A DNA stretch of 64,000 nt from positions 2,114-66,113 of the forward strand of contig CAZMXG010000008.1 of assembly GCA_964570175.1 (NCBI GenBank). Direction: 5' to 3'. Below are positions 1 to 64,000 of the stretch, piece by piece. Both the position numbers and the translations under genes were made by a program. The notes beneath the pieces are model-generated. The model was not told the DNA's origin. It saw nothing but the letters and a program-made list of their open reading frames with translations, and made no database searches. The number at the start of each line of letters is the position of its first letter. Positions within the stretch are counted from its first letter, which is position 1. This DNA comes from an uncultured Heliomicrobium sp. GTDB taxonomy: Bacteria; Acidobacteriota; Blastocatellia; RBC074.

Positions 1-325
1 CAATTCCACGCTCACGCGCCAAGGAAGTGATTTCTTTAGCGTTCGGTCCGGCAGCAATTAGTGTGTCGCCATCCAACATCACGTATTGTCCGGCGTATTC
101 GTCGCGGTGTTGCTCCAACCATGCGTATTCGCGTGAACGATCACGAATTGGCAAGTCCGTTGCCAGGATTTTGGCAGGGAAGGCAGGCGAATGTGGCACT
201 GTTATTTGGTTGAGATTTTCTTCCAGCACCACGCAAACAAATTCGTCTTTGCCGATGCCGCGCTGTTTGGCGGCGGCTTCCAGACGTTGTTCCAATTCAC
301 TTGGCACATTAATCGTTAAGGTCAT
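1..325 (-). CDS. Small RHH / DUF5678-like protein (antitoxin-like); the 3' end runs off the window
   Basis: Reverse-strand ATG at 325-323. My translation is MTLTINVPSELEQRLEAAAKQRGIGKDEFV... (ribbon-helix-helix-like), then ...YAGQYVMLDGDTLIAAGPNAKEITSLARERGI (DUF5678-like). There is no stop inside the window, so it is absent from the ORF track. Confidence 0.5.
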   Translation of the reverse strand, partial: MTLTINVPSELEQRLEAAAKQRGIGKDEFVCVVLEENLNQITVPHSPAFPAKILATDLPIRDRSREYAWLEQHRDEYAGQYVMLDGDTLIAAGPNAKEITSLARERGI

Positions 326-379
326 AACTTACCTCCGCACCGGAGTTTAGCATGGCTTTCCGTTGATTCGGCGGCCGTG

Positions 380-1483
380 CTATCTGGCCAGCGCTGCCTG
401 CAGCATCGCCTTCGTATAGCCCACGTTATAAATCTCGCCGCCGAAGCCGCCGCCGCCGACCTTGGCATACTGCCCCACGATGCTGCCTTCGCGTTCGCGG
501 TCATAATCAATGGCGCGGGGATGTTCGGGGTACAAGCCGCGCGAATATTTCAGTCGCACCAGTTCCTGCATCACGGCGAACATATTCACCTGGCCTTCAT
601 CAATGAAGACTTCGGTGTAATCCACATACGGTTTGCGGACGATGACGTTGCGGTAATGGACGTGGTTGATGCAATCGCGCGCACCGAAGTATTTCGCCAC
701 TGTGACGGGGTCTTCGCCAAGTTCGCGCGTCACGCCGCAATCGAAGGTAATGCCGTTCGCAGGGCTTTTGACGATGTCCACCAGCTTCTTCCACCCGGCC
801 AGCGTGGACATAATTTGCTGTGAGCCTCGGCTGATCGGCGCGGGCGGATCGTTCGGATGCTGCGCCAGCCGCACGCCCGCTTTTTCGGCTTCGGGGACGA
901 CAGCTTTCAAAAAGTAGGTGATGTTCGCCCACATTTGCTCCAGCGTCCACGCGCCAATATCTGGCAACGGCGGCAAGTCCTTGATGCGGTCGTAGCTGAA
1001 CGCCGTCATTCCGGCTCCAGCTCGGCCCAACTCTTCGTAATAGCCTTCGACAATGCGGTGCGCGTAAAAGTTATATTCGATGACGGGTAAGCCGACTTTG
1101 CCTGCGGCGCGAATGGATTGAATGATTTTTTCGATTTCTTCGTCGCGGCCCGGTTTACCATAAATCGTTTTGGGGAAACCACCGATCATCATATTGATAA
1201 TCGTCAGACCGCCCGCTTTGAAGCGTTCCATCCGTTCGCGCAAATCGGCTTCCGTCCAGGGAATCGGCGGCCCGCCCATTAGCACATAATCTATACCGAT
1301 CTGTTTGACGCGGCGCATCAATGCAGCATCAGCATCGCCTCTGACGCCCAGGCAGATTTTTGGCGCGCCGGTTTCAGCGGGCGGCCAAGACTTTGTTTGG
1401 GCGGGTGTTGTCGTTGGCGCGACTAGGGCGGAAGCGCTGACGGCGCCAACAGATTGAATCATTTTTCTGCGTGTGGTTTTCAT
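380..1483 (-). CDS. Mannonate dehydratase (UxuA)-family TIM-barrel enzyme with a twin-arginine signal peptide
   Basis: 367 aa. The N-terminus MKTTRRKMIQSVGAVSASALVAP is Tat-like. The core ...FLKAVVPEAEKAGVRLAQHPNDPPAPI...ANGITFDCGV...HVHYRNV...EHPR matches my memory of UxuA (AVHPDDPPRPI...NGFTMCTG...HLRS...RPDHGH). A GGAGA RBS lies upstream. Confidence 0.6.
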   Translation of the reverse strand: MKTTRRKMIQSVGAVSASALVAPTTTPAQTKSWPPAETGAPKICLGVRGDADAALMRRVKQIGIDYVLMGGPPIPWTEADLRERMERFKAGGLTIINMMIGGFPKTIYGKPGRDEEIEKIIQSIRAAGKVGLPVIEYNFYAHRIVEGYYEELGRAGAGMTAFSYDRIKDLPPLPDIGAWTLEQMWANITYFLKAVVPEAEKAGVRLAQHPNDPPAPISRGSQQIMSTLAGWKKLVDIVKSPANGITFDCGVTRELGEDPVTVAKYFGARDCINHVHYRNVIVRKPYVDYTEVFIDEGQVNMFAVMQELVRLKYSRGLYPEHPRAIDYDREREGSIVGQYAKVGGGGFGGEIYNVGYTKAMLQAALAR

Positions 1484-1563
1484 GGATGATTCTCCGAGTT
1501 AGTACCGCGACCAGTAGGGAGCATAGTTTGTATAACCTTTAAGAAACAGATTTTCCGAATAAA

Positions 1564-1748
1564 GTCCCGCAGGGACGGCCAGATAATAGCCCCGGATGAA
1601 ATCCGGGGAACAAAGCCAAAAACATTTCAAGCCCCGGTAAGGGCGGCAGACGAGCTTGAGGTCTGTCGCCCCTGCCGGGGCTTGTTAGCCTTGCTTACTC
1701 TACCCAGGGTTTCACCCGGGGCTATTGTCTTTTCACCCCTCTGGGGTT
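1564..1748. repeat. About 185-nt nested imperfect palindrome (structured REP/MITE-like element), copy 1
   Basis: Outer stem: agataatagccccgg (1581-1595) pairs with ccggggctattgtct (1717-1731). Next stem: atgaaatccgggg pairs with cccagggtttcac. Central hairpin: gccccggtaagggcggcagac...gtctgtcgcccctgccggggc (1631-1680). Small terminal hairpins: gtcccgcagggac and cccctctgggg. The architecture is the same as 47996-48182. Confidence 0.6.
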
Positions 1749-1775
1749 CTGCTCGGAAAATCATTTTCTTGATTT

Positions 1776-2210
1776 CTATAGCTTGAACTCAAACATGACG
1801 GCGTCTTCGGGAGCTTCGACGCCGCCGCTACCGGCATACAACCGCATTGCCGCCGTGTTGGCGCGATTCGTTAAAACCCAGGCTACCGAACATCCCAGGC
1901 GGCGGCCTTCGTCCAAGACGGCTTCCATCAGTTTGCGCGCCAGGCCTTGCCCCTGATGCGAAGGAGCGACACCGACTTCATTGATCCAGAGTTCAGGCTT
2001 TGACTTATCCGGGTGAACGTAATGCACGGCGCTAACGAAGCCCACGACCACGCCATCCGCGATGGCGACTGCCAGATGATGGCGCGCGTCGGCCAAAAAT
2101 TCCGCCGCCATTGCCAAGTCAATTGGATCGTCAAACACGTCATCCGCTACTGACAGCAAAACATCGCAGTCCGTGGCGTTCAAAAGCTTGATTTCGACAG
2201 GATTGGGCAT
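1776..2210 (-). CDS. GNAT family N-acetyltransferase
   Basis: 144 aa. Contains the acetyl-CoA binding region INEVGVAPSHQGQGLARKLMEAV (Q/RxxGxG/A motif). The size is typical of GNAT proteins. Confidence 0.8.
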   Translation of the reverse strand: MPNPVEIKLLNATDCDVLLSVADDVFDDPIDLAMAAEFLADARHHLAVAIADGVVVGFVSAVHYVHPDKSKPELWINEVGVAPSHQGQGLARKLMEAVLDEGRRLGCSVAWVLTNRANTAAMRLYAGSGGVEAPEDAVMFEFKL

Positions 2211-2221
2211 AGGGGAACAAA

Positions 2222-3508
2222 TCAGCGGCTAAATACTTCCAGCGTCAGTGCGCCGATGCCGGGTTTGATTTCGACAATGTAATCGCTTTTGCCTTTCGGG
2301 TGTTGCCGGGCGAAAACGCGCTGGTTTTCGATGCTGGGCGACAGGTCGCGTTTGCGAATGTAATCGCCCCACTTTTGGCGGTCTTCGTCGGTCAGCGCGC
2401 CTTTGCGCTGTTTGTCCGTCATCTCGATCATCACCGGGTCGCGCGAATTGCTCAACCAGCGCGTGGCGTCCTGGCGGACTTCGACGCGGTACTTGCCCGC
2501 AATTGGCCCTTGCTTTTCGTCCACGATGAAAGAACCCAACTCTCTGGTATGAGCATTTGTGATGTACGCCGTCACCGATGGCGCGTTTGGATTGCCGACC
2601 GGCGTCAACGTGACCATGCCGCGCACCAATCCAGTGCCGTCCAATTTGACCACGCCGCTGATGGCCTGGCGCGGTTTGTCGGTCAGCCAACCGCCTTGCG
2701 TCAGCCAGCGATGCATCAAGACCGGATATTCGCCGAGCACCGGATCGCCCAGCGCAAAGCCCACGCCGTGTTCGCCGTTTTGGAAGAAGTGGGCTTCGGC
2801 GGAAACTTTGGCCTGAATCAATTCGGAATACAACGCAGACATGCCGCGCACGTGGCTCATGTCTTCCATCGTGCAAAACAGAAACGCCGGAGGTAGCGCG
2901 GCCAGTTTTGCGGCATCGGTCCCACGTTGCGGTGATGCTCCGTACACCAGAATTTGAAAATCCGGGCGGCTGGTCACACGCTCGACGGCATCGGCGGATT
3001 CGGGATTCGCAAGCAACGGATTCAACGAAGCGTCATAGGCCAGATCGGCTCCTGCCGAAAACCCAACGATGCCGATGCGGTTCGGCGCGATATGAAATTC
3101 TCTGGCATTGGCGCGAATGTGTTGCATCGCTCGCTGCGCATCGGCCAGCCAGTCTTTGCGCTGGTACATCGGGCGAATGCGGTAGCGCAAGATGAATGCC
3201 GTAATGCCGCGCTCTTTCAACCAGTTCGCGACCAGCACGCCTTCGTGATCGGTGGCGCGCGTCGTAAAGCCTCCGCCGGGACAAACCAGAATTGCCGCGC
3301 CCGTCGCTTTTCCGGCATCGGGCAGCATCGGAATGATTGCGGGTTTGTCTTCGTCGCTGGTGCCTGTGGCTCCGGGCGCGCCATTTGGCCAAAGCTCGAT
3401 TGTGCGGAAGTTGGGTTTGTCAGCGGCAACATCTGAGGCTGCAAATGTCAAAAAGAACATCGCAAACAGCAATGCGGCAAAAAAGAACTTGCGAGTAAGG
3501 TTCGTCAT
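2222..3508 (-). CDS. Secreted alpha/beta hydrolase (esterase/lipase type) with a C-terminal beta-sandwich (CarboxypepD_reg-like) domain
   Basis: Contains GFSAGADLA (GxSxG) and VCPGGGF (oxyanion HGGG-like). The signal peptide begins at the internal Met, MTNLTRKFFFAALLFAMFFLTFAASDVAA, so I prefer the start at 3508 over the track start at 3547. The C-terminus reads ISGVVKLDGTGLVRGMVTLTPVG. Confidence 0.75.
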   Translation of the reverse strand: MTNLTRKFFFAALLFAMFFLTFAASDVAADKPNFRTIELWPNGAPGATGTSDEDKPAIIPMLPDAGKATGAAILVCPGGGFTTRATDHEGVLVANWLKERGITAFILRYRIRPMYQRKDWLADAQRAMQHIRANAREFHIAPNRIGIVGFSAGADLAYDASLNPLLANPESADAVERVTSRPDFQILVYGASPQRGTDAAKLAALPPAFLFCTMEDMSHVRGMSALYSELIQAKVSAEAHFFQNGEHGVGFALGDPVLGEYPVLMHRWLTQGGWLTDKPRQAISGVVKLDGTGLVRGMVTLTPVGNPNAPSVTAYITNAHTRELGSFIVDEKQGPIAGKYRVEVRQDATRWLSNSRDPVMIEMTDKQRKGALTDEDRQKWGDYIRKRDLSPSIENQRVFARQHPKGKSDYIVEIKPGIGALTLEVFSR

Positions 3509-3567
3509 AATTTTTGGAAGGGAAATCAGCGCAAGCCATGAACGCACAAAGGCAAATTCTGTTTGCG

Positions 3568-4035
3568 CTACAGTTGCATCGTCATAAACGCGCTATTGGG
3601 ATCGTCTGTGTACGTGGAAAACGGGCCACAGTGTTCAAAGCCGAATCGTTGATATAAACGCCGGGCGGGTTCAAAAAACGCCATTGACCCTGTTTCCAGG
3701 CTCAATCTGGTGTAGTTGCGATTTTTTGCTTCCGCGATCAGATGACGCAACATCAGGCTCGCAACGCCGCGATTTCGAAACTCGGGAGCCGTCCGCATGG
3801 ATTTAATTTCTCCATGACTCCGATCAAGCTCTTTCAACGCTCCGCAACCCGCCAACACACTTCCTTCCCAGACGGTCCAGAACGTAATTTCGGGAACCCG
3901 CAGGCCTTCCAGGTCCAGCGCATGCACGCTTTCCGGCGGAGAAACCCGCCGCATATCCTGAAGGTGTTGTTCCAGCAAACGAGCGATTTCCTCACCGCGC
4001 AAATCATCAATCCGGATTTCCATCTTGTGCGTCAT
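3568..4035 (-). CDS. GNAT family N-acetyltransferase
   Basis: 155 aa. Contains MRTAPEFRNRGVASLMLRHLIAEA (RxxGxA motif) and ...ARRLYQRFGFE. Confidence 0.8.
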   Translation of the reverse strand: MTHKMEIRIDDLRGEEIARLLEQHLQDMRRVSPPESVHALDLEGLRVPEITFWTVWEGSVLAGCGALKELDRSHGEIKSMRTAPEFRNRGVASLMLRHLIAEAKNRNYTRLSLETGSMAFFEPARRLYQRFGFEHCGPFSTYTDDPNSAFMTMQL

Positions 4036-4097
4036 TCGCCAAGCTTTTCCGCTGGCACAGCCATTTTGTCAAGAAAAGTCAAAACAGATTTTCAACG

Positions 4098-5612
4098 TTA
4101 TTGTTCGATCAGGCGATAACTGACAAACGCCAGTTGTTTACTGTCCGGCGACCACGAAGGCACGTTGATCGTTCCTTGACCGCCAAAAAGCTTTGCCAGC
4201 ACCTGAATCTCGCCGCCGCCCACGGGCATCAGGCGCAACGTCACATCTTTGTTCGCCGGATGCCCTTCGACATTTGGCTCGAACGTCAAAAACGCAAGCC
4301 ACTTTCCGTCCGGCGAAGGATGCGCGAACCAGTTGTTGTACCCGTCTTTGGTAATCTGCGTCTGCTCGCTGCCGTCGGGTTTCATCCGCCAGATTTGCAT
4401 CAGGCCGGTGCGCACGGAATTGAAATAAATGTACTGGCCATCGGGAGAATACTCTGGCCCGTCGTCCAAACCATTGGCAGTGGTCAGGCGCTTTTCTTCG
4501 CCGCCTTCAAACGGGATTGCGTACACATCAAAATTGCCGTTGCGGTCGGCGCAATACACCAGCGTTTTGCCGTCCGGTGACCAGCCGTGCCAGTACGACG
4601 GTGCAAGCTGCGTGACGCGACGCGGCGTTCCGCCCGTAATCGGCACAACGTAAATCAGCGAGCGACGCTGTTCCTGCGATTGGTCGCTGATGGCCAGCCA
4701 GTTTCCATCAAACGAAATTCCATGATCGTTATTGTTGCGCGTCGCGAATCCCGTATCCAGCGCTTCCGGTTCTCCGTTCGCTGCACCATTGCTTGCAAGC
4801 GGCAGCTTCATAATTCGTCCGGCTTGGTTGAATAAAAGGTATCTGCCGTCGCGCGACCAGTTGGGTGCTTCAAAGTGCGTGCGCTTGGTGTAAATGACTT
4901 TGCGGTCTTTGGAAGAGATCGCGATGGTTTCCAGTGTGCTTTCGATGATCGGCGCAGGACGCTGTTTGATTTCGACGTTGGAAAAGACGGCTTTTTCCAG
5001 CGCGTTGTGGTCGTGCGCGCACACGCCCAGGCCGACGTAAAACGTTCCGGTCAGATTGATGCGGAAGGAACCGCCAGCGGATTGCAGCGGCTCGCCTTCT
5101 TTGGCAATGGACATCCAGACGTAATCGCCACGTTTTTCAATCTGCAACCGGCGTGGGCCTTTGACGTTGGATTGAATTTCGCGCGTCGGGCCGCCTTTTG
5201 TTTCGCGGTATTGCAGCGAAGTCAGCCCGTCGGCGTGCAGCGCTGCATCGGCATAAGCCGAATCCGCGTCCAGGTTTTGCCGGATGACCAGCACCGCTTT
5301 GCGATGCGCATTGCCTCCCGTGCCAAGAATTTGCGCATCCGCCGCGATGGAAAAGTCGCCGGAAATCCGCCGCCAAACATAATGAAACGCGTCTGTTGTC
5401 GCCCACATGTTTTCGCCGCCACCCGCGACGGTGTAAGTTTTCTTGGCGTCATCGTAAACAACCGAGCCGGGCATTTTGACCGAGCCTATGTCGCGGGCGT
5501 CTTCAAACAAACCATATTTGTAAACAGGTTGGTTGTTTTGCGAAGAAACCAATCCGGTCAGTAACAGCGCACAACAAATCATCGGCAACAAAGTTCGAGA
5601 GATGAATTTCAT
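4098..5612 (-). CDS. Secreted TolB-like WD40/PD40 beta-propeller protein with an N-terminal lectin/glucanase-like domain
   Basis: PD40-type repeats are present: [40 protein letters not shown]. The signal peptide starts at an internal ATG ([24 protein letters not shown]), so the start is set to 5612 rather than 5699. Confidence 0.75.
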
Positions 5613-5637
5613 AGCAACATTTCCTTCGAGAGAGATT

Positions 5638-5770
5638 GTTTCAACGCAAAGACGCCAAGGTTCAAAGGCGCAAAGAACTTTTGGAAAGACGTTCGCCATG
5701 CCTCAAAATTTTACCAGATCATGCTTTGCGTCTTTGCGTCTTTGCTACTTCGCAGCTTTGCGTTTTGAAG
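5638..5770. repeat. Hairpin element with arms made of GCAAAGA/TCTTTGC-type short repeats
   Basis: Left arm: tttcaacgcaaagacgccaaggttcaaaggcgcaaagaac. Right arm: gctttgcgtctttgcgtctttgctacttcgcagctttgcgttttgaag. The ends (tttcaacgcaaag and ctttgcgttttgaa) are complementary. It lies in the spacer between two minus-strand genes. Confidence 0.5.
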
Positions 5771-5776
5771 TGCAGA

Positions 5777-6661
5777 TTATGGTTTCAGCAAGCCTAAATC
5801 GGCCATCCATTCCTGAAATCGGATGTGCCATGTCCCGAATGGAATGCCGCCACGTGGTTTGATGCCGCCAGCATGTCCGCCGTGGCTGTAAATGTGAAGC
5901 TCGACGGGCACCTCGGCTTTGAACAGCGAATTGTAAAATTCGACCGTTTGCCGCGCGTGAAAAGCATCGTCCAATCCGGCGCTGGTTAGAAACGCCGGAG
6001 CCCCGTCTTTTGGCGCAGTAATGTCCATCGGCGCCCAACCGGCGTACACCAGACCGACGAAATCCGGGCGGCAGCTTTGTTGTTCAATCGGATCGGTCGC
6101 GTCCGCTTTGCCGCGATCAAAGCGAATATCAGCCAGCGCCGCCAGCGCTCCGCCAGCCGAAAATCCCATCAAACCAACGCGTGTTGGATTGATGTTCCAT
6201 TCCTGGGCGCGCTGGCGAACAATGCGGATGGCGCGTTGCGTATCCTGCAAAGCTTCGCCTTCCACGGTGTATTTGTAATTCGGTGTTTGCGCCAACCGAT
6301 ATTTCAAAACGAATACCGACACGCCCAAACTGTGCAGCCAATCAATCAAATCGTAGCTTTCCGTGCCGGTGTTCAATTCGCGATGGCCCCCGCCCGCTGC
6401 GAGTATCAAAGCAGTCCCGTTCGCTTTCTCTTTGGGAGCCGGGAAGACCTCAAGCGACGGGTTGTGGATGTTTTTGAATTGCCGCACGAACTGGCCCGGT
6501 TTGGGATCTGGGGGATTGGTAATTTCCTTTTCGTTTACGCCCTGCAGCGTCGGATGACCGGCAGGCCACAGGTAAATTACCTGCGGGGTCAGTTCGTTGG
6601 CAGTCGCCAGAGAAGCGAGCCAGAAGAGCGCTAGCATGGACAGTAACTGCCTGTGATGCAT
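5777..6661 (-). CDS. Secreted alpha/beta hydrolase (esterase/lipase type)
   Basis: Contains GFSAGGALAA (GxSxG) and LAAGGGH (HGGG-like), plus a signal peptide. The first codon in the track is TTG; an ATG two codons downstream (6661) is preceded by AAAGGA. Confidence 0.75.
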   Translation of the reverse strand: MHHRQLLSMLALFWLASLATANELTPQVIYLWPAGHPTLQGVNEKEITNPPDPKPGQFVRQFKNIHNPSLEVFPAPKEKANGTALILAAGGGHRELNTGTESYDLIDWLHSLGVSVFVLKYRLAQTPNYKYTVEGEALQDTQRAIRIVRQRAQEWNINPTRVGLMGFSAGGALAALADIRFDRGKADATDPIEQQSCRPDFVGLVYAGWAPMDITAPKDGAPAFLTSAGLDDAFHARQTVEFYNSLFKAEVPVELHIYSHGGHAGGIKPRGGIPFGTWHIRFQEWMADLGLLKP

Positions 6662-6875
6662 AAGCAATCATCCTTTCTGATATTTGTCTGAATCGTTTGA
6701 CCGGCTTGATCCGGGAATTGGGGAAAAAGTCGTGGAAAGTGTATGCGTAGATTGAAAATCTGTCAGCCTTTTCCCGGCGTGTGGCAAAACTTTTTGAATA
6801 GGAGCGTGTTATTTTAACGGTTGAACCATGCACGGAATCGTTGTGACACTGAACAAACCGAAAAGGAGGAACTTT

Positions 6876-7538
6876 ATGTGCGGTCGTTTTACGCAACGAA
6901 AAGAAGAAGCAGCGCTTGCTGAATACTACGGCCTGGACAATGAAGAAACTGAAGAAGAATCGGAGGCTCGGTACAACATCGCGCCTCAGCAAATGGTTCA
7001 GGCAATCACTTTGGGAAACCGGTTGATCAAATTGAAATGGGGCTTGATTCCTTCGTGGGCAAAAGACCCGAAAATCGCCAACAACTTGATCAATGCCCGC
7101 GCGGAAACCTTGCAGGAAAAGCCTTCGTTTCGCACGGCACTGGCCAAACGCCGTTGTCTGATTCCCGCCGATGGCTGGTACGAATGGAAAAAAGTCGCCG
7201 ACGGCAAACAGCCGTACTTTTTTCATCGGCGCGATGACGCGCTGTTTTCCTTTGCCGGATTGTGGGAAGAGTGGCGCACGCCGGAGGGAGAAACCGTCAA
7301 AACCTGCACGATCATTACCACCGAGCCAAACGAATTGACTGCAAACTATCACCATCGAATGCCCGCGATTTTGAAACGCTCGGATGAAAAGCTGTGGCTG
7401 GACACGGCCGCGCGCGTTCCGGATTTGGTTCAGTTGCTTGCGCCTTATCCCGCCGCCGACCTGGAAATTTACGCAGTTTCCAAATCGGTCAATTCTCCGG
7501 GGCGCGACGAAGCCAGCTTGATCGAGCGTACCCAATAG
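6876..7538 (+). CDS. SOS response-associated peptidase (SRAP; YedK/HMCES family abasic-site crosslinking protein)
   Basis: The protein must begin MCGRF (catalytic Cys2). The ATG at 6876 is preceded by AAGGAGG. Family motifs seen: YNIAPQQ, LKWGLIPSWAKD, NARAETL, and IPADGWYEWK. Confidence 0.85.
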   Translation: MCGRFTQRKEEAALAEYYGLDNEETEEESEARYNIAPQQMVQAITLGNRLIKLKWGLIPSWAKDPKIANNLINARAETLQEKPSFRTALAKRRCLIPADGWYEWKKVADGKQPYFFHRRDDALFSFAGLWEEWRTPEGETVKTCTIITTEPNELTANYHHRMPAILKRSDEKLWLDTAARVPDLVQLLAPYPAADLEIYAVSKSVNSPGRDEASLIERTQ

Positions 7539-7659
7539 CTGGAAATTCAGCCGAAACCCGCGCAGAGCTAGAGCGCATCGCGCACCTGCTTGATCCCGCC
7601 CTTAGGCCAAATCAGCGGCAGAATAGTATCAATCCAGTTTTTGAACTTTTTTCTTGAGC

Positions 7660-7700
7660 CTGTAGACGGGCTACAGCCAGAGGTGTAGATTGGGTACACC
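7660..7700. promoter_or_regulatory. Two similar palindromes (candidate PadR operators) upstream of padR
   Basis: cTGTAGacgggCTACAg (7660-7676) and gGTGTAgattggGTACACc (7682-7700), 30-70 bp upstream of the padR ATG. PadR-family proteins bind inverted repeats. No experimental support. Confidence 0.35.
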
Positions 7701-7730
7701 CTATAACAATTTCAGGAAGGGAACACCGGG

Positions 7731-8075
7731 ATGAAACAAGGATATGAAAATCGCATCGAACTGCTGCAAGGCACTCTTGATCTGCTGATTTTACAAACTC
7801 TGCAATGGGGGCCGCGCCACGGCTACGGCATCAGCCAGGCCATTCGCGCAGGGTCCGGCGAAGTGCTGCAAGTGGACACCGGCTCACTTTACCCGGCGCT
7901 GCATCGGCTGGAACGCAAGAAGTGGATCAAAGCCGAATGGACGGTGTCGGAAAACAACCAGAAGGTCAAAAGCTACCAACTGACCGCCACAGGCAAAAAA
8001 CAACTCGCCGCCGAACGCTCGAATTGGGAACGGCTGACCGCAGCGATGGCAGGCATCCTGCATCCACAAGAATAG
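7731..8075 (+). CDS. PadR family transcriptional regulator
   Basis: 114 aa. LLQGTLDLLILQTLQWGPRHGYGISQAI...GSLYPALHRLERKKWI is the canonical PadR winged helix. Confidence 0.9.
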   Translation: MKQGYENRIELLQGTLDLLILQTLQWGPRHGYGISQAIRAGSGEVLQVDTGSLYPALHRLERKKWIKAEWTVSENNQKVKSYQLTATGKKQLAAERSNWERLTAAMAGILHPQE

Positions 8076-8086
8076 GAGCGTGACGG

Positions 8087-10750
8087 ATGAAATTCTGGTG
8101 GCAACGCAAAGACGAAGAACTCGACGCCGAAATCCAAAACCACCTGGACGAAGCCATCCGCGACCGCATCGCACGCGGCGAAACGCCTGAACAAGCACGT
8201 CTCAATGCGCGGCGCGAATTCGGCAATGTGGGTTTGGTCAAGGAAGTCACGCGTGAGATGTGGGGCTGGGCTTCACTGGAACGCTTGGGACACGACGTGC
8301 GATTTGGCTTGCGGATGCTGCGGAAGAATCCGGGCTTTTCGTTGATTGCGATTCTGACGCTGGCACTCGGCATTGGCGCGAACACTGCGATTTTCAGTGT
8401 CGTCAACGCTGTATTGCTCAATCCCTTTGACTACGCGGAAGCCAAGCGAATTATGTTGCTGTCGTCTTCGCGGTTGAGCGAACCGAAAAGTTCAGGCGCA
8501 ATTTCTTATCCTAACTTTCTGGACTGGCAGCAACAGCAAACGACGTTTTCACATCTGGCGGCGGCGTGGAATCGAACGTTCAACCTGACCGGCGTCAGCG
8601 AACCTGTGCAGGTCAAAAGCGCGATCATTTCGCCCGAAGCCTTTCCCTTGCTGGACGTAGCGCCGCAACTTGGGCGCGTCTTTACCGCACAGGATAACGA
8701 ACTCAACGCGGCGCGCACCGTCGTGTTGAGTCACGCTTTTTGGCAGCAGCAGTTCGCGGGTGAGGCCAATGTCATTGGGCGTCAGTTGTTGCTCGACGAT
8801 CAGGCTTACACGGTGATTGGCGTGATGCCGCCGCGCTTTAAGTTTTGGGCGGGCGAAGTCTGGGTTCCCTTCGGTTTGTTCGGCAAGGAAGACTTCGCCA
8901 TCCAGCGTGGAGGTATCGTTGGGATTTCTGCCATAGGCCGCTTGAAATCCGGCGTGACGCTGGAACAGGCGCGCGCTGAATTCGACGTCATCGCCGCGCG
9001 GCTCGCTGCACAATATCCCGAAACGAATCACGGCAGCGGCGTGCGAATCGCTCCATGGAGCGATTCGGTCGGGCAAAACATTCGCACAGTCTTGCTGATG
9101 TTGATGGGAGCCGTTGGCTTCGTGTTATTGATTGCCTGCGCCAACGTAGCCAACCTGTTGCTGGCGCGGACGGCGACGCGGAAAAAGGAATTGGCGATTC
9201 GCGCGGTGCTGGGCGCTGGGCGCGGACGGCTGATGCGCCAACTTTTGCTCGAAAGCCTGCCGTTGGCGGTGCTCGCCAGTTTGGCTGGATGGTTGCTGGC
9301 GAATTGGGGACTGAAATTGATTTTGGCTTTGTTGCCTGACGGTCTGCTTCCGGCTGAAGCCAATGTGCGCCTAGACGCGCCCGTATTGCTGTTTGCATTG
9401 AGCCTGGCATTGCTGACTACGTTGCTGTGCGGACTCTTGCCTGCGCTGCGTTTTTCGCAAACGCGCGTCAATGAAAGTCTCAGCGAAGGAGGCCGCCTTT
9501 CCACTTCGGATGCAGGCAGCCGACGAATGCGTAGCGCGTTGGTCGTCATCGAAGTTGCACTTTCCGTCGTGTTGTTGGTCGGCGCGGGCTTGCTCATCAA
9601 AAGCTTTTACCGCTTGCAGCACACCGAACTGGGATTCAAGCCAGAATCGCTGCTGACTGTGGACCTGCTGTTGTCGCACAAAAAGTATACGCAAGCACGA
9701 CAGATCGAAACGTTTTTCAACCGTACATTGGAGCAGCTCAAAGCGCTGCCGGGCGTCGAAGCGGCAGCGACGATGAATGGGGGGCCGTATTCGGGCTGGG
9801 GCACCGGGATGCCGCTCGTTCGTGAAGGGCATAGTTATCGCAACGGTGAAATGAGTGGCAAGGAGTGTCACTATCTGCTCACGCAGGGAGATTACCTCGC
9901 CGTATTGGGGTTGCCGCTGGTGAGCGGGCGCAACTTCACCGAGCAGGAAATGTTGAGTGCGTCGCCAGTCGTCGTTATCAATCAGGCGGCGGCGGATAAG
10001 TTTTTCCCTGGTGAAATCGCGCTGGGGCAACGCTTTCGCTTGGGGGCACCTGACAATTTGCTTCCGCCTGATGCGCCGCCTACGGAAAAAAACGCCTGGC
10101 TGACCATCATTGGCATCGTCAAAAACCATCGGCCCATTGATTTGGCAATGCCGTATCAACCGACAACTTTTCTGCCAATGGCGCAAGAGACACGCAATGC
10201 GCGCATGCTCAATGCCATGACGTTGATGCTGCGAACTTCGCAAGACCCGGCGACGTTGATCCGCGCCGTGCGCCAACGGCTGCGCGAACTCGACCCCGAT
10301 CAACCCATTCTGCGCATCGCCACAGTGGACGCGCGCATCGCCGAATCGCTCAAGCCGCAGCGATTCAACACAATACTGATGAGCCTGTTCGCTGTGTTGG
10401 CGTTAATGCTGGCTGTGATAGGGCTTTACGGTGTGCTGGCTTACACCGTCGTGCAGCGCACGCACGAAATCGGCATCCGCCTCGCGCTCGGTGCGCAATC
10501 CGGCCAAATCATTGCAATGGTGATGAAGCAAGGAATGTCGCTCACGCTGTTGGGCATGGCCCTCGGACTGTCGGGAGCGGTGGCCTTAACTCGCCTGCTC
10601 GAACGCTTGCTTTACGGGATAAGCACAACTGATACGCCGGCGTTCATCGCAATCGCACTGTTGCTGTTGGCCGTCGCGGTGCTGGCATGTTGGATTCCGG
10701 CACAACGAGCAGCGAAAGTTGACCCGATGATTGCTCTTCGCTGTGAATAA
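8087..10750 (+). CDS. ADOP-family ABC transporter permease (MacB-like periplasmic domains plus two FtsX domains)
   Basis: 887 aa. The N-terminal 'permease prefix' reads WQRKDEELDAEIQNHLDEAI. It has two FtsX-like 4-TM modules, and the C-terminal motif is AAKVDPMIALRCE. Pairing with PadR is typical of Acidobacteriota. Confidence 0.9.
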   Translation: MKFWWQRKDEELDAEIQNHLDEAIRDRIARGETPEQARLNARREFGNVGLVKEVTREMWGWASLERLGHDVRFGLRMLRKNPGFSLIAILTLALGIGANTAIFSVVNAVLLNPFDYAEAKRIMLLSSSRLSEPKSSGAISYPNFLDWQQQQTTFSHLAAAWNRTFNLTGVSEPVQVKSAIISPEAFPLLDVAPQLGRVFTAQDNELNAARTVVLSHAFWQQQFAGEANVIGRQLLLDDQAYTVIGVMPPRFKFWAGEVWVPFGLFGKEDFAIQRGGIVGISAIGRLKSGVTLEQARAEFDVIAARLAAQYPETNHGSGVRIAPWSDSVGQNIRTVLLMLMGAVGFVLLIACANVANLLLARTATRKKELAIRAVLGAGRGRLMRQLLLESLPLAVLASLAGWLLANWGLKLILALLPDGLLPAEANVRLDAPVLLFALSLALLTTLLCGLLPALRFSQTRVNESLSEGGRLSTSDAGSRRMRSALVVIEVALSVVLLVGAGLLIKSFYRLQHTELGFKPESLLTVDLLLSHKKYTQARQIETFFNRTLEQLKALPGVEAAATMNGGPYSGWGTGMPLVREGHSYRNGEMSGKECHYLLTQGDYLAVLGLPLVSGRNFTEQEMLSASPVVVINQAAADKFFPGEIALGQRFRLGAPDNLLPPDAPPTEKNAWLTIIGIVKNHRPIDLAMPYQPTTFLPMAQETRNARMLNAMTLMLRTSQDPATLIRAVRQRLRELDPDQPILRIATVDARIAESLKPQRFNTILMSLFAVLALMLAVIGLYGVLAYTVVQRTHEIGIRLALGAQSGQIIAMVMKQGMSLTLLGMALGLSGAVALTRLLERLLYGISTTDTPAFIAIALLLLAVAVLACWIPAQRAAKVDPMIALRCE

Positions 10751-10873
10751 ATGGTTTTTGTGGAAGACGATCCGGATATTTTTATCAGAATTGAACAATT
10801 GTTGCCTGAGCCTCGTAAACGGGGGAAGTCAATCCATCAAATTGAATCCGTCTTTCCCCTTTGAGGAGGCTTT

Positions 10874-11905
10874 ATGACAATTTGTCGCTCTTGTTCCAGC
10901 GAGATTCCCGCTCCGGATCGGTACTGCCGCAACTGTGGCGCGCCAGCCGCGCCTGCGGTCGCGGAGTTGGATGATACGCGCCGCTTCAATCCGTCTGCGC
11001 CGCTTCCCGCAAATGCGGCGGGAATGCCGGACACGACCAATCCGCTTTATGCGCCTTCGGCACCTGCTTACGCCGCGCCGCAAAATTCGATTCCTTACCA
11101 AACCGCATCGCTTGCCAAGAAATTGCTCCGGCGGAAATTCCTCTGGGCATTGGCCATGATCATTTTGGTGATTGCCATCTTTGGTGTAGGCGTTGGAGTC
11201 GGCAGCAATTTTTCTGACAGTCCGGCGGAACGTCGGCGATTTTCCGGTGAAAGAGCCGAGCCGGAAGAAAATGCCGAGGAACTTCGTGCGAAATTTGAAG
11301 AGGCAGTTCAAAACGCACTTGGGTTCAAACAGGGCAGCTATTCAGCGACAGAATTTCCGGAGCAGCAGGGAATTTTTATCAACAGTTTGATGAGCGATGA
11401 CAGTCCGGCAGCATTGGCCAAGATTCAGGCGGGCGATCTGTTGACAGAGCTTAACGATAAAGTAGTGCGAAATGACAGTGAATTGTCGAAGACGCTGGAA
11501 TCATTGAAAACCGGTGATGACGTTCCCCTGAAAATTTACAGGGATGGCGCAATCATCACTTCTCGCATCAAAATCGGTGACCGGCATTTCCCGCCGCTTC
11601 AACCAAAACTGGACCCGGACAATCAGGGCTTCCTCGGCATACTGGACTCCACGCGCCGCTGCTGCTTACCCGGCACGAAAAAATGGGGTGTTGAAGCGAC
11701 TGAACTACACGTCAACGGGCCGGCGGAGCTTTTCGGGTTGAAGACAGGCGATGTGATCTCCGAATTCGACGGACATGCCGTCAAAACGCCCAACGAATTC
11801 AACCGCCGCATTCGCGCCGTGAAACCCGGCAGCAAAGTGTCAATCACGTACTATCGCGGTAACACCCAGCAAAAAGTGGAAGTGATTATGGGTCATCGGT
11901 GGTAG
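10874..11905 (+). CDS. Zinc-ribbon / TM / double-PDZ domain protein
   Basis: N-terminus CRSCSSEIPAPDRYCRNCG, one TM segment (FLWALAMIILVIAIFGVGVGV), and two PDZ-like segments (IQAGDLLTELNDKVV... and LKTGDVISEFDGHAV...). GAGGAGG RBS. Confidence 0.7.
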   Translation: MTICRSCSSEIPAPDRYCRNCGAPAAPAVAELDDTRRFNPSAPLPANAAGMPDTTNPLYAPSAPAYAAPQNSIPYQTASLAKKLLRRKFLWALAMIILVIAIFGVGVGVGSNFSDSPAERRRFSGERAEPEENAEELRAKFEEAVQNALGFKQGSYSATEFPEQQGIFINSLMSDDSPAALAKIQAGDLLTELNDKVVRNDSELSKTLESLKTGDDVPLKIYRDGAIITSRIKIGDRHFPPLQPKLDPDNQGFLGILDSTRRCCLPGTKKWGVEATELHVNGPAELFGLKTGDVISEFDGHAVKTPNEFNRRIRAVKPGSKVSITYYRGNTQQKVEVIMGHRW

Positions 11906-11953
11906 CCGGCCCATCGCAGACGTTGAATCAGCCAGCAAAACGCTCAAGTCGCA

Positions 11954-12940
11954 TTACTCTTTGCCGCAACATTTCTTGTATTTCTTGCCGGAACCGCAGA
12001 TGCAGGGATCGTTACGGCCGACTTTTTCCTGGCGAATAATGTTTCCGGCTTCGGATTCCACATAGCCCTGGGGAACGGAAATTTCTTCCTTGGGATAGAG
12101 CCGTTCAAACGGCAGCGGGAAAGGCGCTGGCCCCATAAATGAACGGTGATAATCTTCTTCGCCAAATTCAATGGTATCCAGTGTTTCCCAGCGTTGTTGC
12201 CGAATGGCGATGGCTTCGGGCAGGTAAAAATCGAACAGATCATCCGCCAGGTCATCACGTAAATCGTAGCGCCGGTCGCTGACGTACCGGACCACGTCGT
12301 TGTATGGGCCATAAGCGGAATGCGTCAGGACGCGGCGGTGAAATGCTTTGCGGACGGCCTCTAGCCCCACTTTTCGATCCAGCGCAATTGGGCAAAGAAT
12401 GGCTTGAGATATGAAGATTCGATCCCTTTCTTCCTGATCCGTAAACAACTGACAGAGGAAATCTAACACCTTTGGGCGGACGCTTTCGTTGTCCATTGCA
12501 ATGACGGTCAAAGCTTTGGCCATTTGAGCGCGCGCCAGCGAATAATCCGGATTGTCGCGATGTCCGTCGTGAAGTTCGCGAATGATGCCCATCAACGGTT
12601 CAACCGCCGCTGCGCCGAATTGTGCCATCAACTCCGGCCAGCGTTCGATCACCCAGCGCTGCTCCGAAAAATAAGAATCCATCACCGTCGCCAGCATGGC
12701 AGGGATCAGCGCGGGATCATTCAATTGGCTGAGAATGATCAGCGCGTGAAGCTCAATCCAATATTCGCCGCGTTGCCCTTCGTACCAGTAATCCTGGTTT
12801 TCCAGAATTTCCAGCAACCGCGGTTTGGCTTCGTCGCCGCGCCGCACGATCTCCTGAATGTGTTCCAGCGTGACGCGGTCCTCTTCCTTAAACAGTAAAT
12901 CAATCAGTTCTGACGTCGCCATTTCGGCGTAATTGAACAT
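11954..12940 (-). CDS. DUF1186 / SEC-C motif protein
   Basis: The C-terminus [21 protein letters not shown] is a SEC-C metal-binding motif. The track start (12973) is TTG; the ATG at 12940 is preceded by GAAGGAAAG, so I prefer it. Confidence 0.7.
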
Positions 12941-13071
12941 CTTTCTTTCCTTCTGTGGTTGAAATGATTGCAAGGGATAATCTCAAAGCGGTTGGGGATT
13001 GTCTAGACTTCGACCGGCTGCGGTTCGTGCTATATTGGCTCTAGGCTGAACTGAAAGCTGCGGAGGTTGTT

Positions 13072-14484
<1,413 letters not shown>

Positions 14485-14499
14485 AAATCAGACTTCGCT

Positions 14500-15705
14500 T
14501 TAACCGATAACTCTCAGCACAATACATTTCAAATAATACGTTTCCGGTACAGTCAGCAAAATCGGATGGTCGCGGCCCTGCGTTCGCTTTTCGACGATTT
14601 GAACCTGGCGACCGGAATCGCGGGCGGCTTCCAGCAGCATTTCCAGGAACAGTTCTTCGCCGACGTGGTAAGAGCATGAACAGGTAATCAAAACTCCGCC
14701 CGGATTTAGAATTCGCAGTGCGCGCAGATTGATTTCCTTGTACCCGCGAATCGCTCCTTCCAATGCGCCTCGGTTTTTGGCGAAAGCGGGTGGGTCCAGC
14801 ACAATCGTGTCGAAGCGTTCACCAGCGTCGTCGTAATCGCGCAGACGGTCAAACACGTTTGCGGCGATGAATTCGATGTTGGTAACGCCGTTCAGTTCTG
14901 CGTTGCGGCTGGCGCGTTCGATGGCAGGTTCGGAAATATCAATCGCCGTTACCGTGTCGCAATCACTGGCCAGATGCAGCGCGAACGAACCGTGGAAGCT
15001 GAAACAATCCAGCCCGCGTCCGGTGGCGTAATTCATTGCTGCGGCTCGGTTTTCCCGCTGATCCAAAAACGCTCCAGTCTTTTGGCCTTCCAGCAAATCC
15101 ACCTGGAACTTGATTCCATTTTCGGTGATTGGGAATTCGGCGGCGGTCGAACCATCTTTTGAATACAGCACCGAATTGATCATCGGCAATCCTTCAAGCT
15201 GGCGGACTTTTGCGTCATTGCGTTCGACGATCAAACGCGGCTGGAACTCTTCGATTAGCAGCTCAGTCCACATCGGTTTCAGCGCATCCATTCCACGCGT
15301 CAGCGTTTGCAACACAAAACAATCGCCATAACGATCAATGATCAAACCGGGCAGGTAATCGCCTTCGGAATGGATTAATCGGAAAGCATCCGTGTCAGTC
15401 ACGATTCGCCGCCGCCAATCGGCAGCCGCAAGCAGTCGCTCGCGCCAGAATTCGCGATTGATTTCTGTTTCTTCTTTAGAAATCAGCCGCAGCGTAATTT
15501 CAGATTCGGCTCCGAAATGCGCCTGAGCAAGAAAGCGACCTCGGTTGTCCGCAACGCGAACGACCGAACCGGTTTCGGCTTTCGGGCGACCCGTCACGTC
15601 GCTGCGGTAAATCCACAAATGCCCATCGCGCACACGGGCTGCGCCTTTGGGAGAAATCACTGCTGTGTCTTTTGGATGTTGTTGCGTTTGTTGAATGCGT
15701 TTCAT
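14500..15705 (-). CDS. rlmI: Class I SAM-dependent 23S rRNA (cytosine-C5) methyltransferase, RlmI-like (PUA plus MTase)
   Basis: Contains GHLWIYRSDV (PUA), GQKTGAFLDQREN, LDCFSFHGSFALH, and IVLDPPAFAK. The track start is TTG (15738); the first ATG is at 15705. Confidence 0.75.
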   Translation of the reverse strand: MKRIQQTQQHPKDTAVISPKGAARVRDGHLWIYRSDVTGRPKAETGSVVRVADNRGRFLAQAHFGAESEITLRLISKEETEINREFWRERLLAAADWRRRIVTDTDAFRLIHSEGDYLPGLIIDRYGDCFVLQTLTRGMDALKPMWTELLIEEFQPRLIVERNDAKVRQLEGLPMINSVLYSKDGSTAAEFPITENGIKFQVDLLEGQKTGAFLDQRENRAAAMNYATGRGLDCFSFHGSFALHLASDCDTVTAIDISEPAIERASRNAELNGVTNIEFIAANVFDRLRDYDDAGERFDTIVLDPPAFAKNRGALEGAIRGYKEINLRALRILNPGGVLITCSCSYHVGEELFLEMLLEAARDSGRQVQIVEKRTQGRDHPILLTVPETYYLKCIVLRVIG

Positions 15706-15771
15706 AATTAAGCCGGAGGCGGATAGGTCATCCGCCAAGTTCGATAGTTCACCATTTCAGGCATTCGGTCA

Positions 15772-16281
15772 ATGAGTCAAATTGCTTATCTAGGCTTGGG
15801 ATCAAATCTTGGCGACCGCGCAGGCAACTTGCGGCAGGCAATTTCGGCGTTGGTCAGCGGAGGGTTACAAATTGTTGCCGAATCATCCGTTTACGAAACC
15901 GATCCGGTGGATTTTCTGGATCAGCCAAAGTTTCTGAATCAGGTCATTGCTGTCACTGCACCGAACTTGGAGCCATATTCTTTAATGAAGTTCTGCTTCG
16001 AAGTTGAATCGCAGCTTGGCCGCGAACGAATCATTCCGCGTGGAGCCAGAACCCTAGACATTGATTTGCTGTTGTTCGGCGATTTCATCCTGGATGGCGA
16101 ATATCAGGGGATCAATCTAATCGTTCCGCATCCGCGAATGCATTTGCGGCGGTTCGTGCTGCAGCCGCTGGCCGAAATCGCGCCGCAACTTGTTCATCTA
16201 ACTTCTGGAAAAACGATTAGCCAATTGCTGGATTCCGTTCCCCATGATTCTGCTGTGCGGCTTTACACCCACCAAGCCTAA
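15772..16281 (+). CDS. folK: 2-amino-4-hydroxy-6-hydroxymethyldihydropteridine diphosphokinase
   Basis: 169 aa. Contains AYLGLGSNLGDR, SSVYETDPV, RTLDIDLLLFG, VPHPRMHLRRFVL. Confidence 0.85.
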   Translation: MSQIAYLGLGSNLGDRAGNLRQAISALVSGGLQIVAESSVYETDPVDFLDQPKFLNQVIAVTAPNLEPYSLMKFCFEVESQLGRERIIPRGARTLDIDLLLFGDFILDGEYQGINLIVPHPRMHLRRFVLQPLAEIAPQLVHLTSGKTISQLLDSVPHDSAVRLYTHQA

Positions 16282-16287
16282 ACTGTC

Positions 16288-16305
16288 CCTGACAAACTTG
16301 TCAGG
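16288..16305. promoter_or_regulatory. Palindrome CCTGACAAACTTGTCAGG upstream of the Rrf2 gene (candidate operator, or alternatively the folK terminator)
   Basis: A perfect 8+8 inverted repeat, 58 bp upstream of the Rrf2 GTG. A related site, CCTGACTATTTTGTCAAC, lies just upstream of sufB. Confidence 0.4.
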
Positions 16306-16362
16306 TTTAAGTTCGCGTGCTAGTATCCGGCTTCATTAAGAACAAAACAAAGCGGTTACAAC

Positions 16363-16875
16363 GTGAAAATCACATCTCAAGAAGAATATGGCCTTCGCTG
16401 CATTTTGCAGTTGGCGCGTGAACAGCAAAGCAATTCGGACTCGAATTTAGAGCCGGGCGCAATGTTCGTCCGCGACATTGCCGACCGTGAAGGCCTGTCG
16501 GTGGCGTACGTTGAGAAAATTTTGTGGACACTAAGTCGCAGCGGAATTGTCGAAAGCGTTCGCGGGCCAAAAGGCGGTTATCGGTTGACGCGGCCAAGTT
16601 CGGAAATCTCGCTTGGCGAAGTGATGCGCGTTCTGGGCGGCATTCCATCAGAACAGGAAATCTGTTCGCAGTTCACAGGCAATCAAGACACTTGCGTGCA
16701 TCACGACGATTGCGGGCTTCGACCTGTCTGGACCAGCATTACAGATTTCGTCAACAGCGTTTTCGATAAAGTTCCGGTTTCGGCTTTGCTGACCGGAGCG
16801 ATTGATGTGAAGTTCGTGCAGATTACCAGCAAGAACGGCAGCAGATTACCCGCCGTCGCACGCGCAGCGAACTAG
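16363..16875 (+). CDS. Rrf2 family transcriptional regulator (IscR/SufR-like, probable Fe-S sensing)
   Basis: GTG start. MKITSQEEYGLRCILQLA... is an Rrf2 wHTH. A Cys cluster, CSQFTGNQDTCVHHDDC, is present. It sits directly upstream of sufB. Confidence 0.85.
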   Translation: MKITSQEEYGLRCILQLAREQQSNSDSNLEPGAMFVRDIADREGLSVAYVEKILWTLSRSGIVESVRGPKGGYRLTRPSSEISLGEVMRVLGGIPSEQEICSQFTGNQDTCVHHDDCGLRPVWTSITDFVNSVFDKVPVSALLTGAIDVKFVQITSKNGSRLPAVARAAN

Positions 16876-16900
16876 AAACCGCAAAAAAATTGCACTCGTA

Positions 16901-16918
16901 CCTGACTATTTTGTCAAC
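16901..16918. promoter_or_regulatory. Second copy of the CCTGAC-N-TTGTCA inverted repeat, in front of sufB
   Basis: CCTGACTATTTTGTCAAC lies 18 bp upstream of the sufB ATG and shares both half-sites with 16288-16305. Confidence 0.4.
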
Positions 16919-16935
16919 TTAGGGGAAAGATAAAG

Positions 16936-18375
16936 ATGAGCACAGCGGCTGTAGAGGCACTTGCCAATCGAGAATACAAATACGGTTTTGTCACGGACAT
17001 TGAAGCCGAAACGATTCCGCGCGGGTTGAACGAAGACATCGTTTGCACCATTTCCGCCAAAAAGAATGAGCCGGAATGGTTGCTGGAATGGCGGCTGAAG
17101 GCTTATCGCCACTGGTTGACGATGACAGAGCCGGAATGGGCCAACGTCAATTATCCGAAGATTGATTACCAGGACATCATTTATTACTCCGCGCCTAAGC
17201 CGAAAAAGAAGCTGGAAAGTCTGGATGAAGTTGATCCTGAACTGATAGACACGTTTGAAAAGCTGGGCATACCGCTTCACGAGCAGAAGCTGCTGGCCAA
17301 CGTAGCCGTAGACGCAATCTTCGACAGCGTCTCAGTCGCCACCACTTTTCGAGAAAAGCTGGCGAAGGAGGGAGTCATCTTCTGCTCGTTTTCTGAAGCG
17401 GTTCACGATCACCCTGAACTGATCAAAAAGTATCTGGGTTCGGTTGTGCCTTATACCGACAACTATTTTGCGGCGTTGAATTCCGCAGTCTTTTCTGATG
17501 GTTCGTTCTGTTTCATTCCCAAAGGCGTCCGTTGCCCAATGGAATTGTCGTCTTATTTCCGCATCAACAACTCGGAATCCGGACAGTTTGAACGCACATT
17601 GATTGTCGCCGAAGAGCGCAGCCACGTTTCTTATCTGGAAGGTTGCACCGCGCCGAAATTCGACAAGAATCAGTTGCATGCCGCTGTTGTCGAACTGGTT
17701 GCGCTGGATGATGCTGAAATCAAGTATTCAACGGTTCAGAACTGGTACGCGGGCGATGAAGAAGGGAAGGGCGGCATTTACAACTTTGTTACCAAGCGCG
17801 GCGCGTGTCGCGGCGTCAATTCCAAGATTTCCTGGACGCAGGTTGAAACCGGTTCGGCCATCACCTGGAAATATCCAAGCTGCATTTTGCAGGGCGATAA
17901 CTCCATCGGCGAGTTTTACTCCGTCGCGCTGACCAATCACATGCAGCAAGCCGATACCGGCACGAAGATGATTCACATTGGCAAAAATACGCGCAGCCGG
18001 ATTGTCAGCAAAGGCATTTCCGCCGGACGCTCGAACAACAGCTATCGCGGGTTAGTAAAGATTCTGCCGAAGGCCGAAAACGCCCGGAACTATTCGCAAT
18101 GTGACAGCTTGCTGATCGGCACGAAGTGCGGCGCAAATACGTTTCCGTACATCGAAGTCGGCAACTATACCGCCAAGATTGAGCACGAAGCTTCGACTTC
18201 CAAGATCAGTGAAGAGCAGATTTTCTATTTCAACCAACGCGGTGTTTCAACCGAAGACGCCGTTTCGATGATCATCAACGGATTTTGCAAAGAAGTTTTC
18301 CGTGAACTGCCGATGGAGTTTGCCGTCGAAGCGACGCGCTTGCTGGGGCTGAAGCTGGAAGGAAGCGTAGGATAA
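16936..18375 (+). CDS. sufB: Fe-S cluster assembly protein SufB
   Basis: 479 aa. The N-terminus ...[13 protein letters not shown] is canonical. Also seen: GCTAP, the [16 protein letters not shown] motif, and the C-terminus [18 protein letters not shown]. Confidence 0.95.
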
Positions 18376-18380
18376 CGGTT

Positions 18381-18689
18381 ATGACGCTCGAACAGGTCAA
18401 AGAACTATTTCAAACCGAGGCATTACAAGAACTCTGCCGACAAAATGGTGTGGAACGATTAAGTGTATTCGGCTCAACCGCTCGCAATGAAGCCACAGAA
18501 CAAAGCGACCTGGATTTGCTGGTTAGCTTTTCAAGTTCAAAGAAGTTTGGGTTGTGGGAGTTCATGGCTTTTGAAGACAAACTTGCCGAAGCAGTCCACA
18601 CCAAAGTGGATTTGGTAATGGAAAATGCGCTGAATGAACATCGCCGCGAAAGCATTTTACGTGATAAGCAGGTGATTTATGGTTCGTGA
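18381..18689 (+). CDS. mntA: Nucleotidyltransferase-domain antitoxin (MNT/MntA type)
   Basis: 102 aa. Contains LSVFGSTARNEATEQSDLDLLVSF (GSxxR...DxD NTase motif). It overlaps the downstream HepT gene by 11 nt. Confidence 0.8.
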   Translation: MTLEQVKELFQTEALQELCRQNGVERLSVFGSTARNEATEQSDLDLLVSFSSSKKFGLWEFMAFEDKLAEAVHTKVDLVMENALNEHRRESILRDKQVIYGS

Positions 18690-19020
18690 GATTGCGTATC
18701 TCAAAGACATACTTGATTGCATCGAAAAGCTGGAAAGCTACCTGAATGGTGTAGACAAACCCGGATTCCTGGCAAATAGCCTCTTGCAAGACGGAGTAAT
18801 TCGCAACCTGGAAGTTATTGGCGAGGCGGCTAAGTGCCTTCCTGAATCGCTCAAGCAAAAACAACCGCAAATACCATGGAAACAGGTCACGGGAACCCGC
18901 GACCGCTTGATACATCAATACTCCAAAATTGATTTGGAAATTGTTTGGCGAACAGTTACGCAAGACTTAATGCCGCTGAAAACAGCAATAACAGAACTAC
19001 TCAAGGAATGGGATACATAA
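18679..19020 (+). CDS. hepT: DUF86/HepT HEPN-domain toxin
   Basis: 113 aa. Contains the HEPN Rx4-6H motif in GTRDRLIHQYSKIDLEIVW. It is paired with an upstream MNT gene. Confidence 0.8.
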   Translation: MVREIAYLKDILDCIEKLESYLNGVDKPGFLANSLLQDGVIRNLEVIGEAAKCLPESLKQKQPQIPWKQVTGTRDRLIHQYSKIDLEIVWRTVTQDLMPLKTAITELLKEWDT

Positions 19021-19024
19021 ATCT

Positions 19025-19468
19025 ATGACAGACAAACTCGCAGAAATTGAAGCTTCATTGCCGCCGGTTCCAAATGCGGCGGGAACTTATGTTCATGCCG
19101 TGCGCACGGGCAATCTTCTTTACTTGGCAGGCAAAGGCCCCATCTCTGCCGTTAAGGGAAAAGTCGGAGCTGAGTTCACCAAAGAAGAAGGTTACCAATA
19201 CGCGCGTGAAACAGGGTTGACGTTGCTGGCTGTGCTGAAAGCTGAACTCGGCACGCTGGCCAAAGTGAAGCGCGTTGTAAAAGTGCTGGGAATGGTCAAC
19301 GCCACGCCGGAGTTTGGCGATCAGCCGTTTGTTATCAATGGTTGTTCGGATTTGTTCGTTGAAGTTTTTGGCGATGCCGGACGTCACGCACGGTCAGCGG
19401 TTGGAATGGGATCGTTGCCGCACGGCATTCCGGTCGAAATCGAAGCGATCGTTGAAGTCGCAGACTAG
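19025..19468 (+). CDS. RidA/YjgF family enamine/imine deaminase
   Basis: 147 aa. Contains NLLYLAGKGP...ARSAVGMGSLPHGIPVEIEAIVEV, a typical RidA C-terminus. Confidence 0.8.
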   Translation: MTDKLAEIEASLPPVPNAAGTYVHAVRTGNLLYLAGKGPISAVKGKVGAEFTKEEGYQYARETGLTLLAVLKAELGTLAKVKRVVKVLGMVNATPEFGDQPFVINGCSDLFVEVFGDAGRHARSAVGMGSLPHGIPVEIEAIVEVAD

Positions 19469-19487
19469 CAAAACAGGAGTCAGTTTT

Positions 19488-19730
19488 ATGAGATTTGAAT
19501 TTGTGTCTGAAGAAAATGGCCTGGAAGTTTTACGTGACAAGGTTACTGATGAGGTTTTGGCAAGGGTTACTGTCATCACTCAGAATGGAGTTACTTTGAC
19601 AAGAGAAGATGACCAAGTTAGCTCAAAAACATTTCCTGTAACCAATACGTCACAAATACTTGGTGGTACACATTTAACAAGTCTTCTGGACTTTTTAGGC
19701 AAATCGTCTAAAGACCCAATAATCCCCTAA
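19488..19730 (+). CDS. Hypothetical small protein (80 aa)
   Basis: The ATG at 19488 is preceded by AGGAG. The stretch is A+T-richer than its neighbours by eye. I recognise no family. The track shows only a longer alternative (19314) that overlaps RidA. Confidence 0.4.
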   Translation: MRFEFVSEENGLEVLRDKVTDEVLARVTVITQNGVTLTREDDQVSSKTFPVTNTSQILGGTHLTSLLDFLGKSSKDPIIP

Positions 19731-19746
19731 GACGAAGGTAGAACTG

Positions 19747-20223
19747 ATGGAAACGTCGCAATACTTTCTGGATCAGGCGCGCTGGTATTTCACGTCGTAC
19801 TATTTGCCGAGGATTGAGCATTGTCTGGCTCAATTGACCGACGAAGATATTTGGCGACGAGCCAATGACGCTTCGAACAGCATCGGCAATTTAGTTCTGC
19901 ATCTTTCGGGCAACGTGCAGCAATGGATCATTGGCGGCGTAGGCGATCTGCCGTATCACCGCGACCGCGAGCATGAATTCGGCGAACGCGGCGGAATTAC
20001 TCGTGAACAGTTGCTGGTTCGATTGAAAGAAACGTTGGCAAAAGCCGATCAGGTGCTAGCGGAAGTTGATCCGGCAAGCTTGCTTCAGCGTAAAGAGATT
20101 CAAGGGAACGATGTGACGGTGATGCAGGCAATTTTGCGCATCGTGCAGCATTTCGGTTTGCACACCGGGCAAATCATGTTGCTGACCAAACAGTATACGG
20201 GCGAAGATTTGAAGTTGTCTTAA
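19747..20223 (+). CDS. DinB-family (DUF1572-like) four-helix metalloprotein
   Basis: 158 aa. Contains NSIGNLVLHLSGNVQQWI, and later IVQHFGLHTGQIMLL; the His triad spacing is typical of the DinB fold. Confidence 0.75.
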   Translation: METSQYFLDQARWYFTSYYLPRIEHCLAQLTDEDIWRRANDASNSIGNLVLHLSGNVQQWIIGGVGDLPYHRDREHEFGERGGITREQLLVRLKETLAKADQVLAEVDPASLLQRKEIQGNDVTVMQAILRIVQHFGLHTGQIMLLTKQYTGEDLKLS

Positions 20224-20259
20224 TTGAGGAACCGCGCAGGAGCGGGAGGGAGAAGATCA

Positions 20260-21015
20260 GTGCTAGAGATTCGTAACCTACACGCCACGATTGATGGCAA
20301 AGAGATTTTGAAAGGCTTGAATCTGACGGTCAAAGCCGGCGAGATTCACGCGATTATGGGACCGAATGGCTCCGGCAAGAGTACGCTGGCGAAAGTGCTG
20401 GCTGGGCATCCCAGCTATGAAGTAACCGTCGGCGAAGTTCTATACGACGGCAAAAACCTGCTGGAACTGGCGCCGGACGAACGGGCACGCGAAGGCGTCT
20501 TTCTGGCGTTTCAATATCCGATTGAAATTCCAGGTGTCAGCAACGCCAACTTTCTGCGCATGGCCTACAACGAGAAAGCCAAGCACGATGGCCGCGACGA
20601 GCTTGATCCCCTGGAATTCGACGACCTGATTCAGGAAAAAATCAAAATCGTTGAAATGGACAAAAGCTTCATCAATCGTTCGGTCAACGAAGGTTTTTCC
20701 GGCGGCGAAAAGAAGCGCAACGAAATCCTGCAAATGGCTGTGCTGGAACCGAAGCTGGCGGTATTGGACGAAACTGATTCCGGTCTGGACATTGACGCGC
20801 TGCGGATCGTTGCGGGTGGCGTCAACAAATTGGCCAACAAAGACAACGCCATCATTCTGGTGACGCATTACCAGCGGTTGCTGGATTACATCGAACCGGA
20901 TGTTGTTCACGTGTTGTATCGTGGCCAGATCGTCAAATCTGGCGGCAAAGACTTGGCGTTGGAGTTGGAAAAGAAAGGCTACGACTGGATCAAGACTGCA
21001 AGTGCAGCGGCGTAA
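20260..21015 (+). CDS. sufC: Fe-S cluster assembly ATPase SufC
   Basis: The GTG at 20260, preceded by GGGAGGG, gives (M)LEIRNLHA. Walker A is GPNGSGKST, the signature is [10 protein letters not shown], and Walker B is [12 protein letters not shown]. The track start (TTG at 20224) is probably too long. Confidence 0.95.
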
Positions 21016-21023
21016 AAAAGCTT

Positions 21024-21338
21024 ATGTTCGTTATTGTTTGGCAATTTGATGTGCAACTAAACCACGTCACGGAGTTTGAAGAGCAATATAGCTCCACGGG
21101 TGCTTGGGCCAAGTTGTTTTCAAAAAGCAACCAATTCCTGAGAACGCGACTGTTGAAGGAAGCGGGAATGTCGCGCCGATATGTCACCTTTGATCTGTGG
21201 AAATCGGAAGACGCGTTTCAGGAATTCGCGGCTGAATTTGCCCAGGAATACAAGGATTTGAACGCGAAAACTGCGCGATTGACAATTTCGGAAACGCGGC
21301 TGGGTTCGTTCACAACGGATGCCGCAAACATTTTTTGA
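21024..21338 (+). CDS. Small ABM/dimeric alpha-beta-barrel-like protein
   Basis: 104 aa. It begins MFVIVWQFDV...FEEQY...YVTFDLWKSEDAFQEF, an ABM-like pattern. This is a weak, pattern-based call. Confidence 0.45.
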   Translation: MFVIVWQFDVQLNHVTEFEEQYSSTGAWAKLFSKSNQFLRTRLLKEAGMSRRYVTFDLWKSEDAFQEFAAEFAQEYKDLNAKTARLTISETRLGSFTTDAANIF

Positions 21339-21344
21339 ATTGAT

Positions 21345-22679
21345 ATGCCTCAAGTAGCAAAAGAAAAAGAGAATTATTTTTCAGCGTACAAGCTGTTTGC
21401 CAAAACACGTGAAGCCAAAGACTCGGCCTGGTTGCTGAACCTGCGCCAGCGCGCGGGCGAAAGTTTTGAGGAACTCGACTTTCCGACGACGCGCAACGAA
21501 GCGTGGAAATACACCAACGTTGCGCCGGTGTTGAAAACTCCGTTTCGGCAATTGCTGGATTTGGAACTGGATGGATTGACGGTTGAAACAATCGCGCCAT
21601 TCACGTTTGCCGAATCGCACCGCAGCCAGTTGGTTTTCGTCAACGGATTATTTGCCAGTGAACTGTCAAACCTGACTGGATTGCCATCAGGAATCACGGT
21701 CAGCAATTTGGCCGATGTTCCGGCGGAGCTTGGCAAAGTCGTCAGCGATCATCTGGGCGTGTACGCCGATTACCGCGATCAGGCGTTCACTGCGCTGAAC
21801 ACGGCGAATGTTGGTGACGGAGCCTTCGTTCACATCCCGAAAGGCAAAGCGGTCGAAACGCCGATTCATGTGTTGTTCATTTCAACTTCGGCGGAAGCGA
21901 CAGTTTCGCATCCGCGCGTGCTGATCGTTGCCGAAGAGGCTTCGATTGCGACTGTGATTGAAAGTTACGTTTCGCCAGGCGAAGGCGTCTATTTCACCAA
22001 TGCCGTCACAGAAGTTTTTGCCGCCAAAAGCGCTGTGCTGGATCATTACCGGTTGCAGGAAGAAAGCGAAAGTGCGTTTCACATCGGCACGACCGAAGTT
22101 CATCAGGAACGCGACAGCAATTACACTTCGTACGCAATTTCGCTGGGCGGGGAAATCGCCCGCCACGATTTGAATGTTGCGCTGGTTGACGAAAACATCG
22201 AAACGACGATTGACGGCCTGTACATCGCCACAGGCAAACAGCACGTGGACAATCACACGACGATTGATCATCAGAAACCACACTGCACCAGCCATCAGCT
22301 TTACAAAGGAATTCTGGACGATCGTTCGCGCTCAGTTTTCAATGGCATCGTTTTCGTCCGCGAAGGCGCAGTGCTGACCGATGCGCATCAGTTGAACAAA
22401 AACCTGTTGCTGTCCAGCGAAGCCACCGCGAACACCAAACCGCAACTGGAAATTTTTGCAGATGACGTGAAGTGCGCGCACGGCGCAACCGTCGGCCAAC
22501 TTGAAGACGAAGAATTATTTTATCTGGCGGCACGCGGCATCCCGAAAGATAGCGCGCGCGCGCTGCTAACCTATGGTTTTGCCGAAGACGTGATCAGCAA
22601 GATCAAATTGAAATCCGTCCACGAACGTTTAGACAGAATGGTGCTGGACAAGCTGCACCAAAGTTTGGAGGTTGTTTAG
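21345..22679 (+). CDS. sufD: Fe-S cluster assembly protein SufD
   Basis: 444 aa. Contains RNEAWKYTNV, the HxxHxxS-type region DNHTTIDHQKPHCTSHQLYKGIL, and the C-terminus LTYGFAEDVI. Confidence 0.9.
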   Translation: MPQVAKEKENYFSAYKLFAKTREAKDSAWLLNLRQRAGESFEELDFPTTRNEAWKYTNVAPVLKTPFRQLLDLELDGLTVETIAPFTFAESHRSQLVFVNGLFASELSNLTGLPSGITVSNLADVPAELGKVVSDHLGVYADYRDQAFTALNTANVGDGAFVHIPKGKAVETPIHVLFISTSAEATVSHPRVLIVAEEASIATVIESYVSPGEGVYFTNAVTEVFAAKSAVLDHYRLQEESESAFHIGTTEVHQERDSNYTSYAISLGGEIARHDLNVALVDENIETTIDGLYIATGKQHVDNHTTIDHQKPHCTSHQLYKGILDDRSRSVFNGIVFVREGAVLTDAHQLNKNLLLSSEATANTKPQLEIFADDVKCAHGATVGQLEDEELFYLAARGIPKDSARALLTYGFAEDVISKIKLKSVHERLDRMVLDKLHQSLEVV

Positions 22680-23942
22680 ATGCAAGCCGCGTTGGAGCGC
22701 GAAGCAGCGCACACAAATAACAGCAATTTTGATGTCGAACGGATTCGCCGTGACTTCCCGATTCTGAACGAAACGATTCACGGTCGTCCCTTGGTGTATT
22801 TAGACAGCGCCGCGACTTCGCAAAAACCGCAAGTCGTGCTGGATGCGCTGAATCGTTACTACGCTGAGCAGAACTCCAACGTGCATCGCGGAGTGCATTA
22901 TCTGAGCCAACTCGCAACGCGCGAATACGAAGACGCGCGCGTCAAAATCCAGCATTTCCTGAATGCCGCCGATTCGCACGAAATCATTTACACCAGCGGC
23001 ACAACGGCTGGAATCAATCTGGTGGCGCTCAGTTACGGCCGCAAATTCGTTCACGCCGGAGACGAAATCATCATTTCGGCAATGGAGCATCACTCGAACA
23101 TCGTGCCGTGGCAGATGCTGTGCGAACAAACAGGCGCAAAACTTCGCGTCATTCCAATGAACGATGCGGGTGAATTGCTAATAGATGAATTCGCCGCGAT
23201 GCTGAATTCAAAGGTGAAGATCGTCGCCGTCAACCACATCTCAAATGCGCTGGGAACGATCAATCCTGTCAAACGAATTATCGAACTGGCGCACAGCCGC
23301 GACATTCCTGTGTTGATTGACGGCGCGCAAGCCGCGCCGCATTTGAAAATTGATGTGCGCGACCTGGATTGCGATTTTTACGCATTTTCCGGTCACAAAC
23401 TGTGCGGGCCAACAGGCATTGGCGTGCTTTACGGCAAAAGCCACTGGCTGGAATCCATGCCTCCGGTTTTTGGCGGCGGAGACATGATCGCTTCGGTGAC
23501 GTTTGAAAAAACGACCTACAACTCGCTGCCGTACAAGTTCGAAGCCGGAACGCCGAACATTGCTGACGCCATCGGGTTAGGTGTGGCGATTGAGTATCTG
23601 AATAGTATCGGCCTGGATAAAATCGCGGCTTATGAACACGAACTGCTGGAATACGCGACAGAAACCATCGGCGCGATTCCCGGCGTTTCGCTGATCGGCA
23701 CGGCGCAGGAAAAAGCCAGCGTGTTGTCCTTCACCATCGAAGGCATTCACCCGCATGACATCGGCACGATTCTGGATCAGGAAGGCATCGCCGTTCGCGC
23801 CGGTCATCACTGTGCGCAGCCGGTAATGAAACGCTTCGGCGTTCCGGCCACAGCACGCGCTTCGTTTGCGTTCTACAACACCAAAGCGGAAATTGACGTG
23901 CTGGCCGAAGGCATTCAGAAAACAATTGAAGTATTTTCGTGA
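22680..23942 (+). CDS. sufS: Cysteine desulfurase SufS (class V, group II)
   Basis: 420 aa. Contains YLDSAATSQKP, NVHRGVH, SGHKLCGPTGIG (PLP Lys), and RAGHHCAQP (catalytic Cys loop). Confidence 0.95.
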   Translation: MQAALEREAAHTNNSNFDVERIRRDFPILNETIHGRPLVYLDSAATSQKPQVVLDALNRYYAEQNSNVHRGVHYLSQLATREYEDARVKIQHFLNAADSHEIIYTSGTTAGINLVALSYGRKFVHAGDEIIISAMEHHSNIVPWQMLCEQTGAKLRVIPMNDAGELLIDEFAAMLNSKVKIVAVNHISNALGTINPVKRIIELAHSRDIPVLIDGAQAAPHLKIDVRDLDCDFYAFSGHKLCGPTGIGVLYGKSHWLESMPPVFGGGDMIASVTFEKTTYNSLPYKFEAGTPNIADAIGLGVAIEYLNSIGLDKIAAYEHELLEYATETIGAIPGVSLIGTAQEKASVLSFTIEGIHPHDIGTILDQEGIAVRAGHHCAQPVMKRFGVPATARASFAFYNTKAEIDVLAEGIQKTIEVFS

Positions 23943-24030
23943 GGTGACGGGTTTCAGGTTTGAGGTTTCAGAAACGAACTCTGTCCCAACAACCTGACAC
24001 CTGACACCTGACACCTGACACCTGACACCT
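23943..24030. repeat. Hairpin spacer between sufS and sufU; the right arm is 5.4 tandem copies of the heptamer CCTGACA
   Basis: Left arm ggtgacgggtttcaggtttgaggtttcag (23943-23971). Right arm aaCCTGACACCTGACACCTGACACCTGACACCTGACAcct (23991-30). By my hand alignment, 23 of 29 positions are complementary. It fills the gap exactly from the sufS stop to the sufU ATG. Confidence 0.7.
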
Positions 24031-24501
<471 letters not shown>

Positions 24502-24778
24502 ATCACCTGCTGTCATTTTGGGATTGATCCTTCCACCATTACCGCCATTGCGGCGAAAACCACTGTAAACTTTCATCGTGCCCACCCTGCTAACTGGTTC
24601 CGCTTTTTTTTGTGGGACTGTGGTGCATGGCTTTCAGCGCCGGGTATGTTACGGTCTATTGGTTCTTGCTGGAGCTTCCGGCCATCAGGCGCAGGCCGTT
24701 GTCGGATGACCGGCCCATTTTCTTCAAACGGCGTTAGATTTATACCAACATCGGACTTACTGCTTTCATCACAAATGT

Positions 24779-25675
24779 ATGCTCATTAAAACGGCTCACG
24801 AAACCAGATCGGAACAACAGGAAAACGTTGATTTTTTCTCTGTCGCGGGAATCACTTTCTTTTTTCTGCATCTGGCTTGCTTTTTGGTTCTGTGGTTGAA
24901 GTTTAGCTGGCTGGCGCTGGGCGTCTGCGTAGCTTGTTATCTGGTCAGGATGTTCGGCATCACGGCTGGATTTCATCGCTACCTTTCGCATCGCACTTAC
25001 AAAACAAGCCGCGCCTTTCAATTCATATTGGCCTGGGTTGGCACCGCAGCAGGCCAGCGCGGGCCATTGTGGTGGGTGGCCCACCATCGCAACCATCATC
25101 GCTTCACCGATACAGACCGCGACGTTCATTCGCCGGTAAGTTACAGCTTTTTCCAGTCGCATATTGGCTGGATACTGTGCCACAAGAACGACACCGTAGA
25201 CCTCAGTATGGTCAAAGACCTGAGCCGTTACCCCGAACTTCGCTGGCTGGACCGTTTTTATTATGTGCCGGAGGTGACGCTGGCCGGAGGCTTGACCTTA
25301 GCGGGCTGGCTGCTGGGCCGTTACGCGCCGGAATGGCAGACCTCGGCTTTGCAGATGTTTATTTACGGGTATGTGCTTAGCACCGTGTTGCTGTATCACG
25401 GGACGTTCAGTGTTAATTCGGTGGCGCATCGATTTGGCCGCCGACGCTTTGCCGTTAAAGATGAAAGCCGCAACAACTATTGGGTTGCCCTGATCACACT
25501 CGGCGAAGGCTTTCACAACAATCATCATTATTATCCGGCGTCGGAACGGCAGGGGTTTTATTGGTGGGAGCTTGATGTGGCGCATTACTGTCTGAAGGCG
25601 CTTTCGTGGTGTGGTGTCGTGTGGGATTTGCAAGCTCCGCCTGATCGCGTATTGCTCGTTGGCCGTTCGAGTTGA
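24779..25675 (+). CDS. Membrane acyl-CoA/acyl-lipid (delta-9 type) fatty acid desaturase
   Basis: Three histidine boxes are present: HRYLSH, HHRNHHRF, and HNNHH. There are N-terminal TM segments. Confidence 0.85.
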   Translation: MLIKTAHETRSEQQENVDFFSVAGITFFFLHLACFLVLWLKFSWLALGVCVACYLVRMFGITAGFHRYLSHRTYKTSRAFQFILAWVGTAAGQRGPLWWVAHHRNHHRFTDTDRDVHSPVSYSFFQSHIGWILCHKNDTVDLSMVKDLSRYPELRWLDRFYYVPEVTLAGGLTLAGWLLGRYAPEWQTSALQMFIYGYVLSTVLLYHGTFSVNSVAHRFGRRRFAVKDESRNNYWVALITLGEGFHNNHHYYPASERQGFYWWELDVAHYCLKALSWCGVVWDLQAPPDRVLLVGRSS

Positions 25676-25803
25676 ATGAGCAGATCGTCCATTGTATGAA
25701 GCGCTGATGTGACAAAAAGAGATTGATCTTCAGTCCTGAAGATAGATCGCTTAAAATTTTAAGCAGATTGCTCAAGTTAGCAGACAGCGGCTAGCATTGG
25801 CCT

Positions 25804-26667
25804 ATGCATTGCCCTTCGCTCAAAGAACTTCCGACTGCGCCCGCTGGTTGCACGGGATGGCCGTGGACGGAAGCTCAGCCGAACCCTTCCGTCGCCGACG
25901 CTTCTTTGCTGCCGAAAATCAGCGTCATCACGCCTTCGTTTAATCAAGCCGGATTCCTGGAGCAGACAATTCGCTCCGTCTTGCTGCAAAATTATCCCAA
26001 CCTGGAATACATCATCATGGATGGCGGCAGCATGGATGACAGCGCGGACATCATTCGGCGCTACGAACGCTGGCTGGCGCACTGGGTCAGCGAACCGGAC
26101 AAGGGGCAAAGCCAGGCAATCAATCGCGGTTTGGCAAAAGCCATGGGCGATGTGATGTGCTGGCTGAACAGTGACGATTACTTTTTGCCGCACACACTGA
26201 TGACGGTCGGGAGAATGCTTGCCGATGGTAGCGGCAATTTCGCTCTGGCGGGCCATTGTTTGCGAATCAATGGCGATGGAGTGCCGCCGGTTTTTCTTCG
26301 CGGGCGCTACCGTAACCGGCAGCGGTTGCTGGAGTTTTGGAAGGGCTACGAAATGCATCAGCCGGCGATTTTCTGGCGGCGCGAAGCCTTTGAAAAGGTG
26401 GGTTGGCTGGACGAATCGCTGCACTTGATTATGGATTTTGATTACTGGACGCGCATCGCCCGGCATTACGATTTCGTCAATGTTGATCAAGTGCTGGCTT
26501 GCTGCAATTACCACGAAGCGGCGAAAACCGGCGACGAATACGCCGCCTATTATCGCGATCTGGAAAAGCGCGCTCGAAAATATTGGCCGTCAATCTGGTC
26601 GCCGGAGCGCTGGCAACTGGAGCTTTCGATGTTTCGCAACTTGACGCTTGGAGGGCAGCGGGATTGA
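25804..26667 (+). CDS. Glycosyltransferase family 2 (GT-A)
   Basis: Contains ISVITPSFNQAGFLEQTIRSVLLQNYPNLEYIIMDGGSMDDS...WLNSDDYF. Confidence 0.85.
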   Translation: MHCPSLKELPTAPAGCTGWPWTEAQPNPSVADASLLPKISVITPSFNQAGFLEQTIRSVLLQNYPNLEYIIMDGGSMDDSADIIRRYERWLAHWVSEPDKGQSQAINRGLAKAMGDVMCWLNSDDYFLPHTLMTVGRMLADGSGNFALAGHCLRINGDGVPPVFLRGRYRNRQRLLEFWKGYEMHQPAIFWRREAFEKVGWLDESLHLIMDFDYWTRIARHYDFVNVDQVLACCNYHEAAKTGDEYAAYYRDLEKRARKYWPSIWSPERWQLELSMFRNLTLGGQRD

Positions 26668-27554
26668 TCGGGCAAACCGACAAGGCAAACGTTTCCGTCG
26701 TTGTCCCGGTGTACAACGGCGAAGCGACTATTTCACAAACGGTTGAATGCTTACTTCAACAAAGCTTGGCTCCGCGCGAAATTATCGTTATTGACGATGG
26801 TTCGACTGACCGAACTGCCGACGTGTTAAAGCCCTTTGCCAACCAAATCCTGTACACGTTCAAAGAGAATGGCGGACCAGCTTCGGCGCGAAATCTAGGC
26901 GTGAAGTTGGCGAGTGGCGACTTTGTTGCTTTCACCGACAGCGACTGTTTGCCGGAACGTGACTGGCTGCGAGAGCTTGTTGCCGCATTTGATTCTGATG
27001 AAATTGCCGGAGTCGGTGGCGCGGTAAAAGGCATTGACGATGGACACATTGGCCAGTACGTAGATGCGATGAGATTGATGGAACCGGCTGAAAATCAATT
27101 TGGGGAAATTGAATACTTGATTACAGCTAACGCCTGTTTTCGTCGAGATGCTTTGCTCGCCGTTGGTTTGTTTGACGAACGGTTTCGCAAACCGGGCGGC
27201 GAAGAACCTGCGTTGTGTCGCCAAATCCGGGAGCTTGGGTTTCGCTTTGATTTTGCCGAAGATGCCGTTGTCTTGCATCACCACCGTCAAACGATCAAAA
27301 GCTTTTTACGCACGCTCAGCAATTACGGTGAAGGGCGATTCTTGCTCGGCCAGCTCTGGCCCGAATATCAAATCCAGCGGCCACGACGCGCGTTTTTCAG
27401 GCAGATGATTGCGCTGCGCTCGCTGGTGCAACGATATTCGGGGTACAGCAGAAGCTACGACACAGAGCAGGCATTTCTGTTTTCTTCGCTGGATTATCTG
27501 CGGGAATTGGCGTTTTTGTGGGGATACCTGCGCGGTCAGCGATATGCAGCCTAA
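26664..27554 (+). CDS. Glycosyltransferase family 2
   Basis: Contains VSVVVPVYNGEATI...IIVIDDGSTDRT...ENGGPASARNLG...AFTDSDC. I place the start at TTG 26664 (a TTGA overlap with the upstream stop); this is uncertain. The track start (26499) overlaps the previous gene by 169 nt. Confidence 0.75.
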   Translation: MIGQTDKANVSVVVPVYNGEATISQTVECLLQQSLAPREIIVIDDGSTDRTADVLKPFANQILYTFKENGGPASARNLGVKLASGDFVAFTDSDCLPERDWLRELVAAFDSDEIAGVGGAVKGIDDGHIGQYVDAMRLMEPAENQFGEIEYLITANACFRRDALLAVGLFDERFRKPGGEEPALCRQIRELGFRFDFAEDAVVLHHHRQTIKSFLRTLSNYGEGRFLLGQLWPEYQIQRPRRAFFRQMIALRSLVQRYSGYSRSYDTEQAFLFSSLDYLRELAFLWGYLRGQRYAA

Positions 27555-28521
27555 AGTCAGTGTCATCATTCCGGCTTACAATGTAGCGCCGTTTATCGCC
27601 GCGACCCTTCGCAGTGCGCTGGGGCAGACTTATGGCAATTGCGAAGTGATCGTCGTTGATGATGGCTCTACCGACACAACGTTGGAGGAAATTTTCTTCT
27701 CCACGAAGGCACACGAAGATTCACGAAGAAAACCGGAAACATCTATTGCTGGCTTCGTGTCTTCTTCGTGTGACTTCGTGGAAAAATCAGTTCGAGTTTT
27801 TAGCAAATCCAATGGCGGCCCTGCTTCGGCCAGAAACCTGGCGATCAAGAATTCGCGCGGAAAGTACATTGCCTTTCTGGATGGCGATGATTTGTGGATG
27901 CCCGGCAAGCTGGCTGAACAAGTCGAGTTTTTGGAACGTAACCCGGGAGTCGGAATGGTTTTTGCCGAAGCCGCGACTTTTACTGAGCAAAACGACCAAA
28001 AAGAGTTTCGGGGAAAAATTGGTTACACCGGAGAAACTTCGTTTTGCTATTTGCTGCTGGGCGATCACATTCCGAATTCGACGGTGATGATTCGCCGCGA
28101 ATGCGTAGACAAAATTGGGTTGCTGAATGAAAGCCGCGAACTGATCGCCGTCGAAGATTACGAATACTGGCTGCGACTGGCGCGCGCTTTCCCGATCAAA
28201 GGCATCACCAAGACAATGGCGTATTACCGAGTTCACGCAAACAACTTGATGGGTGAAGGCGAAGACATTGAGCGCGGATTGCGCTTGCCGCTGCTGGCCC
28301 TGAAGGAAGCTGAACGACTTTTTCCTGACTGCTGGCAACAATGCGACGTAGAAAGGGAAGTGCTGCTTGCTCGGTTGCACATTCGCGCCGGCTTTGCGTG
28401 GAAGCAGCGTGGTGAATGGAGAAAATGCCTGAAAAAGTTTCGTCAGGCGTTACAGCTTCGTTTTAACCTCAGAGTCATTCGCTGGATCGTCGCGGCAACT
28501 TTGCTCAAACGTTGGTCATAA
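27544..28521 (+). CDS. Glycosyltransferase family 2 carrying an in-frame 27-codon palindromic insertion
   Basis: MQPKVSVIIPAYNVAPFI...VIVVDDGSTDTT...[insertion]...SNGGPASARNLAI...AFLDGDD. The ATG at 27544 overlaps the upstream gene by 11 nt. Confidence 0.85.
   Translation: MQPKVSVIIPAYNVAPFIAATLRSALGQTYGNCEVIVVDDGSTDTTLEEIFFSTKAHEDSRRKPETSIAGFVSSSCDFVEKSVRVFSKSNGGPASARNLAIKNSRGKYIAFLDGDDLWMPGKLAEQVEFLERNPGVGMVFAEAATFTEQNDQKEFRGKIGYTGETSFCYLLLGDHIPNSTVMIRRECVDKIGLLNESRELIAVEDYEYWLRLARAFPIKGITKTMAYYRVHANNLMGEGEDIERGLRLPLLALKEAERLFPDCWQQCDVEREVLLARLHIRAGFAWKQRGEWRKCLKKFRQALQLRFNLRVIRWIVAATLLKRWS
27701..27781. repeat. 81-bp palindromic CACGAAG/CTTCGTG element, in-frame inside a GT2 gene (copy 1)
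   Basis: ccacgaaggcacacgaagattcacgaag-[24 nt]-cttcgtgtcttcttcgtgtgacttcgtgg. The arms are complementary apart from about 3 mismatches or indels. The length of 81 is 27 codons. It encodes STKAHEDSRRKPETSIAGFVSSSCDFVE. Confidence 0.75.
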
Positions 28522-29517
28522 ATGAATCAGCCATTGGTTTACATCATCATTTTGAACTTCAACGGCAGCCGCTGGTTGCAGCCTTGTCTGCAATCGCTGC
28601 GCATGACGGAGTACACGAACTTCAAAACCGTGCTGGTGGATAACGCTTCCAGCGACGACAGCGTCGAACTGGTGCGCGGCCAATTTCCTGAAGTCGAAAT
28701 CATCGTCAATTCGGAAAACCTGGGGTTTTCCGAAGGCAACAACGTCGCGATCCGAAAGGCTCTGGCTGAAGACGCTGATTACGTTGTTTTGCTAAACCCG
28801 GACACGAAAGTCACGCCACGATGGCTTAGTGAATTGATTGCGATTGGCGAGAAGGAAAAGGACGTTGGCATCCTCGGTGCAGTGCAACTGACTTATGACA
28901 GCGAAGAGTTCAACACTTGGACGAAGACTGCTTTAAGCCATCATCTCGATGAGCTTTCTTTATCTTCCACGAAGTCACACGAAGAAAACACGAAGGCTGA
29001 AACCGGCGATTCGTCTTTGCTTCGTGATGCTTCGTGTGACTTCGTGGGAAACCGAGATTGGGTTCCAGTCGAATGGGTCGAAGGCGCTTGTTTTGCCATC
29101 AAGCGCAAAGTCATAGAACAAGTTGGATTGCTTGATCCGATCTACTTCGCGTTTTACGAAGAAATTGATTTCTGCCGCCGAGCCGCTTTCCGTGGCTACA
29201 AAACCGCGCTTGTTCCGCGCAGCCGCATTCATCATTTTCGTGGCGGCAGTTGGGAAGCCAACGCCACCATCAAACGCCAACGAGATTACCGCTGTGATCG
29301 CAGCCAATTCATCTACAGCCTGACAGACCCGCGTCGTTCGATGGTGGCAAACTTAGGCTGGTATTTGAGGACGCTGGCGACAAAAACAAGCGAAGCCGTT
29401 CGTGCTTTTAGCTTGATAAAAGCCTGGGACTTGATACGAATCCAGGTTGAGTTACTCGGCACGCTGCCAAAGCTTACTAGCAAATGGCAGCGTGACCGAA
29501 GTAATTCATCTCAATAA
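28522..29517 (+). CDS. Glycosyltransferase family 2 (rhamnosyltransferase-like) carrying the same in-frame palindromic insertion
   Basis: Contains VYIIILNFNGSRWL...VLVDNASSDDS...NLGFSEGNN...LNPD...FAFYEEIDFCRR. Confidence 0.85.
   Translation: MNQPLVYIIILNFNGSRWLQPCLQSLRMTEYTNFKTVLVDNASSDDSVELVRGQFPEVEIIVNSENLGFSEGNNVAIRKALAEDADYVVLLNPDTKVTPRWLSELIAIGEKEKDVGILGAVQLTYDSEEFNTWTKTALSHHLDELSLSSTKSHEENTKAETGDSSLLRDASCDFVGNRDWVPVEWVEGACFAIKRKVIEQVGLLDPIYFAFYEEIDFCRRAAFRGYKTALVPRSRIHHFRGGSWEANATIKRQRDYRCDRSQFIYSLTDPRRSMVANLGWYLRTLATKTSEAVRAFSLIKAWDLIRIQVELLGTLPKLTSKWQRDRSNSSQ
28967..29047. repeat. 81-bp palindromic CACGAAG/CTTCGTG element, in-frame inside a GT2 gene (copy 2)
   Basis: ccacgaagtcacacgaagaaaacacgaagg-[22 nt]-gcttcgtgatgcttcgtgtgacttcgtgg. 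The outer 18 nt on each side are perfectly complementary. The length (81) and codon phase (element starts at codon position 2) match copy 1. Confidence 0.75.
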
Positions 29518-29521
29518 CACA

Positions 29522-30112
29522 TCAAGCATTGCGATTATGCTGGTTGTTTCTGACCAGCCTTTTGACTGGGATTTCAATGATTGTATGCCCGCCTGCTTCC
29601 CGAAATTCCGACTCAAAATGTTGTTTTATCAACCCCAGGTCGAGTGATTTTGGGAAGCTTGCAATGGTTGGAAACCGCAACAAATCCAGTACCAATTTTG
29701 TGGCTGGATGATTACGCTCTCGTTGCATATATCGTAACGATTCGTTGAATTCGAGCAGGATTCTTTCGATTTTACCCCTCCTTTGTTCGTCTTCGTTCCA
29801 AATGTTGGATAGTTCTTGTGCTACCGCTGCCCGATTCGATGAAATCTGAAACAGGCTGATTGTCGGAGGCTGGAACCCGTCTTTGAGCAATGTCTGACTT
29901 AGTGCTTCCACTCGGTTCAATGATGTCTGGGAAATGCCGATTAACCCCAACGCTTCGTCTAACAACCTGGTTTGGTACTCCAGTTCATCTGCAAAGTAGT
30001 GGAATTCATTCGGCATCAGCCAATGCGCGAACTGTCGCTGATACAAATTGCCTTGGGCGATCTCACAAGCATGGCGTGCTTCTTGGAGTCTCAGTTCAAG
30101 AATACTTTGCAT
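29522..30112 (-). CDS. Hypothetical protein (196 aa), predicted helical, orphan
   Basis: ATG with a strong AGGAGA RBS. The stretch is A+T-richer than the flanking GT genes by eye. I recognise no family. Confidence 0.5.
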   Translation of the reverse strand: MQSILELRLQEARHACEIAQGNLYQRQFAHWLMPNEFHYFADELEYQTRLLDEALGLIGISQTSLNRVEALSQTLLKDGFQPPTISLFQISSNRAAVAQELSNIWNEDEQRRGKIERILLEFNESLRYMQRERNHPATKLVLDLLRFPTIASFPKSLDLGLIKQHFESEFREAGGHTIIEIPVKRLVRNNQHNRNA

Positions 30113-30755
30113 AGGTTCTCCTTTTTAAGTTACTGGCGTTTTAGATAACCACTTATTCGATGCTGCAATCTTCAGCAAACGAGAGGCCAAACATCATTCA
30201 AACTAGCTTGGCTCTGCGAACTCCAAGTAAAATATCGAGTTATCTTTTTTGTTATAGTTTCAAGAACGCAGTTCAGTAACACCACAGTCCTGTCACTTAA
30301 GAAAAACGGGGAACAAGGTCTTTAGATTGGGGAAATAAATCTTGACTGAATTCAATAATCAGTAATAGGACTTACGCAGAAGCCATCTTGAGGGATGGGT
30401 TCTTGAGTTGTTGAATGAGGTAATCACTCAACAGTCCATGTTTGAGTTGATAAACCGTGCGACCCGTTTCGGTCGCCAGTTCTTTGAGTCGGACCCAGAC
30501 CAGAAACGCGCAAGCTATAAGTAAATTCGATGCAGTGCCATGCTTGAGGTATGGCGTAGTGATTTCCCAAGTTTCTGTTTCCGTCGCTGATTATCGGCAG
30601 CCACAAAATGCTTTGCTGGAAAATGTTCGTACTCGAAGTATTCGCAATCGCATTTGCTAGCACGACTTGGCCGATTTCGCGTCAGATGATACCTTTCCCA
30701 AGCGGTGAAAACGCCGCGATCTTCCCATTTCAAAATACCGGAGAACTTGTTCGTT

Positions 30756-31970
<1,215 letters not shown>

Positions 31971-31974
31971 ATCT

Positions 31975-32045
31975 GACAGGATGAGCAGGATTTCTCAGGA
32001 TTAAGTAACAGAAAGAAATCCTGATTGAATCCTGCAAATCCTGTC
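31975..32045. repeat. Solo CAGGATT/AATCCTG hairpin element
   Basis: Left arm gacaggatgagcaggatttctcaggatt (31975-32002). Right arm aatcctgattgaatcctgcaaatcctgtc (32017-32045). About 23 of 28 positions pair. The left arm is 24/28 identical to the left arm at 42780-42807. Confidence 0.7.
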
Positions 32046-32064
32046 CATTGAAAGAAGGTCTGGA

Positions 32065-32628
32065 ATGTATTGTCCTCGTTGCGGAACGGCAAACACAGAA
32101 ACAATCAAATTCTGCCGGCAGTGCGGATTGCCCATTGCGCAAGTCAGCGGCTTTGTCGCCAGTGGAGGCACTGGCGCGCTGATCAGCCCGCCTCCAATGC
32201 ACCATCAACCATCTTTGCCGGTTCAATTGGCGGAAACGTCTGAGATGCTGGCGCTGAAGCAGAAGAGAATTATGACGATTATGGCAATGATCTTTTTGCC
32301 AATCGTATTGGCCATCATCGGCGAAGAAATGTTCAACGCGGGGGAAGTTTTTGCCGCGACGTTTTTGCTGATTCCGCTGGGAATTACCTGGGCGATCTAT
32401 CATTACAAAACGCAGTTGCGCCGGTTGCAGGAAAAACAGGTTCAACAGCATTTTGCCGCTCAACAGCCGATGTACCAGCCGACTGGTCAGGCTTACTCAT
32501 CGCCAATTCCGCAACCGGTATTTCAGGGACAGCTTGCGCCGCCGCCAACAAATCCGCTGAATGTCGCGAACCCCATTCCAAGCAGTGTGATTGAAGACGA
32601 AACGCGCAGATTTCCTGGCAGCAAGTAG
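32065..32628 (+). CDS. Zinc-ribbon membrane protein, paralogue A
   Basis: Begins MYCPRCGTANTETIKFCRQCGLPIAQVSGFVASGG, has two TM segments and a Q/P-rich tail, and ends SSVIEDETRRFPGSK. Confidence 0.6.
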   Translation: MYCPRCGTANTETIKFCRQCGLPIAQVSGFVASGGTGALISPPPMHHQPSLPVQLAETSEMLALKQKRIMTIMAMIFLPIVLAIIGEEMFNAGEVFAATFLLIPLGITWAIYHYKTQLRRLQEKQVQQHFAAQQPMYQPTGQAYSSPIPQPVFQGQLAPPPTNPLNVANPIPSSVIEDETRRFPGSK

Positions 32629-32643
32629 AGAGGTACTTCAAAA

Positions 32644-33192
32644 ATGTTTTGCCCACGCTGTGGATCGCCAAATCCGGATACAACCAAGTTTTGCCGTCAA
32701 TGCGGTCTTGGCCTGCAACCCGTGACCGGGTACGTTGCCAGCGGCGGAACGGCGCAATTGTCGAAGCCGCAACCGCCCTCTGCTCCCGCCGATTTGGTTT
32801 CCCGGGCGACAGAAGGAATGACGCCAAAACAGCAAATGATTTTGCTGATTATGCTGATGGTATTTTCGCCTGCGATTTTTGGCACGCTTGGCTTGGGATC
32901 GTTGTCTGGCATCAGCGCGGTATTGCTGCCGATTGGCATCGTTTTCGTGGTTATGCGGTTCAAGGCTCAAAAGCGCAGATTGCAGCAGGAAGCGATCATG
33001 CAGCAGCAAATGTATCCGCCTATGCCACAACAGCAAATGCCGCCGGTTGCGCCACACAACTTGCCGCAACCCGGACAACAGCCAATACCGCAAAACTATC
33101 AACAACCTGTTTACCGGCCTTCACCGCCGCCGACCAATCCTTTGAAGCCACCCGCCAGCGTGACCGAAGATGAAACCAGACGGCTTCAGTGA
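32644..33192 (+). CDS. Zinc-ribbon membrane protein, paralogue B
   Basis: Begins MFCPRCGSPNPDTTKFCRQCGLGLQPVTGYVASGG, has TM segments and a Q/P-rich tail, and ends ASVTEDETRRLQ. It overlaps the convergent downstream gene by 7 nt. Confidence 0.6.
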   Translation: MFCPRCGSPNPDTTKFCRQCGLGLQPVTGYVASGGTAQLSKPQPPSAPADLVSRATEGMTPKQQMILLIMLMVFSPAIFGTLGLGSLSGISAVLLPIGIVFVVMRFKAQKRRLQQEAIMQQQMYPPMPQQQMPPVAPHNLPQPGQQPIPQNYQQPVYRPSPPPTNPLKPPASVTEDETRRLQ

Positions 33193-34844
33193 CGGCGCCG
33201 AACCAGACAAAACAGAATCAGCAAACCCATGCAGATTGCGCTGATCAACCTTCCGGTTCGTTCCATTCGGGTAGCATTTAAGCGCAACACGATTTTGTGC
33301 TTACCGGCAGGGATCTTTATTCTGACCAAACCTGCAAATGGCGAAGGTTGAGCATCCTGAAAATCCGATGCTGCATTCAGCCGCCATTGCCAACCCGGAA
33401 AAAAGAGTTGATGAACGTCTACTGTGGTCGTGTTGTCGGCCTTAATGAGTAACGCGATCTTTCCGGGCTGCCACGATTCAACCACTGTTTCAGCATCGCC
33501 TTCGACCACCTCAACCTGACTGGCTTGCATAGCCGTCACGTTGAGGCTTGCTCGCTCAGCCCATCGCGGCCGATATTCCGGCACGTCCATGTTGTTTGCG
33601 ACCAGGTCGTTTTTTGTCACAGCCAATTGATTATGAATCTTGTATTGCCGCCATCCGTAACCTGCCGTAACGATGAAAAAGACCACGGCTGCCGCTGCCA
33701 GGGTTCGGGCGAACAGTCGTCTTCGTCCGCCTGCTTCTTTGATCGAATACAATGCCAGCGCAAACAGCATTGTGTTGGCCACAGCCAGAACGGTATGAAA
33801 GCGAAACGGGAATTGAATGTTTTGCAAAATCGGCAGCAGCTTCCAAAGCGGCTGGCCGAGCGGCGTCATAATCAAAAATGTCAGCAAAGCAACCGCTGAC
33901 CAAAAATGATTTTCGCGCTTCAACCGATGTTCGGATGATTGTGCTGCGATGGCAAAACAGCAACCAGCCAGCATGAACGAACCCACAGCAATCAGACTGA
34001 GTTGAGTTCCAAGCTCTCTGAGCGAAAAGCTGGAAAAGAGAAACCAGTTTTCGAAATTCGTGTAGCCGCTTTGCATCTCACGAATCGAGACAAATTCGCG
34101 CAATGTAATCGCCGGAAGCAGATAAACGGCCGCCAAACCTGCGCCCAAAACCATCGAAACCGTAGCCGCAAAAGTCGTTCGCATCCTGTTTGCCTCAGCC
34201 GTGAAGCAAACGTAGGCAACTGGCATAGGTGTGAAGATCAGTGCCGTCGGCAAATGACTAAAAATCAACAACGCATAACTGACGGCCAGCCCAGCCATCA
34301 CCACCGGTGAACGCTCTTTCAGTCGTGAAGAGAAGTAAAGAATCAGCGGCATCCAGACAAAAGCGAACAATTCTGTAAACGCGCCGCGAATGTAAAGGTC
34401 AATAATCAGGTGATAAGGCAGCGCCGTGTAAAAGACTGCCGCCGCGCAGGCTACTGCACGATCCACGAATCGGCAGAGCCACAGGTAGGCGAACCATCCG
34501 GCGGCGATCACAGCGATCAAGGCAGTGAATCCAAGCCCCCACCACCTGTCGGCATCCTGAGAAAAAAAGGGTTTGAACAAACTGGCCAGATAGTAGGGAA
34601 GTGGCGGGTAAAAAAAGAACGCCGGGCTGCCCAGGTCTTTGTTCAATCCGGCCAGCCATCGCGGGTAAAGATCGCCCGCCCAAAACTGATTTGAGAAGTT
34701 CACTGACCAGAGCGCGTGAATCCATCCATCGTGCGAATAAGCAGGGAATCCGTGCACGAGTGTAGGCAGGCAGAGAAGGATTCCGGCCAGCGCAATAATC
34801 GCCGGATAGAAGCGCGGATTGAGTTTCAGAAAGCGGAGGTGCAT
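33186..34844 (-). CDS. Polytopic membrane protein, PTPS-related / GT-C-like (putative glycosyltransferase or polymerase)
   Basis: 552 aa with more than 10 TM segments. The N-terminal motif is YSHDGWIHALWSVNFSNQFWAGDLYPRWL...FFFYPPLPYY, as I remember it for the '6-pyruvoyl-tetrahydropterin synthase-related' membrane family. Confidence 0.55.
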   Translation of the reverse strand: MHLRFLKLNPRFYPAIIALAGILLCLPTLVHGFPAYSHDGWIHALWSVNFSNQFWAGDLYPRWLAGLNKDLGSPAFFFYPPLPYYLASLFKPFFSQDADRWWGLGFTALIAVIAAGWFAYLWLCRFVDRAVACAAAVFYTALPYHLIIDLYIRGAFTELFAFVWMPLILYFSSRLKERSPVVMAGLAVSYALLIFSHLPTALIFTPMPVAYVCFTAEANRMRTTFAATVSMVLGAGLAAVYLLPAITLREFVSIREMQSGYTNFENWFLFSSFSLRELGTQLSLIAVGSFMLAGCCFAIAAQSSEHRLKRENHFWSAVALLTFLIMTPLGQPLWKLLPILQNIQFPFRFHTVLAVANTMLFALALYSIKEAGGRRRLFARTLAAAAVVFFIVTAGYGWRQYKIHNQLAVTKNDLVANNMDVPEYRPRWAERASLNVTAMQASQVEVVEGDAETVVESWQPGKIALLIKADNTTTVDVHQLFFPGWQWRLNAASDFQDAQPSPFAGLVRIKIPAGKHKIVLRLNATRMERTGRLISAICMGLLILFCLVRRRH

Positions 34845-34871
34845 CGTCGTGCTTACCTAAGCAACCGCCGG

Positions 34872-35957
34872 TCAGACTCTCACTCCCAATCCTAAAACTT
34901 CACGACAGTATTTGATGCTGCGTTCAAGCTCGGCTTTCTGGAATTCCTGCTCGGCGAGTTTGCGATCCTGGCCCGCTGGGGGCTTGAACGCTTCGATAGC
35001 TTTGCCGCGTTTGGCCATGCCGGTGAAGTTCTGAAATTCCTTCGCGCGGATGTCATTGTAAAACTGCCAGAAATCTTCTCTCTGATATGCGAACGGACGG
35101 ATCGCTCCGGAGATAATTTCCAGTTGCACCGCAACTCCGGGGCAAAGCTCAGCAAAGCGGTCAAAATATTTTTGCCAATCCACCTGGCCTTCGCCGATGG
35201 CTTTCCAGCCAGCATTTGCGCCATCCGGCGTTTCCCAGACCATCGAATCCCGCACGCCGGTCGTCACCGCATATGGTCCAAGAATTTCCAGGTTCCGCAT
35301 TGGGTCTTCCAGTGTCCAGGTGGCGTTGCCGGAATCCAGCGTCGCGCCTACGAAATCGCGTCCGCAATCTTCGATCAAGTTTGCCAGTTGCCAGGCTTGC
35401 ATATCTCCGGCGTGGTTTTCGATGGCGATTTTGACGCCTGCATCAATGGCTTGGCTGCGAACCGCTTTGCAAACTTTGATCGTGTCTTTCCAGCGCGCAG
35501 GCAATCCGCCAGGCAATTTGCGGTCATCGGCAGTGCCTTGATAACAGCGCGCGACTTTCGAGCCGAGCGTTTTGGCCACGCGAATCGTCAGCAGCAAGTG
35601 CTCTTCAGCGGAACCGAAGCGCGGGCTGAAGGATTTTGCCGAAGGGCAGATGCTTCCGGTTCCGGCTTGCACTTCAATGCCCAAGTCGTCGGCTTTTTTC
35701 TTAATGTCTTTCAGGTACTTTTCGTCATGGCTTTCGTACACATCCAGGTCGGAAAACAGCACCGTATCCACTTTCAGCTTGGCGGCATAATCAAGCAGTT
35801 GGGGCGCTTTCCAGGCCATCGCGCGGATCGAAAAGTTGTCAAAGCCTAGTTTGATGTTGCGGCGTTTGGGTTGCGGCGAAGCAAGCATAGGCACCTCGAT
35901 AGTCGCTACGGCAGTCGTAACCGCCAGCGATTGGATGAATTGACGGCGTGAATTCAT
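34872..35957 (-). CDS. Tat-signal sugar phosphate isomerase/epimerase (xylose isomerase-like TIM barrel)
   Basis: [18 protein letters not shown] is a Tat signal, then ...[10 protein letters not shown]...LDSGN. I prefer the ATG at 35957 over the GTG at 35969. Confidence 0.75.
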
Positions 35958-36158
35958 GGAATCCCTCACTTGGTGTTTGTTTTTCAGAAACGTGTTTATG
36001 ACACGAGCAATCAGAAAAAGGCAATTCTACTGGGTACGCAATGCCTCCGGCTTGCGGTCTTGGCGACAAAAGTATTCTTGCGACAGGAAGCGACTTTTTG
36101 CCATAACTGCACGCTGGAAGCGATGCGTACCCAGGGACTTTGTGGTAAACAGTCGGCT

Positions 36159-36989
36159 ATGCCTGAACTTCCTGAAGTCGAAATGGTTGCGCGCCATTTG
36201 CGCGCGCTGATTGCCGGGCGAACTTTCGTCAAAGCGCAGCTTTTACGGGATAAACTTGCGCCGGAAAATTCGCCGCGCCAGTTTGCCGCGTGGTTGAAAG
36301 GCGCTCGCGTAGAAGAGGTTACCCGCCGAGGCAAACACATCCTAGCGCATCTGTCGAACAAGAAAACCTGGATTACACATTTGAGAATGACCGGGCGTTT
36401 TATTCACGTAAATGCCGACGAAGCGCCGCCACCGCATACGCACGCCGCTTTCTGGCTGGACAATGGACGTAAGCTGCTGTTCGCCGATCAGCGCCATTTT
36501 GGAATGATGATGGTCGTCAAAAGCTCCGAACTGGATTTGGTTTCTCATCTGAGCAAGCTGGCTCCGGAGCCGTTTGATCCGGCATTCACTGCCGATTACC
36601 TGCATGAAACGCTGAAACGCAGCAAACAAGCCATCAAGCTGTTCCTGCTGGATCAAACGCGCGTTGTCGGGCTCGGAAACATTTACGCTGCTGAAGCGCT
36701 ACACCGAGCAAAGATCAATCCACAGCTTCCGGCGAACAAACTTTCGCGGCTTCGCTCTGAATCCCTGCACAGCGAGATCGTCGCCGTGTTGACTGAAGCC
36801 ATCGAGGCAGGCAGCACGCTGGAAACCGATCCGCGCGAAGTGTATGGCCGTTATGGCGACGGCGCTTACGAAGACAGTTGGCAGGTTTACGAACGCGAAG
36901 GGTTGCCGTGTTTGACTTGCGGTGAGGAGATTCAGCGGTTGGCACAAGGCGGACGCTCGACTTACTTCTGCCCGCGATGTCAGAGATGA
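36159..36989 (+). CDS. mutM: Formamidopyrimidine-DNA glycosylase
   Basis: Must begin MPELPEVE (catalytic Pro2), at ATG 36159. Also seen: H2[21 protein letters not shown] and the C-terminal zinc finger [25 protein letters not shown]. The track start (35970) is a spurious extension. Confidence 0.9.
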
Positions 36990-37031
36990 GGTAGAATCGC
37001 AGCGAATTTTCCCGGTGAAAGGAGAACGACC

Positions 37032-37643
37032 ATGACAGCTTTACCCGAAAGAAAACAGTCCCTAGAGGAATACCTTGATCTGCTGCACAAATCTGAGGAA
37101 CGTTTGGAGTATTTCGATGGTGAGGTTGTTTCGATGGCGGGTGGCAAGAAGTCGCATAATCGGGCAACTCGAAATATCAGCCGAAAATTAGGCGAGCTTC
37201 TTGACGGGAAACCTTGTGAAGTGTTCGACGGGAATCAGGCTGTGAAAACGATAAAAGCTCCGCCGTTTCGATTCCCGGATGCTTCGGTTGTATGTGGGGA
37301 GGCGATATTCGAAGAAATGCGCGGCCACGACATTCTGGTAAATCCGGTTTTGATTGTTGAGGTCTTGTCTCCTTCGACCAATGCCTTTGACCGCGATGTA
37401 AAATTTCTGGCATATCAGGAAATCCCCAGCTTCAAAGAGTATTTGCTGGTCGCATCTGAACGCGCGCACGTAATTCAGTACATTCGCCAAGCTGCTGGCG
37501 GTTGGTTGCGCCGCGATGTTATAGGGCTTGAAAGCCATGTGGTGCTTGAATCTGTCGGTGCATTACTGCAACTCAGTGACATTTATCGTATGGTTACATT
37601 TCCTGAGTCTGCATCTGATAGGCCCACTCTTGACCCAGCGTAA
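37032..37643 (+). CDS. Uma2 family (DUF820) PD-(D/E)XK-like endonuclease
   Basis: Contains [12 protein letters not shown]...PDASVVCG...[11 protein letters not shown]...D...K...[10 protein letters not shown], the family pattern. RBS AGGAGA. Confidence 0.8.
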
Positions 37644-37755
37644 AATTAGACGAGAACAGTTGTTTGTCGTTTCTTGCTCAGCTTATGATGGTGTTCGTTC
37701 AAGTAAGAAAAACAATTCCAGAACAAAACTTTCGAGGCTATCGTCAATTGCAGGC

Positions 37756-39369
37756 ATGAAAAATCGCCCCTCTTCGCACTTATTATTGCTGCTGTTGCTG
37801 GTGGTGTTGGACGCGCTGGCGTATGTGGCCATTTACCGGGCTGGTGTCGCGCGCGGTTTTTCGCCGTCCGTCTTGCTGGCTTGCCGTGATCTGGCGCTGT
37901 TCATTCCTATCTTTTTCGTATTTGTCTGGTTTGCGCGACGGCACAAATACGCGGGCGATCTGACATTGTTCACCGTCGCCATCTTGCTTTTCAGCATAGG
38001 CCAATTTGTCCAATATAGGCTATTTACCGATCCTGAGTACGCTGCCGGAAATCGCGCCGAAGTTCGGCAAGCCCGGCTGGCCAAAGCCAGAGTTCAGCAA
38101 TATAAAAGCATCAATCAGTTTTACGACGCCGAAAAGAAAAAGGCGCTGTTTGGCGATCCAAACTTTCAGCTTCAGACCACAACGCCTGTCGAAACGAACG
38201 AACCGCAATACTGGACGATTGGACGCATTTTCACCTCCGTTTCCACATTGATTCCCTTGGCGGCATTTTTAGGCTTTGCGCTGGCATTTGCGTTTGTGCG
38301 GCGAGACGACATTTTGCTTTTGCTGCAACGCAACAGCTTTCTAATTGGATTGCTGACCACGTTGCCGTTCGCTTTCATCGCCATTTTTCTGTCGGAACGC
38401 GGCAAGTCGCTTGGCAACACCACGCCCTGGGAGCCGGTAAAGATCACCTTTCTGCTCAGTTACGCGGGGATTCTGGCCGACCATTATCGAAACCTGTCGC
38501 GCACACATTGGGGCATTCCTCCGTGGCGGTTTGTGCTGCCGTTTTTGCTGGTAGCGGCATTGCCGATTGTGCCGTTTTTTGCGCTGCAAGACTTCGGCCA
38601 AATGCTGGTGTTTCTGGGAGCTTACGTCACACTCTACGTGGTCGCAGTCCGGCGCTTGCCCCAAGTGACAATTGCGATTGGGTTAATGGCTGGGCTGCTG
38701 GCAGTTTCGATTTTTGCCGTTGGTATTTACAACACCGTGACCAATGCGTTTACGGATGGCGCGCAGATCGGCGCAGTCGAGCGGGTAAAAAACATTGTTG
38801 ACGAAGGTGTGCCGGATCGCATCAAACAGCGCTTTTACTTATGGCGTCACGGCGGCCTTGCCCCCGGCGACGATCAAGATTGGTGGGCCAAAGAAGCGCC
38901 GCGTGTGCCGGGCAACACGGATGAAGAAAAATGGTATAACAAATACGCGTTTCAGCCTTCGCAGGCGTTGTTTGGTGTCAGTGATGGGCGTGTGTTGGGA
39001 GCGGGGCTGGGTCGGGGTTATCCCGAAACCGTTCCGATTGCCGATTCGGATTTTATCTATGCCGTTATTGCCGAAGAGATGGGAATTGTCGGCGGGGCAA
39101 TTATCATCTTCGCGTTTATCATTGTTGTCGTCGCCGGAATGCGCACGGCAATCGAAGCGCGCGATATGTTCACCAAATTGATTGCGGCGGGCGTGACTGC
39201 ATTTTTAGGATTCCAGGCAATTGTCAATATCGGTGGTGTGTTGCGAATGTTGCCTATGACTGGCATCACGCTCCCGTTTGTCAGTCATGGAGGCTGGTCG
39301 CTAATTACCAGCTTTTTTATGTTAGGCATGTTAATGGCGATCTCGCATCGCAATAACCAAGTCAACTGA
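37756..39369 (+). CDS. FtsW/RodA/SpoVE (SEDS) family protein
   Basis: Polytopic. The C-terminal region [18 protein letters not shown]...[16 protein letters not shown] is canonical SEDS. The ATG at 37756 (MKNRPSS...) avoids overlap with Uma2. Confidence 0.85.
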
Positions 39370-39376
39370 CATAAGA

Positions 39377-40975
39377 ATGAAAGTTACTGTTGGGCAAATT
39401 ACGGATAAGGGACTGAAGCGTCAGGCGAATGAAGACAATTTGCTGGCAATGCCTAGCCGCGGTCTGTTCATTGTGGCCGACGGCGTAGGTGGTCGGCGTG
39501 GCGGGCAAACGGCCAGTCGAACGGTGACGGAAGTTTTTGAAAAGGTGTTCAGCAACCCACAGCCAACAACGAATTCCGATTTGCCGATGGAAGATTTGCG
39601 CAAGCTGGTGCATGAAACGATTGATCTCTGCAACCAGAAAATCTACACGGAAGCGGAGATGAATCAGGAGTTGGAAGGGATGGCGACGACGATTGTGCTA
39701 GCTGCCGCCAAAGACAATCGAGCCATCATCGCTCATGTCGGTGACAGCCGGGTCTATCGTTGCGACGCGCGCGGTTTGGTTCGCCTGACCGAAGATCATA
39801 GCGAGGTCAATGAAGCCGTGCGCCAGGGTTGGTTGACTGCCGAACAAGCCGAAACGCATCCGCGCCGCAATGTCATTAGCCGCGCCATCGGAGCCGATTC
39901 TGAGGTCGAACCCGAAATCATAGAAATTGAAGTTGACGAAACGACGACGCTGCTGTTGTGCAGCGACGGCATCACTCGTCACATTCGCGACGATCAGTTG
40001 GAACGGCTGTTGCGAAGCGGCAATCATCCGCAAACCGTTTGCGAAACTTTCAAGCAGCTTTGTTACAACGAAGGCGCGGAAGACAATCTGACCGCCATCA
40101 TCGTGGATTTCGGCGAGCGCGGGTATGTGGACGAACAAACACGCCCAATGCGCTCGATGAGTCCGGCAATGTCCATGGCATCGGCAAGCGCAGAAAAACC
40201 AAGAAAGAAAATTGAAATTTCGTTGAGTGAGCCGGAGCCGGAAGTTGAAATCGTTTCTGAAGAAGTTCCCGACACCAACCATATCCCGGCGACAGCGCCA
40301 CAAGCGTTATTGCCGCCTGCGCTGGATGATTTCCCGGACGAACCTGAATCGTCTCAGTCAAGTGATCCTTTACCGATTGCAGACCAGCCCCAGGTTTCAA
40401 GCCGAAAAAAAGTTTTCAACATTGCTACGGTGGAGGAAGCCGGGCAGAAAGTCGAGATGTCGAAGTTTATGCGAATGAGTGTTTTGATTGTGACTTTGCT
40501 GGCGGGATTTATCCTGGGCGGGCTTTTTGGCGGGCCGTTGCAGCGAGTGGTCAACCGTTCGGGCGGCCCTCTGGCCGAAGAGCAGCCGCGATTGTTGCGT
40601 TATTCGCCGCGTGATGCCGGCGTCGCTTCGGCGTTTGCGCTGTTGAATGAAGGGCGGCTTGATGACGCTCGACAGGAACTTAATGCAATTCTCGCCCGCG
40701 ATGCAAACAATGCCGAAGCCCATTACTGCTTCGGACGCCTGTATTTCACCGAAAAGAAATATGAAGAGGCGATCAATCATTTCAAACTGGCGGCGACCAA
40801 CAATCAGGATTTGGACGAAGGATGGGTGTTCATTGCCATGGCGTATTTGCAAATTGGACAGGCACGAAACGCCGCTGACAGTTTGCAAAAATTGATGGCG
40901 CCGAATGCTCCGCCATCGTCTTCGCCAACCCCTGCTGGCGCTGCGCCGGCGAGTTCGGTGAAACCAGTTGGATAA
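39377..40975 (+). CDS. PP2C-family Ser/Thr phosphatase with C-terminal TM and TPR region
   Basis: Contains TDKGLKRQANEDN, FIVADGVGG, GMATTIV, HVGDSRVY, LLLCSDGIT, and EDNLTAIIVD. These are followed by a TM segment (MSVLIVTLLAGFILGGLFGG) and TPR-like repeats. Confidence 0.85.
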   Translation: MKVTVGQITDKGLKRQANEDNLLAMPSRGLFIVADGVGGRRGGQTASRTVTEVFEKVFSNPQPTTNSDLPMEDLRKLVHETIDLCNQKIYTEAEMNQELEGMATTIVLAAAKDNRAIIAHVGDSRVYRCDARGLVRLTEDHSEVNEAVRQGWLTAEQAETHPRRNVISRAIGADSEVEPEIIEIEVDETTTLLLCSDGITRHIRDDQLERLLRSGNHPQTVCETFKQLCYNEGAEDNLTAIIVDFGERGYVDEQTRPMRSMSPAMSMASASAEKPRKKIEISLSEPEPEVEIVSEEVPDTNHIPATAPQALLPPALDDFPDEPESSQSSDPLPIADQPQVSSRKKVFNIATVEEAGQKVEMSKFMRMSVLIVTLLAGFILGGLFGGPLQRVVNRSGGPLAEEQPRLLRYSPRDAGVASAFALLNEGRLDDARQELNAILARDANNAEAHYCFGRLYFTEKKYEEAINHFKLAATNNQDLDEGWVFIAMAYLQIGQARNAADSLQKLMAPNAPPSSSPTPAGAAPASSVKPVG

Positions 40976-41069
40976 ACTCGACGAGGCGACCAGGTAATGG
41001 CGAGAAGGGGCAAAATTAAATTTTCTATCTCTCCTTACCTCAAAGTCCCGACGTCCCCCAGTCGCAGTT

Positions 41070-42767
41070 ATGCCTGAATTGAAACTGGAACACAGTTTGG
41101 TGGATGGCCGCTACGAAGTGTACGAGCGGCTGACCCGCGGCAGTTACGCCGAAATTTTCGTCGCGTACGATCGTGCGGTCAGCCGCGCGCCGGTTGTTAT
41201 CAAAGCGCTCAATACCAGTTTGCAAGGCACGCCCGACCCTGACCTTGAACGTACTCTGGTTGAAAATTTCCAGAACGAAGCCGTTGCGCTGGATGCGGTT
41301 CGCCATCCGCACGTGATCTTACGGCTTGGGCACGGCACGGCGGCGGATTTGCGCGGCGTTCCATTTCATTACCTGGTGATCGAATACATGCCTGGCGGCG
41401 ACCTGCTCGAACTTTGCCGCCATCGCCCTGACAAAGCGCTGCCGCTGGAGGAAGCGCTGTTTTATTTTCATCAGGCTTGTGAAGCGCTGGCCTTTGCCCA
41501 TGGAAAAGGAATCATCCACCGCGATCTGAAGCCAAACAATTTCCTGCTCAGCGCTGACAAACGCATCCTGAAAGTTGCGGACTTTGGGGTGGCCAAAATC
41601 ACCAGCGGCGAATCCACCGAAATTACGCGCGTTGGGGCTGATGTGTATGCTCCGCCCGAACATAACCCGAACGAAGACACAGGCGAATTGCGGCATTTGA
41701 CCACGGCGGCGGATGTGTATTCGCTGGCAAAAAGTTTTTATACGGTTGTCTGCGGGCGCGCGCCAGGGCAGTTTCGCTGTGATCCGATTACTTCGTTGCC
41801 GGAAACCCTGATGAGCAAGCCGTGGGGCAATGCTTTGCTGAAAGTGTTGTGCCAGGCGACAGATGACAACCCCAAAGCCCGTTATGCCACTGTGGCGGAG
41901 TTCTGGCATGAACTGGCGCAGGTCGCTGCATTGGCGCCCACGGTGAAAATCGAAGAACTGCCGGACGAAGAAACCATCGTCAAACCCCGCCAGAAATTTG
42001 ACACAGGCGCCTTTCCACAAATTCCCGTGCAGCCGGATTTTGATCCAACACCTGCGACATCCCATTTGCAGGAAATCGTTTCACCTGCGCAGCTTGTAGG
42101 AACTGAGCCGCTGGGAGCGCTTGATTCGACAGAAAAACTGAGTGCTGAGAATACTGTGCCTCAAGCTGAGCCTGTGAAAACAGAAGCTCCCAAAGAAGCC
42201 GGAGAAAGCAAACCGACGGTTCAACGCGCTGAACGTCCCGGAAAGATCTTTATTGATTTGCAGCCCTCCAAAGCGCCTTCGGCAATCCCAAAACCTGCCA
42301 TGCCGATTCAGCCAAATCAGGCAACGCCTTTGCCCGCGAAACCAGGGCAAGTCAAGCCGCCCGCACAGGCGGCCCAGAAGGTCAAAAAGCCTCCGAAAAT
42401 GGCCAACCGGTTTTCTGAAAAGATGCGCCGACGAGTTTTTATTGGATTTCTGGCGGCGGCCTTTGTGGGGTTGCTGGCAAGTGTGTACAACTTTTTCAAA
42501 GGCGGCGAGTTCGGCGCGCCGCGCGAAATCGAAGTGTTGGCGCAGGCAATGTATGTTCGCAGCGGGCCGGGAGGCCAATTCAAACCCTACGGCACCGTTG
42601 CCGCCAATACCCACCACAAAGTCGTTCAGGAAAATGAGCAGGGCTGGATGCTGATTGAAGTCAGTCAGTGGATGAAATTAGAGACAGATGCGCCTTTAGA
42701 CATCCGTCAGGGTTGGGTTTATGGAAAATCAGATTATGTTCGTGTAGTCTCACGCCGCTGGTGGTGA
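41070..42767 (+). CDS. Ser/Thr protein kinase (Hanks type) with TM and a C-terminal SH3-like domain
   Basis: Contains GSYAEIFVAYD, VIKAL, HRDLKPNNFLL, DFGVAK, and APPE. These are followed by a TM segment (VFIGFLAAAFVGLLASVY) and ...MYVRSGPGGQFKPYGTV...GWVYG. Confidence 0.9.
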   Translation: MPELKLEHSLVDGRYEVYERLTRGSYAEIFVAYDRAVSRAPVVIKALNTSLQGTPDPDLERTLVENFQNEAVALDAVRHPHVILRLGHGTAADLRGVPFHYLVIEYMPGGDLLELCRHRPDKALPLEEALFYFHQACEALAFAHGKGIIHRDLKPNNFLLSADKRILKVADFGVAKITSGESTEITRVGADVYAPPEHNPNEDTGELRHLTTAADVYSLAKSFYTVVCGRAPGQFRCDPITSLPETLMSKPWGNALLKVLCQATDDNPKARYATVAEFWHELAQVAALAPTVKIEELPDEETIVKPRQKFDTGAFPQIPVQPDFDPTPATSHLQEIVSPAQLVGTEPLGALDSTEKLSAENTVPQAEPVKTEAPKEAGESKPTVQRAERPGKIFIDLQPSKAPSAIPKPAMPIQPNQATPLPAKPGQVKPPAQAAQKVKKPPKMANRFSEKMRRRVFIGFLAAAFVGLLASVYNFFKGGEFGAPREIEVLAQAMYVRSGPGGQFKPYGTVAANTHHKVVQENEQGWMLIEVSQWMKLETDAPLDIRQGWVYGKSDYVRVVSRRWW

Positions 42768-42779
42768 CAAGGTTATTTT

Positions 42780-43231
42780 GACAGGATGTACAAGATTTTT
42801 CAGGATTGGAGGAAAAGATGGAAGACAACGCCATTACTGAAATAATCATTGGTTGTGCTTATGAAGTGCATAACAGGTTGGGCTCAGGTTTTTTTGAAAA
42901 AGTGTATGAGAACGCGTTGCGAATTGAGCTGGAAAAGCGAGGTTTGAAGGTCTTGCAGCAAGAGCCGATTAAGGTCTGGTATGAAAATCAGATTATTGGA
43001 GACTATCAAGCTGACCTATGGGTAGAGGACCGGATAATCGTAGAGCTAAAGGCAATTTTGGCTTTGAGTAAAGAAAATGAATTACAACTGGTCAATTATC
43101 TGTCTGCTACAAAAGTTGATACAGGGTTGCTTATCAATTTCGGCTCCTCCGTTCAGGTGAAACGGAAATACCGCGAATACAAGCCTTCCCAATCCAACAA
43201 AACAATCCTGAAAAATCTTGTTAATCCTGTC
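42780..43231. mobile_element. Candidate cassette: a GxxExxY gene enclosed by 28-nt inverted arms of the CAGGATT hairpin family
   Basis: The left arm gacaggatgtacaagatttttcaggatt (42780-42807) and the reverse complement of 43204-43231 (gacaggattaacaagatttttcaggatt) match at 26 of 28 positions. No transposase is present, so mobility is an inference. Confidence 0.4.
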
Positions 43232-43252
43232 TATACCCAGACAAAGAGGTAG
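42818..43252 (+). CDS. GxxExxY protein (PD-(D/E)XK nuclease-like family)
   Basis: Contains GSGFFEKVYENAL (GxxExxY), DLWVEDRIIVELK (D...ExK), and LLINFG. The ATG at 42818 has a GGAGGA RBS. The last ~16 codons (KTILKNLVNPV...) read through the right hairpin arm. Confidence 0.85.
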   Translation: MEDNAITEIIIGCAYEVHNRLGSGFFEKVYENALRIELEKRGLKVLQQEPIKVWYENQIIGDYQADLWVEDRIIVELKAILALSKENELQLVNYLSATKVDTGLLINFGSSVQVKRKYREYKPSQSNKTILKNLVNPVYTQTKR

Positions 43253-43258
43253 AGTGCA

Positions 43259-44086
43259 ATGAAGCTTTGGGGCGAAGTCAAAAAGTGGCTGGACGGCGAA
43301 GACGCGATTTCGCAAACGCCGGAAGCGCAGGCGCAATTGAGCGAGTGGGATGAGTTTTTCGTCAAAATCGCGCGCGAAGTGGAAGTCGTCATGAAACGCG
43401 AAATGTTCACGCCGCCGGGCGGCCAGACCTATCTGCCCGGCGAATACATCATTTACCTGAGCAAGGAAGACGACGCGATGTGGCAGGGGCGCAAACGCGA
43501 AGGCCTGGAAGAAGGCTTGGGGCTTAGTTTGTCGCAGCGCGCCAAGGAAATTGTTGGCGGAAAACAGCTTAAGGCAGACAAGATCGCGCTCAGTTTGAGC
43601 ATTGACGGCGCACTCAACAAAGGCCAGGTGCGCGTCCAGGCTGTTTGGGATGACGATTCGCCCAGAACCGAAGTCACCGCCCGCAAGAAGAAACCCACGC
43701 CGAAACCGATCGAAGTCGAACCGGGAAACACAGAACCTTTGGAGCCTGATGAGGGCGAAAAGACTTTGGTTCGCCCGCGAGTCGCTTTGTTTACTGTCAA
43801 CTTTCAGCGTCAGGGCGGCGAACCCGAAACTTTCAAATCCATGAAGGCCAAGATCGAAATTGGCCGCGGTTCCAAGGACTTTCCGGTGGACGTGAAACTG
43901 GATGGCGATCAGGAAGTCAGCCGCAAGCACGCGATTCTGTCGAAACAGGAAAGCGCATTCAAATTGGAATGCATTGGCCGCAATGCCATCGAGGTAGATG
44001 GCCGAGAAATTCAGCCGGGCGAAAGCGCGGAAGTGAAGCCGGGGCAAAATATCAAGATCGGCATCTATGAATTGAAGATTGCATAA
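43259..44086 (+). CDS. FhaA-like protein (DUF3662 N-terminal domain plus C-terminal FHA domain)
   Basis: The C-terminus [50 protein letters not shown]...[10 protein letters not shown] is an FHA domain. Confidence 0.85.
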
Positions 44087-44107
44087 CAGAAACCGGGAGA
44101 AGCTCTA

Positions 44108-45025
44108 TTGAAAAAACAAACCTTCCTCGCTTCATTCCTCGCCGCGATTTTGTTGGCGATGACGGCAAATGCCGCGGGCGAACTTGTTCGCATTGTCCGC
44201 AACAAACTTTCGGCAGGTGATTTGGCCAGCGGCGCGCAAGCAGCGGAAGATTACAAGCGCCAAAACGGTGTTGATGCGGAATATCTGGATGCGCTGGGTT
44301 GGCTGGCGCGTGGCGCTGAGATGTTGAATCAGCCGGACGCCGCCGCCGTGTATGTCGCTGAGCTTCGACGCGAGATTCGAGAAGAGAAATCCGAATGGTT
44401 ATCGCCACTTGGCGCGGCCATTGAAGTCGAAGGGAAATTGCGCGCAAAACGTGATGGTCGCGGATCAGCCATCAGTTTTCTGGAATCCGAATACGCCCGC
44501 GCGAAAGATATTGGGCTGCGCGCCCGCATTCGAAAAAATATCAACCTGCTTTCGCTGGAAGGCCAGCCAGCGCCGGAACTCAGCGTCGGCGATTTTATTG
44601 GGCCTCAACCTGCTTCTTTTGCTTCGCTAAAGGGCAAACCGGTTCTGCTGTTTCTGTGGGCGCACTGGTGCGGCGACTGCAAAGCGCAGGCCGCTTCGCT
44701 GGCTCGCGTAACGGAAAAATTCAAATCACAAGGCTTGGTGGTGATGGCTCCGACGCGCTATTACGGCACAGGAGAGCAAAACAAGAATGTCCCGCCAGCA
44801 GAAGAGAAAACACATATGGCGAAAGTCTGGAAGGATGCCTATCCGGGGTTGGAAAGCGTTCCGATTGTCATTGATACCGACGCCATGATCCGGTACGGAG
44901 TTTCCGCCACGCCGACGTTTGCGCTGATAGATCGTAAAGGTGTGGTGCGCATGTACGCGCCAACGCGGCTTTCCGAAGCAGAGCTTTCCAAACGGATTGA
45001 AACTGTACTTGCCGAAGCTCCGTAA
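44108..45025 (+). CDS. Secreted TlpA-like thiol:disulfide oxidoreductase with an N-terminal helical (TPR-like) domain
   Basis: Contains KPVLLFLWAHWCGDCKAQ (CxxC). It has a signal peptide and a TTG start with a GGGAGA RBS. Confidence 0.75.
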   Translation: MKKQTFLASFLAAILLAMTANAAGELVRIVRNKLSAGDLASGAQAAEDYKRQNGVDAEYLDALGWLARGAEMLNQPDAAAVYVAELRREIREEKSEWLSPLGAAIEVEGKLRAKRDGRGSAISFLESEYARAKDIGLRARIRKNINLLSLEGQPAPELSVGDFIGPQPASFASLKGKPVLLFLWAHWCGDCKAQAASLARVTEKFKSQGLVVMAPTRYYGTGEQNKNVPPAEEKTHMAKVWKDAYPGLESVPIVIDTDAMIRYGVSATPTFALIDRKGVVRMYAPTRLSEAELSKRIETVLAEAP

Positions 45026-45142
45026 CCGGAAAACGCTTTTATTTTTCGGACAACCTGTGGTTTATTGGCGAAGCGACCATTGGAAGTTCGCTTCTGAACT
45101 TCAAATCCCAATCCCCAATTCTGCTTTTAGGAGTAAAGACAG

Positions 45143-46312
45143 ATGAAGTATTTCCGCCAGTCATCATTCCGAACTGTTCTGTTGTTCATCGCTCTTTGGC
45201 TGACCGCCATGCCCGCGCTGGCGCAGCAAAAAGTCGCTCTTGGCGATCGCCGCGAAGATTTCGCCCAATTGGTGGCGAAGCTTTCCGAACGCGCAGGCTA
45301 TTTCGGTTCGGACAATCTGGTGTCGAACGAACTGTCTTATCAGCACGTGCTGGGAACAATGGAAGAGATGAACCTGTCTGGCGGCGTTTATCTGGGCGTG
45401 GGTCCGGATCAGAACTACACGTACGTTGCCCAGATCAAACCGAAGCTGGCCATTATGCTGGACATTCGGCGCGATGCGCTGTTGCAGCACGTGATGTTCA
45501 AAGCGCTGTTTATGATGTCGCGCAGCCGCATCGAATACATGTCGAATCTGTTTGCCCGTCCGCTGCCTAAAGATTACAAGAAATGGAATGACCGCCAGAT
45601 TCGCGACTTGGTGGATTACTTTGACCGCACGCCGCTGGATCAAAAAATGGCTGACAAGCTCAAAGCCGATCTGCACAAGAAAATCGAAAGCTTTGGCTTG
45701 GGATTGAATCAGCGAGATTGGGAAACGATAGATGAAATTTACCAGGCGTTTTATACAGATTGCCTGGAAGTTCGGTACACCATCCGCGACCGTCCGACCG
45801 GGAGATTCTTTCCCGCGTATCGCGACATCCTGCTGGAAAAAGACCTGAAGGGGAGACAACGCAACTATCTGGCCAGCGAAGCGACCTTCCAAGTCATCAA
45901 AACCATGCACGATCAAAACCGGATCGTTCCGGCCACGGGCGACATTTCCGGCGTTAAAGCGCTGAAATCCATCGGGGATTACCTGAAAGAGATCAACGAA
46001 AAAGTCACGGCGTTTTACGTTTCAAACGTGGAGTTTTATCTGTTTCGGCAAGACACGATGGGCCGCTTTGTCGAAAACCTGAAGTCCTTGCCGATTGACA
46101 GCCGCAGCCTTCTGATTCGCAGCTATTTCAATTACGCCTACTACACGAACGTCCACCCGCAAACCGTGGACAATCATTTCAGCGTCCAGCTTTTGCAGAG
46201 CATCGAAGCTTTGATCAAAGGCTTTGAGTCAGGCGAAATCAGCGATTATTACCAGTTGACGACGCGTGGCAGCGTGGAGTTGATAGAGATGAAAAAGCGG
46301 CAGGACCCATAA
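45143..46312 (+). CDS. Conserved-looking hypothetical secreted protein
   Basis: 389 aa. Signal peptide ...[19 protein letters not shown] recognise no family with confidence. Confidence 0.5.
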
Positions 46313-46340
46313 AGGTTTTTATTACCTTTCAACGGCCATT

Positions 46341-47012
46341 TTAGTAGAGCCAATCATTGCCAAAGCTTGGTCTGTTCGGCGCACAGCATTGTGATGGTTC
46401 AAGTTTTAACTCCGGGCTTTCGATGGTCACATTTCCATCTTTGATTTTGATTTTAATCATGCCTGACTTTTGAGTTCTCTCTAGTTTTCTGACTTCGTTC
46501 CCAAACCTAATTTTCGAGTCTGCGAATTCACCTTCGCACGAAAGCTCTTCCTTAATTGGGAATGGGAATTTAATGTTGATCGAAGCCTGAGGCTCAATTC
46601 CAAGCAGAACCACTTTATCGGAGTAGGTTTCTATCAGCAGATAAGAAATCGGTTGTGGCGATTCATTGGTGATTTGAATGTCGTTGAAATGGTCATTTGC
46701 GACGGCATTATTCCCAATCCGTAAAACTGACTCTGAATCCCAAGCGTAATCTGGGTAAACCGATCTAAAGTCCCCGTCCAGAAAATCACCTGTATAAAGT
46801 AACTTCCATTGGACAATGGGGCTGCCATCGTGAAAGACATTGAGATATGCAGCGTGTTCGATCAGAAATCGTTTCTGTGCGATTTCGACTTTGTAACGCT
46901 GACTGGGAGATAAAGTTGTGTAAAGCACTTTTCTGGTAAAGCCAAAAAACACGCCCCAAAGTAATAAGGCGATAACGCAAATAACTACTATAAAAGCCAG
47001 TTTTTTTATCAT
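46341..47012 (-). CDS. Hypothetical membrane-anchored protein
   Basis: 223 aa. N-terminal TM segment FIVVICVIALLLWGVFFGF. A+T-rich by eye. It directly abuts the upstream hydrolase gene. Confidence 0.45.
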   Translation of the reverse strand: MIKKLAFIVVICVIALLLWGVFFGFTRKVLYTTLSPSQRYKVEIAQKRFLIEHAAYLNVFHDGSPIVQWKLLYTGDFLDGDFRSVYPDYAWDSESVLRIGNNAVANDHFNDIQITNESPQPISYLLIETYSDKVVLLGIEPQASINIKFPFPIKEELSCEGEFADSKIRFGNEVRKLERTQKSGMIKIKIKDGNVTIESPELKLEPSQCCAPNRPSFGNDWLY

Positions 47013-47900
47013 TCACTTTTCAGCCAAAAATTTCTTCGTTTCAGTCAAAAAAACTTCCAGTTGATCGTGGTGAACCCAGTGGCCAGCATTGGCGACTTTC
47101 ACCAGTCGATGATTTTTGATCGGTTTGGCTCGTCCGTCTGTTTCAGGGTCAGGCGCCCAGCTTTCCATTCCCCAAAACAATAAAACTGGACAGGTAATCT
47201 GGCCGTAAACATCCTGAATGTCGGGAAGGCTGTGGCCGAAGGGCGGAAACGGTCGCGCAAAGTTGTCGAACTTCCAGCTTAGCGAACCGTCCGAATTCCA
47301 GTTCGTTCCGTGCAGCGTTAAATGCCGCGCAACTTCGTCTTTCAGGTGGGGATTGGCTTCCTGCATTCTGGCGACCGCCGAATCCAGGTCTGGATAACTG
47401 CGTGGTTCGCGCTTTTCAATCTGGCGGATTTCATCAATCCAACGGCGCATTCGCTTGGAAGCCGGATCGTAGACGCGATGCGTCGGTGGCGGCCCCAGAC
47501 CTTCAATCGAAACCAGCTTTTTGACTTTCTCAGGAAAAAGGCCTGTGTAGAGCGTAGAAATGACTCCGCCCAGACTGTGACCAATCAGGTAAAGCGGGTC
47601 GGATTGATTGTTACTGGTGTTGATCACATCCACCAGCGCCGACAGATCCAGCACGTGTTCGGCGATGGTATACAGCGCGCCGGGCGCATGCTGGCTGTTT
47701 CCGTGTCCGCGCAGGTCAAGCGCGTACACATGAAAATCGTTGTTTAGTTCGCGCGCCACCCAATCCCAGTTTCGGGCGTGATCGAGTCCGCCGTGAACCA
47801 GAATCATGGTTGGCTTGCCTTCTGTGCCCCAATCCCATAACTGCAATTTGAGCCGGTGAGAGTAAAAGAAGTGCGAAATCGGTTCGTCAGTTGTTTTCAA
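47013..47900 (-). CDS. Alpha/beta hydrolase (epoxide hydrolase/haloalkane dehalogenase-like fold)
   Basis: Contains ILVHGGLDHARNW, GHSLGG (nucleophile elbow), and the C-terminus GHWVHHD. TTG start with an AAGGAGG RBS. Confidence 0.85.
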   Translation of the reverse strand: MKTTDEPISHFFYSHRLKLQLWDWGTEGKPTMILVHGGLDHARNWDWVARELNNDFHVYALDLRGHGNSQHAPGALYTIAEHVLDLSALVDVINTSNNQSDPLYLIGHSLGGVISTLYTGLFPEKVKKLVSIEGLGPPPTHRVYDPASKRMRRWIDEIRQIEKREPRSYPDLDSAVARMQEANPHLKDEVARHLTLHGTNWNSDGSLSWKFDNFARPFPPFGHSLPDIQDVYGQITCPVLLFWGMESWAPDPETDGRAKPIKNHRLVKVANAGHWVHHDQLEVFLTETKKFLAEK

Positions 47901-47995
47901 TTCGGGGAATCCTCCTTCGCTGCTATGCTAGCCCGGCAGTTTCAACACAGTAAAGCCAGAGGAAAAAAACAGAGGAAAAAATATGATACCTGCTC

Positions 47996-48182
47996 AGCCC
48001 CAACGGGGCTGGATATGACAGCCCAGTGCAACGCACTGGGAACGAGAATCAAAAGATTGCACGAGCCCCAACGGGGCGAAATAACAAGGTTACCCATTTC
48101 GCCCTTTCAGGGCTTTGGGGCCATCCCATTGCTTACCCGGCGCGTCGCACCGGGCTGCTGCATTTTGCCCCCTTGGGGCTGA
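47996..48182. repeat. About 185-nt nested imperfect palindrome (structured REP/MITE-like element), copy 2
   Basis: Terminal hairpins are cagccccaacggggctg and gcccccttggggctg. atatgacagcccagtg pairs with caccgggctgctgcat. The central hairpin is gccccaacggggcgaaat...atttcgccctttcagggc. The layout matches 1564-1748, with many compensating differences. Confidence 0.6.
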
Positions 48183-48195
48183 ACAATTACAAAAC

Positions 48196-49053
48196 ATGCA
48201 CCAGATCATCTTCATACTGTTGTTGGCAACTTTTGCGTTTGCCCAGCAATCGCAAAACCCTTCACCGATGGTTGAACACACGCGAGCGCATCCGCGATTG
48301 AAGCAGGAAACTGCTGAAGGTCGCCGCGAGAAGTTGGAACTCGGAACTTTGTTTTTACCCGCCAAGCTCAAGCTGAAATCGCCAGTGCCTTTGTTCATCC
48401 ACTTTCACGGCGGAACCTGGCTGCCGGAAGTCGCGGCGGAGAAGGCAGGCAAAACCGCCGTTATCTTCATTCAAATCGGAGCCGGTTCGTCGGTTTACGC
48501 GCGGCCGTTTGCGGATGCGCAATTGTTCGCTCGGCTGATTGCCGAAGCCGAAGCCAAAGCGGGGGTGAAGTTTGGGCCGATCAGTTTGACTTCCTGGAGT
48601 GCTGGATACGGCGCGGTGCGGGCAATTCTGAAAGTGCCGGAGCATTACGCGCGGGTGGATAAAGTCTTGTTGATTGATGGCTTACACGCGGGATACGTGG
48701 GCGGGAAGCCGGGAACTGGCAAATCACTGGAATCGGAATTGGAAGCGGGTGATTTGGACATCTTTCTGAAGTTTGCGCGGGATGCGGTTGCTGGGCGAAA
48801 GCGGTTGATCATCACGCATTCCGAAATTTTTCCGGGAACGTTTGCCAGCACGACGGAAACAGCGGATTGGCTGTTGGCTCAGTTAGCATTGAAACGAACG
48901 GCTGTGGTGAAGTGGGGGCCGATGCAAACGCAGCAATTGAGTGAAGCAAAGGCAGGGAAGTTTTGGCTGATGGGCTTTGCGGGGAACTCCGCGCCGGATC
49001 ACGTGGATCAACTGCATTCGCTACCGGAGTATTTGAACTGGCTGAGGAAATAA
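48196..49053 (+). CDS. Secreted hypothetical protein, possibly alpha/beta-hydrolase-like
   Basis: MHQIIFILLLATFAFAQQ is a signal peptide. IHFHGG and SWSAGYG are esterase-like motifs. The track start (48115) lies inside the repeat element, so I chose the ATG at 48196. Confidence 0.5.
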   Translation: MHQIIFILLLATFAFAQQSQNPSPMVEHTRAHPRLKQETAEGRREKLELGTLFLPAKLKLKSPVPLFIHFHGGTWLPEVAAEKAGKTAVIFIQIGAGSSVYARPFADAQLFARLIAEAEAKAGVKFGPISLTSWSAGYGAVRAILKVPEHYARVDKVLLIDGLHAGYVGGKPGTGKSLESELEAGDLDIFLKFARDAVAGRKRLIITHSEIFPGTFASTTETADWLLAQLALKRTAVVKWGPMQTQQLSEAKAGKFWLMGFAGNSAPDHVDQLHSLPEYLNWLRK

Positions 49054-49075
49054 ACGCTGAGGAAGGAAACTGAAC

Positions 49076-49166
49076 CGGAGCAGAAGCTGTGAGCAATAAC
49101 GTGTCGGCAGGCTTCCCCCGTTGCCCGACCGACGCCCGGTCGTTATCGCTCACGGCATCTGCTCCG
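49076..49166. repeat. Long (26-bp stem) imperfect hairpin downstream of the 48196-49053 gene
   Basis: cggagcagaagctgtgagcaataacg (49076-49101) pairs with cgttatcgctcacggcatctgctccg (49141-49166) at 23 of 26 positions. The 39-nt loop has further internal pairing (gtcggcag/ttgcccgac). Confidence 0.5.
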
Positions 49167-49354
49167 AACCGTTAGCGGCGAACGCGAATCAGCCGCCATC
49201 TGCCGTTGTCCGCGTATTGTTGCAGAACGGCGTGGTTATCGGTGGCGAAGAAGTCCGTTTTGCTTTTTCGCCGTCACCTCTTAACGCGAAAAGATCAGGG
49301 CAAACCTCTAAGGCCGGAGAAAAAATTTTTGAGGGTGTATAATCCGCGCCGCTC

Positions 49355-49924
49355 ATGACAAATCCATCTCAACAAAATGTGACGCAATTGCTGGAAGCCT
49401 GGAACAAGGGCGACGAATCGGCGCGCGATGAATTGTTGCCGCTGGTGTATCAGGAACTGCATAAACTGGCTGGGCGCTATCTTGGCCGGGAACGCACCGG
49501 ACACACGCTGCAAACAACGGCGCTGGTCCACGAAGCCTATCTGCGGCTGGTAGATCAAAAAGACGCCCAGTGGCAAAACCGCTCGCATTTCTTTGCGGTG
49601 GCGGCAACACAAATGCGGCGCGTGCTGGTTGATTACGCGCGCAGCCGTCACATGGCCAAACGCGGAGGCGGCGCCCAGCAGGTGGAACTGGACGAGGCGC
49701 TGGTGGTTTCGGACGAACGCGCCGCCGATGTCGTCGCACTGGATGATGCGCTGAAGGCGCTGGCCGAATTCGATGAACGCAAATGCCGCATGGTCGAACT
49801 TCGCTTTTTTGGCGGCCTGAGCATCGAAGAAACGGCGGAAGTGTTAGGCGTTTCGCCCGGCACGGTGATGCGCGACTGGACGTTGGCAAAAGCCTGGCTG
49901 CAACGGGAAATTGAAAAAGAATAG
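49355..49924 (+). CDS. ECF-type RNA polymerase sigma factor (kinase-associated, ECF43-like)
   Basis: Contains VTQLLEAWNKGDESARDELLPLVYQELHKLA...HTLQTTALVHEAYLRL, region 4 MVELRFFGGLSIEETAEVLGVSPGTVMRDW, and is followed by a kinase gene. Confidence 0.9.
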   Translation: MTNPSQQNVTQLLEAWNKGDESARDELLPLVYQELHKLAGRYLGRERTGHTLQTTALVHEAYLRLVDQKDAQWQNRSHFFAVAATQMRRVLVDYARSRHMAKRGGGAQQVELDEALVVSDERAADVVALDDALKALAEFDERKCRMVELRFFGGLSIEETAEVLGVSPGTVMRDWTLAKAWLQREIEKE

Positions 49925-50005
49925 GTATTAGGTGATAGGTTTCAGGTGTTAGGTTCTCAATTCCTGAATACCTATCCCCACCTCCTAACCCCAATCTCCT
50001 AACTC
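49921..50005. repeat. Hairpin spacer between the ECF sigma and kinase genes (TAGGT/TTAGG arm and CCTAA/CCTAT arm)
   Basis: ggtgataggtttcagg (49931-49946) pairs with cctgaatacctatcccc (49962-49978). The flanks, ataggtatta... and ...cctcctaaccccaatctcctaactcc, continue the purine/pyrimidine asymmetry. It spans from the sigma stop codon to 3 nt before the kinase ATG. Confidence 0.5.
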
Positions 50006-50008
50006 CCA

Positions 50009-51142
50009 ATGCAAACGGATCGCTGGCGACAAATTGAAGCTCTCTTCCATCAGGCGTTGGAGCGTTCGCCGAACGAACGCGACCTGTTTCTGGCGATGGC
50101 TTGCGGAACCGATGCGGCGTTGCGACGGGAAGTCGAATCGCTGTTGGCTACGCAGCAAAAAACGGACGGCTTACTGGAAACACCGGCGGCTGATCTGGCG
50201 GCAGAGTGGGCGCAGGCAAGCCACCAATCAAAAGGCCGAACGGAAAAATTGAAGCAGCAGGCGATTGGGCCGTATCAAATTCTTTCCAAGTTGGGCAAAG
50301 GCGGAATGGGCGAAGTTTATCTGGCCGAAGACAGCCGGTTACGGCGCAAAGTGGCGCTGAAACTGCTTCCGGCAGAAATTGCCAATCGCAAAGAACGATT
50401 GCGCCGCTTCCAGACGGAAGCCCTTGCTGCCAGCGCCACCAATCATCCCAACATCATCACCATTTACGAAATCGGCGTTGTGGATTCGATTCATTTTCTG
50501 GCCACGGAATTCGTCGAAGGCCAAACGCTGCGAAAATTGCTGACCAGCCGCGAACTGGAACTTGGCGAATCTCTGGACATTGCCATACAAATTGCCGGAG
50601 CGCTTTCTTCCGCGCATACGGCAGGAGTTCGCCACCGCGACATCAAACCGGAAAACATCATGGTGCGGCCTGACGGATTGGTGAAGGTGTTGGATTTCGG
50701 TCTGGCCAAGTTGGAAGAGCCGCGCGCAATTATGACGGATTCAAGCGCGACGACTTTTGTTGATGTGAACACCTTGCCCGGAATGGTGATGGGAACGGCG
50801 CAATACATGTCGCCTGAACAGACGCGCGGGCTGGAACTGGACCATCGCACGGACATTTTCAGTCTCGGCGTTGTGCTATATGAAATGGCAACCGGAAACG
50901 CTCCGTTTAGCGGTGATGAAGTGATCGAAGTCATGGCTTCAATCGCACACCGCCAACCGGTGGCGCTGACCAAGCTGGCGCTAAAGGCTCCCGCCCGCTT
51001 GGAACAAATCGTCAATCAAGCGCTACAAAAGAATCGCGACCAGCGGTATCAAACTGCCGCCCAATTTCAGGCTGACTTGAAAGAATTAAAGCTGGAACTG
51101 GAGATCAAAGCCTGGCTGGAAAAGAATCCCGGTCGGATGTAA
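50009..51142 (+). CDS. Ser/Thr protein kinase (soluble), partner of the upstream ECF sigma
   Basis: The N-terminal domain reads DRWRQIEALFHQALERSPNERDLFL...REVESLL. Kinase motifs: GKGGMGEVYLAED, VALKLL, HRDIKPENIMV, DFGLAK, and YMSPEQ. Confidence 0.9.
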   Translation: MQTDRWRQIEALFHQALERSPNERDLFLAMACGTDAALRREVESLLATQQKTDGLLETPAADLAAEWAQASHQSKGRTEKLKQQAIGPYQILSKLGKGGMGEVYLAEDSRLRRKVALKLLPAEIANRKERLRRFQTEALAASATNHPNIITIYEIGVVDSIHFLATEFVEGQTLRKLLTSRELELGESLDIAIQIAGALSSAHTAGVRHRDIKPENIMVRPDGLVKVLDFGLAKLEEPRAIMTDSSATTFVDVNTLPGMVMGTAQYMSPEQTRGLELDHRTDIFSLGVVLYEMATGNAPFSGDEVIEVMASIAHRQPVALTKLALKAPARLEQIVNQALQKNRDQRYQTAAQFQADLKELKLELEIKAWLEKNPGRM

Positions 51143-51149
51143 ACGCAAA

Positions 51150-51185
51150 GCAGGGCAGATTTTCCAATCTGCCCTGCAATTGTTT
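51150..51185 (+). terminator. Rho-independent terminator after the kinase gene
   Basis: A perfect 12-bp stem, gcagggcagatt-ttcc-aatctgccctgc, is followed by aattgtttt. A second hairpin, ggccggtt-ggaa-aaccggcc (51202-51221), faces the convergent gene. Confidence 0.7.
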
Positions 51186-51229
51186 TGGCAAAGCAAACAT
51201 CGGCCGGTTGGAAAACCGGCCTTACTGTT

Positions 51230-51871
51230 TTACGGAGCGACGGCGCGCATGCGTTTGCCAGTGACTTGGATGTTATCGGAAAACACAACCATCCCCGTGG
51301 TTCCTTCGACCACTTCAAATTTGCCTTTTCCTGAAAAGCTTTCCTGATCTGAATTCAGCGTGATGAGCTGACGAAAGCCGATTTTGCCGAATGGCGCCTG
51401 GAATTTGTCATCCACGGCATAGCCGCTGTAGGAGGCAATGAACTGCAATCCGCCGTTATGTTGCCAGGCGCCCTGTTCGGGAGTGGTTGGGTTTGGCAAC
51501 AACAATGAAGCTTCAGCGGCGTGGAGAATCGTTCCTTCGCCATCGGCGCGACCCGGGAAAACGCTCAGCGTGGAGGTCACGTGCGAACCATCGCTGAAGT
51601 TCAATGTCAGTTCCCAGCATCCCACCAGCGCATTTTTTTGGCGGGTCAAAATATCCGTCAATCCCCCCTGCAATGGTGCAGCGCTCAATGTTTGGGGCAG
51701 TGTTTCTGCGTCAAGCCGTTCAATGACCGGCGCGCGTTCGCCTGAAGCGATCCGCTGGGCAATACGTTGTTTCACTTCCACTGCGCCGCTGGTCTGTGCC
51801 AGCGCGGGGGTGAACGAACAGGCGATAAACAAAACGGTCGCAACGGTCAGCAGAATTCTTTTGTTAAACAT
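51230..51871 (-). CDS. Hypothetical secreted protein
   Basis: I prefer the internal ATG at 51871 (MFNKRILLTVATVLFIACSFTPALAQ signal peptide, GGAGA RBS). I recognise no family. Confidence 0.5.
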   Translation of the reverse strand: MFNKRILLTVATVLFIACSFTPALAQTSGAVEVKQRIAQRIASGERAPVIERLDAETLPQTLSAAPLQGGLTDILTRQKNALVGCWELTLNFSDGSHVTSTLSVFPGRADGEGTILHAAEASLLLPNPTTPEQGAWQHNGGLQFIASYSGYAVDDKFQAPFGKIGFRQLITLNSDQESFSGKGKFEVVEGTTGMVVFSDNIQVTGKRMRAVAP

Positions 51872-52082
51872 ATGATTTTCTCCAAAGTTTAGGTTGTCAG
51901 CTTTCGGTTTCTGGTTAATCATTCCGCGCCGCTTTCAGCCTGCATTGGCCCAGCGGCTTTCGCGCTTTAATTGCGCTCGTCTGCTTAGGCGCGAAGCTCC
52001 GGTCAAAAAGGTCATGGCCGGAAAATTTTTTGAAAAAATCTTTTGTGCATGAGTGCCTCGTAAAATTGACGGAGGTTTCTCA

Positions 52083-52654
52083 ATGGCCACTACCTCACAC
52101 GAACAAGTTACAGAGTTGTTGCTCGCCTGGGGACAGGGGGACGAATCGGCGTTGGAACGATTGGTGCCAATGGTGTACGGCGAATTGCACCGGCTGGCGC
52201 ACCGCTATTTGGGCGGCGAACGGGCAGGCCACATGCTGCAAACGACTGCGCTGGTCAACGAGGCCTATTTGCGGTTGGTGGATTCGCGCCGCGTGCAATG
52301 GCAAAACCGCGCTCATTTTTTTGCCGTCTCGGCGCAGTTGATGCGGCGCGTGCTGGTGGATTTTGCCCGTTCGCGCAATTACCAGAAACGCGGCGGCGAC
52401 GCCGTTCAGGTTTCTTTGCACGAAGATCTGGCCGGTTCCACAGAGCGAGGCACTGATCTGGTTGCGCTGGACGACGCTTTGACCGCGATGACGAAAACCG
52501 ATGAACGCGCCAGCCGCGTAGTTGAGTTGCGTTTCTTCGGCGGACTGAGCATCGAAGAAACCGCCGAAGTGCTGAAAATTTCCCCGGAAACCGTCAAGCG
52601 CGATTGGAACTGGGCAAAAGTCTGGTTGTTGCGCGAACTGAGCGGAGAAAAACC

Positions 52655-52658
<4 letters not shown>
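52083..52658 (+). CDS. ECF-type RNA polymerase sigma factor (kinase-associated), paralogue of 49355-49924
   Basis: Contains VTELLLAWGQGDESALERLVPMVYGELHRLA...HMLQTTALVNEAYLRL and VELRFFGGLSIEETAEVLKISPETVKRDW. The ATG at 52083 aligns with the paralogue's N-terminus. Confidence 0.9.
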
Positions 52659-55933
<3,275 letters not shown>

Positions 55934-55939
55934 GCTCTT

Positions 55940-56473
55940 ATGGTCGAAAACCCGGAACAACAAATTCAAGATTCAGTTTATTCACCGCAGATTGTCACAG
56001 AATTTCATTTGCTTGATCCGCGCACGGTCAACCTGTGGCGACTGACGTATCTGATTACGTTCGGCATCTTTTTGCTGGTTATGCTGGGAGTTGCCGTCAG
56101 TACAGGCGTGGCTGTACCGGCTACGCGTATCTGGATGGCCGTTGGCTGGGGAACGCTGGCGACAATCTGCCTGTGGTTTTGTTTCTGGTTTCCGCGCCGA
56201 TATTACCAGTCGTGGCGTTGGAGGCTTGACGCAAAGGTGCTGGAGCTTCGTCACGGGCGATTGGTGGAACATACGCGGTTCATCCCCTTGGCGCGCTTGC
56301 AGCACGTAGATTTGGAGCGCGGGCCGTTAGAACGGATTTTTGGATTGGCTTCGCTGATTATTCACACGGCGGGAACGCACGCCGCCACCACCCGGATTCC
56401 GGGCCTTGAAGCCGAAGAAGCTGCGCGATTGCGCGACCATCTGGTCGAAATCGGAGGCGATGATGCCGTTTGA
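55940..56473 (+). CDS. Membrane bPH_2 (bacterial PH) domain protein, YdbS-like
   Basis: 177 aa. Two TM segments are followed by ...LELRHGRLVEHTRFIPLARLQHVDLERGPLERIFGLASLIIHTAG. Confidence 0.7.
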   Translation: MVENPEQQIQDSVYSPQIVTEFHLLDPRTVNLWRLTYLITFGIFLLVMLGVAVSTGVAVPATRIWMAVGWGTLATICLWFCFWFPRRYYQSWRWRLDAKVLELRHGRLVEHTRFIPLARLQHVDLERGPLERIFGLASLIIHTAGTHAATTRIPGLEAEEAARLRDHLVEIGGDDAV

Positions 56474-58013
56474 CGATTTCACTCCGCCGCCCGCATTGGA
56501 ACAGATGGGGCAGGACAACAAGATTTTTGAAGGGCGATTGCATCCGCTGACGCTAGTGATTGGGTTGACCAAGTACGGGCGCGCTTTGATTCCTGCCGGG
56601 GCTTTGGTGATGTTTGGAAATCGCTGGGCTGGAATCCCCATCTTGTTTTTCACGCTACTCGGCCTTGGAGCTACGCTCGTCAAATATTTTTCCTTCCGCT
56701 ATCGAATCGAAAACGGCGAATTGATCACGCAAGAAGGCTTGCTGGAAAAGCGCCAGCGCAATATCCCGCTGGAACGCATTCAGGAAATCAGCATCGAACA
56801 AGGCCTGCTGCATCGGTTGCTGGGCGTTGTGGATGCCAAGGTTGAAACCGGCAGCGGCGGCGGAGCAGAAGCCAGCTTGTCTGTGCTTTCGCGCACCGAA
56901 GCGGAAAAATTTCGCCAGATGGTGTTTTCGCATGGCGCAAGAAAGGGATTGGTCGGCCATCCAGCTTCAGCGGAAGAGTCTGCTGCCCCCATTCCTGAAT
57001 CCGTCCTGATTCGCCGCCTCAGCATCCGGGACCTGGTGATTTCCGGGCTGACTTCAAACCATCTGCTGTCGGCGATGGTGCTGGCAGGAGCGGTTTGGAA
57101 TTTTGCCGACGACCTGTTGCCCAATTCGATCTATGAAAAAACCGGAAAGCTGATTGTCGGCGAAGCCAGACATTTGGCGGCTCAGGGCGTCGCCGCTGCC
57201 ATTGGGGTTTTCGTGCTTGGGCTGCTGGGCATTGCCATCATCGGAATCGTCTTTTCGGTCATTGGGTCTGTGTTGTTGTTCTATGGCTTCACATTTTCGC
57301 GCCGGGGTGACGACTTGCAGCGCCGCTACGGACTGCTGACGAAACGTTCCAGCAGCTTGCCTCGGCGGCGCATTCAGGTTTTGGAAATCGAAGAGAAGGC
57401 GTTGCGCCGGTTGTTTGGCTGGGCGACGCTGCGGGCTGATACCTCCGGCAGACAGCGCGAAGACAAAGACGATAATCAGGGGCGCGACGTGCTGTTGCCG
57501 ATTGTTGCTGCGCGTGATGTGGACGAATTGCTGCCCAGCGTTTTTCCCGATTTTGCCGAAGACAACTCCGAATGGCGTCGCGCTTCGGACAAGACTGTGC
57601 GGCGCGAAACCACGGAAGCCGCGGTTCTTTGCCTGGTGTTGGCGATTGCCTTGTTTGCCTGGCGCGGCAGTTGGGTTGCGATTTTGCCGCTGGTGCTAGT
57701 GCCGCTGTTTTATTTCGCCCAGGCGTTAAGCTATCGCCATTTGGGATACGCGCTTGGCGAAGCATACTTTCGCACGCGGCGCGGTTGGCTGGGACGTTCA
57801 ACGCACATCGTTCCCATCAACAAAATTCAGGCCGTCGAGGTTCACCAAACTCCCTTTGATCGTTGGTGGGGCGTTGCGACGTTAACCGTGGACACCGCAG
57901 GCCAGGCATTTACCGGAGGCGGTCCGCAGATCAGCAATTTGCCTTTGTTGGAAGCCCGCGAACTTGCCGCTGTCTTGTCTCAGCGTGCCGCTGGAACGAA
58001 TTACAAGTGGTGA
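56460..58013 (+). CDS. Membrane protein with three bPH_2 domains, YdbT-like
   Basis: Three repeats of the pattern ...R..IPLERIQ.I...QG.L.R.LG...L.V.T.G. are separated by TM pairs. The ATG at 56460 overlaps the upstream gene by 14 nt. Confidence 0.7.
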   Translation: MMPFDDFTPPPALEQMGQDNKIFEGRLHPLTLVIGLTKYGRALIPAGALVMFGNRWAGIPILFFTLLGLGATLVKYFSFRYRIENGELITQEGLLEKRQRNIPLERIQEISIEQGLLHRLLGVVDAKVETGSGGGAEASLSVLSRTEAEKFRQMVFSHGARKGLVGHPASAEESAAPIPESVLIRRLSIRDLVISGLTSNHLLSAMVLAGAVWNFADDLLPNSIYEKTGKLIVGEARHLAAQGVAAAIGVFVLGLLGIAIIGIVFSVIGSVLLFYGFTFSRRGDDLQRRYGLLTKRSSSLPRRRIQVLEIEEKALRRLFGWATLRADTSGRQREDKDDNQGRDVLLPIVAARDVDELLPSVFPDFAEDNSEWRRASDKTVRRETTEAAVLCLVLAIALFAWRGSWVAILPLVLVPLFYFAQALSYRHLGYALGEAYFRTRRGWLGRSTHIVPINKIQAVEVHQTPFDRWWGVATLTVDTAGQAFTGGGPQISNLPLLEARELAAVLSQRAAGTNYKW

Positions 58014-58076
58014 AAGTTTCAGCTTCACTTTGCGCCGAACGCGATAGCATAATCTTACCGGTAAGGAGGTTCTTGA

Positions 58077-58736
58077 ATGAGCACACCGCAAGCAAAACTC
58101 GTCAGCTATTTTACCGAAGAAGAGTATCTGGCTATGGAACGTGCCTCGGACGTGAAGCACGAATATCTTGATGGCAAGATTTATGCGATGGCCGGGGAAA
58201 TGCCCGCTCACGGCAGGATCAGCGTGAATCTTGTGATTGAGATTGGCAATCAGCTAAAGGGCACTCAGTGCGAGGTTTTTACCAAGGACACAAAAGTTCG
58301 CAGTGGCCCCGATCCCAAACCGCTTTGGCCGCCGAAAGGACTGTTTTCTTATCCGGACGTTGTGCTCCTTTGCGGCGAAGCGAAGTATCACGACCATTAC
58401 CGCGACGTTCTGCTCAACCCAAAAGTCATCATAGAAGTTTTGTCAGAAGGAACAGCCGAATATGATTTCAGCGAAAAGTTTCGGCGCTACCGCGAGTGGT
58501 TGCCTTCGTTGAGTAATTACATTCTGGTTTCCTCGCTCGAAACCATGATCGAACATTACCGCAGACAGCCGAACAACGACTGGCTGCTGTCAACATTAAC
58601 AAGCCCCGAAGCCATTTTGACGATTGAATCGGCCGGCTGCACGGTAAAACTGAGCGATATTTATGCCCGCGTTGAATTCCAGCAACCACAAATCGAACAA
58701 GATGACGCAGAGTCCATCCAACCAGAATCACAATGA
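58077..58736 (+). CDS. Uma2 family (DUF820) endonuclease, second copy
   Basis: Contains EYLDGKIYAMAGE...YPDVVLLCG...KVIIEVLSEGTAEYDFSEKFRRYREWLPSLSNYILV. RBS AAGGAGG. Confidence 0.8.
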   Translation: MSTPQAKLVSYFTEEEYLAMERASDVKHEYLDGKIYAMAGEMPAHGRISVNLVIEIGNQLKGTQCEVFTKDTKVRSGPDPKPLWPPKGLFSYPDVVLLCGEAKYHDHYRDVLLNPKVIIEVLSEGTAEYDFSEKFRRYREWLPSLSNYILVSSLETMIEHYRRQPNNDWLLSTLTSPEAILTIESAGCTVKLSDIYARVEFQQPQIEQDDAESIQPESQ

Positions 58737-59287
58737 AAAATCTTCTGAAGGCATTCTTTCTTGCAGCGCTCTGCTCAGCCGCCAGCCAAATCATGTTTGC
58801 TCAAGCCAAACAGGCTCCATCAAAAAAACAGGCCAAAGCAGAAGCTTCGATTTGGGAAGAGGCTTCGGCGGATCGCTCCAGAATTTATGTGTTGCGACTA
58901 AAGCCAGGCCAGGATTTGCGCGTCGAATTGGAGCGATTTGCCAAAGCCAAAAACATCCAGGCTGGATTCATTGTTACTTGTGTCGGCAGCTTGCAAAAAG
59001 CGGCGTTGCGGTTGGCGGACAAAAGCGATTCGACCAAGTATGACGGCAAATTCGAGATCGTTTCGCTGGTTGGGACGCTTTCGCCGGACGGGCCGCATCT
59101 GCACGTTTCCATTTCCGATGGCGAAGGAAAAACGCTGGGCGGGCATTTGGTCGCTGGCTGCGAGATTTACACGACCGCAGAAATTGTCATTGGAGACGCC
59201 GTAGGGCTGAAAATGATGCGAGAGCCGGATGCCCAAAGCGGTTATCAGGAGTTGAAGGTTTACAAAAAATCCGGCATAAAGCGCTGA
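58733..59287 (+). CDS. Secreted PPC (DUF296) domain protein
   Basis: It has a signal peptide, then RIYVLRLKPGQDL...FIVTCVGSLQKA...FEIVSLVGTLS...PHLHVSISDGEGKTLGGHL. An ATGA overlap links it to Uma2. Confidence 0.7.
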   Translation: MKNLLKAFFLAALCSAASQIMFAQAKQAPSKKQAKAEASIWEEASADRSRIYVLRLKPGQDLRVELERFAKAKNIQAGFIVTCVGSLQKAALRLADKSDSTKYDGKFEIVSLVGTLSPDGPHLHVSISDGEGKTLGGHLVAGCEIYTTAEIVIGDAVGLKMMREPDAQSGYQELKVYKKSGIKR

Positions 59288-59573
59288 CAGTCCATTGGTT
59301 TCAACTCCAAGCGCAGCCACGGTTTGCCAGCGTAAATTCTCCATTTTTTCGTGCCAAGTTGCGATTTTCGGATTGATTGGCCTCCAGAGGAAAACGTGTC
59401 CCCGCTCCTCTCTTTCAATAATTGAGCTAACTGCTGAAATGTTTGTGGATACCGGCTCTACTGAAAGCCAAAAAATGCAAGCTCATGATGGAATATGAGT
59501 TGCCTGTGCAAAGCGGAAATAACTTATCTCCAATGACATTTCATCAAGCAAAACCAAAATTCTGAGGAAGAAG

Positions 59574-62500
59574 ATGAAGAATCGAACCGTTTCTGCATTT
59601 TTAATGCTTTGTATTTCGTTGCTCCTCCTGGCGGGACAGGCTCTTGCACAGGGAACGACTTCACGTGTGACAGGAACAGTGACGGACGCGACTGGCGCTG
59701 TGGTTTCCGGTGCAACTGTAACCCTGACGAACGAAGCGACCAACATTTCGTTTACCACGCAATCTGCCAGCACTGGCGCGTACACGTTTGACCTGATTAC
59801 ACCCGGGACCTACAAGGTTGCGGTCGAAAAGGCAGGCTTCAAAAAGATCGTTTCCACAGGAAACGTAGTGCAAATCAATCAGCCTGCGACGATCAACGTC
59901 ACCATGCAGGTGGGTGATGTGTCTGCAATTGTTTCGGTCGAAGCGACGGCAGAAGCCGTGCAGACCAGCAGTTCCGGCAACATTGGCAGCACCATTGACC
60001 AGAAAACACTGGTCAGTTTGCCGATTGTGGGAACACGCGGACGCAATCCACTGGATTTGCTGAACTTTCAGCCGGGTGTTGTCACTGGAGGAAATACCGG
60101 CGGCGGGGTGAACGTTCACGGTTCACGCGACCGTGCATTCAACTTTACGCTGGACGGCGTTGACGTAAACGAATCCAGCGCGGGCGGATCGAACTTCACC
60201 CCTTTGCGCGTGAATCCGGATTCGCTGCAGGAGTTCCAGGTTGTAACCGGCAGCTTCACAGCAGAACTCGGCCGCAGCAGCGGTGCGCAAGTGACGATGG
60301 TTACCCGATCCGGGACCAATGAAATTCACGGCAATGCCTTTGAGTTCTATCAAACGCCGCGTTTCAACGCGAAAAGCTACACCGGCAACATCAACAATTT
60401 GCCAAAGGACCAATTCGTCCAGCACATCTTTGGCGGCAGCGTCGGCGGCCCCATCATCAAAGACAAGTTTTTCTATTTCGCCAACCTGCAAATGTTACGC
60501 GCTTACGACACGGCGCTGGTGACACGAACGGTTTACACGCAGTCACTGCGTTCGGGATTGTTCCGCTACGTCGTCGGCAGAGCGAACGCGCCGAATGGCA
60601 CAGCGACAGCCGCAGTGGATGCCAGCGGCGCTCCTGTGTTACCGCCTTGCAGCGCGACTGTGACGACGCTTTGCATTGCCAGCTACAATGTCGCTGCCAA
60701 TCCTGCCGGGATCACACCGGATCAAACTTTGCTGGCGGCGATTACCGCGCAGCCCCTGCCCAACAATTTCAACACGGGCGACGGACTGAACACAGCGGGA
60801 TTCAACTTTGCGTCCCCGCAACATGAAAAGCAGTACGACCTGGTTACCCGGTTCGATTATTCGCTCAACGAAAAGAATTTGTTTTATGTGCGCTATGCGC
60901 AGGGCGAACAAAACAGTCTTGGCGATTCTGCCAATGCTGGTCGCCCGATTTTTCCAAATTCACCGAACTTCGTGAATACGTACCGCGATCCGAAAAACCT
61001 GGCGATCAATTATCGCTGGTCGCCGACGAACCGGTTTATCAACGAATTCATTTTGGGGCTGAATAAATTCGCTTTCAGTTTCGACACAGAAAAGCCAGAC
61101 CCCAGTATCCCGTACTCCTTCCTGGATATTGCCACGGCAAACACAAACTTTGTTCGCAATGCGCGCCGCCTGCAAACCTGGCAATACATTGACAACATCA
61201 CACTGGATTATTCGCCGCACGTCATCAAAGCAGGCGTCAACTTCCGCTTTGGCCGCCAGATTGACGATCGTTCGTCGGTGGCGGGCGCTGGTTTGGAACC
61301 GACAGTAACTTTTAGCGGCGCGGCTGGCTACACGGCGTTCAATTTGCCAGCGTCCGGCAATACAGGCATTAACGCGAATGATTTAACCAGATTGCAAAAT
61401 GCGATCAACAACCAGCTTGGGCGTGTTGGCACGGTTTCCCAGGCATTTGTTTCCGATCCGAATAACCCAAGCCAGTTTGCGCCGCTCGGCACTCGCTGGA
61501 ATTTCACGGCGAAATATCCGGAACTGGATTTTTACGGACAGGATAGCTGGAGAATCAAACCAAATCTGTTGCTGGACCTTGGCGTTCGTTGGGAAGCCAA
61601 GCTGAATCCGAGCTCCGACGGTCGCCCGATTCTGGTTCCCAATCAGCCGTTCACATTGGGTTCGGCTCCCAGCAACACACTGAAATGGGTTGCGGGCGAT
61701 TTGTTCAAGAACGATTTCAAAAAGATTCTGCCTTCGATTGGGTTCGCCTGGGATCCATTCAAATCCGGCAAAACCTCGATCCGTGGTAACTACCGCATTG
61801 CTTCGGACCGCATTGCGACGCAATTGTTCGCCGCATCGATTTACCAGAACATTCCCGGCAACGCTTTAGGAGCCACGAACACTGCGTTTGGCCAGGGAGG
61901 CGGATTGTTCCGCAATGTCGCGCCGGTCATTTCGGCGTTGGCGCCATCTTCAACGCCCGAAGCGTTGCGTCAACCGGCAGCCTTTGGCGCAGGCTCGATT
62001 AACACTGTTGATCCGAATCTGGAATTTCCGCAAATCCATTCCTGGTCGCTGAGCTTCCAGAAAGAGGTGATGCGAAACACGATCTTTGAAGCCAACTACA
62101 TTGGCAAACACGGTGTTCATCTGCTGGGTGGTTACAACGCCAACCAGGTGAACATCAACGCCAAAGTCGCTGGCCAGAGCGAAAGTTTCCTGGATGCGTT
62201 CAACGCCATCCGGAACAATGCCAGTTACAACAGCCCATTGATCAACCTGATAATGTCTGGCAATGCGGCCAATAATGGCGGAACGACTCGATTCCGCGCA
62301 TTGAACCCGACTGCGTTGACGCAAGGCAGTGTTGCGGCGCTGGCGCTTGGGGTTTCGCAAAAGGTTTGCGTTGCGGCAGATGTCACCGCCGGAATTTGCA
62401 CGAATGCGCAATTGAACCAAAGGCTGCTGGATGTCAACGGCTTTAGTTCACTGCTGCAACCGTACGGGCAATTCACCGGCGGATTGAATGTGTTTGACAG

Positions 62501-63281
62501 CAACGACTATTCAAACTATCACGGTCTGGAATTGATCTTGCGCCGTCGCGTGAATACCGGATTGACCTTCCAGGTTGCATACACGTTGTCGAAGTCCCTG
62601 GACAATCGTTCGTGGGACCCGTCGTTGAGCACGGTTTCGACCGGCTCTGTGCAATCGGCTTCCAGCACGCCGTTTGACAACAGCAACCGCAGACTGAATT
62701 ACACCTGGTCGGATTTTGACCGGCGTCACGTTCTGCAAGGAACGTACCTGTACGAATTGCCTTTCGGCAACGGACGCAAGTTCGCCAACGGCATTCCCAG
62801 AGCGCTTGATCTGGCAATTGGCGGATGGCAGCTTGCGGGAACCTTGCTGGTCAGCTCTGGCCGACCTTTCACGGTGTATTCCGGCTTGACGACCTTCAGC
62901 AACGTGGTGAATTCGACGGCAGATTGTTCCGGCTGCACGCGCGATATGGGAAGCCTGATCGTTGAAAGCGGCAGGAATTTCTGGTTTGACTCAGCAGATC
63001 GGGCCAAATTCACGTCGCCCGCACCGGGTTCCATTGGCAACACCGGACGCAATTTCTTCCTGGAACCCAAGTATTTCCAAACTGATGCTTCGTTGAGCAA
63101 GCGGTTTCGGGTGACGGAAAGAATGAGCTTCGATTTGCGCGTGGATGCCAGAAACCTGACCAACACGCCGTCCTTTGCTGCCCCGACCGCCGTGCTGACT
63201 TCGACGATTTTCGGACGCATCAATGACAGCGTGAACAACGCCGCCCGAAGAGTGCAGTTCTCCGGCAAATTTAACTTCTAG
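59574..63281 (+). CDS. TonB-dependent outer-membrane receptor with an N-terminal CarboxypepD_reg-like domain
   Basis: 1235 aa. It has a signal peptide, then TGTVTDATGAVVSGATVTLTNEATN...YKVAVEKAGFKK, a plug region (GNIG...PLDLLNFQPGV), a beta-barrel with alternating pattern, and the terminus ...VQFSGKFNF. Confidence 0.9.
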   Translation: MKNRTVSAFLMLCISLLLLAGQALAQGTTSRVTGTVTDATGAVVSGATVTLTNEATNISFTTQSASTGAYTFDLITPGTYKVAVEKAGFKKIVSTGNVVQINQPATINVTMQVGDVSAIVSVEATAEAVQTSSSGNIGSTIDQKTLVSLPIVGTRGRNPLDLLNFQPGVVTGGNTGGGVNVHGSRDRAFNFTLDGVDVNESSAGGSNFTPLRVNPDSLQEFQVVTGSFTAELGRSSGAQVTMVTRSGTNEIHGNAFEFYQTPRFNAKSYTGNINNLPKDQFVQHIFGGSVGGPIIKDKFFYFANLQMLRAYDTALVTRTVYTQSLRSGLFRYVVGRANAPNGTATAAVDASGAPVLPPCSATVTTLCIASYNVAANPAGITPDQTLLAAITAQPLPNNFNTGDGLNTAGFNFASPQHEKQYDLVTRFDYSLNEKNLFYVRYAQGEQNSLGDSANAGRPIFPNSPNFVNTYRDPKNLAINYRWSPTNRFINEFILGLNKFAFSFDTEKPDPSIPYSFLDIATANTNFVRNARRLQTWQYIDNITLDYSPHVIKAGVNFRFGRQIDDRSSVAGAGLEPTVTFSGAAGYTAFNLPASGNTGINANDLTRLQNAINNQLGRVGTVSQAFVSDPNNPSQFAPLGTRWNFTAKYPELDFYGQDSWRIKPNLLLDLGVRWEAKLNPSSDGRPILVPNQPFTLGSAPSNTLKWVAGDLFKNDFKKILPSIGFAWDPFKSGKTSIRGNYRIASDRIATQLFAASIYQNIPGNALGATNTAFGQGGGLFRNVAPVISALAPSSTPEALRQPAAFGAGSINTVDPNLEFPQIHSWSLSFQKEVMRNTIFEANYIGKHGVHLLGGYNANQVNINAKVAGQSESFLDAFNAIRNNASYNSPLINLIMSGNAANNGGTTRFRALNPTALTQGSVAALALGVSQKVCVAADVTAGICTNAQLNQRLLDVNGFSSLLQPYGQFTGGLNVFDSNDYSNYHGLELILRRRVNTGLTFQVAYTLSKSLDNRSWDPSLSTVSTGSVQSASSTPFDNSNRRLNYTWSDFDRRHVLQGTYLYELPFGNGRKFANGIPRALDLAIGGWQLAGTLLVSSGRPFTVYSGLTTFSNVVNSTADCSGCTRDMGSLIVESGRNFWFDSADRAKFTSPAPGSIGNTGRNFFLEPKYFQTDASLSKRFRVTERMSFDLRVDARNLTNTPSFAAPTAVLTSTIFGRINDSVNNAARRVQFSGKFNF

Positions 63282-63316
63282 GCCAAGGAATTTCCGAGGC
63301 TGTTCAATGCCCAAGC

Positions 63317-63362
63317 GGCGAGCGATGAATCAAATGTTCATCGCTCGCCGTTTGGCTTTTTC
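63317..63362 (+). terminator. Rho-independent (bidirectional) terminator
   Basis: A perfect 13-bp stem, ggcgagcgatgaa-tcaaatg-ttcatcgctcgcc, is followed by gtttggctttttcttc. It sits between convergent genes. Confidence 0.75.
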
Positions 63363-63363
63363 T

Positions 63364-64000
63364 TCATTGCGCTCTGTGTCTGCGCCGCCAGTATTCAGAG
63401 CCTGGCCATCGCTGCTCCTGAGCGTATATCCGGTTCCGATTCCGGCTATATGCCATGTAAACACGGTCAATGTCTTCTTTGAAAGAAACCACTGCCCCAC
63501 GGTCTCCAGCCAACTCCTGGCAAAGAGCAGCCGCGACGCGCACTCCTCCATAAAGCGCCGTGAATATGCCCTGAGATGAGAGCGGATCCAGCGCAAGCGC
63601 CGCATCTCCAACTGCAACCCAGCCATCACCTGAAGAAGGAAACAAGCGTGAAGTACCGGCTGGGCCCCCACGAGGACCATATATCCTATGATAACAGCCT
63701 GTGGAAAGCCGCTTCTGGACGTGTTCCGTGTGCCTCACTGCTTCAGAAAAACCTGTCGCTCTCGATACAACACGCGCTATTTCTAAATCAGTATCGGTAA
63801 AAAAGGCTACGACCCTGCGCCTTCCTGGAATAGGCGCTGTATACCACCAGCCGTTTGGAGTCGCCTCAATCAGCGTCAACCGATCTTTGTCATCGGGACC
63901 ATCCTGGGCTGTTTCGTACAGCGCCGCCCAAGTCGCCTGATGATCCTCACGCACGGTGACTGCTCCAAATTGCCTGCTCACGTATGCCTTTCTCCCGGTC
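63364..64000 (-). CDS. FAD-dependent oxidoreductase (halogenase/LodB-like), C-terminal part; the 5' end lies beyond the window
   Basis: Contains GDGWVAVGDAALALDPLSSQGI (GDAAxxxDPxxxxGI FAD motif). The reading frame stays open to the window edge, so the Met at 63981 is probably internal. Confidence 0.6.
   Translation of the reverse strand, partial: TGRKAYVSRQFGAVTVREDHQATWAALYETAQDGPDDKDRLTLIEATPNGWWYTAPIPGRRRVVAFFTDTDLEIARVVSRATGFSEAVRHTEHVQKRLSTGCYHRIYGPRGGPAGTSRLFPSSGDGWVAVGDAALALDPLSSQGIFTALYGGVRVAAALCQELAGDRGAVVSFKEDIDRVYMAYSRNRNRIYAQEQRWPGSEYWRRRHRAQ

Follow-up and report, generated by a model that had tools for sequence, protein, structure and literature searches.

The 88-nt gap between sufS and sufU, two adjacent genes of a suf operon on the 64,000-nt stretch of DNA analysed here (the window), is filled from stop codon to start codon by one long imperfect hairpin whose arms are tandem heptamers. 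SufS and SufU act as a pair. We propose, with a probability of roughly 0.6, that an STRR-like palindrome came to lie in a junction that was once coupled, and that it is looped out in the RNA in such a way that sufU is kept dependent on sufS.

The sufS-sufU spacer folds into a single hairpin

The genes of this region were named through NCBIfam as folK, an Rrf2-family regulator (16363-16875), sufB, sufC, sufD, sufS and sufU. In the ORF list, sufS (22680-23942, plus strand), encoding a cysteine desulfurase (TIGR01979, 615.8 bits, above cut-off), ends with a TGA at 23940-23942, and sufU (24031-24501, plus strand), encoding a sulfur-transfer protein (TIGR01994, 173.9 bits, above cut-off), starts with an ATG at 24031. 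An earlier note on this DNA had described positions 23943-24030 as one hairpin; gene calls and folding confirmed that this interval is the whole spacer between the two genes and forms a single long imperfect hairpin. On the plus strand, the G-rich 5' arm (23939-23971) consists of the units GGTGACG, GGTTTCA, GGTTTGA and GGTTTCA and a final G; these units differ from one another, each forms one U-C mismatch with the 3' arm, and Tandem Repeats Finder registers them as GGTTTCA x3.1 at 86% identity (23950-23971). A non-repeated loop of about 21-22 nt, AAACGAACTCTGTCCCAACAA (23972-23992, plus strand), is followed by the 3' arm (23993-24030, plus strand), made of 5.4 identical CCTGACA units that reach the sufU ATG. 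That this array is perfect, as had been read from the letters, was confirmed by Tandem Repeats Finder (ACCTGAC x5.6, 100% identity, 23992-24030). At the base of the 5' arm, a Shine-Dalgarno (SD)-like GAGGTGA (23941-23947, plus strand) overlaps the sufS TGA and pairs with the CACCU directly before the AUG.

The folding that the note had called for supports this picture. The plus-strand RNA reaches -39.4 kcal/mol, against -25.6 +/- 3.4 kcal/mol for dinucleotide shuffles (z = -4.0), and only one of 200 shuffles matched its energy. The predicted hairpin extends from 23939 to 24032 with a 22-nt loop, and an ungapped inverted-repeat scan recovers it at 23939-24030. The minus-strand RNA folds nearly as stably (-36.8 kcal/mol, z = -2.8), and the spacer as single-stranded DNA reaches -17.5 kcal/mol (z = -2.7). 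A difference between strands, which would point to RNA-level selection, was not seen over 31 spacers: plus- and minus-strand energies and G-U counts were alike. Maintenance of the palindrome may thus act on the DNA, the RNA hairpin being possibly a by-product.

When the ensemble was folded in a longer sequence context, the arms paired in two registers, 7 nt apart. The AUG-proximal unit therefore stays unpaired in roughly two thirds of the predicted structures, and the proposed sequestration of the start region is only partial: the arms do pair up to the start codon, but for the 6 nt that directly precede the AUG the unpaired probability is about 0.66 at the 5.4 units present here. The corresponding values are 0.75 for the sufU AUG and about 0.28 for the SD-like GAGGUGA. 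In the predicted ensemble, the unpaired probability of the AUG-proximal 6 nt changes with the number of units, from 0.19 at 2.4 units to 0.57-0.74 at 4.4-6.4 units, which is the range in natural strains, and to 0.87 at 8.4 units.

The hairpin belongs to a dispersed family of repeat-armed palindromes

We scanned the window and 80 further loci (1.26 Mb, about 1130 called genes) for ungapped inverted repeats. Among the 225 hairpins found, 86 had periodic arms, with a period of 7 in 49 cases, 9 in 16, 8 in 10 and 10 in 10. Nearly all of these periodic-arm hairpins (79 of 86) are intergenic; a typical one starts within a few nucleotides of the stop codon of the preceding gene and takes up the entire gap. 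The flanking genes point in the same direction in about 75% of cases, and fewer of the hairpins than expected lie in divergent junctions. Of 47 period-7 hairpins, 42 have a 5' arm that is richer in G than the 3' arm (p = 2e-8), a bias that is independent of strand. Four other repeat-armed hairpins are present within the 64-kb window, and copies at other loci have a common architecture, without a common sequence. Rfam gave no match at E of 1 or less over positions 15000-27000. The suggestion that the spacer belongs to a tandem-heptamer hairpin family was thus borne out, by the family scan and by the occupied junctions in relatives: judged from its sequence, the spacer is one copy of a dispersed set of STRR-like heptamer hairpins that are abundant in Blastocatellia and other Acidobacteriota.

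Within the suf operon, occupancy by periodic-arm hairpins was unequal. It was highest at sufB-sufC (13 of 45 loci) and sufS-sufU (about 16-17 of 65-66), intermediate at sufD-sufS (8 of 58), and low at sufC-sufD (2 of 55) and rrf2-sufB (1 of 43). Junctions outside the operon were occupied in 41 of 695 cases (5.9%), so that sufS-sufU and sufB-sufC stand at 4-5 times background. For sufS-sufU against the outside junctions, the odds ratio is 5.5 (p = 1.5e-6), an upper bound on the enrichment, given that the comparison ignores shared ancestry.

Elements of comparable build are described in other bacteria. The closest in architecture is the STRR hairpin between hupS and hupL of filamentous cyanobacteria (Anabaena/Nostoc/Lyngbya), in which 7-bp repeats are usual and for which a role in transcript stability or translational coupling was proposed (PMC2670836). 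There too, tandem 7-bp units and their complement form a hairpin between co-transcribed genes of one enzyme system, and the repeat sequence changes from species to species. However, the host here is a member of the Blastocatellia (Acidobacteriota), CCTGACA and GGTTTCA are not among the named STRR1-3 units, and the likeness is architectural only; moreover, the present element, unlike STRR, fills the entire stop-to-start gap of a junction that overlaps in relatives. The GGGAATC heptamer repeats of Xanthomonas, of which each genome has about 70 pairs in convergent orientation (Rehm et al. 2015, PMC4692102), share several habits with the hairpins described here: the arrays are about 90% intergenic, lie nearest to the end of the upstream ORF and mostly between co-oriented genes; the pairs converge without exception, the G-rich array coming first on whichever strand is read; and arrays at positions conserved between close species vary in length and sequence. 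Xanthomonas, though, uses essentially one G-quadruplex-prone unit, whereas dozens of locus-specific units occur here, and CCTGACA and GGTTTCA have no G-runs. Finally, the commonest class of TAACTGA repeats in Beggiatoaceae, cyanobacteria and Bacteroidetes ends 1 nt before a start codon, and a role in translation was suggested for them (PMC4679880). These arrays resemble ours in reaching the start codon, but they are direct repeats of one word, with no complementary arm.

An integron attC-like reading of the ORF-hairpin-ORF arrangement was also considered and dropped: no integrase was evident, the arms are tandem repeats, and the data gave it no other support.

The same junction is overlapping, hairpin-filled or interrupted in relatives

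Relatives were collected by a SufU search, with one genome per species, which returned Blastocatellia and Pyrinomonadaceae (Acidobacteriota); the nearest by SufU are L001 (94%), L002 (93%) and L003 (90%). The distance from the sufS stop to the sufU start was measured in the 72 loci in which both gene ends are present. In 22 of them the gap is -1 to 12 nt, with TAATG overlaps or abutting codons; in 30 it is 30-200 nt; and in the remaining 20 it is 0.3-4.8 kb, with inserted genes. Nineteen of the 30 short spacers fold with a z of -2.8 or lower, and their arms are tandem heptamers. The heptamer words are genome-specific: CCGACTA in L002, ATTTACG in L014, CCAAGAC in L022, TCACGAT in L035, CTACTGT in L041, CTACTGA in L034 and others, all different. 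The spacers of L006, L007, L008 and L010 resemble decayed remnants. When these states were placed on a SufS+SufU tree, the spacer was present in 7 of the 8 rows of the window's clade, and well-supported branches forced at least 6 gains or losses over 43 rows. The empty site of L005 reads TAATG. Filled sites read TA-GGTGAC...GTCACC-TATG in L003 and TGA-GGTGAC...CACCT-ATG in the window; from these sites, a target-site duplication of the kind that marks a MITE is ambiguous.

Within the clade, the orthologous spacers of the window, L001, L003 and L002 can be aligned. GG(T) recurs unchanged with a 7-nt period along the 5' arm, as does ACC along the 3' arm, while the other positions vary, and compensatory double changes are seen at 6 of 19 consensus pairs among these four spacers. 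The alignment thus describes an element that has evidently been inherited within the window's clade, its GGT...ACC scaffold being kept while other positions drift and compensate. In L003 every unit is distinct and paired with its mirror unit. The window has five identical 3' units against a still heterogeneous 5' arm, which argues for a recent expansion of one unit by slippage. The comparison of copy number among close strains, which the note had also called for, could be made from metagenome contigs with flanks about 98% identical to the window: relative to the reference, contig X3 has 7 nt fewer, at 23992, X4 has a net gain of 7 nt, and X5 has the reference length with no gap. Close strains accordingly carry 4.4, 5.4 or 6.4 units. 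All together, the 3' arm of this genome has evidently been homogenised and expanded, recently and by replication slippage, to five perfect CCTGACA units.

A once-coupled junction with an insert that may be looped out

We calculated SD energies as duplexes with the 16S 3' tail. In many relatives that lack a spacer, the final codons of sufS contain a GAGGTG, 10-13 nt ahead of the ATG, with energies of -9 to -12 kcal/mol. In the window, sufS ends with the codons ATT, GAA, GTA, TTT, TCG and TGA, in which GAAGTA is a decayed GAGGTG, altered through synonymous changes. Within the window's clade, where the SD comparison covers four genomes only, the window and L003 have lost the SD inside sufS and carry AGGTGA at the base of the hairpin; L001 and L002 retain GAGGT. 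The window's GAGGTGA at the stem base has an SD duplex energy of -11.4 kcal/mol. These traces indicate that the junction was evidently once a tightly coupled stop/start pair, with the sufU SD, GAGGTG, inside the last sufS codons.

No SD was found ahead of sufU in positions -22 to -3 (-0.7 kcal/mol), and the immediate leader, CCUGACACCU-AUG, is neither SD-like nor A/U-rich. More generally, hairpin-bearing loci almost never have an SD between the hairpin and the ATG. Many Pyrinomonadaceae junctions, however, have no SD whether the hairpin is present or not, and the missing SD therefore weighs little as evidence. The sufD-sufS junction was inspected as well; there, the N-termini are too variable in distant relatives for reliable placement of the starts.

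In the mechanism that we favour, some 80 nt of the operon transcript would be looped out as a hairpin; the stop codon of sufS, the AUG of sufU and the SD-like GAGGUGA at the stem base would thereby stay adjacent, and translation of sufU would stay dependent on that of sufS. This could work in two ways. A ribosome terminating on the UGA may melt the lowest pairs of the stem and expose CACCU-AUG, as in coupling by RNA unfolding or reinitiation. Alternatively, the SD may act across the hairpin, like a split ribosome-binding site. The geometry fits the latter option (GAGGUGA at 23941-23947, the hairpin, then CACCU-AUG), but the SD-like bases are themselves paired, as their low unpaired probability (0.28) indicates. 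A precedent is found in T4 genes 38 and 25: mutation and probing showed that a hairpin lying between their SD and AUG brings the two to a functional distance (PMC3014915). By analogy, GAGGUGA, a hairpin of about 78 nt, CACCU and AUG would give a modelled effective spacing of about 5 nt. The T4 hairpins, though, loop out about 16-17 nt, while the insert here is five times longer, its SD-like bases form the bottom of the stem, and the structure is a prediction only. An insert that folds away fully would be tolerable at such a junction, and this would be a trivial explanation for a hairpin that takes up the gap from end to end.

Coupling of translation through RNA unfolding has been reviewed (PMC12548453). 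In a random-library screen covered by the same source, structure right after the stop codon was reported to lower coupling efficiency, which counts against our reading. An effect of the spacer hairpin on sufU translation is best taken as a plausible inference from the modelled folds.

Other readings of the hairpin

The strongest rival sees in the hairpin a neutral passenger that has no role, whether a selfish by-product or a mutational one, with sufU initiated independently on the free AUG-proximal unit. We consider this unlikely, but to be taken seriously. Both strands fold equally well, the spacer is absent from the 22 tight junctions among the 72 relatives and decayed in four others (L006, L007, L008 and L010), comparable elements sit at about 6% of junctions, and the start region is predicted to be largely free (0.66 for the 6 nt before the AUG and 0.75 for the AUG). 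On the other hand, a neutral passenger would not lead one to expect compensatory changes at 6 of 19 pairs in four orthologous spacers, nor an occupancy of sufS-sufU and sufB-sufC at 4-5 times background, and the window offers neither an SD nor an A/U-rich leader from which sufU could be initiated independently. Arrays elsewhere do not point to a link with start codons: metagenomic (CCTGACA)n was followed by an ORF start in 30 of 83 cases in the forward direction and in 22 of 83 in the reverse control, a difference that is not significant.

Distinctly less probable is a REP-like role in the mRNA, with the hairpin blocking 3'-5' exonucleases or offering a site for RNase III/E, such that the sufBCDS and sufU parts of the message differ in stability. 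A long stable stem right after a stop codon, typical of the whole family, would suit such a role, and transcript stabilisation has been proposed both for STRR hairpins (PMC2670836) and for REPs (PMC3733652). Moreover, in a metatranscriptome contig from an L002-like relative (X24), sufS is transcribed into the 5' arm by at least 48 nt; no transcript of the present locus was seen, and the few words found in two metatranscriptomes came from relatives' fragments and from arrays at other loci. Against this role, the elements show no strand preference, and SufS and SufU work as a pair, so that uncoupling their expression would bring no obvious benefit. As to identity, REP, BIME and REPIN elements of Enterobacteria and Pseudomonas are described, in PMC3733652 and PMC3116915, as 20-40 bp long, with a GTAG/CGTC tag and a family consensus, and RAYT-linked. 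On that description, REPs resemble our hairpins as dispersed extragenic palindromes, often in operons after stop codons and with a proposed role in mRNA stability, but the spacer element differs in its tandem-repeat arms, the lack of a tag and its locus-specific sequence. A REP identity was accordingly rejected: the element has no GTAG/CGTC tag, opens with GGTGACGGG, ends with GACACCT and shares no consensus.

That the hairpin is a transcription attenuator or terminator lowering sufU transcription is very unlikely: the RNA hairpin is strong, but it has no U-tract, ATGGCTGAT follows it, a scan of 23600-24700 gave no terminator-like site (the stem being followed by AUGGCUGAU), a promoter scan gave no separate promoter for sufU, and sufU is required along with SufS.

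The CCTGACA array and the Rrf2 operators

The earlier note had linked the CCTGACA array to two palindromes upstream of the Rrf2 gene and sufB, and had offered it as a bank of half-sites for the regulator. The palindromes, CCTGACAAACTTGTCAGG (16288-16305) and CCTGACTATTTTGTCAAC (16901-16918), are indeed present. The claim that CCTGACA is the left half of both holds for the first, where it is the full left half-site; the second contains most of it only. The first palindrome, CCTGACAA-AC-TTGTCAGG (16288-16305), overlaps the -35 element of an rrf2 promoter that was rated good (TTGTCA, 17 nt, TAGTAT). The second, CCTGACTATTTTGTCAAC (16901-16918), lies 18 nt before sufB and reads CCTGACACTTTTGTCAAC in L001 and L002. 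Upstream of rrf2 in relatives, the palindrome appears as CCAGACAAACTTGTCAGG (L001), CCAGACAATCTTGTCAGG (L004), CCTGATTTTCTTGTCAGG (L005) and CCTGACAAAAAAGTCAGG (L007), and a modified form, cTTGACaaAAAAGTcAGG, is found in about 40 Pyrinomonadaceae. Because they are conserved and overlap a promoter, the two palindromes are credible operators, the first probably that of Rrf2 and the second an operator-like site.

The operator CCTGACA-N4-TGTCAGG is conserved in L001, L002, L004, L005 and L007 and, in its modified form, in the Pyrinomonadaceae; the spacer heptamers of these genomes are different or absent, and the two therefore do not co-vary. The pattern CTGAC-N6-GTCA occurs only at 16289 and 16902, and positions 23943-24030 contain none, even with one mismatch: the array consists of direct repeats only, with no inverted partner at N4 or N6 spacing. 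The rest of the window has 6 copies of CCTGACA, where 5.0 are expected by chance, and the word is thus not enriched. At least 120 metagenome contigs from many environments contain runs of (CCTGACA)4 or longer, with up to 16 copies; their contexts are unrelated, and about a third of the runs are preceded by a GGTGTCA or GGTTTCA arm (such an arm lies upstream in 33 cases and downstream in 2). In the metagenomes examined, word depth over the array was 20-150 times that of the flanks. Arms of the GGTGTCA/CCTGACA type also occur at other junctions in genomes that have a different operator (L014, 6349-6440; L020, 6357-6432).

That the array is a bank of Rrf2 half-sites, titrating or recruiting the suf regulator, has next to no chance of being right: what speaks for it is the half-site match at 16288, extending to most of the half-site at 16901, in palindromes that are conserved and overlap a promoter, and it fails on the missing co-variation, the want of a complete operator in the array, the chance-level word and the unrelated arrays elsewhere. 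On this comparison, CCTGACA is a common variant within the hairpin family, and its match to the Rrf2 half-site is coincidental. The CCTGACA array should not be annotated as Rrf2 binding sites, and a tempting regulatory link is thereby removed.

Discussion

Cyanobacteria have long been known to carry heptamer-repeat hairpins, and Xanthomonas was added to the list in 2015. The present scan shows them to be pervasive in Acidobacteriota. Across these relatives a single junction exists in three states, overlapping, hairpin-filled with varied heptamers, and gene-interrupted, which amounts to a natural experiment.

Looping-out of the palindrome in the RNA, with sufU kept dependent on sufS, invites a bolder extension. 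Repeat-armed hairpins might be able to colonise overlapping stop/start junctions because they self-excise in the RNA and leave a looped-out, split ribosome-binding site, such that coupling is kept, and the slippage-prone arm might then serve as an evolvable rheostat. The unpaired probability of the start region is predicted to rise with unit number, so that the SufS:SufU ratio of a strain could be tuned by its number of units. We regard this extension, built on modelled folding, as speculative and rather improbable; if true, it would provide a first functional logic for heptamer (STRR-type) hairpins. Whether such hairpins keep coupling, tune it or ignore it is a question that can be addressed at this junction, where close strains differ by single units.

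Arm polarity of period-7 hairpins and spread of the arrays

The hairpins with arms of period 7 are polarized: of the 47 compared across the window and the loci from related genomes (L001-L080), 42 have more G in the 5' arm than in its 3' partner (p = 2e-8), a bias that holds for a reading of either strand. Of the metagenome loci with (CCTGACA)n among the matches listed, 33 had the complementary arm upstream of the array and 2 had it downstream. This polarity could stem from the process by which the palindromes form or from a constraint on the transcript. Among the matches listed, the metagenome arrays (L081-L200) comprised 4-16 units on contigs of many environments, and single arrays often combined CCTGACA with CCTGAAA, CCTGAGA or CCCGACA variants; the number of these loci is a lower bound, the true total being larger.

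Other inverted repeats of the window

A second hairpin of the same kind as that of the sufS-sufU spacer runs from stop to start codon at window 49921-50010 (TAG-gtattaggtgataggtttcaggtgttagg ... cctatccccacctcctaaccccaatctcctaactccca-ATG) and is built of AGGT/ACCT-type units (TRF period 14). The ungapped scan missed it, thus our hairpin census undercounts. Three long non-periodic inverted repeats were detected by the inverted-repeat scan at window 1549-1762, 47991-48185 and 49076-49166; with arms of 26-60 nt and loops of 39-95 nt, they differ in kind from the heptamer hairpins.

Junctions of the suf operon

The sufS-sufU junction is a general insertion hot spot. Unrelated genes spanning 0.3-4.8 kb separate sufS from sufU in 20 of 72 relatives (L017, L021, L024, L025, L033, L036, L038, L042, L048, L051, L052, L056, L062, L065, L068, L070, L073, L077, L078 and L079), and the inserts include a cupin (L052, L051), a lipoprotein-like ORF (L017) and others. 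At the locus of one Pyrinomonadaceae relative (L056:241-682), a heptamer-armed palindrome between sufS and sufU encloses a gene of 114 aa of the CHMI/tautomerase family (Pfam PF02962, E = 4e-13); its 33-nt arms consist of AAATTTC-type units, are 94% complementary and stand 376 nt apart. A similar AAATTTC-type array occurs without a gene in another relative (L072). Small gene cassettes may be bracketed, or attracted, by repeat-armed hairpins.

The junction most often occupied by a hairpin in relatives is sufB-sufC (13 of 45). In the window, these two genes lie about 1.8 kb apart, with four or five small ORFs between them (18381-20223).

Operator and promoter of rrf2

Upstream of rrf2, the regulator gene that precedes sufB, window 16288-16340 contains the probable Rrf2 operator together with a promoter. 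The operator overlaps this promoter at its -35 hexamer, which a spacer of 17 nt separates from a -10 of the TAGTAT type. This layout, cTTGACaaAAAAGTcAGGTAT...TAnnAT, is kept in the rrf2 upstream regions of about 45 Blastocatellia genomes among L001-L075. Judged from sequence, such a conserved overlap of operator and -35 suggests that Rrf2 would repress its own gene by promoter occlusion.

Follow-up and report, generated by a model that had tools for sequence, protein, structure and literature searches.

The window, i.e. the whole 64-kb stretch of DNA that was analysed, contains two neighboring GT2 glycosyltransferase genes, each of which carries an 81-nt palindromic segment in frame (Table 1). 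The first of these segments (copy 1) consists of CCACGAAGgcaCACGAAGattCACGAAG, a 24-nt loop and CTTCGTGtcttCTTCGTGtgaCTTCGTGG. As the initial annotation of this region had described, it is exactly 81 bp long, and its arms are built from the heptamer CACGAAG and its complement. It folds as a single hairpin that is far better than shuffled sequence: as RNA it reaches -40.9 kcal/mol (z -8.67; none of 200 shuffles was as good), as DNA -27.1 kcal/mol (z -8.77). Copy 2 in the next gene, which the annotation had also recognized as equal in length and codon phase, reaches -44.3 kcal/mol as RNA (z -8.0). Terminal inverted repeats, as expected of a MITE, are present, and in copy 2 the terminal 18-mer inverted repeat is perfect. 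The core begins with CCAC and finishes with GTGG, i.e. the termini are CC...GG. The 81-nt copies are repeats both direct and inverted.

The two copies lie 1266 nt apart, corresponding to 422 codons, and both begin at codon position 2 of the host ORF, where tCC ACG AAG is read as S-T-K. The heptamer CACGAAG itself gives a stop codon in none of the six frames. Together with its complement it occurs 25 times in the 64-kb window compared to 10.7 expected occurrences (maximum in shuffled sequence: 19). Twelve of the 25 sites lie inside copies 1 and 2, which are the only two copies of the element in the window. An intrinsic terminator was considered and rejected, as the hairpin has T-runs before and A-runs after it on both strands, the opposite of the arrangement in a terminator.

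Table 1. Positions of the host genes, the two CACGAAG elements and two related hairpins in the window
Feature	Position	Strand	Description
Host gene 1	27544..28521	+	GT2 glycosyltransferase, 325 aa; Pfam PF00535, E = 1.2e-31
Host gene 2	28522..29517	+	GT2 glycosyltransferase, 331 aa; Pfam, orthologue alignment
Copy 1, T-rich left flank	27690..27700		aattttcttct; fits the family flank consensus AAAAA..TTTTyNy followed by CCACGAAG
Copy 1, 81-nt core hairpin	27701..27781		in frame in GT2 gene 1; encodes S53-E80 (STKAHEDSRRKPETSIAGFVSSSCDFVE)
Copy 1, left arm	27702..27728	+	3x CACGAAG; start-to-start spacing 10 and 10 nt
Copy 1, loop	27729..27752		24 nt
Copy 1, right arm	27753..27780	+	3x CTTCGTG
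Copy 1, A-rich counterpart of the T-rich left flank	27782-27787		
Copy 2, 81 nt	28967..29047		in frame in GT2 gene 2, codon phase as in copy 1; encodes STKSHEENTKAETGDSSLLRDASCDFVG
Copy 2, left arm	28968..28995	+	3x CACGAAG
Copy 2, right arm	29020..29046	+	3x CTTCGTG
CAGGAT hairpin	31973..32047		intergenic; 3x CAGGAT, loop, 3x ATCCTG; DNA z -8.3
GCAAAG hairpin	5643..5766		intergenic; about 4x (C)GCAAAG / CTTTGC(G); z -3.4

In gene 1 the insert is located between the DDGSTD and NGGPASARN motifs and breaks the PF00535 match into two stretches. The two GT2 paralogues located upstream have only a short linker at this place, and alignment to orthologues and paralogues identifies 27 residues as an insertion, both in agreement with the initial annotation. 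The ORF stays open as stated there; the peptide quoted for the 27 codons, however, has 28 residues because the element touches 28 codons, and the net gain is 27. Copy 2 likewise adds 27 aa net in comparison to the ancestral EL-QRETA-RDW. In both host genes the 4 codons 3’ of the element are frame-shifted relative to the empty allele, until a deletion of 1 or 4 nt brings back the original frame. In the AF2 model of gene 1 (mean pLDDT 80.7) residues 63–80 have a pLDDT below 50 and are placed between a helix (44–62) and a strand (83–87). The inserted segment is predicted to form a disordered surface loop, a location that the annotation had already considered.

Filled, empty and remodelled alleles of the GT2 genes

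All comparative data were obtained from MAGs and metagenome contigs, in which individual loci are referred to by number. Most orthologues of gene 1 are 299 aa long and read ...VLNSF-GQQIKV... without the segment. It is also absent from distant orthologues (52–60% identity), which have a short ancestral linker in common. The syntenic locus L120 is empty at both the gene-1 and the gene-2 site. We considered the gene-2 site of L120 (LQRETARD) as a possible decayed right arm and rejected this idea because orthologues at 60% identity have an equally short linker (ELKRPESARAW). In L141, at about 89% DNA identity, copy 1 is present with 80 of 81 positions identical; the gene-2 site is empty. L124 and L125 retain only the right arm in gene 1, where it codes for SSCDFVEK. 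In L123 the inner ~45 nt, comprising the loop and the inner spacers, are inverted (“flip-flop”; 89% identity to the reverse complement), with the outer heptamers and flanks still collinear with copy 1 of the window. In L128 a module made of a different motif, CAGGAT, is nested at the gene-2 site itself, and the contig L139 looks like the product of a deletion between the two copies that left a gene1::gene2 chimera, although an assembly chimera at k=31 could give the same picture.

These alleles show that the element entered the GT2 genes after their divergence from most orthologues and that different lineages later lost part of it, inverted its interior or remodelled it. In the gene-2 tree alleles with and without the element are intermingled, and this patchy distribution may be due to recombination instead of repeated insertion.

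Members of the repeat family in other genomes

Many further copies were found in other genomes. The terminal 18-mer CCACGAAGNCACACGAAG is present in at least 119 loci, several of which lie on contigs of one and the same MAG, and these loci contain 105 clusters with at least three heptamers in addition to the two in the window. The carriers belong to the Acidobacteriota, to Caldilineaceae/Anaerolineae (Chloroflexota), to Syntrophobacteraceae (Desulfobacterota) and to other MAGs. The 61 complete elements have a length of 54–202 nt. Their arms contain three heptamers each (range 2–4) at a spacing of 10–11 nt, i.e. one helical turn, and stand in inverted orientation on the two sides of a variable loop. 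Copies of full length add A5/T5 mini-palindromes outside the arms, and in L057 the terminal inverted repeats are extended. When loops were clustered, 10.6% of the pairs were related versus 3.4% in shuffles, a modest excess. The best non-orthologous pairs are about 84–86% identical, chiefly through their arms; near-identical copies at different loci, which would be a sign of recent movement, were not seen among the loci compared. The copies are mostly intergenic, with about 10% located inside genes, and many lie directly before a ribosome-binding site or start codon or directly behind a stop codon.

Searching plasmid and phage collections with blastn in distant mode gave no match to the element. 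A scan of IMG/VR yielded about four real elements, the remaining matches being chance coding matches, and no phage-borne enzyme. Rfam gave no match for twelve Terriglobia-type loci and nothing at the gathering threshold across the window, where the element matched only sub-threshold miRNA-hairpin look-alikes. A full-text literature search for the heptamer led to unrelated papers only, and the literature on MITEs and REPs of Acidobacteria does not contain this element. The initial annotation likewise knew of no description for this lineage. The element is not specific to the lineage; it occurs in several phyla and lies mainly between genes. The repeat family is widespread in soil Acidobacteria and other phyla and apparently undescribed.

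Copies in coding and non-coding DNA differ in their length distribution. Non-coding copies are spread over the three classes of length modulo 3 (19:18:12), whereas a length of 3n is found in 9 of 12 coding copies and in about 7 of 8 independent events. In each frame 32–39 of the 61 elements are free of stop codons compared to about 15 for shuffles. In-frame copies are found in at least 8 independent host genes. The hosts have one coding frame in common, the hydrophilic S-T-K-x-H-E-E-N-T-K...L-R-x-x-S-C-D-F-V, and this frame is also used in other GT2 as well as in GT4, RqcH-like, 2Fe-2S and dehydrogenase hosts. We suggest that insertion would be blind to the reading frame and that the coding copies would be survivors of selection, either 3n long or accompanied by nearby compensating indels, positioned in surface loops and read in the hydrophilic frame.

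The heptamers are considerably better conserved than the sequence around them. When five orthologous gene-2 copies were compared in pairs, 4 of 150 comparisons at third codon positions within heptamers showed a difference, in contrast to 25–40% of the synonymous third positions in the flanking gene. Between the window and L124 we found 0 differences at 42 heptamer positions versus 11 at 37 positions of spacers and loop. Spacer 2 is complementary between the arms in only 4 of 19 elements. The conservation of the heptamers at synonymous sites among orthologous copies means that something maintains them. Conservation at orthologous sites, which in L141 extends from the heptamers to the whole element, would not be predicted for a decaying selfish insert; it could arise from host function or from gene conversion. 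The initial annotation had interpreted the segments as a selfish element colonising coding sequence in the manner of Rickettsia palindromic elements (RPEs). In-frame survival is borne out by the number of host genes; “selfish” stays a conjecture, since something maintains the heptamers.

The two other hairpins listed in Table 1 have the same type of architecture as the CACGAAG element with different heptamers. At many other loci CACGAAG elements enclose the CAGGAT module between their arms, in the loop.

Comparison with known systems and possible origin of the element

A transposase or recombinase was not found by Pfam among the about 47 ORFs of the window. All-vs-all clustering of 2291 ORFs from the at least 119 loci gave generic families only and no recurrent transposase among the neighbors; this search for an autonomous partner covered 8-kb loci and therefore does not prove its absence. 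Distant arm pairs in L052, where the arms are 1.7 kb apart and flank a PLP enzyme, and in L131 enclose ordinary genes and no transposase. A Y1_Tnp ORF in L126 (6292-6735) offered a lead to a RAYT, which was dropped because the REPs on either side of this ORF, CAGCCCGTTTnnAACGGGCT and GCCAGCCGTTTGACGGCTGGTAGAC, are unrelated and belong to a different family with a GTAG tag. With respect to target-site duplication (TSD), k-mer duplication at fixed offsets of 0–30 gave no signal in 59 elements. A flexible search detected direct repeats of 6 nt or more, placed symmetrically 12–24 nt outside the core, in 17 elements versus 8.6 in controls. Clean flanking direct repeats are AAGTTT (L057), CTATAA (L080), CTTCAA (L041) and TATCGC (L055). 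Empty and filled sites of the window permit a duplication of ~6 bp (AATCAA, GAAACC) without proving it. Overall the evidence for target-site duplication is weak.

According to passages in two later papers, the RPEs of Ogata et al. (2000) are palindromic dispersed repeats of about 100–150 nt, many of them in frame inside functional genes and, in some families, nearly half of them intragenic (PMC10969869, PMC3733652). As far as those passages go, the CACGAAG element resembles RPEs in being a palindromic dispersed repeat with a notable fraction in frame in functional genes, in adding a peptide that is predicted as a surface loop compatible with the fold, and in having no known mobilising enzyme. 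By the same accounts it is shorter in the window and less often intragenic; in addition its hosts belong to free-living soil phyla, not to Rickettsia, and its arms are built of helically phased heptamer repeats. Judged from the best protein matches, the host of the window is Blastocatellia-like (Acidobacteriota). The resemblance is one of behavior only, and we know of no RPE that carries the CACGAAG heptamer.

REP/REPIN-RAYT systems are hairpin doublets of short palindromic repeats with several families per genome (PMC3116915, PMC3733652, bioRxiv 10.1101/2021.07.10.451892). Hairpin repeats, conserved persistence at orthologous sites, occasional intragenic copies and several coexisting families are found here as well. 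However, the CACGAAG core lacks a GTAG or CGTC tag and has a T/A-rich flank consensus, each arm comprises three direct heptamers where a REP is one imperfect palindrome of 20–40 nt, and the only Y1 transposase seen, in L126, belongs with the other, GTAG-tagged REP family.

At the ends of the IS607 family short direct repeats recur in helical phase and are bound cooperatively by transposase dimers, and exchange takes place at GG without terminal inverted repeats or TSD (PMC6188088). The CACGAAG element shares the direct-repeat motifs ~10–11 bp apart near each of its inverted ends and a GG terminus, and its weak TSD signal may fit as well. In contrast, no serine transposase or TnpB gene adjoins any copy in the loci examined, and the GG target rule fits the empty gene-1 site, with GG at the junction (tttGGcaat), but not the gene-2 site, where the junction has no GG. 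An IS607-derived MITE with this sequence is not known to us.

In-frame fusion to host ORFs is known for the MITEs ERIC/YPAL, Coxiella QMITE1 and Nezha (PMC10969869, PMC5896051). Like these the element is small and non-autonomous, with terminal inverted repeats, a strong hairpin and occasional in-frame ORF fusions. It differs from them in its weak TSD evidence and in that no parent IS was found in the window and the 8-kb loci; its iteron architecture, modular nesting and cross-phylum heptamer conservation have not been described for the three MITEs named.

We regard the two 81-nt segments as probable copies of a non-autonomous, palindromic dispersed mobile hairpin that behaves like a MITE, REPIN or RPE. 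We infer that the heptamers may serve as iterons, sites to which a sequence-specific trans-acting protein would bind cooperatively, because the heptamers are constant and spacers and loops are not, the spacers usually not even being complementary. The protein in question would be an enzyme responsible for mobilising or maintaining the element, candidates being a serine transposase like that of IS607, a HUH-Y1 enzyme like RAYT, or a DDE enzyme. A hairpin or cruciform form would be used at the DNA level, which would explain the flip-flop inversion in L123. Points against a mobile element are the failure to find an enzyme in window ORFs and 8-kb loci, the low density of two copies in 64 kb, and the lack of near-identical copies among the loci compared.

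Alternatively, the element could be a functional module of the host, with heptamer arrays as operator sites of a host DNA-binding protein or a hairpin that works at the RNA level, where it might influence the stability or processing of mRNA. The DNA-binding protein could be, for instance, an OmpR/PhoB-type response regulator, which binds 7-bp direct repeats at an 11-bp period. Host-level selection would then keep the copies, and intragenic ones could be internal regulatory sites of the GT2 operon. This would agree with heptamer conservation at synonymous sites, with a whole element more conserved than its flanks in L141, with the many copies close to ribosome-binding sites, start codons and stop codons, and with the use of one heptamer across phyla; the motif also appears to weigh more than the stem because the spacers are not complementary. 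Still, copies are found within genes of unrelated kinds as well as between genes and have no neighbor in common, very close relatives sharing the operon differ in whether gene 2 carries its copy, and half remnants as well as rearranged copies are tolerated. No Rfam family matches, and a regulator site leaves the arrival of a whole hairpin with its A/T flanks at new loci unexplained. We consider a host module unlikely.

We consider it rather improbable that the element spreads or is homogenised without a dedicated transposase, be it by ectopic gene conversion, by microhomology-mediated template switching at forks between hairpin-forming repeats, or by homologous recombination after DNA uptake between co-occurring strains. 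With at most 18–28 nt of homology in the arms, RecA-dependent conversion would work at its margin, and apart from a few A/T bases the element has no homology to its new sites. Conversion would make copies alike within a genome and would not hold one heptamer across phyla. The flip-flop inversion, on the other hand, can be read as intramolecular template switching or recombination between the arms. The apparent deletion in L139, the interleaved gene-2 alleles, short similarities at the junctions between the host and the flank of the element (GAAACC, AATCA) and the failure to find a transposase in window ORFs and 8-kb loci also point in this direction. Finally, intact ORFs and a peptide kept in several lineages would fit a 27-aa segment that has belonged to the GT2 protein from the start or arose locally in it, its palindromy being incidental or an assembly artefact. 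This explanation can practically be dismissed, being already refuted by segment-free orthologues, with the short ancestral linker common to the distant ones, and by the presence of the same DNA in unrelated genes, intergenic DNA and other phyla. Moreover, independent NCBI, ENA, JGI and Logan assemblies carry the segment, and its folding z is about -8.

If the segments are copies of a mobile hairpin as preferred here, RPE-like in-frame colonisation of genes would extend to abundant free-living soil bacteria, beyond reduced intracellular genomes. The host proteins would be natural examples of enzymes tolerating loop insertions of 27–45 residues, possibly with element-mediated gene fusion. Synonymous-site conservation and cross-phylum recurrence of the heptamers offer a handle for finding the protein that reads them, which could be a new or repurposed transposase family. 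More tentatively, the CACGAAG family is possibly one of several in a larger, so far undescribed class of repeats, “iteron-armed hairpins”, with three helically phased heptamers per arm. Such a class would comprise several specificities (CACGAAG, CAGGAT, GCAAAG, CAGATT) that nest modularly, would span Acidobacteriota, Chloroflexota, Desulfobacterota, Kiritimatiellota and Planctomycetota, and would have motifs under purifying selection even at synonymous sites inside genes. It would imply dedicated sequence-specific protein partners and a persistent association of element and enzyme, a mechanistically distinct analogue of REPIN-RAYT, and would supply new protein loops as well as gene fusions like the L139 chimera. 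At a practical level the element inflates ORFs and breaks Pfam matches, and 81-nt repeats of this kind can lead to errors of assembly and gene calling in Acidobacteriota MAGs.

The two copies, their fold and their reading frame

The initial annotation had described an 81-nt hairpin with arms of CACGAAG and its complement inside a GT2 glycosyltransferase gene (gene 1), and a second copy of the same length and codon phase in the following gene (gene 2). Both descriptions agree with our analysis. As RNA, copy 1 forms a single hairpin of -40.9 kcal/mol (z = -8.7) and as DNA it folds with -27.1 kcal/mol (z = -8.8), with no shuffled control matching either energy; copy 2 folds with -44.3 kcal/mol (z = -8.0). 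The window contains CACGAAG or its complement 25 times (10.7 expected), with 12 of these occurrences inside the two elements, and an nhmmer profile of the arm finds only four arms in the 64 kb, namely those of the two copies. An alignment that includes each copy in either orientation shows no variation in the six heptamers or in the outer 18-mer CCACGAAGnCACACGAAG; the differences are in loops and spacers.

Features of the window and of comparison loci (L-numbers; other MAGs or metagenome contigs)
Feature	Position (window unless a locus is named)	Length	Remarks
Intergenic nested long hairpin	1535-1780	~240 nt	RNA MFE -129.9 kcal/mol, z -10.8
GCAAAG-built hairpin	5643-5766		About four GCAAAG per arm
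Gene 1	27544-28521	325 aa	PF00535 match, interrupted by the insert
Copy 1	27701-27781	81 nt	CCACGAAGgcaCACGAAGattCACGAAG, then 24-nt loop, then CTTCGTGtcttCTTCGTGtgaCTTCGTGG
Gene 2	28522-29517	331 aa	PF00535 match
Copy 2	28967-29047	81 nt	
CAGGAT hairpin	31973-32047	75 nt	3x CAGGAT + 3x ATCCTG; DNA z -8.3
Uma2 genes (two)	37032-37643; 58077-58736		PF05685, PD-(D/E)XK "putative restriction endonuclease"
Three REP-like hairpins	48064-48180		Common AGCCCCAACGGGGCGAAAT; upstream of ORF 48115-49053
Copy in third GT2 paralogue	L127 1294-1359; L128 944-1010		In frame; host homologous to window 26499-27554
Gene 1/gene 2 chimera	L139 1-800		Logan SRR14610248 contig; protein P0247
GTAG-tagged REP pair	L126 5990-6300		Four tandem units (CAGCCCGTTTnnAACGGGCT, GCCAGCCGTTTGACGGCTGGTAGAC), preceding Y1_Tnp
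Y1_Tnp (RAYT-like) gene	L126 6292-6735	147 aa	Only Y1 transposase seen

Both copies start at codon position 2, reading tCC ACG AAG (S-T-K), and lie 1266 nt, that is 422 codons, apart. At the position of the gene-1 insert both upstream GT2 paralogues have a short linker, as previously noted. In an AlphaFold2 model built with 24 orthologues (mean pLDDT 80.7) residues 63–80, between helix 44–62 and strand 83–87, remain below 50; the segment, for which the initial annotation had raised the question of a surface loop, is modelled as a disordered loop on the GT-A fold.

Filled, half and empty sites

Judged from sequence alignments, both segments are insertions, as had been proposed for the 27 aa in gene 1. 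Among the best 120 homologues of gene 1 most have 299 aa, reading ...TLxVLxxF-GxQIKVxxKxNGGPASARN, and the full segment is found only in the closest ones (P0002–P0004). A further group of 306–307 aa has kept SSCDFVEK alone; in its DNA only a complete or partial right arm is left (...acCTTCGTGccttCTTCGTGtgaCTTCGTGGaaaaa in L124, two heptamers in L125). In the syntenic locus L120 both genes are empty. In L141, with ~89% DNA identity to the window, copy 1 is present (80/81 positions identical; flanks 271/300) and the gene-2 site is empty (...gaactgcaacgcgaaaccgcgcgcaactgg...). The ancestral gene-2 form EL-QRETA-RDW is common to orthologues at 60% identity (ELKRPESARAW); the corresponding stretch in the window, EL-SLS[STK...DFVG]N-RDW, is longer by exactly 27 aa.

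In both genes a few codons following the element are in a shifted frame compared to the empty allele, and the frame is restored downstream by a 1-nt deletion in gene 1 and a 4-nt deletion in gene 2, as we read it from short alignments. Such a pattern would result if insertion ignored the frame and selection then favoured compensating changes. Filled and empty alleles are interleaved in a neighbor-joining tree of low resolution, which is compatible with repeated insertion as well as with recombination between alleles. A third GT2 paralogue also holds an in-frame copy, at the alpha2-beta3 loop that is occupied in gene 1. Across lineages, the element has thus entered three of the cluster's four tandem GT2 genes. 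In L128 the right arm at the gene-2 site has been lost and the loop holds a CAGGAT module.

One contig (L139) contains an in-frame chimera in which the first ~52 codons of gene 1 are followed by one hybrid CACGAAG element and the gene-2 tail from RNWIPVEW. Recombination between the two copies of the window, 1266 nt apart and in the same phase, would be expected to give such a product; the chimera stems from a single 1.7-kb contig of a k=31 assembly and may be an assembly chimera.

A dispersed family with constant heptamers

Scanning one genome per species (2 x 596 Gb) with the 18-mer, a search favouring perfect 18-mers, returned at least 119 stretches, where ~70 chance matches are expected for 17 specified bases. 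Nearly all matches are nevertheless real, since at least 105 clusters in the scanned loci carry three or more heptamers, usually as "+++---". Further copies, which the initial annotation had proposed to look for in the whole genome, thus exist in other genomes, at least among the matches listed. The sequences compared all derive from MAGs or metagenome contigs. According to database labels many hosts are Acidobacteriota (Blastocatellia, Pyrinomonadaceae, Terriglobia, Holophagaceae, Aminicenantes); others are Chloroflexota (Caldilineaceae, with 4–6 contigs per MAG; Anaerolineae), Syntrophobacteraceae, Desulfomonilaceae, a "delta proteobacterium", Kiritimatiellota, Sumerlaeota, Auribacterota and Planctomycetota. 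Twelve loci (L002, L030, L037, L043, L050, L058, L074, L107, L109, L116, L118, L141) come from MAGs titled "uncultured Heliomicrobium / Heliobacteriaceae" (binchicken). As these MAGs have syntenic loci nearly identical to those of Blastocatellia MAGs (e.g. L028, L030, L035; L141 vs window 89%), the Heliomicrobium label is doubtful and probably wrong.

The 61 complete elements span 54–202 nt, most commonly 81 nt. Short forms have a loop of 10–25 nt; long forms contain a second nested palindrome of GACAGGATT repeats or, in Chloroflexota, CCACAGATT-type repeats. Outside the core (arm-loop-arm) the flanks follow the consensus AAAAA..TTTTyNy|core|rNrAAAA..TTTTT, with GAAAAAnnTTTTTC on both sides of many copies.

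At orthologous sites the heptamers are maintained. Among five orthologous copies in gene 2, 25–40% of synonymous third positions in the flanking gene differ, while the 15 heptamer third positions show 4/150 pairwise differences, all from one change in L126. Between window and L124 the heptamers differ at 0/42 positions, spacers plus loop at 11/37. Spacer 2 is complementary between arms in only 4/19 elements, often with unequal lengths, which together with the constant heptamers indicates that the conserved object is the phased heptamer and not a perfect stem. The variable base of the 18-mer can pair in 25/61 elements (16.7 expected). Relative to the window, L123 has its inner ~45 nt (inner spacers and loop) inverted and 89% identical to the reverse complement, and outer heptamers and flanks are collinear, as recombination or template switching between arms would be expected to produce.

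Coding copies are a subset filtered for reading frame. About 10% of clusters genuinely lie within genes. Core lengths modulo 3 are distributed 19:18:12 in non-coding copies, whereas 9/12 coding copies (about 7/8 independent events) have a length of 3n. CACGAAG lacks a stop codon in all six frames, and 32–39 of the 61 whole elements are stop-free per given frame, compared to ~15 for shuffles. Most coding copies are read in one frame, S-T-K-x-H-E-E-N-T-K...L-R-x-x-S-C-D-F-V, with hosts being genes 1 and 2, the third GT2 paralogue (L127, L128), L033, L046 and L074. With a profile of this peptide, a search of 1.84 billion representative proteins yielded only 18 matches at E <= 1e-3, of which the real ones comprise two GT4 enzymes, a 2Fe-2S protein and a dehydrogenase fusion. 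The set of hosts is enriched in glycosyltransferases, which may reflect target preference or tolerance.

Related systems, search for an enzyme and neighboring repeats

Palindromic repeats known to insert in frame include Rickettsia palindromic elements, ERIC/YPAL, Coxiella QMITE1 and some REPs (PMC10969869, PMC3733652, PMC5896051), which the element resembles in this respect. It differs from described families in its three-iteron arms, modular nesting and cross-phylum motif conservation. No matching family was found in Rfam, plasmid and phage collections gave no match, and our literature search found no paper describing it.

The element is an inserted member of a family, and its heptamers are putative iterons for a trans-acting protein. 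By their phased short direct repeats the arms find their closest documented analogue in the IS607 family, at whose ends several serine-transposase dimers bind cooperatively to short direct repeats in helical phase, with no TIRs or TSDs and exchange at GG (PMC6188088). No serine transposase or any other transposase was found in the window, where ~47 ORFs gave no transposase/recombinase domain, and none was found to recur in the comparison loci, the search covering 8-kb stretches. The Y1_Tnp gene of L126 was rejected as the element's enzyme; its flanking GTAG-tagged REPs are unrelated to the CACGAAG element. Target-site duplications were not found at fixed offsets, and a flexible search found 6-nt direct repeats 12–24 nt outside the core twice as often as expected, with textbook-looking candidates, e.g. 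L057.

The same design, with phased repeats in each arm, occurs with other motifs, in the window in the CAGGAT and GCAAAG hairpins. CAGGAT modules are nested inside CACGAAG arms in many loci (e.g. L041, L055, L089, L108, L128), and other loci carry CAGATT, CCGATT, CTGATTRG or ATTCGTG arrays. Twelve loci (L013, L022, L023, L025, L040, L053, L070, L072, L073, L078, L095, L096) form a Terriglobia / "Versatilivorator" subfamily without Rfam match, a one-armed array CCACGAAGaCACACGAAGgacGACGAAGggCCACGAAG preceded by conserved ...GCCTGAAACAAC..AAAAAGAGTTAT and often accompanied by the recurrent unit CCCTGTTTCACTCTCGAATGATCCGCCCGTCGTGGGGGCGGGGGC. In the window's long intergenic hairpin, arm 1563-1608 (-) scores 35.8 bits against Rfam Acido-Lenti-1, just below the gathering threshold of 37 (E = 2.3e-6). 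One of the two Uma2 genes is also present in L120.

Follow-up and report, generated by a model that had tools for sequence, protein, structure and literature searches.

A dispersed family of short palindromic repeats with heptamer-array arms, found in-frame in glycosyltransferase and other genes of Acidobacteriota

Protein-coding palindromic repeats have so far been treated as a peculiarity of Rickettsia. The Rickettsia palindromic elements (RPEs; Ogata et al. 2000, 2002) are summarised as repeats of ~100-150 bp, found in an obligate intracellular genus and inserted in-frame in unrelated genes (PMC10969869, PMC3733652). Short palindromes of the REP/BIME/REPIN type lie mostly between co-directional genes and occasionally in ORFs (PMC3733652; PMC3116915), the defining feature of REPs being a GTAG or CGTC tag at one end (PMC3733652). 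Coding MITEs, such as ERIC/RU and the Coxiella QMITEs, are non-autonomous, carry terminal inverted repeats and may form in-frame fusions (PMC2759123, PMC5896051, PMC10969869). Long hairpin inverted repeats that stand in-frame, with both arms translated, are also known from the mitochondria of Nematomorpha (PMC6649704).

The repeat analysed here occurs twice in a 64-kb stretch of DNA, referred to below as the window, in two adjacent genes for family 2 glycosyltransferases (GT2). We regard it as a new family belonging to a known kind; the heptamer arrays of its arms are unusual. Its likeness to RPEs is one of behaviour, with no sequence relation established. Both are dispersed palindromes that lie between genes and, unusually often, in-frame in unrelated housekeeping or metabolic genes; in both, the frame is consistent, the encoded peptide is conserved and the sites are compatible with the protein fold, and a transposase is known for neither. 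Our element is shorter (81-bp core versus ~100-150 bp) and its hosts are free-living soil and water Acidobacteriota, some labelled Chloroflexota, whereas RPE hosts are obligate intracellular. Unlike in RPEs, the arms consist of three phased CACGAAG heptamers, and in-place inversion and nested insertion of a sister hairpin are seen. What places the family with RPE-like elements is a dispersed set of hairpins, inserted in-frame and in a recurrent frame into unrelated genes, where they encode a conserved peptide, with an insert that lies outside the conserved core.

The resemblance to the other systems is more partial. With REP, BIME and REPIN sequences the family shares short palindromes mostly between co-directional genes and occasionally in ORFs, stem covariation and a possible structural role of the RNA or DNA; however, neither of its ends bears a GTAG or CGTC tag, its arm is not itself palindromic, so that the element is no REP doublet, no RAYT gene is seen within the 8-kb loci, and a whole length class, that of 81 bp, is predominantly intragenic. 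Apparent non-autonomy, terminal inverted repeats, possible in-frame fusions and identical copies within one genome are traits in common with MITEs. In contrast to MITEs, a target-site duplication could not be shown from filled and empty alleles, no parent insertion sequence (an autonomous element with matching ends) was found in the ~1 Mb sampled, and the inverted repeats are 7-mer arrays rather than a transposase-end consensus. The Nematomorpha palindromes are comparable as in-frame hairpins with both arms translated (here probably, to judge from their coding frame), but they are organellar, form no dispersed family with empty sites, and have no known relation of sequence or lineage to the present one (PMC6649704). 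A literature search on the CACGAAG heptamer returned primer sequences only, and we found no account of the family in the searchable literature, including that on Acidobacteria with MITE, REP or RAYT.

The positions of both copies and of the parts of copy 2 are collected in Table 1. Copy 2 reads ccacgaagtcacacgaag...cttcgtgtgacttcgtgg, with 100% complementarity between its outer 18-mers. It starts at codon position 2 of the ORF, at offset 445 from the ATG (1 mod 3), and encodes the peptide STKSHEENTKAETGDSSLLRDASCDFVG; for copy 1 the offset is 157, counted from the ATG at 27544. The first-pass annotation of this DNA had given the same sequence, length, perfect 18-mers, offsets and peptide, all of which we reproduce from the letters. 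Within each arm, the heptamers are phased by about one helical turn. The arm pattern CACGAAGNCACACGAAG has six matches in the window for 0.06 expected, and CACGAAG alone occurs 25 times in the 64 kb for 10.7 expected, with 12 of the 25 inside copies 1 and 2. Folding of copy 2 yields -44.3 kcal/mol as RNA (z = -8.0) and a z of -6.7 as DNA. Neither element is called in a scan for intrinsic terminators, and neither has a run of T; an Rfam scan of positions 27000-30000 gives only sub-threshold miRNA-like hairpins, the best being mir-263 at 27.8 bits, where the gathering score is 51.3. The sole terminator call near the 3' end of a GT2 gene is at 29539-29558, past the stop codon.

Table 1. Coordinates of the repeat copies, their parts and the host gene of copy 2 in the window
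Feature	Position	Strand	Remarks
Copy 2, 81-bp quasi-palindromic hairpin repeat	28967..29047	+	Canonical orientation of the family; in-frame in GT2 gene 2
Copy 2 left arm, three CACGAAG heptamers (28968-74, 28978-84, 28989-95)	28967..28995	+	Spacing 10, 11 nt
Copy 2 loop, 24 nt	28996..29019	+	Variable, yet with a family consensus at each position
Copy 2 right arm, three CTTCGTG heptamers (29020-26, 29030-36, 29040-46)	29020..29047	+	Spacing 10, 10 nt
96-nt segment (SLS...GN) standing for 15 nt (QRETA) of empty alleles	28957..29052	+	Core and degenerate outer arms; net +81 bp
Host gene of copy 2, GT2 glycosyltransferase, 331 aa	28522..29517	+	Insert = residues 149-176
Copy 1, same family as copy 2; compared with its orthologue in L127, its inner part is inverted	27701..27781	+	In-frame in GT2 gene 1 (27544-28521)

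A scan of species-representative genomes recovers the full pattern at 119 or more other loci, and the two window copies are therefore not the only instances; viral contigs give no match to the full pattern. Among the matches listed, most are MAGs of Blastocatellia, Pyrinomonadaceae or other Acidobacteriota, a small number carry the label Caldilineaceae, Anaerolineae or Syntrophobacteraceae, some Chloroflexota, and many Heliomicrobium or Heliobacteriaceae, all labels being as deposited. Heliobacteriaceae and Heliomicrobium are names from the Bacillota. One record so labelled (L120) has the gene order of the window, and its GT2 gene 2 protein is ~88% identical to that of the window outside the insert, which leads us to distrust the label. 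Since most members were found by the exact arm pattern, the conservation of their arms is given by construction. The consensus is T(C/T)(A/T)(T/C)C-CACGAAG-N-CACACGAAG, in which the arms are direct heptamer arrays.

The lengths of the pattern fall into two clusters, 64-68 and 77-81 nt; a 79-nt pattern corresponds to 81 bp once the flanking C and G are included. The core spans 65-93 bp and the full unit, with outer arms, up to ~141 bp. The palindrome reaches at least 5 nt beyond the core on each side in covarying pairs, with position -2 paired in 90% of copies (T:A or C:G). The ATG of the GATGA flank was considered as a start codon and rejected (22% versus a background of 26%). The terminal inverted repeats have 28-nt arms in the window copies and reach ~52 nt with the outer arms in one MAG (MAG_31), where a 141-bp unit whose outer arms measure 24 nt stands in identical form at the ends of three contigs, followed by differing flanks. 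These identical units point to recent copying. A tandem expansion of the 10-nt unit is present at three loci (L018, L041 and L088), and solo arms, which we read as decay products inside genes, occur elsewhere. There are also sister hairpin families that have the same architecture with other heptamers: CACGAAG, CAGGATT and CGCAAAG are all present in the window. A transposase was sought between and beside elements, at six loci with paired elements and in the ~1 Mb sampled; only ordinary metabolic genes and domains were found.

The family is coding in many unrelated contexts. With a long ORF defined as one that runs on without a stop for 150 nt or more to either side of the element, 15 of 20 copies of the 79-nt pattern lie in long ORFs, versus 4 of 18 copies with lengths of 77, 78, 80 or 81 nt, none of which has Pfam support (p = 0.003 and 5e-5). 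We read this difference as selection for in-frame length. Gene calls at these loci are based on ORF length and Pfam, and all ten in-frame host ORFs checked by Pfam (nine from the 81-bp class, plus L073 with its 84-nt pattern) prove to encode genuine proteins, and these belong to unrelated families: TruB, two membrane proteins of the YfhO type that carry the insert at different places, a FecCD-ABC single ORF (L044), a Fer2/FAD oxidoreductase, a CCG/Fer4 protein, a GFO/IDH/MocA fusion, an FAD halogenase-like enzyme, XdhC and an ABC-2/M1 peptidase protein. One orientation and phase is used by 13 of 15 intragenic copies and yields a peptide of the form [S/P]TKxHEExTK...LRxxSCDFV. Most copies are stop-free in five of the six orientation and phase combinations (12-18 of 18 copies each), so that stop codons do not explain the bias, and tolerance of the peptide or a polarity of insertion must play a part. 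Used as a profile, the peptide has 15 matches among 1.84 billion representative proteins, which is no real census of protein space, and adds GT4 glycosyltransferases to the hosts. No Pfam family covers the insert peptide.

Both hosts in the window are GT2 glycosyltransferases whose Pfam matches are split around the inserts; in GT2 gene 2, PF00535 and PF13632 flank copy 2 on either side. The AlphaFold model of this protein has a mean pLDDT of 85 and a pTM of 0.83, and pLDDT falls below 50 solely at the residues of the insert, although a low pLDDT is not proof of disorder. Model and alignment place the insert between a helical excursion and the strand that bears the invariant VEWVEG motif, and in an alignment of GT2 homologues it is bracketed by the invariant columns L142 and E184. 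According to the model, then, the insert of copy 2 lies outside the conserved core of the protein. The first-pass annotation had suggested mapping the peptide relative to the catalytic core, and its position in a low-confidence loop with Pfam domains on both sides answers that point. Its further suggestion that these particular genes tolerate such inserts is plausible: GT2 and GT4 recur as hosts, and the insert falls in the low-confidence loop.

A comparison with homologous genes reveals empty, filled and altered alleles at both sites. GT2 gene 2 homologues form two length groups, of 301-310 aa and 329-347 aa, and in the short forms, all outgroups among them, the insertion site of copy 2 reads ELQ(R/S)ETAR(D/N)W and is thus empty. 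Among loci with the same gene order as the window, L120 has copy 1 (80 of 81 positions identical) and an empty copy 2 site, and L125 is empty at both sites. Another locus, L126, holds copy 2 and half of copy 1. Filled and empty alleles at copy 2 differ by exactly 81 bp net, with junctions that are not clean (Table 1), and net gains among alleles are 78, 81, 90 and 102 nt. No direct repeat or target-site duplication is seen in the alignments of filled and empty alleles, and in MAG_31 the contig ends hide one flank of each copy. A metagenome scan for orthologue DNA adds one filled locus (L132) and three empty ones. In a bootstrapped tree built from flanking protein sequence, the clade of the window gene has 100% support; within it, monophyly is recovered in 0/100 bootstraps for filled alleles and likewise in 0/100 for empty ones. 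This interleaving implies repeated gain or the exchange of alleles by recombination, and the latter has to be kept in mind wherever repeated insertion is invoked.

The history of the copy 1 site is different. The full element is limited to the four closest proteins, and a larger group of homologues has only its right arm (VPSSCDFVEK) next to a left flank that looks ancestral; other homologues of GT2 gene 1 are empty, including P0126 (87%), which is as near to the window as filled alleles are. Further states are seen among orthologues at the two GT2 sites: L124 shows an apparent deletion footprint, and in L123 the right half is overwritten by another hairpin with CAGGAT heptamers, also in-frame. 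The orthologous copy in L127 is an inverse of that in the window, matching it at 72 of 81 positions as reverse complement versus 46 of 81 in forward orientation. Its outermost variable positions are not inverted, which indicates that copy 1 was flipped in place, with breakpoints inside the arms.

Orientation also matters for the comparison of the two window copies. Copy 1 matches copy 2 at 65 of 81 positions when reverse-complemented (30 of 45 in the inner part) versus 42 of 81 in forward orientation (7 of 45). Copy 1 thus lies opposite to copy 2, and after flipping the loops are homologous. The first-pass annotation had reported that the loops differ; this proves to be an artefact of orientation. 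That the element has an orientation at all follows from the asymmetric heptamer spacing of 10, 11 and 10, 10 nt, common to 18 of 20 members of the 81-bp class. Copies 1 and 2 are each identical at 69-70 of 81 positions to copies of other genomes. As they are no closer to each other than to those copies, local hopping, which had been offered as one cause of the two neighbouring insertions, is unsupported. The histories of the two copies are independent, and what stands of the earlier interpretation is its central proposal of a mobile unit inserted independently, as opposed to a conserved protein domain: the hosts are unrelated, the empty sites that it recommended looking for exist for both copies, and the copies differ in their phylogenetic distribution.

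Conservation within the element is best described at the level of DNA. Most members having been collected by their arms, the unbiased orthologues, recovered by protein homology, are only L121, L122, L127 and L132. We compared codons at amino-acid positions conserved between the members of each orthologous pair: inside the element 14/14, 17/17 and 22/23 codons are identical, versus fractions of 0.57-0.77 in the host gene (p 0.0004-0.004), and 15/18 are identical between the window and L121 (p = 0.065). The loop of copy 2 is identical to that of its orthologues (L126, L121) at 17-18 of 24 positions. Codons that are identical inside the element and have drifted outside it argue for a constraint on the heptamer DNA, or for conversion from other copies, and not for a constraint on the peptide. 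The relatives are thus neither all filled at both sites nor conserved at protein level only. As a caveat to any selfish reading, conservation of the heptamers at synonymous sites could also mean a function for the host.

We consider it probable that copy 2 is a selfish palindromic repeat of the RPE-like, non-autonomous sort, whose translation gives a disordered loop that the protein tolerates. Copy 2 belongs to a dispersed family of short quasi-palindromic repeats that proliferates in Blastocatellia-type Acidobacteriota, and we infer that the phased heptamers are recognition sites of a trans-acting recombinase, transposase or DNA-binding protein; most likely, a heptamer-binding protein moves or maintains the family. 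The unit would have entered the GT2 gene after its split from the relatives that retain the ancestral empty site. It may owe its survival there to a net gain of 27 codons, to the lack of a stop in the host frame and to a hydrophilic peptide placed in a disordered loop, which would separate the nucleotide-binding half of the enzyme from its acceptor half. The insert would then be translated and tolerated, not needed, its translation being suggested by frame conservation. After insertion the heptamers stay unchanged as the loop drifts, the inner part can flip when the arms recombine or a template switch occurs from one to the other, halves are deleted, and other hairpin families can land at the same spot.

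The main rival, which we judge unlikely, is a cis element that serves the host: a REP-like sequence acting as RNA or DNA in mRNA stabilisation, translation control or as a binding array for nucleoid proteins or regulators, the GT2 copy being kept by nucleic-acid selection, for instance for tuning a polysaccharide operon. Heptamers invariant at synonymous sites beside a drifting loop would suit such a role, as would the high stability of the hairpins, the intergenic copies between co-directional genes of operons and the sister families with other heptamers and the same architecture. Yet the same operon occurs in close relatives without copy 2 or without both copies, the host genes are functionally unrelated, and copies decay, invert and get overwritten; as for a role in termination, the hairpins have no run of T and hence form no intrinsic terminator. 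The position of intergenic copies also bears on this rival. In one MAG, a 65-nt class carries a GAGGAG flank that is conserved and lies a short way upstream of start codons, and a start codon with a Shine-Dalgarno-like motif lies within 60 nt of 26% of copies versus 6.7% of control positions, but such proximity is expected of any 100-bp element in short intergenic spacers. There is, finally, a small though not negligible chance that the phased heptamers are operator-like sites of dedicated proteins, with parallel 'heptamer codes' (CACGAAG, CAGGATT, CGCAAAG) kept by nucleic-acid selection; the repeats would then be domesticated REP-like cassettes, providing a 5'-UTR or Shine-Dalgarno sequence between genes and, within genes, acting as mRNA or DNA at the price of a harmless translated loop. 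On this view recombination between copies might in addition fuse genes and shuffle domains, with a putatively chimeric GT2 gene in L167 and, should insertion have made it a fusion, the FecCD-ABC ORF of L044 as candidates.

Two other explanations carry little weight. Were the 27 residues themselves selected, as a peptide module rich in His, Glu, Cys and Asp (TKxHEExTK...LRxxSCDFV) that binds metal or provides a flexible linker and was recruited by many proteins, one could understand why the peptide is conserved across hosts and why 13 of 15 genic copies use one orientation and phase when most frames are open. We find this very improbable: codon identity is higher in the element than in the host gene, which speaks for a constraint on DNA; the same DNA is intergenic, in other frames (L010) or flipped (copy 1); the insert has a pLDDT below 50; empty alleles persist in close relatives; and 15 profile matches in 1.84 billion representative proteins, with no cover by Pfam, are few for a recruited module. 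Least probable of all, in our judgement, is a local origin, in which the palindrome arose in place in each gene through 10-nt slippage followed by fold-back copying. The tandemly expanded 10-nt units of three loci fit such slippage, and solo arms exist, among them the allele of GT2 gene 1 that has a right arm alone beside an ancestral-looking left flank, but neither the homology of loops and of the 10/11 asymmetry across unrelated genes and genomes nor the identical 141-bp units at different loci of one MAG is accounted for.

With selfish insertion as the preferred reading, the behaviour hitherto assigned to Rickettsia extends to abundant free-living bacteria of soil and water and to at least a dozen unrelated genes, including that of the widely conserved tRNA pseudouridine synthase TruB. 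The GT2 locus offers a natural series of empty, filled, flipped, halved and overwritten alleles in which to study how selfish DNA adds loops to proteins, and the heptamer arrays, together with the sister families, point to a putative recognition protein. On the practical side, the repeats break assemblies, create spurious ORFs and may yield chimeric genes or contigs in Acidobacteriota MAGs.

Two open reading frames point to a possible role of the 81-bp CACGAAG element in gene fusion. In the shorter, P0247, the first ~52 residues come from the start of GT2 gene 1 and are followed, after a single hybrid element, by the C-terminal half of GT2 gene 2. This structure is what recombination between the two copies of the element, one in each GT2 gene, would be expected to produce, and such an event fits P0247 in that both copies have the same orientation and phase in the lineage of its locus, L167. 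An assembly chimera is equally possible, since the ORF is known from one 1.7-kb Logan contig. The second case is the L044 frame, in which an 81-bp element lies precisely at the junction of the FecCD and ABC ATPase domains (residues 380-407); here two neighbouring genes may have been fused by insertion of the element. The CACGAAG repeat evidently breaks short-read assemblies: three contigs of MAG_31 carry at one end an identical unit made up of the CACGAAG core and 24-nt outer arms. Single arms of the element also occur, and the large proteins of L082 and L108 each contain a full in-frame element together with a half element elsewhere in the same ORF.

Coordinates of the features discussed
Feature	Location	Context or properties
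GT2 gene 1/GT2 gene 2 chimera (P0247), 248 aa	L167 50-796	
FecCD permease and ABC ATPase domains in one open frame	L044 5056-7062	669 codons, stop to stop
Identical 141-bp unit	L055 1-140; L087 1-141; L111 1-141	contig ends, three MAG_31 contigs
Half element	L082 2542-2569	single arm
Half element	L108 1993-2020	single arm
CAGGAT(T)-type hairpin	window 31975-32046	intergenic, aminotransferase gene/zinc-ribbon gene
CGCAAAG-type hairpin	window 5643-5764	spacer between two minus-strand genes
Tandem 65-nt hairpins	L005 1281-1500; L046 584-800	one Blastocatellia MAG
Large imperfect inverted repeat	window 1541-1770	arms 68 nt, complementarity 74%
1.2-kb stretch	window 29518-30704	between GT2 gene 2 and aminotransferase gene

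The window also contains hairpins built on other heptamers. The CAGGAT(T)-type hairpin shares the architecture of the CACGAAG elements but not their heptamer: each arm has three CAGGAT(T) units in 10-nt phasing. Both protein P0026 and the GT2 orthologue in L123 have a hairpin of this type nested within them in-frame. A third phased-heptamer type, CGCAAAG, has arms of 34 nt with 79% complementarity and is crossed by an over-extended ORF. Between the tandem hairpins of L005 and L046 lies a conserved spacer of 61 nt that contains GAGGAG and a nine-codon mini-ORF (MSRGDARKE), and the same GAGGAG flank occurs at other places directly upstream of real gene starts. The large inverted repeat, which surrounds a tight GC-rich hairpin at 1628-1684, is not related in sequence to the heptamer hairpins.

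Downstream of GT2 gene 2, the 1.2-kb stretch contains a minus-strand ORF of 196 aa with no Pfam match; the stretch is absent from the syntenic loci L121 and L125, and a TPR protein takes its place in L120. Together with L002-L004 and about 35 other loci, L120 comes from MAG records labelled Heliomicrobium or Heliobacteriaceae (Bacillota), a label that looks wrong. L120 has the gene order of the window, and its GT2 gene 2 protein is ~88% identical to that of the window, insert excluded; other close homologues of this protein carry the label Blastocatellia.

Follow-up and report, generated by a model that had tools for sequence, protein, structure and literature searches.

An ORF-less hairpin that separates an aminotransferase from a zinc-ribbon gene is probably one member of a dispersed, REP/MITE-like family of selfish palindromes

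The locus described here lies in a window of 64,000 nucleotides, the whole stretch of DNA that was analysed, where a class-V aminotransferase gene is followed on the same strand by a zinc-ribbon protein gene and the gap between the two is occupied by a hairpin of 71 bases (Table 1). The hairpin is built from a 28-nt arm, a 14-nt loop and a 29-nt arm; this architecture had been described in an earlier note on the same DNA, and is seen both in the sequence and in the RNA fold. The note also placed the hairpin just past the aminotransferase stop and shortly before the next ATG, and the measured distances are 4 nt and 19 nt, respectively. The left arm is laid out as GACAGGAT-gag-CAGGAT-ttct-CAGGAT-t, with a spacing of 9 to 10 nt between its three hexamer cores, and the right arm as a-ATCCTG-attga-ATCCTG-caa-ATCCTGTC. 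Folded as RNA, positions 31975-32045 form three helices of 8, 9 and 8 bp with a minimum free energy of -36.3 kcal/mol, compared to -17.0 +/- 3.0 kcal/mol for 200 dinucleotide shuffles (z = -6.4), none of which was as stable (0/200). The ribosome-binding region of the downstream gene lies intact outside the stem, and is kept in relatives with and without the hairpin. Since the two genes are only 13 to 25 nt apart in relatives without the hairpin, they probably form one operon. A terminator scan of 31600-32400 returned no terminator-like site, and the stem runs into cattgaaag without a U-tract; the sole Rfam hit, to the microRNA precursor mir-2797, scores 28.7 bits where the gathering score is 74, and is a generic hairpin match.

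Table 1. Features of the hairpin locus and of the gene-bearing cassette in the same window
Feature	Position	Strand	Details
Class-V aminotransferase gene, upstream	30705-31970	+	ORF; Pfam Aminotran_5
Left arm	31975-32002	+	gacaggatgagcaggatttctcaggatt; sequence, RNA fold, nhmmer arm-model match
Loop, 14 nt	32003-32016	+	aagtaacagaaaga
Right arm	32017-32045	+	aatcctgattgaatcctgcaaatcctgtc; inverted counterpart of left arm
19-nt spacer with ribosome-binding region	32046-32064	+	purine-rich gaaagaagg, serves downstream gene
Zinc-ribbon protein gene, downstream	32065-32628	+	ORF; ATG 19 nt past hairpin
Gene-bearing CAGGAT cassette	42780-43231	+	arms 42780-42807 and 43203-43231, 452 nt
Cassette gene GxxExxY / PDDEXK_3	ORF 42806-43252	+	PF13366 at 1e-40; TIGR04256; protein at 42818-43249; ORF continues through right arm

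The hairpin is far from alone in its genome, which was searched as an assembly of 8.26 Mb in 346 contigs. GACAGGAT occurs seven times in the window against 1.17 expected, a number reached in none of 100 shuffles, and genome-wide there are 95 GACAGGAT...ATCCTGTC pairs within 140 nt (one of them a chance pair), with 0 matches to the reversed-pattern control in this genome, so that the likeness noted earlier goes beyond chance. An nhmmer model of the arm recovered 100 arm pairs, 96 of which are 51-137 nt long, and 41 single arms, whose partner has in many cases decayed. The genome-wide census that the earlier note had proposed therefore yields about 100 paired gene-less members and one gene-bearing member, ruling out its refuting case of no further members, and the gene-less copies number roughly 100-140 in all. 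Their arms follow the pattern GACAGGAT, 2-4 nt, CA(G/A/T/C)GAT, 3-5 nt, CAGGAT, with three CAGGAT/CAAGAT cores per arm spaced 9-11 nt apart across the family. Loops are mostly unique (62 of 81), apart from a few subfamilies of four to six copies with a common loop; the loop at 32003-32016 is a one-off in the genome, with no likeness to other loops or to cassette genes. Wider GACAGGAT...ATCCTGTC pairs of 0.5-2 kb (contigs C3, C22, C33, C52 and C253) proved to be chance pairs or two neighbouring solo hairpins, and none is a cassette.

Copies of the family are unevenly placed with respect to genes, in statistics that rest on a crude longest-ORF gene caller. Among the 86 copies that could be classified, same-direction genes flank 57, convergent genes 24 and divergent genes 5, in a background where 66% of gaps are same-direction, 18% convergent and 16% divergent. 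Divergent gaps are depleted (5 copies vs 13.8 expected; p = 0.007), convergent gaps are enriched (24 copies vs 15.7 expected; p = 0.025) and at least one gene 3' end adjoins 81 of the 86 copies, which nearly fill their gaps, typically lying about 20 nt past a stop and about 40 nt ahead of the next start. Three copies fell within ORFs of the crude caller: two of these ORFs were dismissed as spurious, with no Pfam match and an odd translation, and the third is an ORF of 101 aa on contig C25. A flank consensus, AAAAAAnTTTTA / hairpin / TAAAAnTTTTTT, prolongs the palindrome in the family and is absent from the copy at 31975. TA is found on both sides of 28 of 83 copies (5 expected), a pattern that a longer palindrome would produce just as well; ..ct / ca.. 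flanks the copy at 31975, which has no TA pair. No target-site duplication is visible when filled and empty orthologous sites are compared, the junctions aligning uncleanly. None of the arm pairs 0.15-3 kb apart in the genome encloses a transposase, and repeats other than CAGGAT arms flank every one of the seven Y1_Tnp matches in the genome.

The earlier note also proposed comparative genomics at this locus, and the orthologous gap, recovered from 16 species of the genus, proved to hold the hairpin, other palindromes or nothing. A CAGGAT hairpin is present in the window's genome (G000) and in G005, G006, G014, G009 and G018; an unrelated GTCAGTAGCCCG palindrome occupies the gap in G015, G007 and G011, a CACGAAG-unit hairpin in G016, another palindrome in G017 and a 371-nt insert with two hairpins in G001, and the gap is empty, with the genes 13-25 nt apart, in G003, G002, G010 and G012. 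One intergenic gap among 16 congeners has five different occupants, or none. On a poorly resolved site tree built from the adjacent 771 nt, these states are interleaved and even sister pairs are unlike (G018/G012, SH-aLRT 100; G007/G003, SH-aLRT 95), so several gains, losses or replacements are needed at the gap. The copy at 31975 is common to the window's species and to G005, G006, G014 and G009, which suggests that it entered the gap before these five species split. It is gene-less in all five, no relative carries a cassette in the gap, and related-strain contigs from other metagenomes cross the hairpin without an indel.

Similar turnover is seen at other sites. A copy at C50:19470, about 150 nt long together with its outer inverted ends and part of an 18-kb syntenic block, is missing from G005, G006 and G009. 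Where the window's genome and G006 have another CAGGAT hairpin, G005, the closest relative, has a CACGAAG hairpin instead. Another hairpin is plain in G006, holds a GTCAGTACCGCG palindrome in its loop in the window's genome and G005, and holds a CACGAAT-type hairpin in its loop in G014. Members of the family also occur within the loops of other hairpins. At least four nested or chimeric hairpins were found in the window's genome, compared to about 0.8 expected for even insertion over intergenic DNA; because nested cases exceed this expectation, hairpin tips look like preferred targets, at least as judged from these comparisons.

Beyond the genus, strict arm matches occur in 52 of the 151 genomes of the class, at 0 to 637 per genome with equal forward and reverse counts, and at 2 to 201 per genome within the genus; the reversed-pattern control was near 0 across the 151 genomes. 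This count includes one unpublished genome (G139), on which no claim rests alone, and as the genomes compared are MAGs, the numbers of repeats are minimum values. With each species represented by one genome, a scan found at least 119 stretches with matches. The matches listed include Acidobacteria (Blastocatellia / Pyrinomonadaceae, to which the window probably belongs), Verrucomicrobiota, Planctomycetota, Gemmatimonadota, Bacteroidota, Chloroflexota, Desulfobacterota, Gammaproteobacteria, Sumerlaeota, a Heliomicrobium MAG and Methanoperedens archaea, and among them are 50 gene-less hairpins and one clear GxxExxY-bearing hairpin. Paired CAGGAT hairpins are also present in IMG/VR viral contigs.

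Orthologous copies of the hairpin differ from one another at 0-2 of 40 core positions and at 9-17 of about 31 positions in the spacers and loop (Fisher p from 3e-7 to 1.5e-3 for every pair but G000/G005). The adjacent gene differs by 10-13% between those species, and the hexamer cores are more strongly conserved than this neighbouring coding sequence. Arm complementarity is 78.8% within copies and 78.4% for arms paired at random between copies, and real copies fold at -32.0 kcal/mol, chimeras at -31.8 kcal/mol (p = 0.93). Variants of the middle core agree between the two arms in 20 of 63 copies (21 expected), spacers agree between arms no more often than in shuffles, and transition mismatches yield no excess of G.U pairs on the transcribed strand (55, vs 51 on the other strand; p = 0.77). 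Because no co-adaptation links the arms of a copy, it is the sequence that is conserved and not the pairing, and the stem exists because both arms retain the family consensus. We read this pattern of substitutions as recognition of the cores by a protein, though a purely structural constraint satisfied by the cores alone may be an alternative. Core conservation could also be compatible with a host function rather than with selfish spread.

The sole arm pair that encloses a gene in this genome is the cassette at 42780, whose arms are built from the same cores; a sequence search for a solved structure of the cassette protein found none. The earlier note singled out a 24/28 match between the left arm of the hairpin and that of the cassette, and this figure is confirmed, but it marks no special link between the two. 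Compared with 198 other arms, the left arm at 31975-32002 has a median match of 22/28; because 47 of these arms reach 24/28 or more, with the cassette arms ranking about 25th, the match is a family trait. Of the two origins suggested at the time, the cargo-free or REP-like form fits the data: about 100 gene-less copies stand against one gene-bearing copy, both follow a common spacer dialect, and the same split recurs in the CACGAAG and GAATGAT families. Spacer lengths are genome-specific dialects, and the resident cassette follows that of the resident solos. The other origin, a footprint left by an excised cassette, finds no counterpart in relatives, where sites are either cleanly empty or taken over by another hairpin family, with no cassette-to-solo transitions. 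Nor were remnants of GxxExxY or four-helix-bundle genes found in a search of 81 solo loops, in which the similarities were limited to chance words of 8-13 nt.

Enclosure of small genes by tandem-unit hairpins is general in this genome. Such hairpins enclose every one of its GxxExxY genes (six) and of its 23S_rRNA_IVP (four-helix-bundle) genes (nine), the unit differing each time, and other unit families comprise 29 solos and two cassettes (CACGAAG), 10 solos (CGCAGAG) and four solos and one cassette (GAATGAT). A tree of 22 GxxExxY proteins tracks arm type: CAGGAT-armed proteins from four genera and a Verrucomicrobiota MAG form one clade (SH-aLRT 89), and groups with CACGAAG, AACGGAA, CGCAAAG and CAAAGGGT arms have support of 98-99. 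Because kinship within a genus inflates this signal, its weight is carried by the cross-family members. The function of PDDEXK_3 is listed as unknown, and the family has moved between lineages several times (PMC3424549). Of the 24 genomes with 20 or more arms, about 10 have no close homologue of the CAGGAT-type GxxExxY gene, and in the richest genome (G033, 637 arms) CAGGAT arms enclose no gene of the GxxExxY or the four-helix-bundle type. A search of G094 and of 230 loci from other taxa also turned up no four-helix-bundle gene between such arms.

Taken together, the hairpin at 31975 is probably an ORF-less member of a dispersed palindromic family of REP/MITE-type selfish DNA. The readings that compete with this one fare variously. 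That the hairpin arose by chance as an inverted repeat in low-complexity sequence has nothing beyond its repetitive arms to commend it and is hardly credible, given a fold z of -6.4, GACAGGAT at 7 vs 1.17, some 100 paired copies, a reversed control of 0 and orthologous copies in five species. A footprint of an excised GxxExxY cassette, where the gene in the loop was lost and the arms stayed, is at first sight suggested by a cassette of the same family 10.8 kb away with arms 24/28 identical, and by the common architecture and spacer dialect of gene-bearing and gene-less forms. We nevertheless judge it very improbable, as none of 81 solo loops holds gene remnants, the copy is gene-less in five species with no cassette in the gap of any relative, and the likeness of the arms is family-wide and not specific to this pair. 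Solos moreover outnumber cassettes about 100:1 in the window's genome (50:1 to 50:2 in other taxa, among the matches listed), and solo subfamilies with common loops have multiplied independently.

Two further readings make the hairpin a servant of the host. One would have it act as RNA, stabilizing, terminating or processing the operon mRNA, its spread reflecting selection for that role. The strong RNA fold, the position just past a stop codon and clear of the ribosome-binding site, the enrichment of the family beside gene 3' ends and its depletion in divergent promoter gaps all agree with such a role, as do the A-run / T-run flanks of many copies, which resemble bidirectional terminators, and the precedent of Correia elements (PMC2649163) and 23S intervening sequences (PMC4990558) as RNase III substrates. 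Against this, the copy at 31975 has no U-tract and no terminator call, unrelated palindromes occupy the gap in other species, and the operon works without the hairpin, because four congeners have nothing in the gap, their two genes being 13-25 nt apart. Selection on an RNA stem also sits poorly with arms that are not co-adapted and show no compensatory change, and with a transcribed strand on which G.U pairs are about as frequent as A.C (55 vs 51, p = 0.77); we therefore think a primary role as a host RNA element unlikely. Alternatively, the six CAGGAT sites, which form two inverted sets with a spacing of about one helical turn, could be an array on double-stranded DNA bound by a chromosome-structuring or regulatory host protein, with the hairpin incidental. 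Conservation of sequence and not of pairing, a core spacing of 9-11 nt and the same core across phyla would all fit, yet sister families with the same architecture are built from unrelated units with periods of 7-11 nt, and this variation in units and periods disfavours one host protein or a single helical phasing. Close relatives carry anything from 0 to more than 600 arms, a range hardly to be expected of a host function; no candidate for such a protein is known, and a binding array of this kind seems to us quite improbable.

We thus return to a selfish, non-autonomous palindrome as the most likely nature of the hairpin, the mobility of which is suggested by comparative patterns. Such a palindrome would have entered the aminotransferase / zinc-ribbon gap in an ancestor of the five species, sparing the ribosome-binding site, and the part of it that is recognized would be the hexamer cores, not base pairing as such. 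The best candidate for the recognizing protein would be a GxxExxY nuclease of the CAGGAT clade. Within the operon transcript, the element would form an interrupted stem of 25 bp, a plausible RNase III substrate or barrier to 3' exonucleases between the cistrons, and the cost to the host would probably be small.

A more far-reaching version of this proposal, which we advance tentatively and regard as doubtful, is that CAGGAT hairpins and CAGGAT-clade GxxExxY proteins are a REP/RAYT-like pair with another enzyme: a PD-(D/E)XK nuclease of about 125 residues might read the cores on hairpin or cruciform DNA and mobilize or maintain some 100 gene-less copies in trans, inserting them preferentially at gene 3' ends and hairpin tips. 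In its favour, the protein tree tracks arm type across genera and phyla, the resident dialect is common to the cassette and the solos, cores are conserved and pairing is not, and insertions into hairpin loops are enriched. Speaking against it, several solo-rich genomes lack the gene, and genes for four-helix bundles, which are not nucleases, share the architecture. If true, this would be the first function for the very large GxxExxY family, and would offer a mechanism for the entry of intervening-sequence-type elements into the tips of rRNA helices.

The immediate consequence for annotation is that 31975-32045 should be recorded as a repeat and not as a regulatory site peculiar to this operon. 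More broadly, the CAGGAT family joins together three subjects mostly studied separately: REP/MITE-like palindromes, hairpin-enclosed GxxExxY and four-helix-bundle (S23p/Avd-like) genes, and the intervening sequences of 23S rRNA, for the origin of which we know of no settled account since about 1990. The system is a tractable model for how palindromes spread and for what reads them. A literature search found no description of the CAGGAT repeat family, and the GxxExxY papers that it found give no account of the repeats; this analysis adds a census of the family, turnover at orthologous sites, core conservation without co-adaptation of the arms, spacer dialects and a gene tree that tracks arm type.

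Several known systems resemble the CAGGAT family in part. The intervening sequences of 23S rRNA are inserted at the tips of helix 9, 25 or 45, which the apparent preference of hairpin insertions for the tips of other hairpins recalls. They comprise an ORF-less type, found in Salmonella and others, and an ORF-bearing type, found in Coxiella and Leptospira; the Coxiella element has a 28-bp terminal stem with three tandem GACAGAT heptamers ahead of an S23p ORF, and is excised by RNase III (PMC4990558). As in these elements, terminal inverted repeats form a long stem in the CAGGAT family, closed by a short loop or by one with a small ORF, and the heptamers of the Coxiella arms closely resemble the GACAGGAT units of CAGGAT arms. 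In contrast to 23S intervening sequences, none of the CAGGAT copies examined, that at 31975 included, lies in an rRNA gene, most being placed between protein genes, the family is high-copy, and its cargo is GxxExxY and not S23p; since it is not in rRNA, the copy at 31975 is no member of that group. It would act in its operon as an ORF-less intervening sequence does.

The REP/REPIN elements with their RAYT transposases, reportedly described by Nunvar in 2010, Bertels and Rainey in 2011 and Ton-Hoang in 2012, have a Y1 transposase gene between inverted repeat copies and a GTAG head that is recognized by the RAYT. Like them, CAGGAT hairpins are high-copy extragenic palindromes beside gene 3' ends that vary in copy number between relatives, with one gene inside inverted copies, many gene-less copies dispersed, and a gene phylogeny that tracks repeat type. 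Unlike them, the enclosed gene has a PD-(D/E)XK fold (or encodes a four-helix bundle) and is not a Y1 transposase, the RAYT-like genes of the genome have other repeats, and the arms are tandem arrays of hexamer cores that end in (TA)GACAGGAT with no GTAG head. Membership of the REP class fails because no Y1/RAYT gene is flanked by CAGGAT arms.

Among MITEs, Correia elements have a TA target duplication. These elements (also CREE or NEMIS) are intergenic, number about 100-250 copies with differences between strains and, in Neisseria, form co-transcribed hairpins of 70-150 bp that are bound or cut by RNase III, altering the expression of neighbouring genes (PMC2649163). CAGGAT copies are similar to Correia/ERIC MITEs as intergenic inverted repeats of about 100 copies that are present or absent at orthologous sites; they differ from Correia elements, which have a conserved core and are known from one genus, in that the loop is not conserved and the arms span many phyla. 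Assignment to MITEs proper fails because there is no transposase-bearing parent and no demonstrable target duplication. The palindromic elements of Rickettsia (RPE) are dispersed palindromes as well, and the copy at 31975 is intergenic. In Drosophila, kilobase-scale Foldback (FB) elements have inverted arms of variable length made of tandem short repeats, most without a coding loop and a few with an ORF in the loop; they are alike in build only, being eukaryotic and unrelated in sequence, and serve as an architectural analogy. By the same kind of analogy, solo hairpins may stand to the cassette as ORF-less intervening sequences do to ORF-bearing ones, or as a MITE does to its parent element, because their architecture matches that of the gene-bearing cassettes, which in turn match ORF-bearing 23S intervening sequences. 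By architecture, the closest known counterparts of the hairpin are the intervening sequences of 23S rRNA, and by behaviour REP/REPIN and Correia/CREE elements.

At the intergenic site that holds the gene-less CAGGAT hairpin in the window, between the aminotransferase and zinc-ribbon genes, the congener G001 carries a 371-nt insert made up of two different tandem-unit hairpins, one CCATTA-type and one CACGAAG-type, with no evident open reading frame, and the orthologous site in three further congeners (G015, G007, and G011) is occupied by a palindrome related to GTCAGTACCGCGACCGGTAGGGAG. In a gap of the window's own genome (G000; L136:5929-6100), a different palindromic repeat (cgcgcagcttccagcgcgc...) stands where the closest relative, G005, has ~370 nt more, including an open reading frame.

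In G000, one CAGGAT hairpin has the palindrome GTCAGTACCGCGACCGGTAGGGAG itself within its loop, and on contig C18 a weak Y1_Tnp (RAYT-like) gene is closely followed downstream by the same palindrome. We propose that this gene and the palindrome probably form a true REP/RAYT pair, with REPs that insert into hairpin loops as well. Three RAYT-like Y1 transposase genes of G000 each possess their own classical REP arrays on the flanks (e.g., ccgtgggtcaggcacccacgg...), and several independent palindromic repeat systems therefore reside in this genome. Composite hairpins occur there as well: CACGAAG units form one arm and CAGGAT units the other in two of three cases, and in the third CACGAAG arms enclose a CAGGAT hairpin. 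These structures look as if they arose by nested insertion, with deletion or recombination as a later step.

Genomic locations of repeat-associated features and of inserts in orthologous gaps
Feature	Genome	Location
CAGGAT-clade GxxExxY gene beside a gene-less CAGGAT hairpin (locus)	G094	C94:20100-20232 (L169)
Same	G148	C11:886260-886829
Same	G020	C49:249344-249983
Hetero-arm or nested hairpin	G000	C125:about 3600-3747
Same	G000	C25:34304-34420
Same	G000	C26:about 46430-46590
RAYT-like Y1 gene with REP arrays	G000	C6:29133-29900
Same	G000	C3:106990-107750
Same	G000	C236:7300-8250
CAGGAT hairpin with GTCAGTACCGCGACCGGTAGGGAG in loop	G000	C50:8759-8895 (L136:1260-1396)
GTCAGTACCGCGACCGGTAGGGAG near Y1_Tnp gene	G000	C18:69275-69700
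Locus with the 371-nt insert	G001	C282:5250-6000 (L012)
Locus with ~370 extra nt	G005	C36:11388-11926 (L147)

In three genomes from another family of the class (G094, G148, and G020), gene and hairpin are arranged differently: a complete gene-less CAGGAT hairpin adjoins a CAGGAT-clade GxxExxY gene, directly upstream of it in G094, and the arms do not surround the gene.

Farther afield, a deltaproteobacterial MAG (JAKAJS010000232.1; L091:17-601) carries a head-to-tail array of five nearly identical 86-nt CAGGAT hairpins with a period of 112 nt, an arrangement not seen in G000. A complete CAGGAT hairpin in an archaeal MAG (Candidatus Methanoperedens; L122:414-481) could stem from horizontal transfer or from a binning error. 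Paired CAGGAT hairpins were also found on contigs classed as viral, in L202 (IMG/VR UViG_3300032677_000122) and about 12 other loci (L179-L249), with three on one 29.7-kb contig; such contigs could carry the hairpins from one phylum to another, or the hairpins could lie in the host flanks of prophages.

The terminal unit of the CAGGAT family, GACAGGAT (window 31975-31982), differs by one base from the heptamer GACAGAT, which is repeated in tandem in the Coxiella 23S rRNA intervening sequence (PMC4990558), a likeness that may be due to chance or to shared ancestry of the repeat units.

Follow-up and report, generated by a model that had tools for sequence, protein, structure and literature searches.

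The stretch of DNA analysed here, hereafter the window, is 64,000 nt long and contains a signalling operon in which Pfam profiles identified a Ser/Thr protein kinase gene (Pkinase; 41070–42767, forward strand) and, downstream of it, a FhaA-like FHA gene (FHA/FhaA_N; 43259–44086, forward strand). As the initial annotation had proposed and the Pfam results confirmed, an additional unit is wedged between these two host genes. It is a palindrome of 452 bp (42780–43231) made up of two inverted arms, a ribosome-binding site and an intact GxxExxY gene of the predicted PD-(D/E)XK type, that is, an IVS-like hairpin cassette. The stop codon of the kinase gene lies 12 nt before the left arm, and the C-terminus of the kinase (..SRRWW*) is unchanged with or without the element.

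A repeat search placed the arms at 42780–42808 and 43203–43231. Each is 29 nt long, one base longer than the 28-nt arms (26 of 28 positions matching) reported initially; 27 of the 29 positions (93%) are complementary and 394 nt separate the two. The left arm (forward strand), which was also recovered by a pattern search and is kept in orthologues, consists of three ACAGGAT-type units (GACAGGAT, ACAAGAT and TCAGGATT), and shares its final base with the ribosome-binding site of the GxxExxY gene. The right arm (given on the same strand) is its reverse complement and was found by both searches. The arms had at first been read as tandem heptamers; the units have instead the core ACAGGAT(T) and a spacing of 9–10 nt. 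The arm consensus GACAGGATGNRCARGATTTYTCAGGATT has exactly three matches in the 64 kb, namely both arms and positions 31975–32002, and zero matches are expected according to 100 shuffles. In the RNA, both the minimum-free-energy and the centroid structures pair the right arm with the left one (z = -3.7). The GC content is 0.41–0.42 within the element and 0.54–0.58 in the flanks, which, together with the profile matches described below, agrees with the earlier description of a complete, A+T-richer GxxExxY ORF bracketed by the arms. A Pfam search found no transposase in the cassette, and there was no Rfam rRNA match either around it or at 20 other GxxExxY loci. The cassette is thus located between protein-coding genes and not in helix 25 or 45 of 23S rRNA.

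The gene itself (42818–43252, forward strand) encodes 144 aa and belongs to PF13366 (PDDEXK_3; E 1.3e-40, 138.8 bits against a cut-off of 22) and TIGR04256 (GxxExxY; E 2.7e-40, 137.3 bits against a cut-off of 35), not to PF05635 (S23p / four-helix-bundle). We assigned the start to the ATG at 42818 in preference to the TTG at 42806, given that every homologue starts with MEDNAIT..., and a ribosome-binding site, GGAGG (42808–42812, forward strand), precedes this ATG by 5 nt and is retained in orthologues. The motif G24-F-F-E27-K-V-Y30 as well as D66 and E76-L-K78 are invariant or nearly so in alignments. The AlphaFold model (pLDDT 86) has a folded core of residues 1–124 (42818–43189) with the order alpha-alpha-beta-beta-beta-beta-alpha-beta-beta, a restriction-endonuclease-like fold. 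Its best Foldseek matches are lambda exonuclease, Cas4, MGME1 and tRNA-splicing endonuclease, with probabilities up to 1.0 for lambda exonuclease and the SSO0001 Cas4; Hjc ranked lower (E 0.02–0.08). The predicted fold and the conserved E27, D66, E76 and K78 identify the protein as a putative minimal PD-(D/E)XK nuclease. It shares the predicted fold and catalytic residues with Cas4, lambda exonuclease and Hjc but differs from them in consisting of a minimal core of 124 residues that lacks an Fe-S cluster and additional domains; all TM-scores are below 0.5, and a PDB sequence search returned no similar solved structure.

Beyond the core, the C-terminal tail ..SQSNKTILKNLVNPVYTQTKR (43190–43249, forward strand) is read through the right arm into the host flank and lies outside the fold, residues 125–144 being disordered in the model (pLDDT < 50). 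That the 3′ end of the ORF (..KTILKNLVNPVY..) is translated from the right arm had already been noticed initially and is borne out by the sequence. Homologues bear NPVNPV-type tails, and translated repeat arms explain these as well as the odd QDLQD- and MNADERR-type tails and the fused ORFs found among database proteins.

The family is large, with 15,126 representative 50%-identity clusters matching at E ≤ 0.001, and full-text literature searches returned essentially nothing on PF13366/TIGR04256 and no account of GxxExxY-hairpin elements. A reading of the gene as a defence-system or phage gene was dropped, as neither PADLOC nor PHROGs gave a match for the protein. Carriage by plasmids or phages was likewise rejected: in plasmids, phages and IMG/VR the gene is almost absent, with 8 plasmid records, one haloarchaeal virus and 2 viral contigs.

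Several features of the locus bear on its expression. The upstream neighbour of the GxxExxY gene is co-oriented with it in 37 of 43 loci, and no promoter-like site was found upstream of the gene in the window. The sole forward-strand promoter match within the element (43011–43038) falls inside the ORF, and promoter matches are about as frequent in this region as in shuffled sequence. At the downstream junction (43244–43261, forward strand), AAGAGG (43244–43249) is followed by the GxxExxY stop codon TAG (43250–43252) and by the FHA start codon at 43259, so that the stop sits between the ribosome-binding site and the ATG of the FHA gene. The layout is identical in loci L001 and L004 and would be compatible with translational coupling.

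The simplest reading of the arms would be a chance inverted repeat in an intergenic spacer or the ordinary intrinsic terminator of the operon, nothing more. We give it practically no credence. A consensus scan called no terminator-like site in the element; the stem is A+T-rich and not G+C-rich, and what follows the right arm is tatacccaga, not a T tract. The arms also stand between co-transcribed genes, are conserved in orthologues and recur beside distant GxxExxY genes. This answers the possibility of a terminator with no similarity to other sites, which had been raised at the outset: the arms recur beside GxxExxY genes across distant metagenomes. Shuffling (three pattern matches against zero expected), the presence of the arms at other sites and the family-wide association described below refute both chance and a terminator.

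A subtler possibility is that the arms are an RNA device only, a processing or stabilising RNase III stem around a host-beneficial gene that tunes expression of the kinase and FHA genes, with nothing mobile today. The predicted stem in the operon transcript, the placement of the GxxExxY stop codon and the co-orientation with the upstream gene all speak for it, RNase III is known to excise IVS stems (PMC4990558), and one stem position runs A-T / G-T / G-C among orthologues. The stem mismatches as a whole (G-T vs A-C) are mixed and do not separate pairing at the RNA level from pairing at the DNA level. We regard this explanation as improbable, since it leaves unexplained the presence/absence alleles with exact ends, the same arms at unrelated loci, the gene-less copies and the conservation of unit sequence rather than of pairing only.

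These alleles emerged from a comparison of 80 orthologous Blastocatellia loci that contain the FHA gene. In most relatives the spacer between the kinase and FHA genes is 1–50 nt long. In one sub-clade it holds the arms with the gene, a solo hairpin at the same offset, a hairpin of another type, or nothing. When the empty locus L031 is set against the filled L030, the two have the left flank ..gggaaaattaa in common and the insert is exactly TAGACAGG...CCTGTCTA. Presence and absence at a single site are also seen close to the window: the window and L023 are filled, while L022, whose FHA protein is 98.5% and kinase 93% identical to those of the window, lacks the element and departs from the window sequence directly after the kinase stop codon. 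The empty/filled comparisons revealed no clear target-site duplication; AAAT(C)TGA-like strings on both sides of the element in L089 were considered as one and judged unconvincing. Gain and loss affect arms and gene together, as a single unit with the ends TAGACAGG...CCTGTCTA. The solo hairpins of this spacer start at the same offset past the kinase stop and their lineages are nested among gene-bearing ones in the host tree; they are alleles of the same insertion. Both kinds of locus that the initial annotation had proposed to look for, those without the insert and those with a solo hairpin only, were therefore found.

The insertion is old. The gene has a dN/dS of 0.04–0.10 with saturated dS (> 2), and despite this saturation of synonymous sites the unit cores are near-invariant in orthologues, with variable spacers between them. 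The ancestor of one Blastocatellia sub-clade acquired the cassette in its kinase–FHA spacer and passed it on vertically, with gene and arms both under strong purifying selection. Sister lineages have repeatedly lost the cassette, had it replaced or kept no more than a hairpin without the gene. The GC3 of the gene is 12–25 points below that of its neighbours despite this long residence, a deficit that vertical inheritance alone does not explain. The gene-bearing form is rare, with one copy in the window and none elsewhere in ~1.1 Mb of relatives. The suggestion of a transposase-less selfish cassette thus holds as to the missing transposase and fails as to a recent insertion, and the remark in the initial annotation that GxxExxY genes are multi-copy in some genomes is not matched by these low counts.

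Gene-less hairpins occur outside the spacer as well. One lies in the window at 31975–32045 (no strand assigned), the coordinates given in the initial annotation, and was also found by the pattern search and unit clustering; its neighbours are an aminotransferase gene and a zinc-ribbon gene. Its arms (31975–32002 and 32018–32045) enclose a 15-nt loop, and its DNA fold reaches -20.8 kcal/mol (z = -6.0). Solo hairpins fold into three 8–9-bp helices with mismatched spacers between them (z = -6 to -7.6). An Rfam search of the solo hairpin returned only a sub-threshold match to a miRNA model. Its orthologue at L037:1-62 has an identical right flank, and further solo hairpins were found in relatives. 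Their density in the element clade is ~1 per 90 kb, with copy numbers extrapolated from ~0.35 Mb. In the kinase–FHA spacer, the loops of the solo hairpins retain the 13–14 nt that in gene-bearing copies lie immediately before the right arm. This 3′ remnant is firm (13 of 14 nt); for the 5′ half of the loop, an origin from the first codons (GAAGACA) is no more than a suggestion.

The arms are not confined to this operon. Close homologues of the gene bear the same arms at three unrelated sites: one follows thiC (L010), another an efflux pump gene (L011), and the third lies between YceI and Aldedh genes (L012). We surveyed one branch of the family, whose members share at least 45% identity with the window protein (45–71%), by means of a metagenome scan built from 18 sequences, used instead of a first 72-sequence alignment that was too diverse. 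Shuffles and control windows served as the null; they replaced mismatched left and right flanks, an inflated null because different loci have the same arms. A strong inverted repeat spans the gene at 40 of 73 loci, compared with 2 of 209 controls (Fisher p = 6e-26). Tandem ...GAT units at 9–10-nt spacing occur at most 250 nt away from the gene at 69 of 80 diverse GxxExxY loci (86%), and GAT-anchored tandem arrays in 6 of 175 control windows (3%). The units are spaced by 9 nt (106 cases) or 10 nt (58 cases), never by 6–7. A locus shares its unit type with its nearest protein neighbour in 50 of 63 cases (expected: 41%), a correlation that host phylogeny alone could cause. In the sampled branch, the ...GAT repeat type beside GxxExxY genes is the rule, as the proposal that other GxxExxY genes would be flanked by such arms had anticipated. 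The idea that the hairpin is the mobile unit stands in so far as arms and gene form one insertion/deletion unit; it needs amending, as the gene does not always lie inside the hairpin. At some loci complete hairpins flank it on one or both sides, in the order hairpin-gene-right arm or hairpin-gene-hairpin, a variety not expected from simple insertion of the gene into the loop.

It could be argued that the hairpins are REP- or terminator-like sequences of the host, moved by other means, and that the gene is a captured passenger with a nuclease role (repair, toxin or defence) unrelated to the arms. Blastocatellia genomes are indeed rich in other gene-less tandem-unit hairpin families, several unrelated hairpin types have colonised the same spacer, and the four-helix-bundle family is carried in similar hairpins. 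Among these, PF05635 IVS-protein cassettes occur in the same operon, at another junction, in L022, L040 and L187. However, four-helix-bundle genes of the same lineage have period-7 arms (8 of 8), a type different from the 9–10-nt ...GAT repeats, which are specific to GxxExxY genes across distant samples. L131 contains CACAGAG hairpins, yet its GxxExxY gene is bracketed by CAGGAT hairpins. The difference between 86% of loci and 3% of controls, the conservation of unit cores and not of spacers, and the lack of a PADLOC match further argue against a passive cargo, which we consider quite unlikely. The initial annotation had left the gene as 'cargo or agent'; since the type of repeat depends on the gene family, the balance leans towards agent.

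Among known elements, the cassette is most readily compared with the IVS of 23S rRNA. The one in Coxiella is a 428-nt element with a 28-bp terminal-inverted-repeat stem cut by RNase III and with three tandem GACAGAT heptamers before a small ORF (PMC4990558). Both are ~430–450 nt long, within the 0.4–0.8 kb typical of IVS inserts, and have a terminal-inverted-repeat stem of ~28 bp, one small sense ORF, no transposase and short tandem repeats in the arm just before the start codon; both are sporadically present among relatives and have ORF-less versions. Unlike the rRNA elements in helix 25/45, our cassette resides in the spacer of an mRNA operon and encodes a PD-(D/E)XK-type GxxExxY protein in place of a four-helix-bundle S23p/Avd-like one. 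Its arm units are spaced 9–10 nt and not 7, and its stem is predicted only, whereas RNase III cutting is known for the rRNA elements.

Two further comparisons concern mobility. With pairs of autonomous transposons and MITEs the cassette shares terminal inverted repeats, presence/absence alleles and gene-less derivatives in which both ends survive together with a few internal terminal bases. It differs in having neither a transposase nor a detectable target-site duplication, in its internally repetitive arms and in the great scarcity of gene-bearing copies. Free-standing homing endonuclease genes offer another model, and one homing enzyme, I-Ssp6803I, is itself of the PD-(D/E)XK type. Here too a small nuclease gene is a presence/absence allele at a fixed site, and spread by break repair is proposed. 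The cassette, however, is not in an intron or intein, its presumed target is a repeated hairpin instead of a unique conserved gene sequence, and long purifying selection at a single vertical site is unusual for a homing cycle.

REPIN/RAYT systems, in which a single-copy gene goes with tens to hundreds of repeats per genome, resemble the cassette in other respects: the gene has few copies, is passed on vertically and evolves under purifying selection, inverted copies of a palindromic repeat flank it and are also scattered through intergenic regions on their own, and the repeat type tracks the protein lineage (PMC3116915, PMC5581495, bioRxiv 10.1101/2021.07.10.451892). On this model, an immobile, low-copy, vertically inherited GxxExxY enzyme would copy or maintain the dispersed hairpins, and the repeats around the gene would be left over from its origin. 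The long vertical descent of the gene at a single locus, with purifying selection acting on it, is in line with this, as are the few genes relative to many solos (~1 per 90 kb, with no second gene in ~1.1 Mb), the conservation of solo hairpins between relatives and the near absence of the gene from plasmids, phages and viral contigs. The pattern agrees with published RAYT features (PMC5581495, PMC3116915). There are also differences: the cassette repeats are 9–10-nt tandem units and not REP palindromes, arms and gene are one insertion/deletion unit with the gene often inside a single hairpin, many lineages lose the gene along with, or from within, the arms, and gene and arms occur together at several unrelated sites. 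The enzyme is moreover a predicted PD-(D/E)XK nuclease and not an HUH Y1 (IS200/IS605-like) transposase; to our knowledge, no HUH-type strand-transfer chemistry is known for a PD-(D/E)XK nuclease alone. We therefore regard a RAYT-like role as rather unlikely.

The explanation that we prefer, with confidence somewhat short of even, is an IVS-like cassette that depends on read-through transcription, encodes a nuclease cognate to its arms and spreads in a homing-like manner into solo hairpins. All steps of this mechanism are inferred from sequence. The promoterless gene would be transcribed by read-through of the operon, and the arms would pair in the transcript as a 29-bp stem. By analogy with the rRNA IVS, cutting of this stem by an RNase III-type enzyme may let the cassette reside in the operon without destroying it. 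The nuclease, which is probably cognate to its own arms, could recognise the 9–10-nt units, about one per helical turn, in a hairpin or cruciform and cut hairpin copies. Break repair from a gene-bearing copy would then carry the cassette into solo hairpins, and internal deletion would yield solo hairpins again. Domestication, or some use to the host, would account for the long residence at one site and the low copy number no less well than active homing would.

A broader and more tentative idea, which we consider possible rather than likely, is that GxxExxY proteins are the structure- and sequence-specific nucleases of a widespread class of transposase-less palindromic tandem-repeat elements. 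The rRNA IVS would be a sister branch of this class, the 9–10-nt ...GAT units would act as the code for recognition, and cassettes with a gene would invade solo hairpins, or turn into them, through repair of breaks made by the nuclease.

The origin and mobility of ORF-bearing rRNA IVS, such as those of Coxiella burnetii and Leptospira, have been unexplained since ~1990 (PMC4990558). The cassette described here links this old puzzle to protein-coding operons, inside which IVS-like cassettes also occur, and the kinase–FHA spacer offers a natural series of alleles (gene-bearing, solo, other hairpin, empty) for following the origin and decay of such elements. The strong and specific link to repeats names a candidate substrate, hairpins of ACAGGATT-type repeats, and with it a first testable function for PF13366/TIGR04256, a large nuclease family of unknown function.

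The inverted arms that the initial annotation placed around a GxxExxY ORF are real: they occupy 42780-42808 and 43203-43231 and measure 29 nt, with 93% complementarity and 394 nt between them. Between the arms is a ribosome-binding site (GGAGG, 42808-42812), and the ORF runs from the ATG at 42818 to the TAG at 43252. As had been noted, the right arm encodes the 3′ tail of the ORF; together with host flank it specifies the last ~20 residues. The element is A+T-richer than its surroundings (GC 0.41 inside vs ~0.56 in the flanks). Profile matches also placed the cassette directly between a Ser/Thr kinase gene and an FhaA-like FHA gene, in the order FtsW/RodA, PP2C-TPR, Ser/Thr kinase, cassette, FhaA-like FHA protein, redoxin.

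A degenerate consensus of the arms matched the 64-kb window three times, at both arms and at 31975-32002. The gene-less relative proposed at 31975-32045 indeed sets three CAGGAT units opposite three ATCCTG units (fold z = -6). A chance repeat or an ordinary terminator was excluded, as shuffles are expected to give no match and a consensus terminator scan was negative. Other gene-less tandem-unit hairpins occur at 27697-27785, 28967-29047 and 5643-5764; two of them consist of CACGAAG units with 10-nt spacing and one of GCAAAGA-type units. Longer imperfect inverted repeats at 1541-1770 and 47991-48185 (arms of 50-68 nt, ~74% complementary) contain GCCCCAACGGGGC-like palindromes and may represent another repeat family.

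To compare the spacer among relatives, all of them metagenome-assembled genomes (MAGs) or metagenome contigs, an FHA-protein scan of species-representative genomes was used, which yielded 80 orthologous loci. The names of the closest homologues place the source genome in the Blastocatellia (Acidobacteriota). Both kinds of locus sought after the initial annotation, those lacking the insert and those with a solo hairpin only, were found. In most relatives, including L031-L036, the spacer is empty (1-50 nt). In other assemblies (L001-L009, L023, L029, L030, L037 and L047; ~490 nt), this spacer encodes a protein 77-99% identical to that of the window, flanked by the arms seen there. A solo CAGGAT hairpin of 113-122 nt is present in L024, L027 and L089, and an apparent duplication of it, flanking a run of N, fills 336 nt in L040. 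Other loci carry a hairpin of CACGAAG units, the type also seen in the window (L026, L028, L062), another short palindrome (L022, 4823-4906; L025, 9933-10001) or, in more distant genomes, further unrelated hairpin types (L038, L078, L086, L087, L101). The solo and gene-bearing forms start at an identical offset after the kinase stop codon. Additionally, the loops of the solo forms end at the 3′ side in aaccaaataaaaca, which is identical at 13 of 14 positions to the 14 nt preceding the right arm of gene-bearing copies (compared against L029). Immediately 3′ of the FHA gene of L097, a giant hairpin (8491-8802) sets ~15 tandem GGTCAGC heptamers opposite ~15 reverse-complement units, with arms of ~105 nt. 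Some of the MAGs L022, L023, L029, L031, L033, L040, L041, L044, L053, L080, L089, L095 and L099 are titled 'Heliomicrobium', 'Heliobacteriaceae' or 'Clostridia'; these titles of Acidobacteriota MAGs look wrong, since gene content and nearest relatives are those of Blastocatellia.

The unit of gain and loss is visible in closely matched pairs. The empty L031 and the filled L030 have a common left flank (..gggaaaattaa) and differ by exactly TAGACAGGAT...ATCCTGTCTA. L022, with 98.5% identity to the window in FHA and 93% in the kinase, is near-identical as far as the kinase stop codon; beyond that point the sequences part, and L022 carries no cassette. Spacer states are mixed across the kinase+FHA tree, where gene-bearing loci have sisters in another state: L022 (other palindrome) for the window, L026 (CACGAAG hairpin) for L001, and the empty L031 for L004/L030. 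The spacers of L022 and L025 have a common allele (..cagtaccgcgcgcggtagcaagcgggt..), yet the two are not sisters on this tree, which suggests that spacer alleles are exchanged between lineages by recombination.

Orthologous GxxExxY copies show dN/dS of 0.04-0.10 with mostly saturated dS, and their divergence tracks that of the hosts. This marks the cassette as old and passed on vertically; the solo and empty states that lie within groups of gene-bearing lineages therefore represent losses. In the non-coding left arm, the ACAGGAT cores are kept despite saturated synonymous sites, while the 1-3 nt between units vary. The insert is a discrete palindromic cassette under constraint, repeatedly lost or reduced to a solo hairpin. 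In every genome the gene retains a GC3 of 0.40-0.53 vs 0.57-0.72 in its neighbours, despite long vertical residence; for the window gene (42818-43189) and its orthologues in L001, L004, L029 and L047 the deficit is 12-25 points.

Homologues 66-78% identical to the window protein occupy three other sites, each with CAGGAT-type inverted arms: one downstream of thiC (L010), one downstream of a gene for an RND efflux pump (L011) and one flanked by YceI and an aldehyde dehydrogenase gene (L012-L021). At the 3′ end of thiC (L010, 9955-9962; L103, L109, L110) the stop codon TAG is formed by the first three bases of the terminal TAGACAGGAT, so the cassette end provides the stop codon of the host gene.

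The survey was extended to the family branch at least 45% identical to the window protein by a metagenome scan, which gave 80 loci with proteins of 45-71% identity. An ungapped inverted repeat across the gene (score of at least 13 between 200-nt flanks) was detected in 40/73 loci vs 2/209 control windows (Fisher p = 6e-26), and tandem arrays of GAT-ending units lay within 250 nt in 69/80 loci vs 6/175 controls. The units are not the tandem heptamers named in the initial annotation: successive units are spaced by 9 nt (106 cases) or 10 nt (58 cases) and never by 6-7 nt. The units are of the types GACAGGAT, ACACAGAT, ACGCAGAT, ACACGGAT and ACACTGAT, with (T)AGAC frequent at the outer end. Nearest-neighbour proteins had the same unit type in 50/63 cases vs 41% expected, and the repeat type is specific to the GxxExxY gene family. 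The architecture varies from a gene inside a single hairpin, as in the window, to a complete upstream hairpin with a downstream right arm or a complete hairpin on each side. In 37/43 loci the gene has the same orientation as its upstream neighbour. On one metagenome contig (L131, 900-1110 and 1700-1800) two hairpin families are adjacent: CAGGAT units lie immediately on either side of the GxxExxY gene, and CACAGAG units lie outside them.

The ORF (42818-43252) matches PF13366 PDDEXK_3 (E 1.3e-40) and TIGR04256 GxxExxY (E 2.7e-40). Alignments show little or no variation at E27 (inside the GxxExxY motif), D66, E76 and K78. The AlphaFold model has a pLDDT of 86 overall and >90 over residues 1-120, the last ~20 residues being disordered. 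In a Foldseek search it matched lambda exonuclease, Cas4 SSO0001, MGME1 and a tRNA-splicing endonuclease best, with Hjc ranked lower (E 0.02-0.08) and all TM-scores <0.5; a sequence search of the PDB found no related solved structure. The conserved residues and the fold matches allow us to regard the protein as a minimal, apparently active PD-(D/E)XK nuclease. Its family has 15,126 representatives at 50% identity (E <= 0.001) and is essentially unstudied in the full-text literature. Among a set of database proteins (P0373, P0377, P0384; P0241, P0243, P0245), some join a GxxExxY domain through an NPVNPV linker to a prepilin-type N-terminal protein, and are gene calls that overrun the arm and enter the following gene; the others are genuine proteins of 250-270 aa with two GxxExxY domains in tandem. 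The NPVNPV, QDLQD and MNADERR tails and the downstream-gene fusions are translated arms. A second small PD-(D/E)XK gene of the same operon neighbourhood, a Uma2-family (PF05685) putative restriction-endonuclease-fold gene at 37032-37643 between fpg and ftsW, is conserved in position in L001, L004 and L187; no flanking arms were seen around it.

A sister cassette occupies the FtsW|PP2C junction of L022 (894-1405), L040 (2642-3168) and L187 (2455-2981), where inverted arms of GACAGTA heptamers enclose a 128-aa PF05635 '23S rRNA intervening sequence protein' gene of the four-helix-bundle (IVS/Avd-like) type. At this junction (39369-39377) the window has 7 nt only and no such cassette. Period-7 inverted arrays also bracket five further PF05635 homologues, which lie at other junctions or on viral contigs, and the period was 7 in 16/16 flanks examined of PF05635-type genes. 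The Coxiella 23S IVS is a 428-nt element whose inverted repeats at either end make up a 28-bp stem cut by RNase III and whose S23p ORF is preceded by three GACAGAT heptamers (PMC4990558). On the strength of this resemblance the window element has the design of an IVS, but it differs in its gene (GxxExxY instead of S23p), in unit spacing and in its host context, an mRNA operon.

These features suggest how the cassette may operate. The GxxExxY gene would be transcribed by read-through, and the arms of the transcript could form a 29-bp RNA stem cleavable by RNase III. Alternatively, the element might be an RNA device only, the gene might be passively carried, or gene and repeats might form a RAYT-like partnership. 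Under the nuclease-based mechanism that we propose, the protein would recognise its own arm units and cause breaks, and their repair would copy or delete the cassette.
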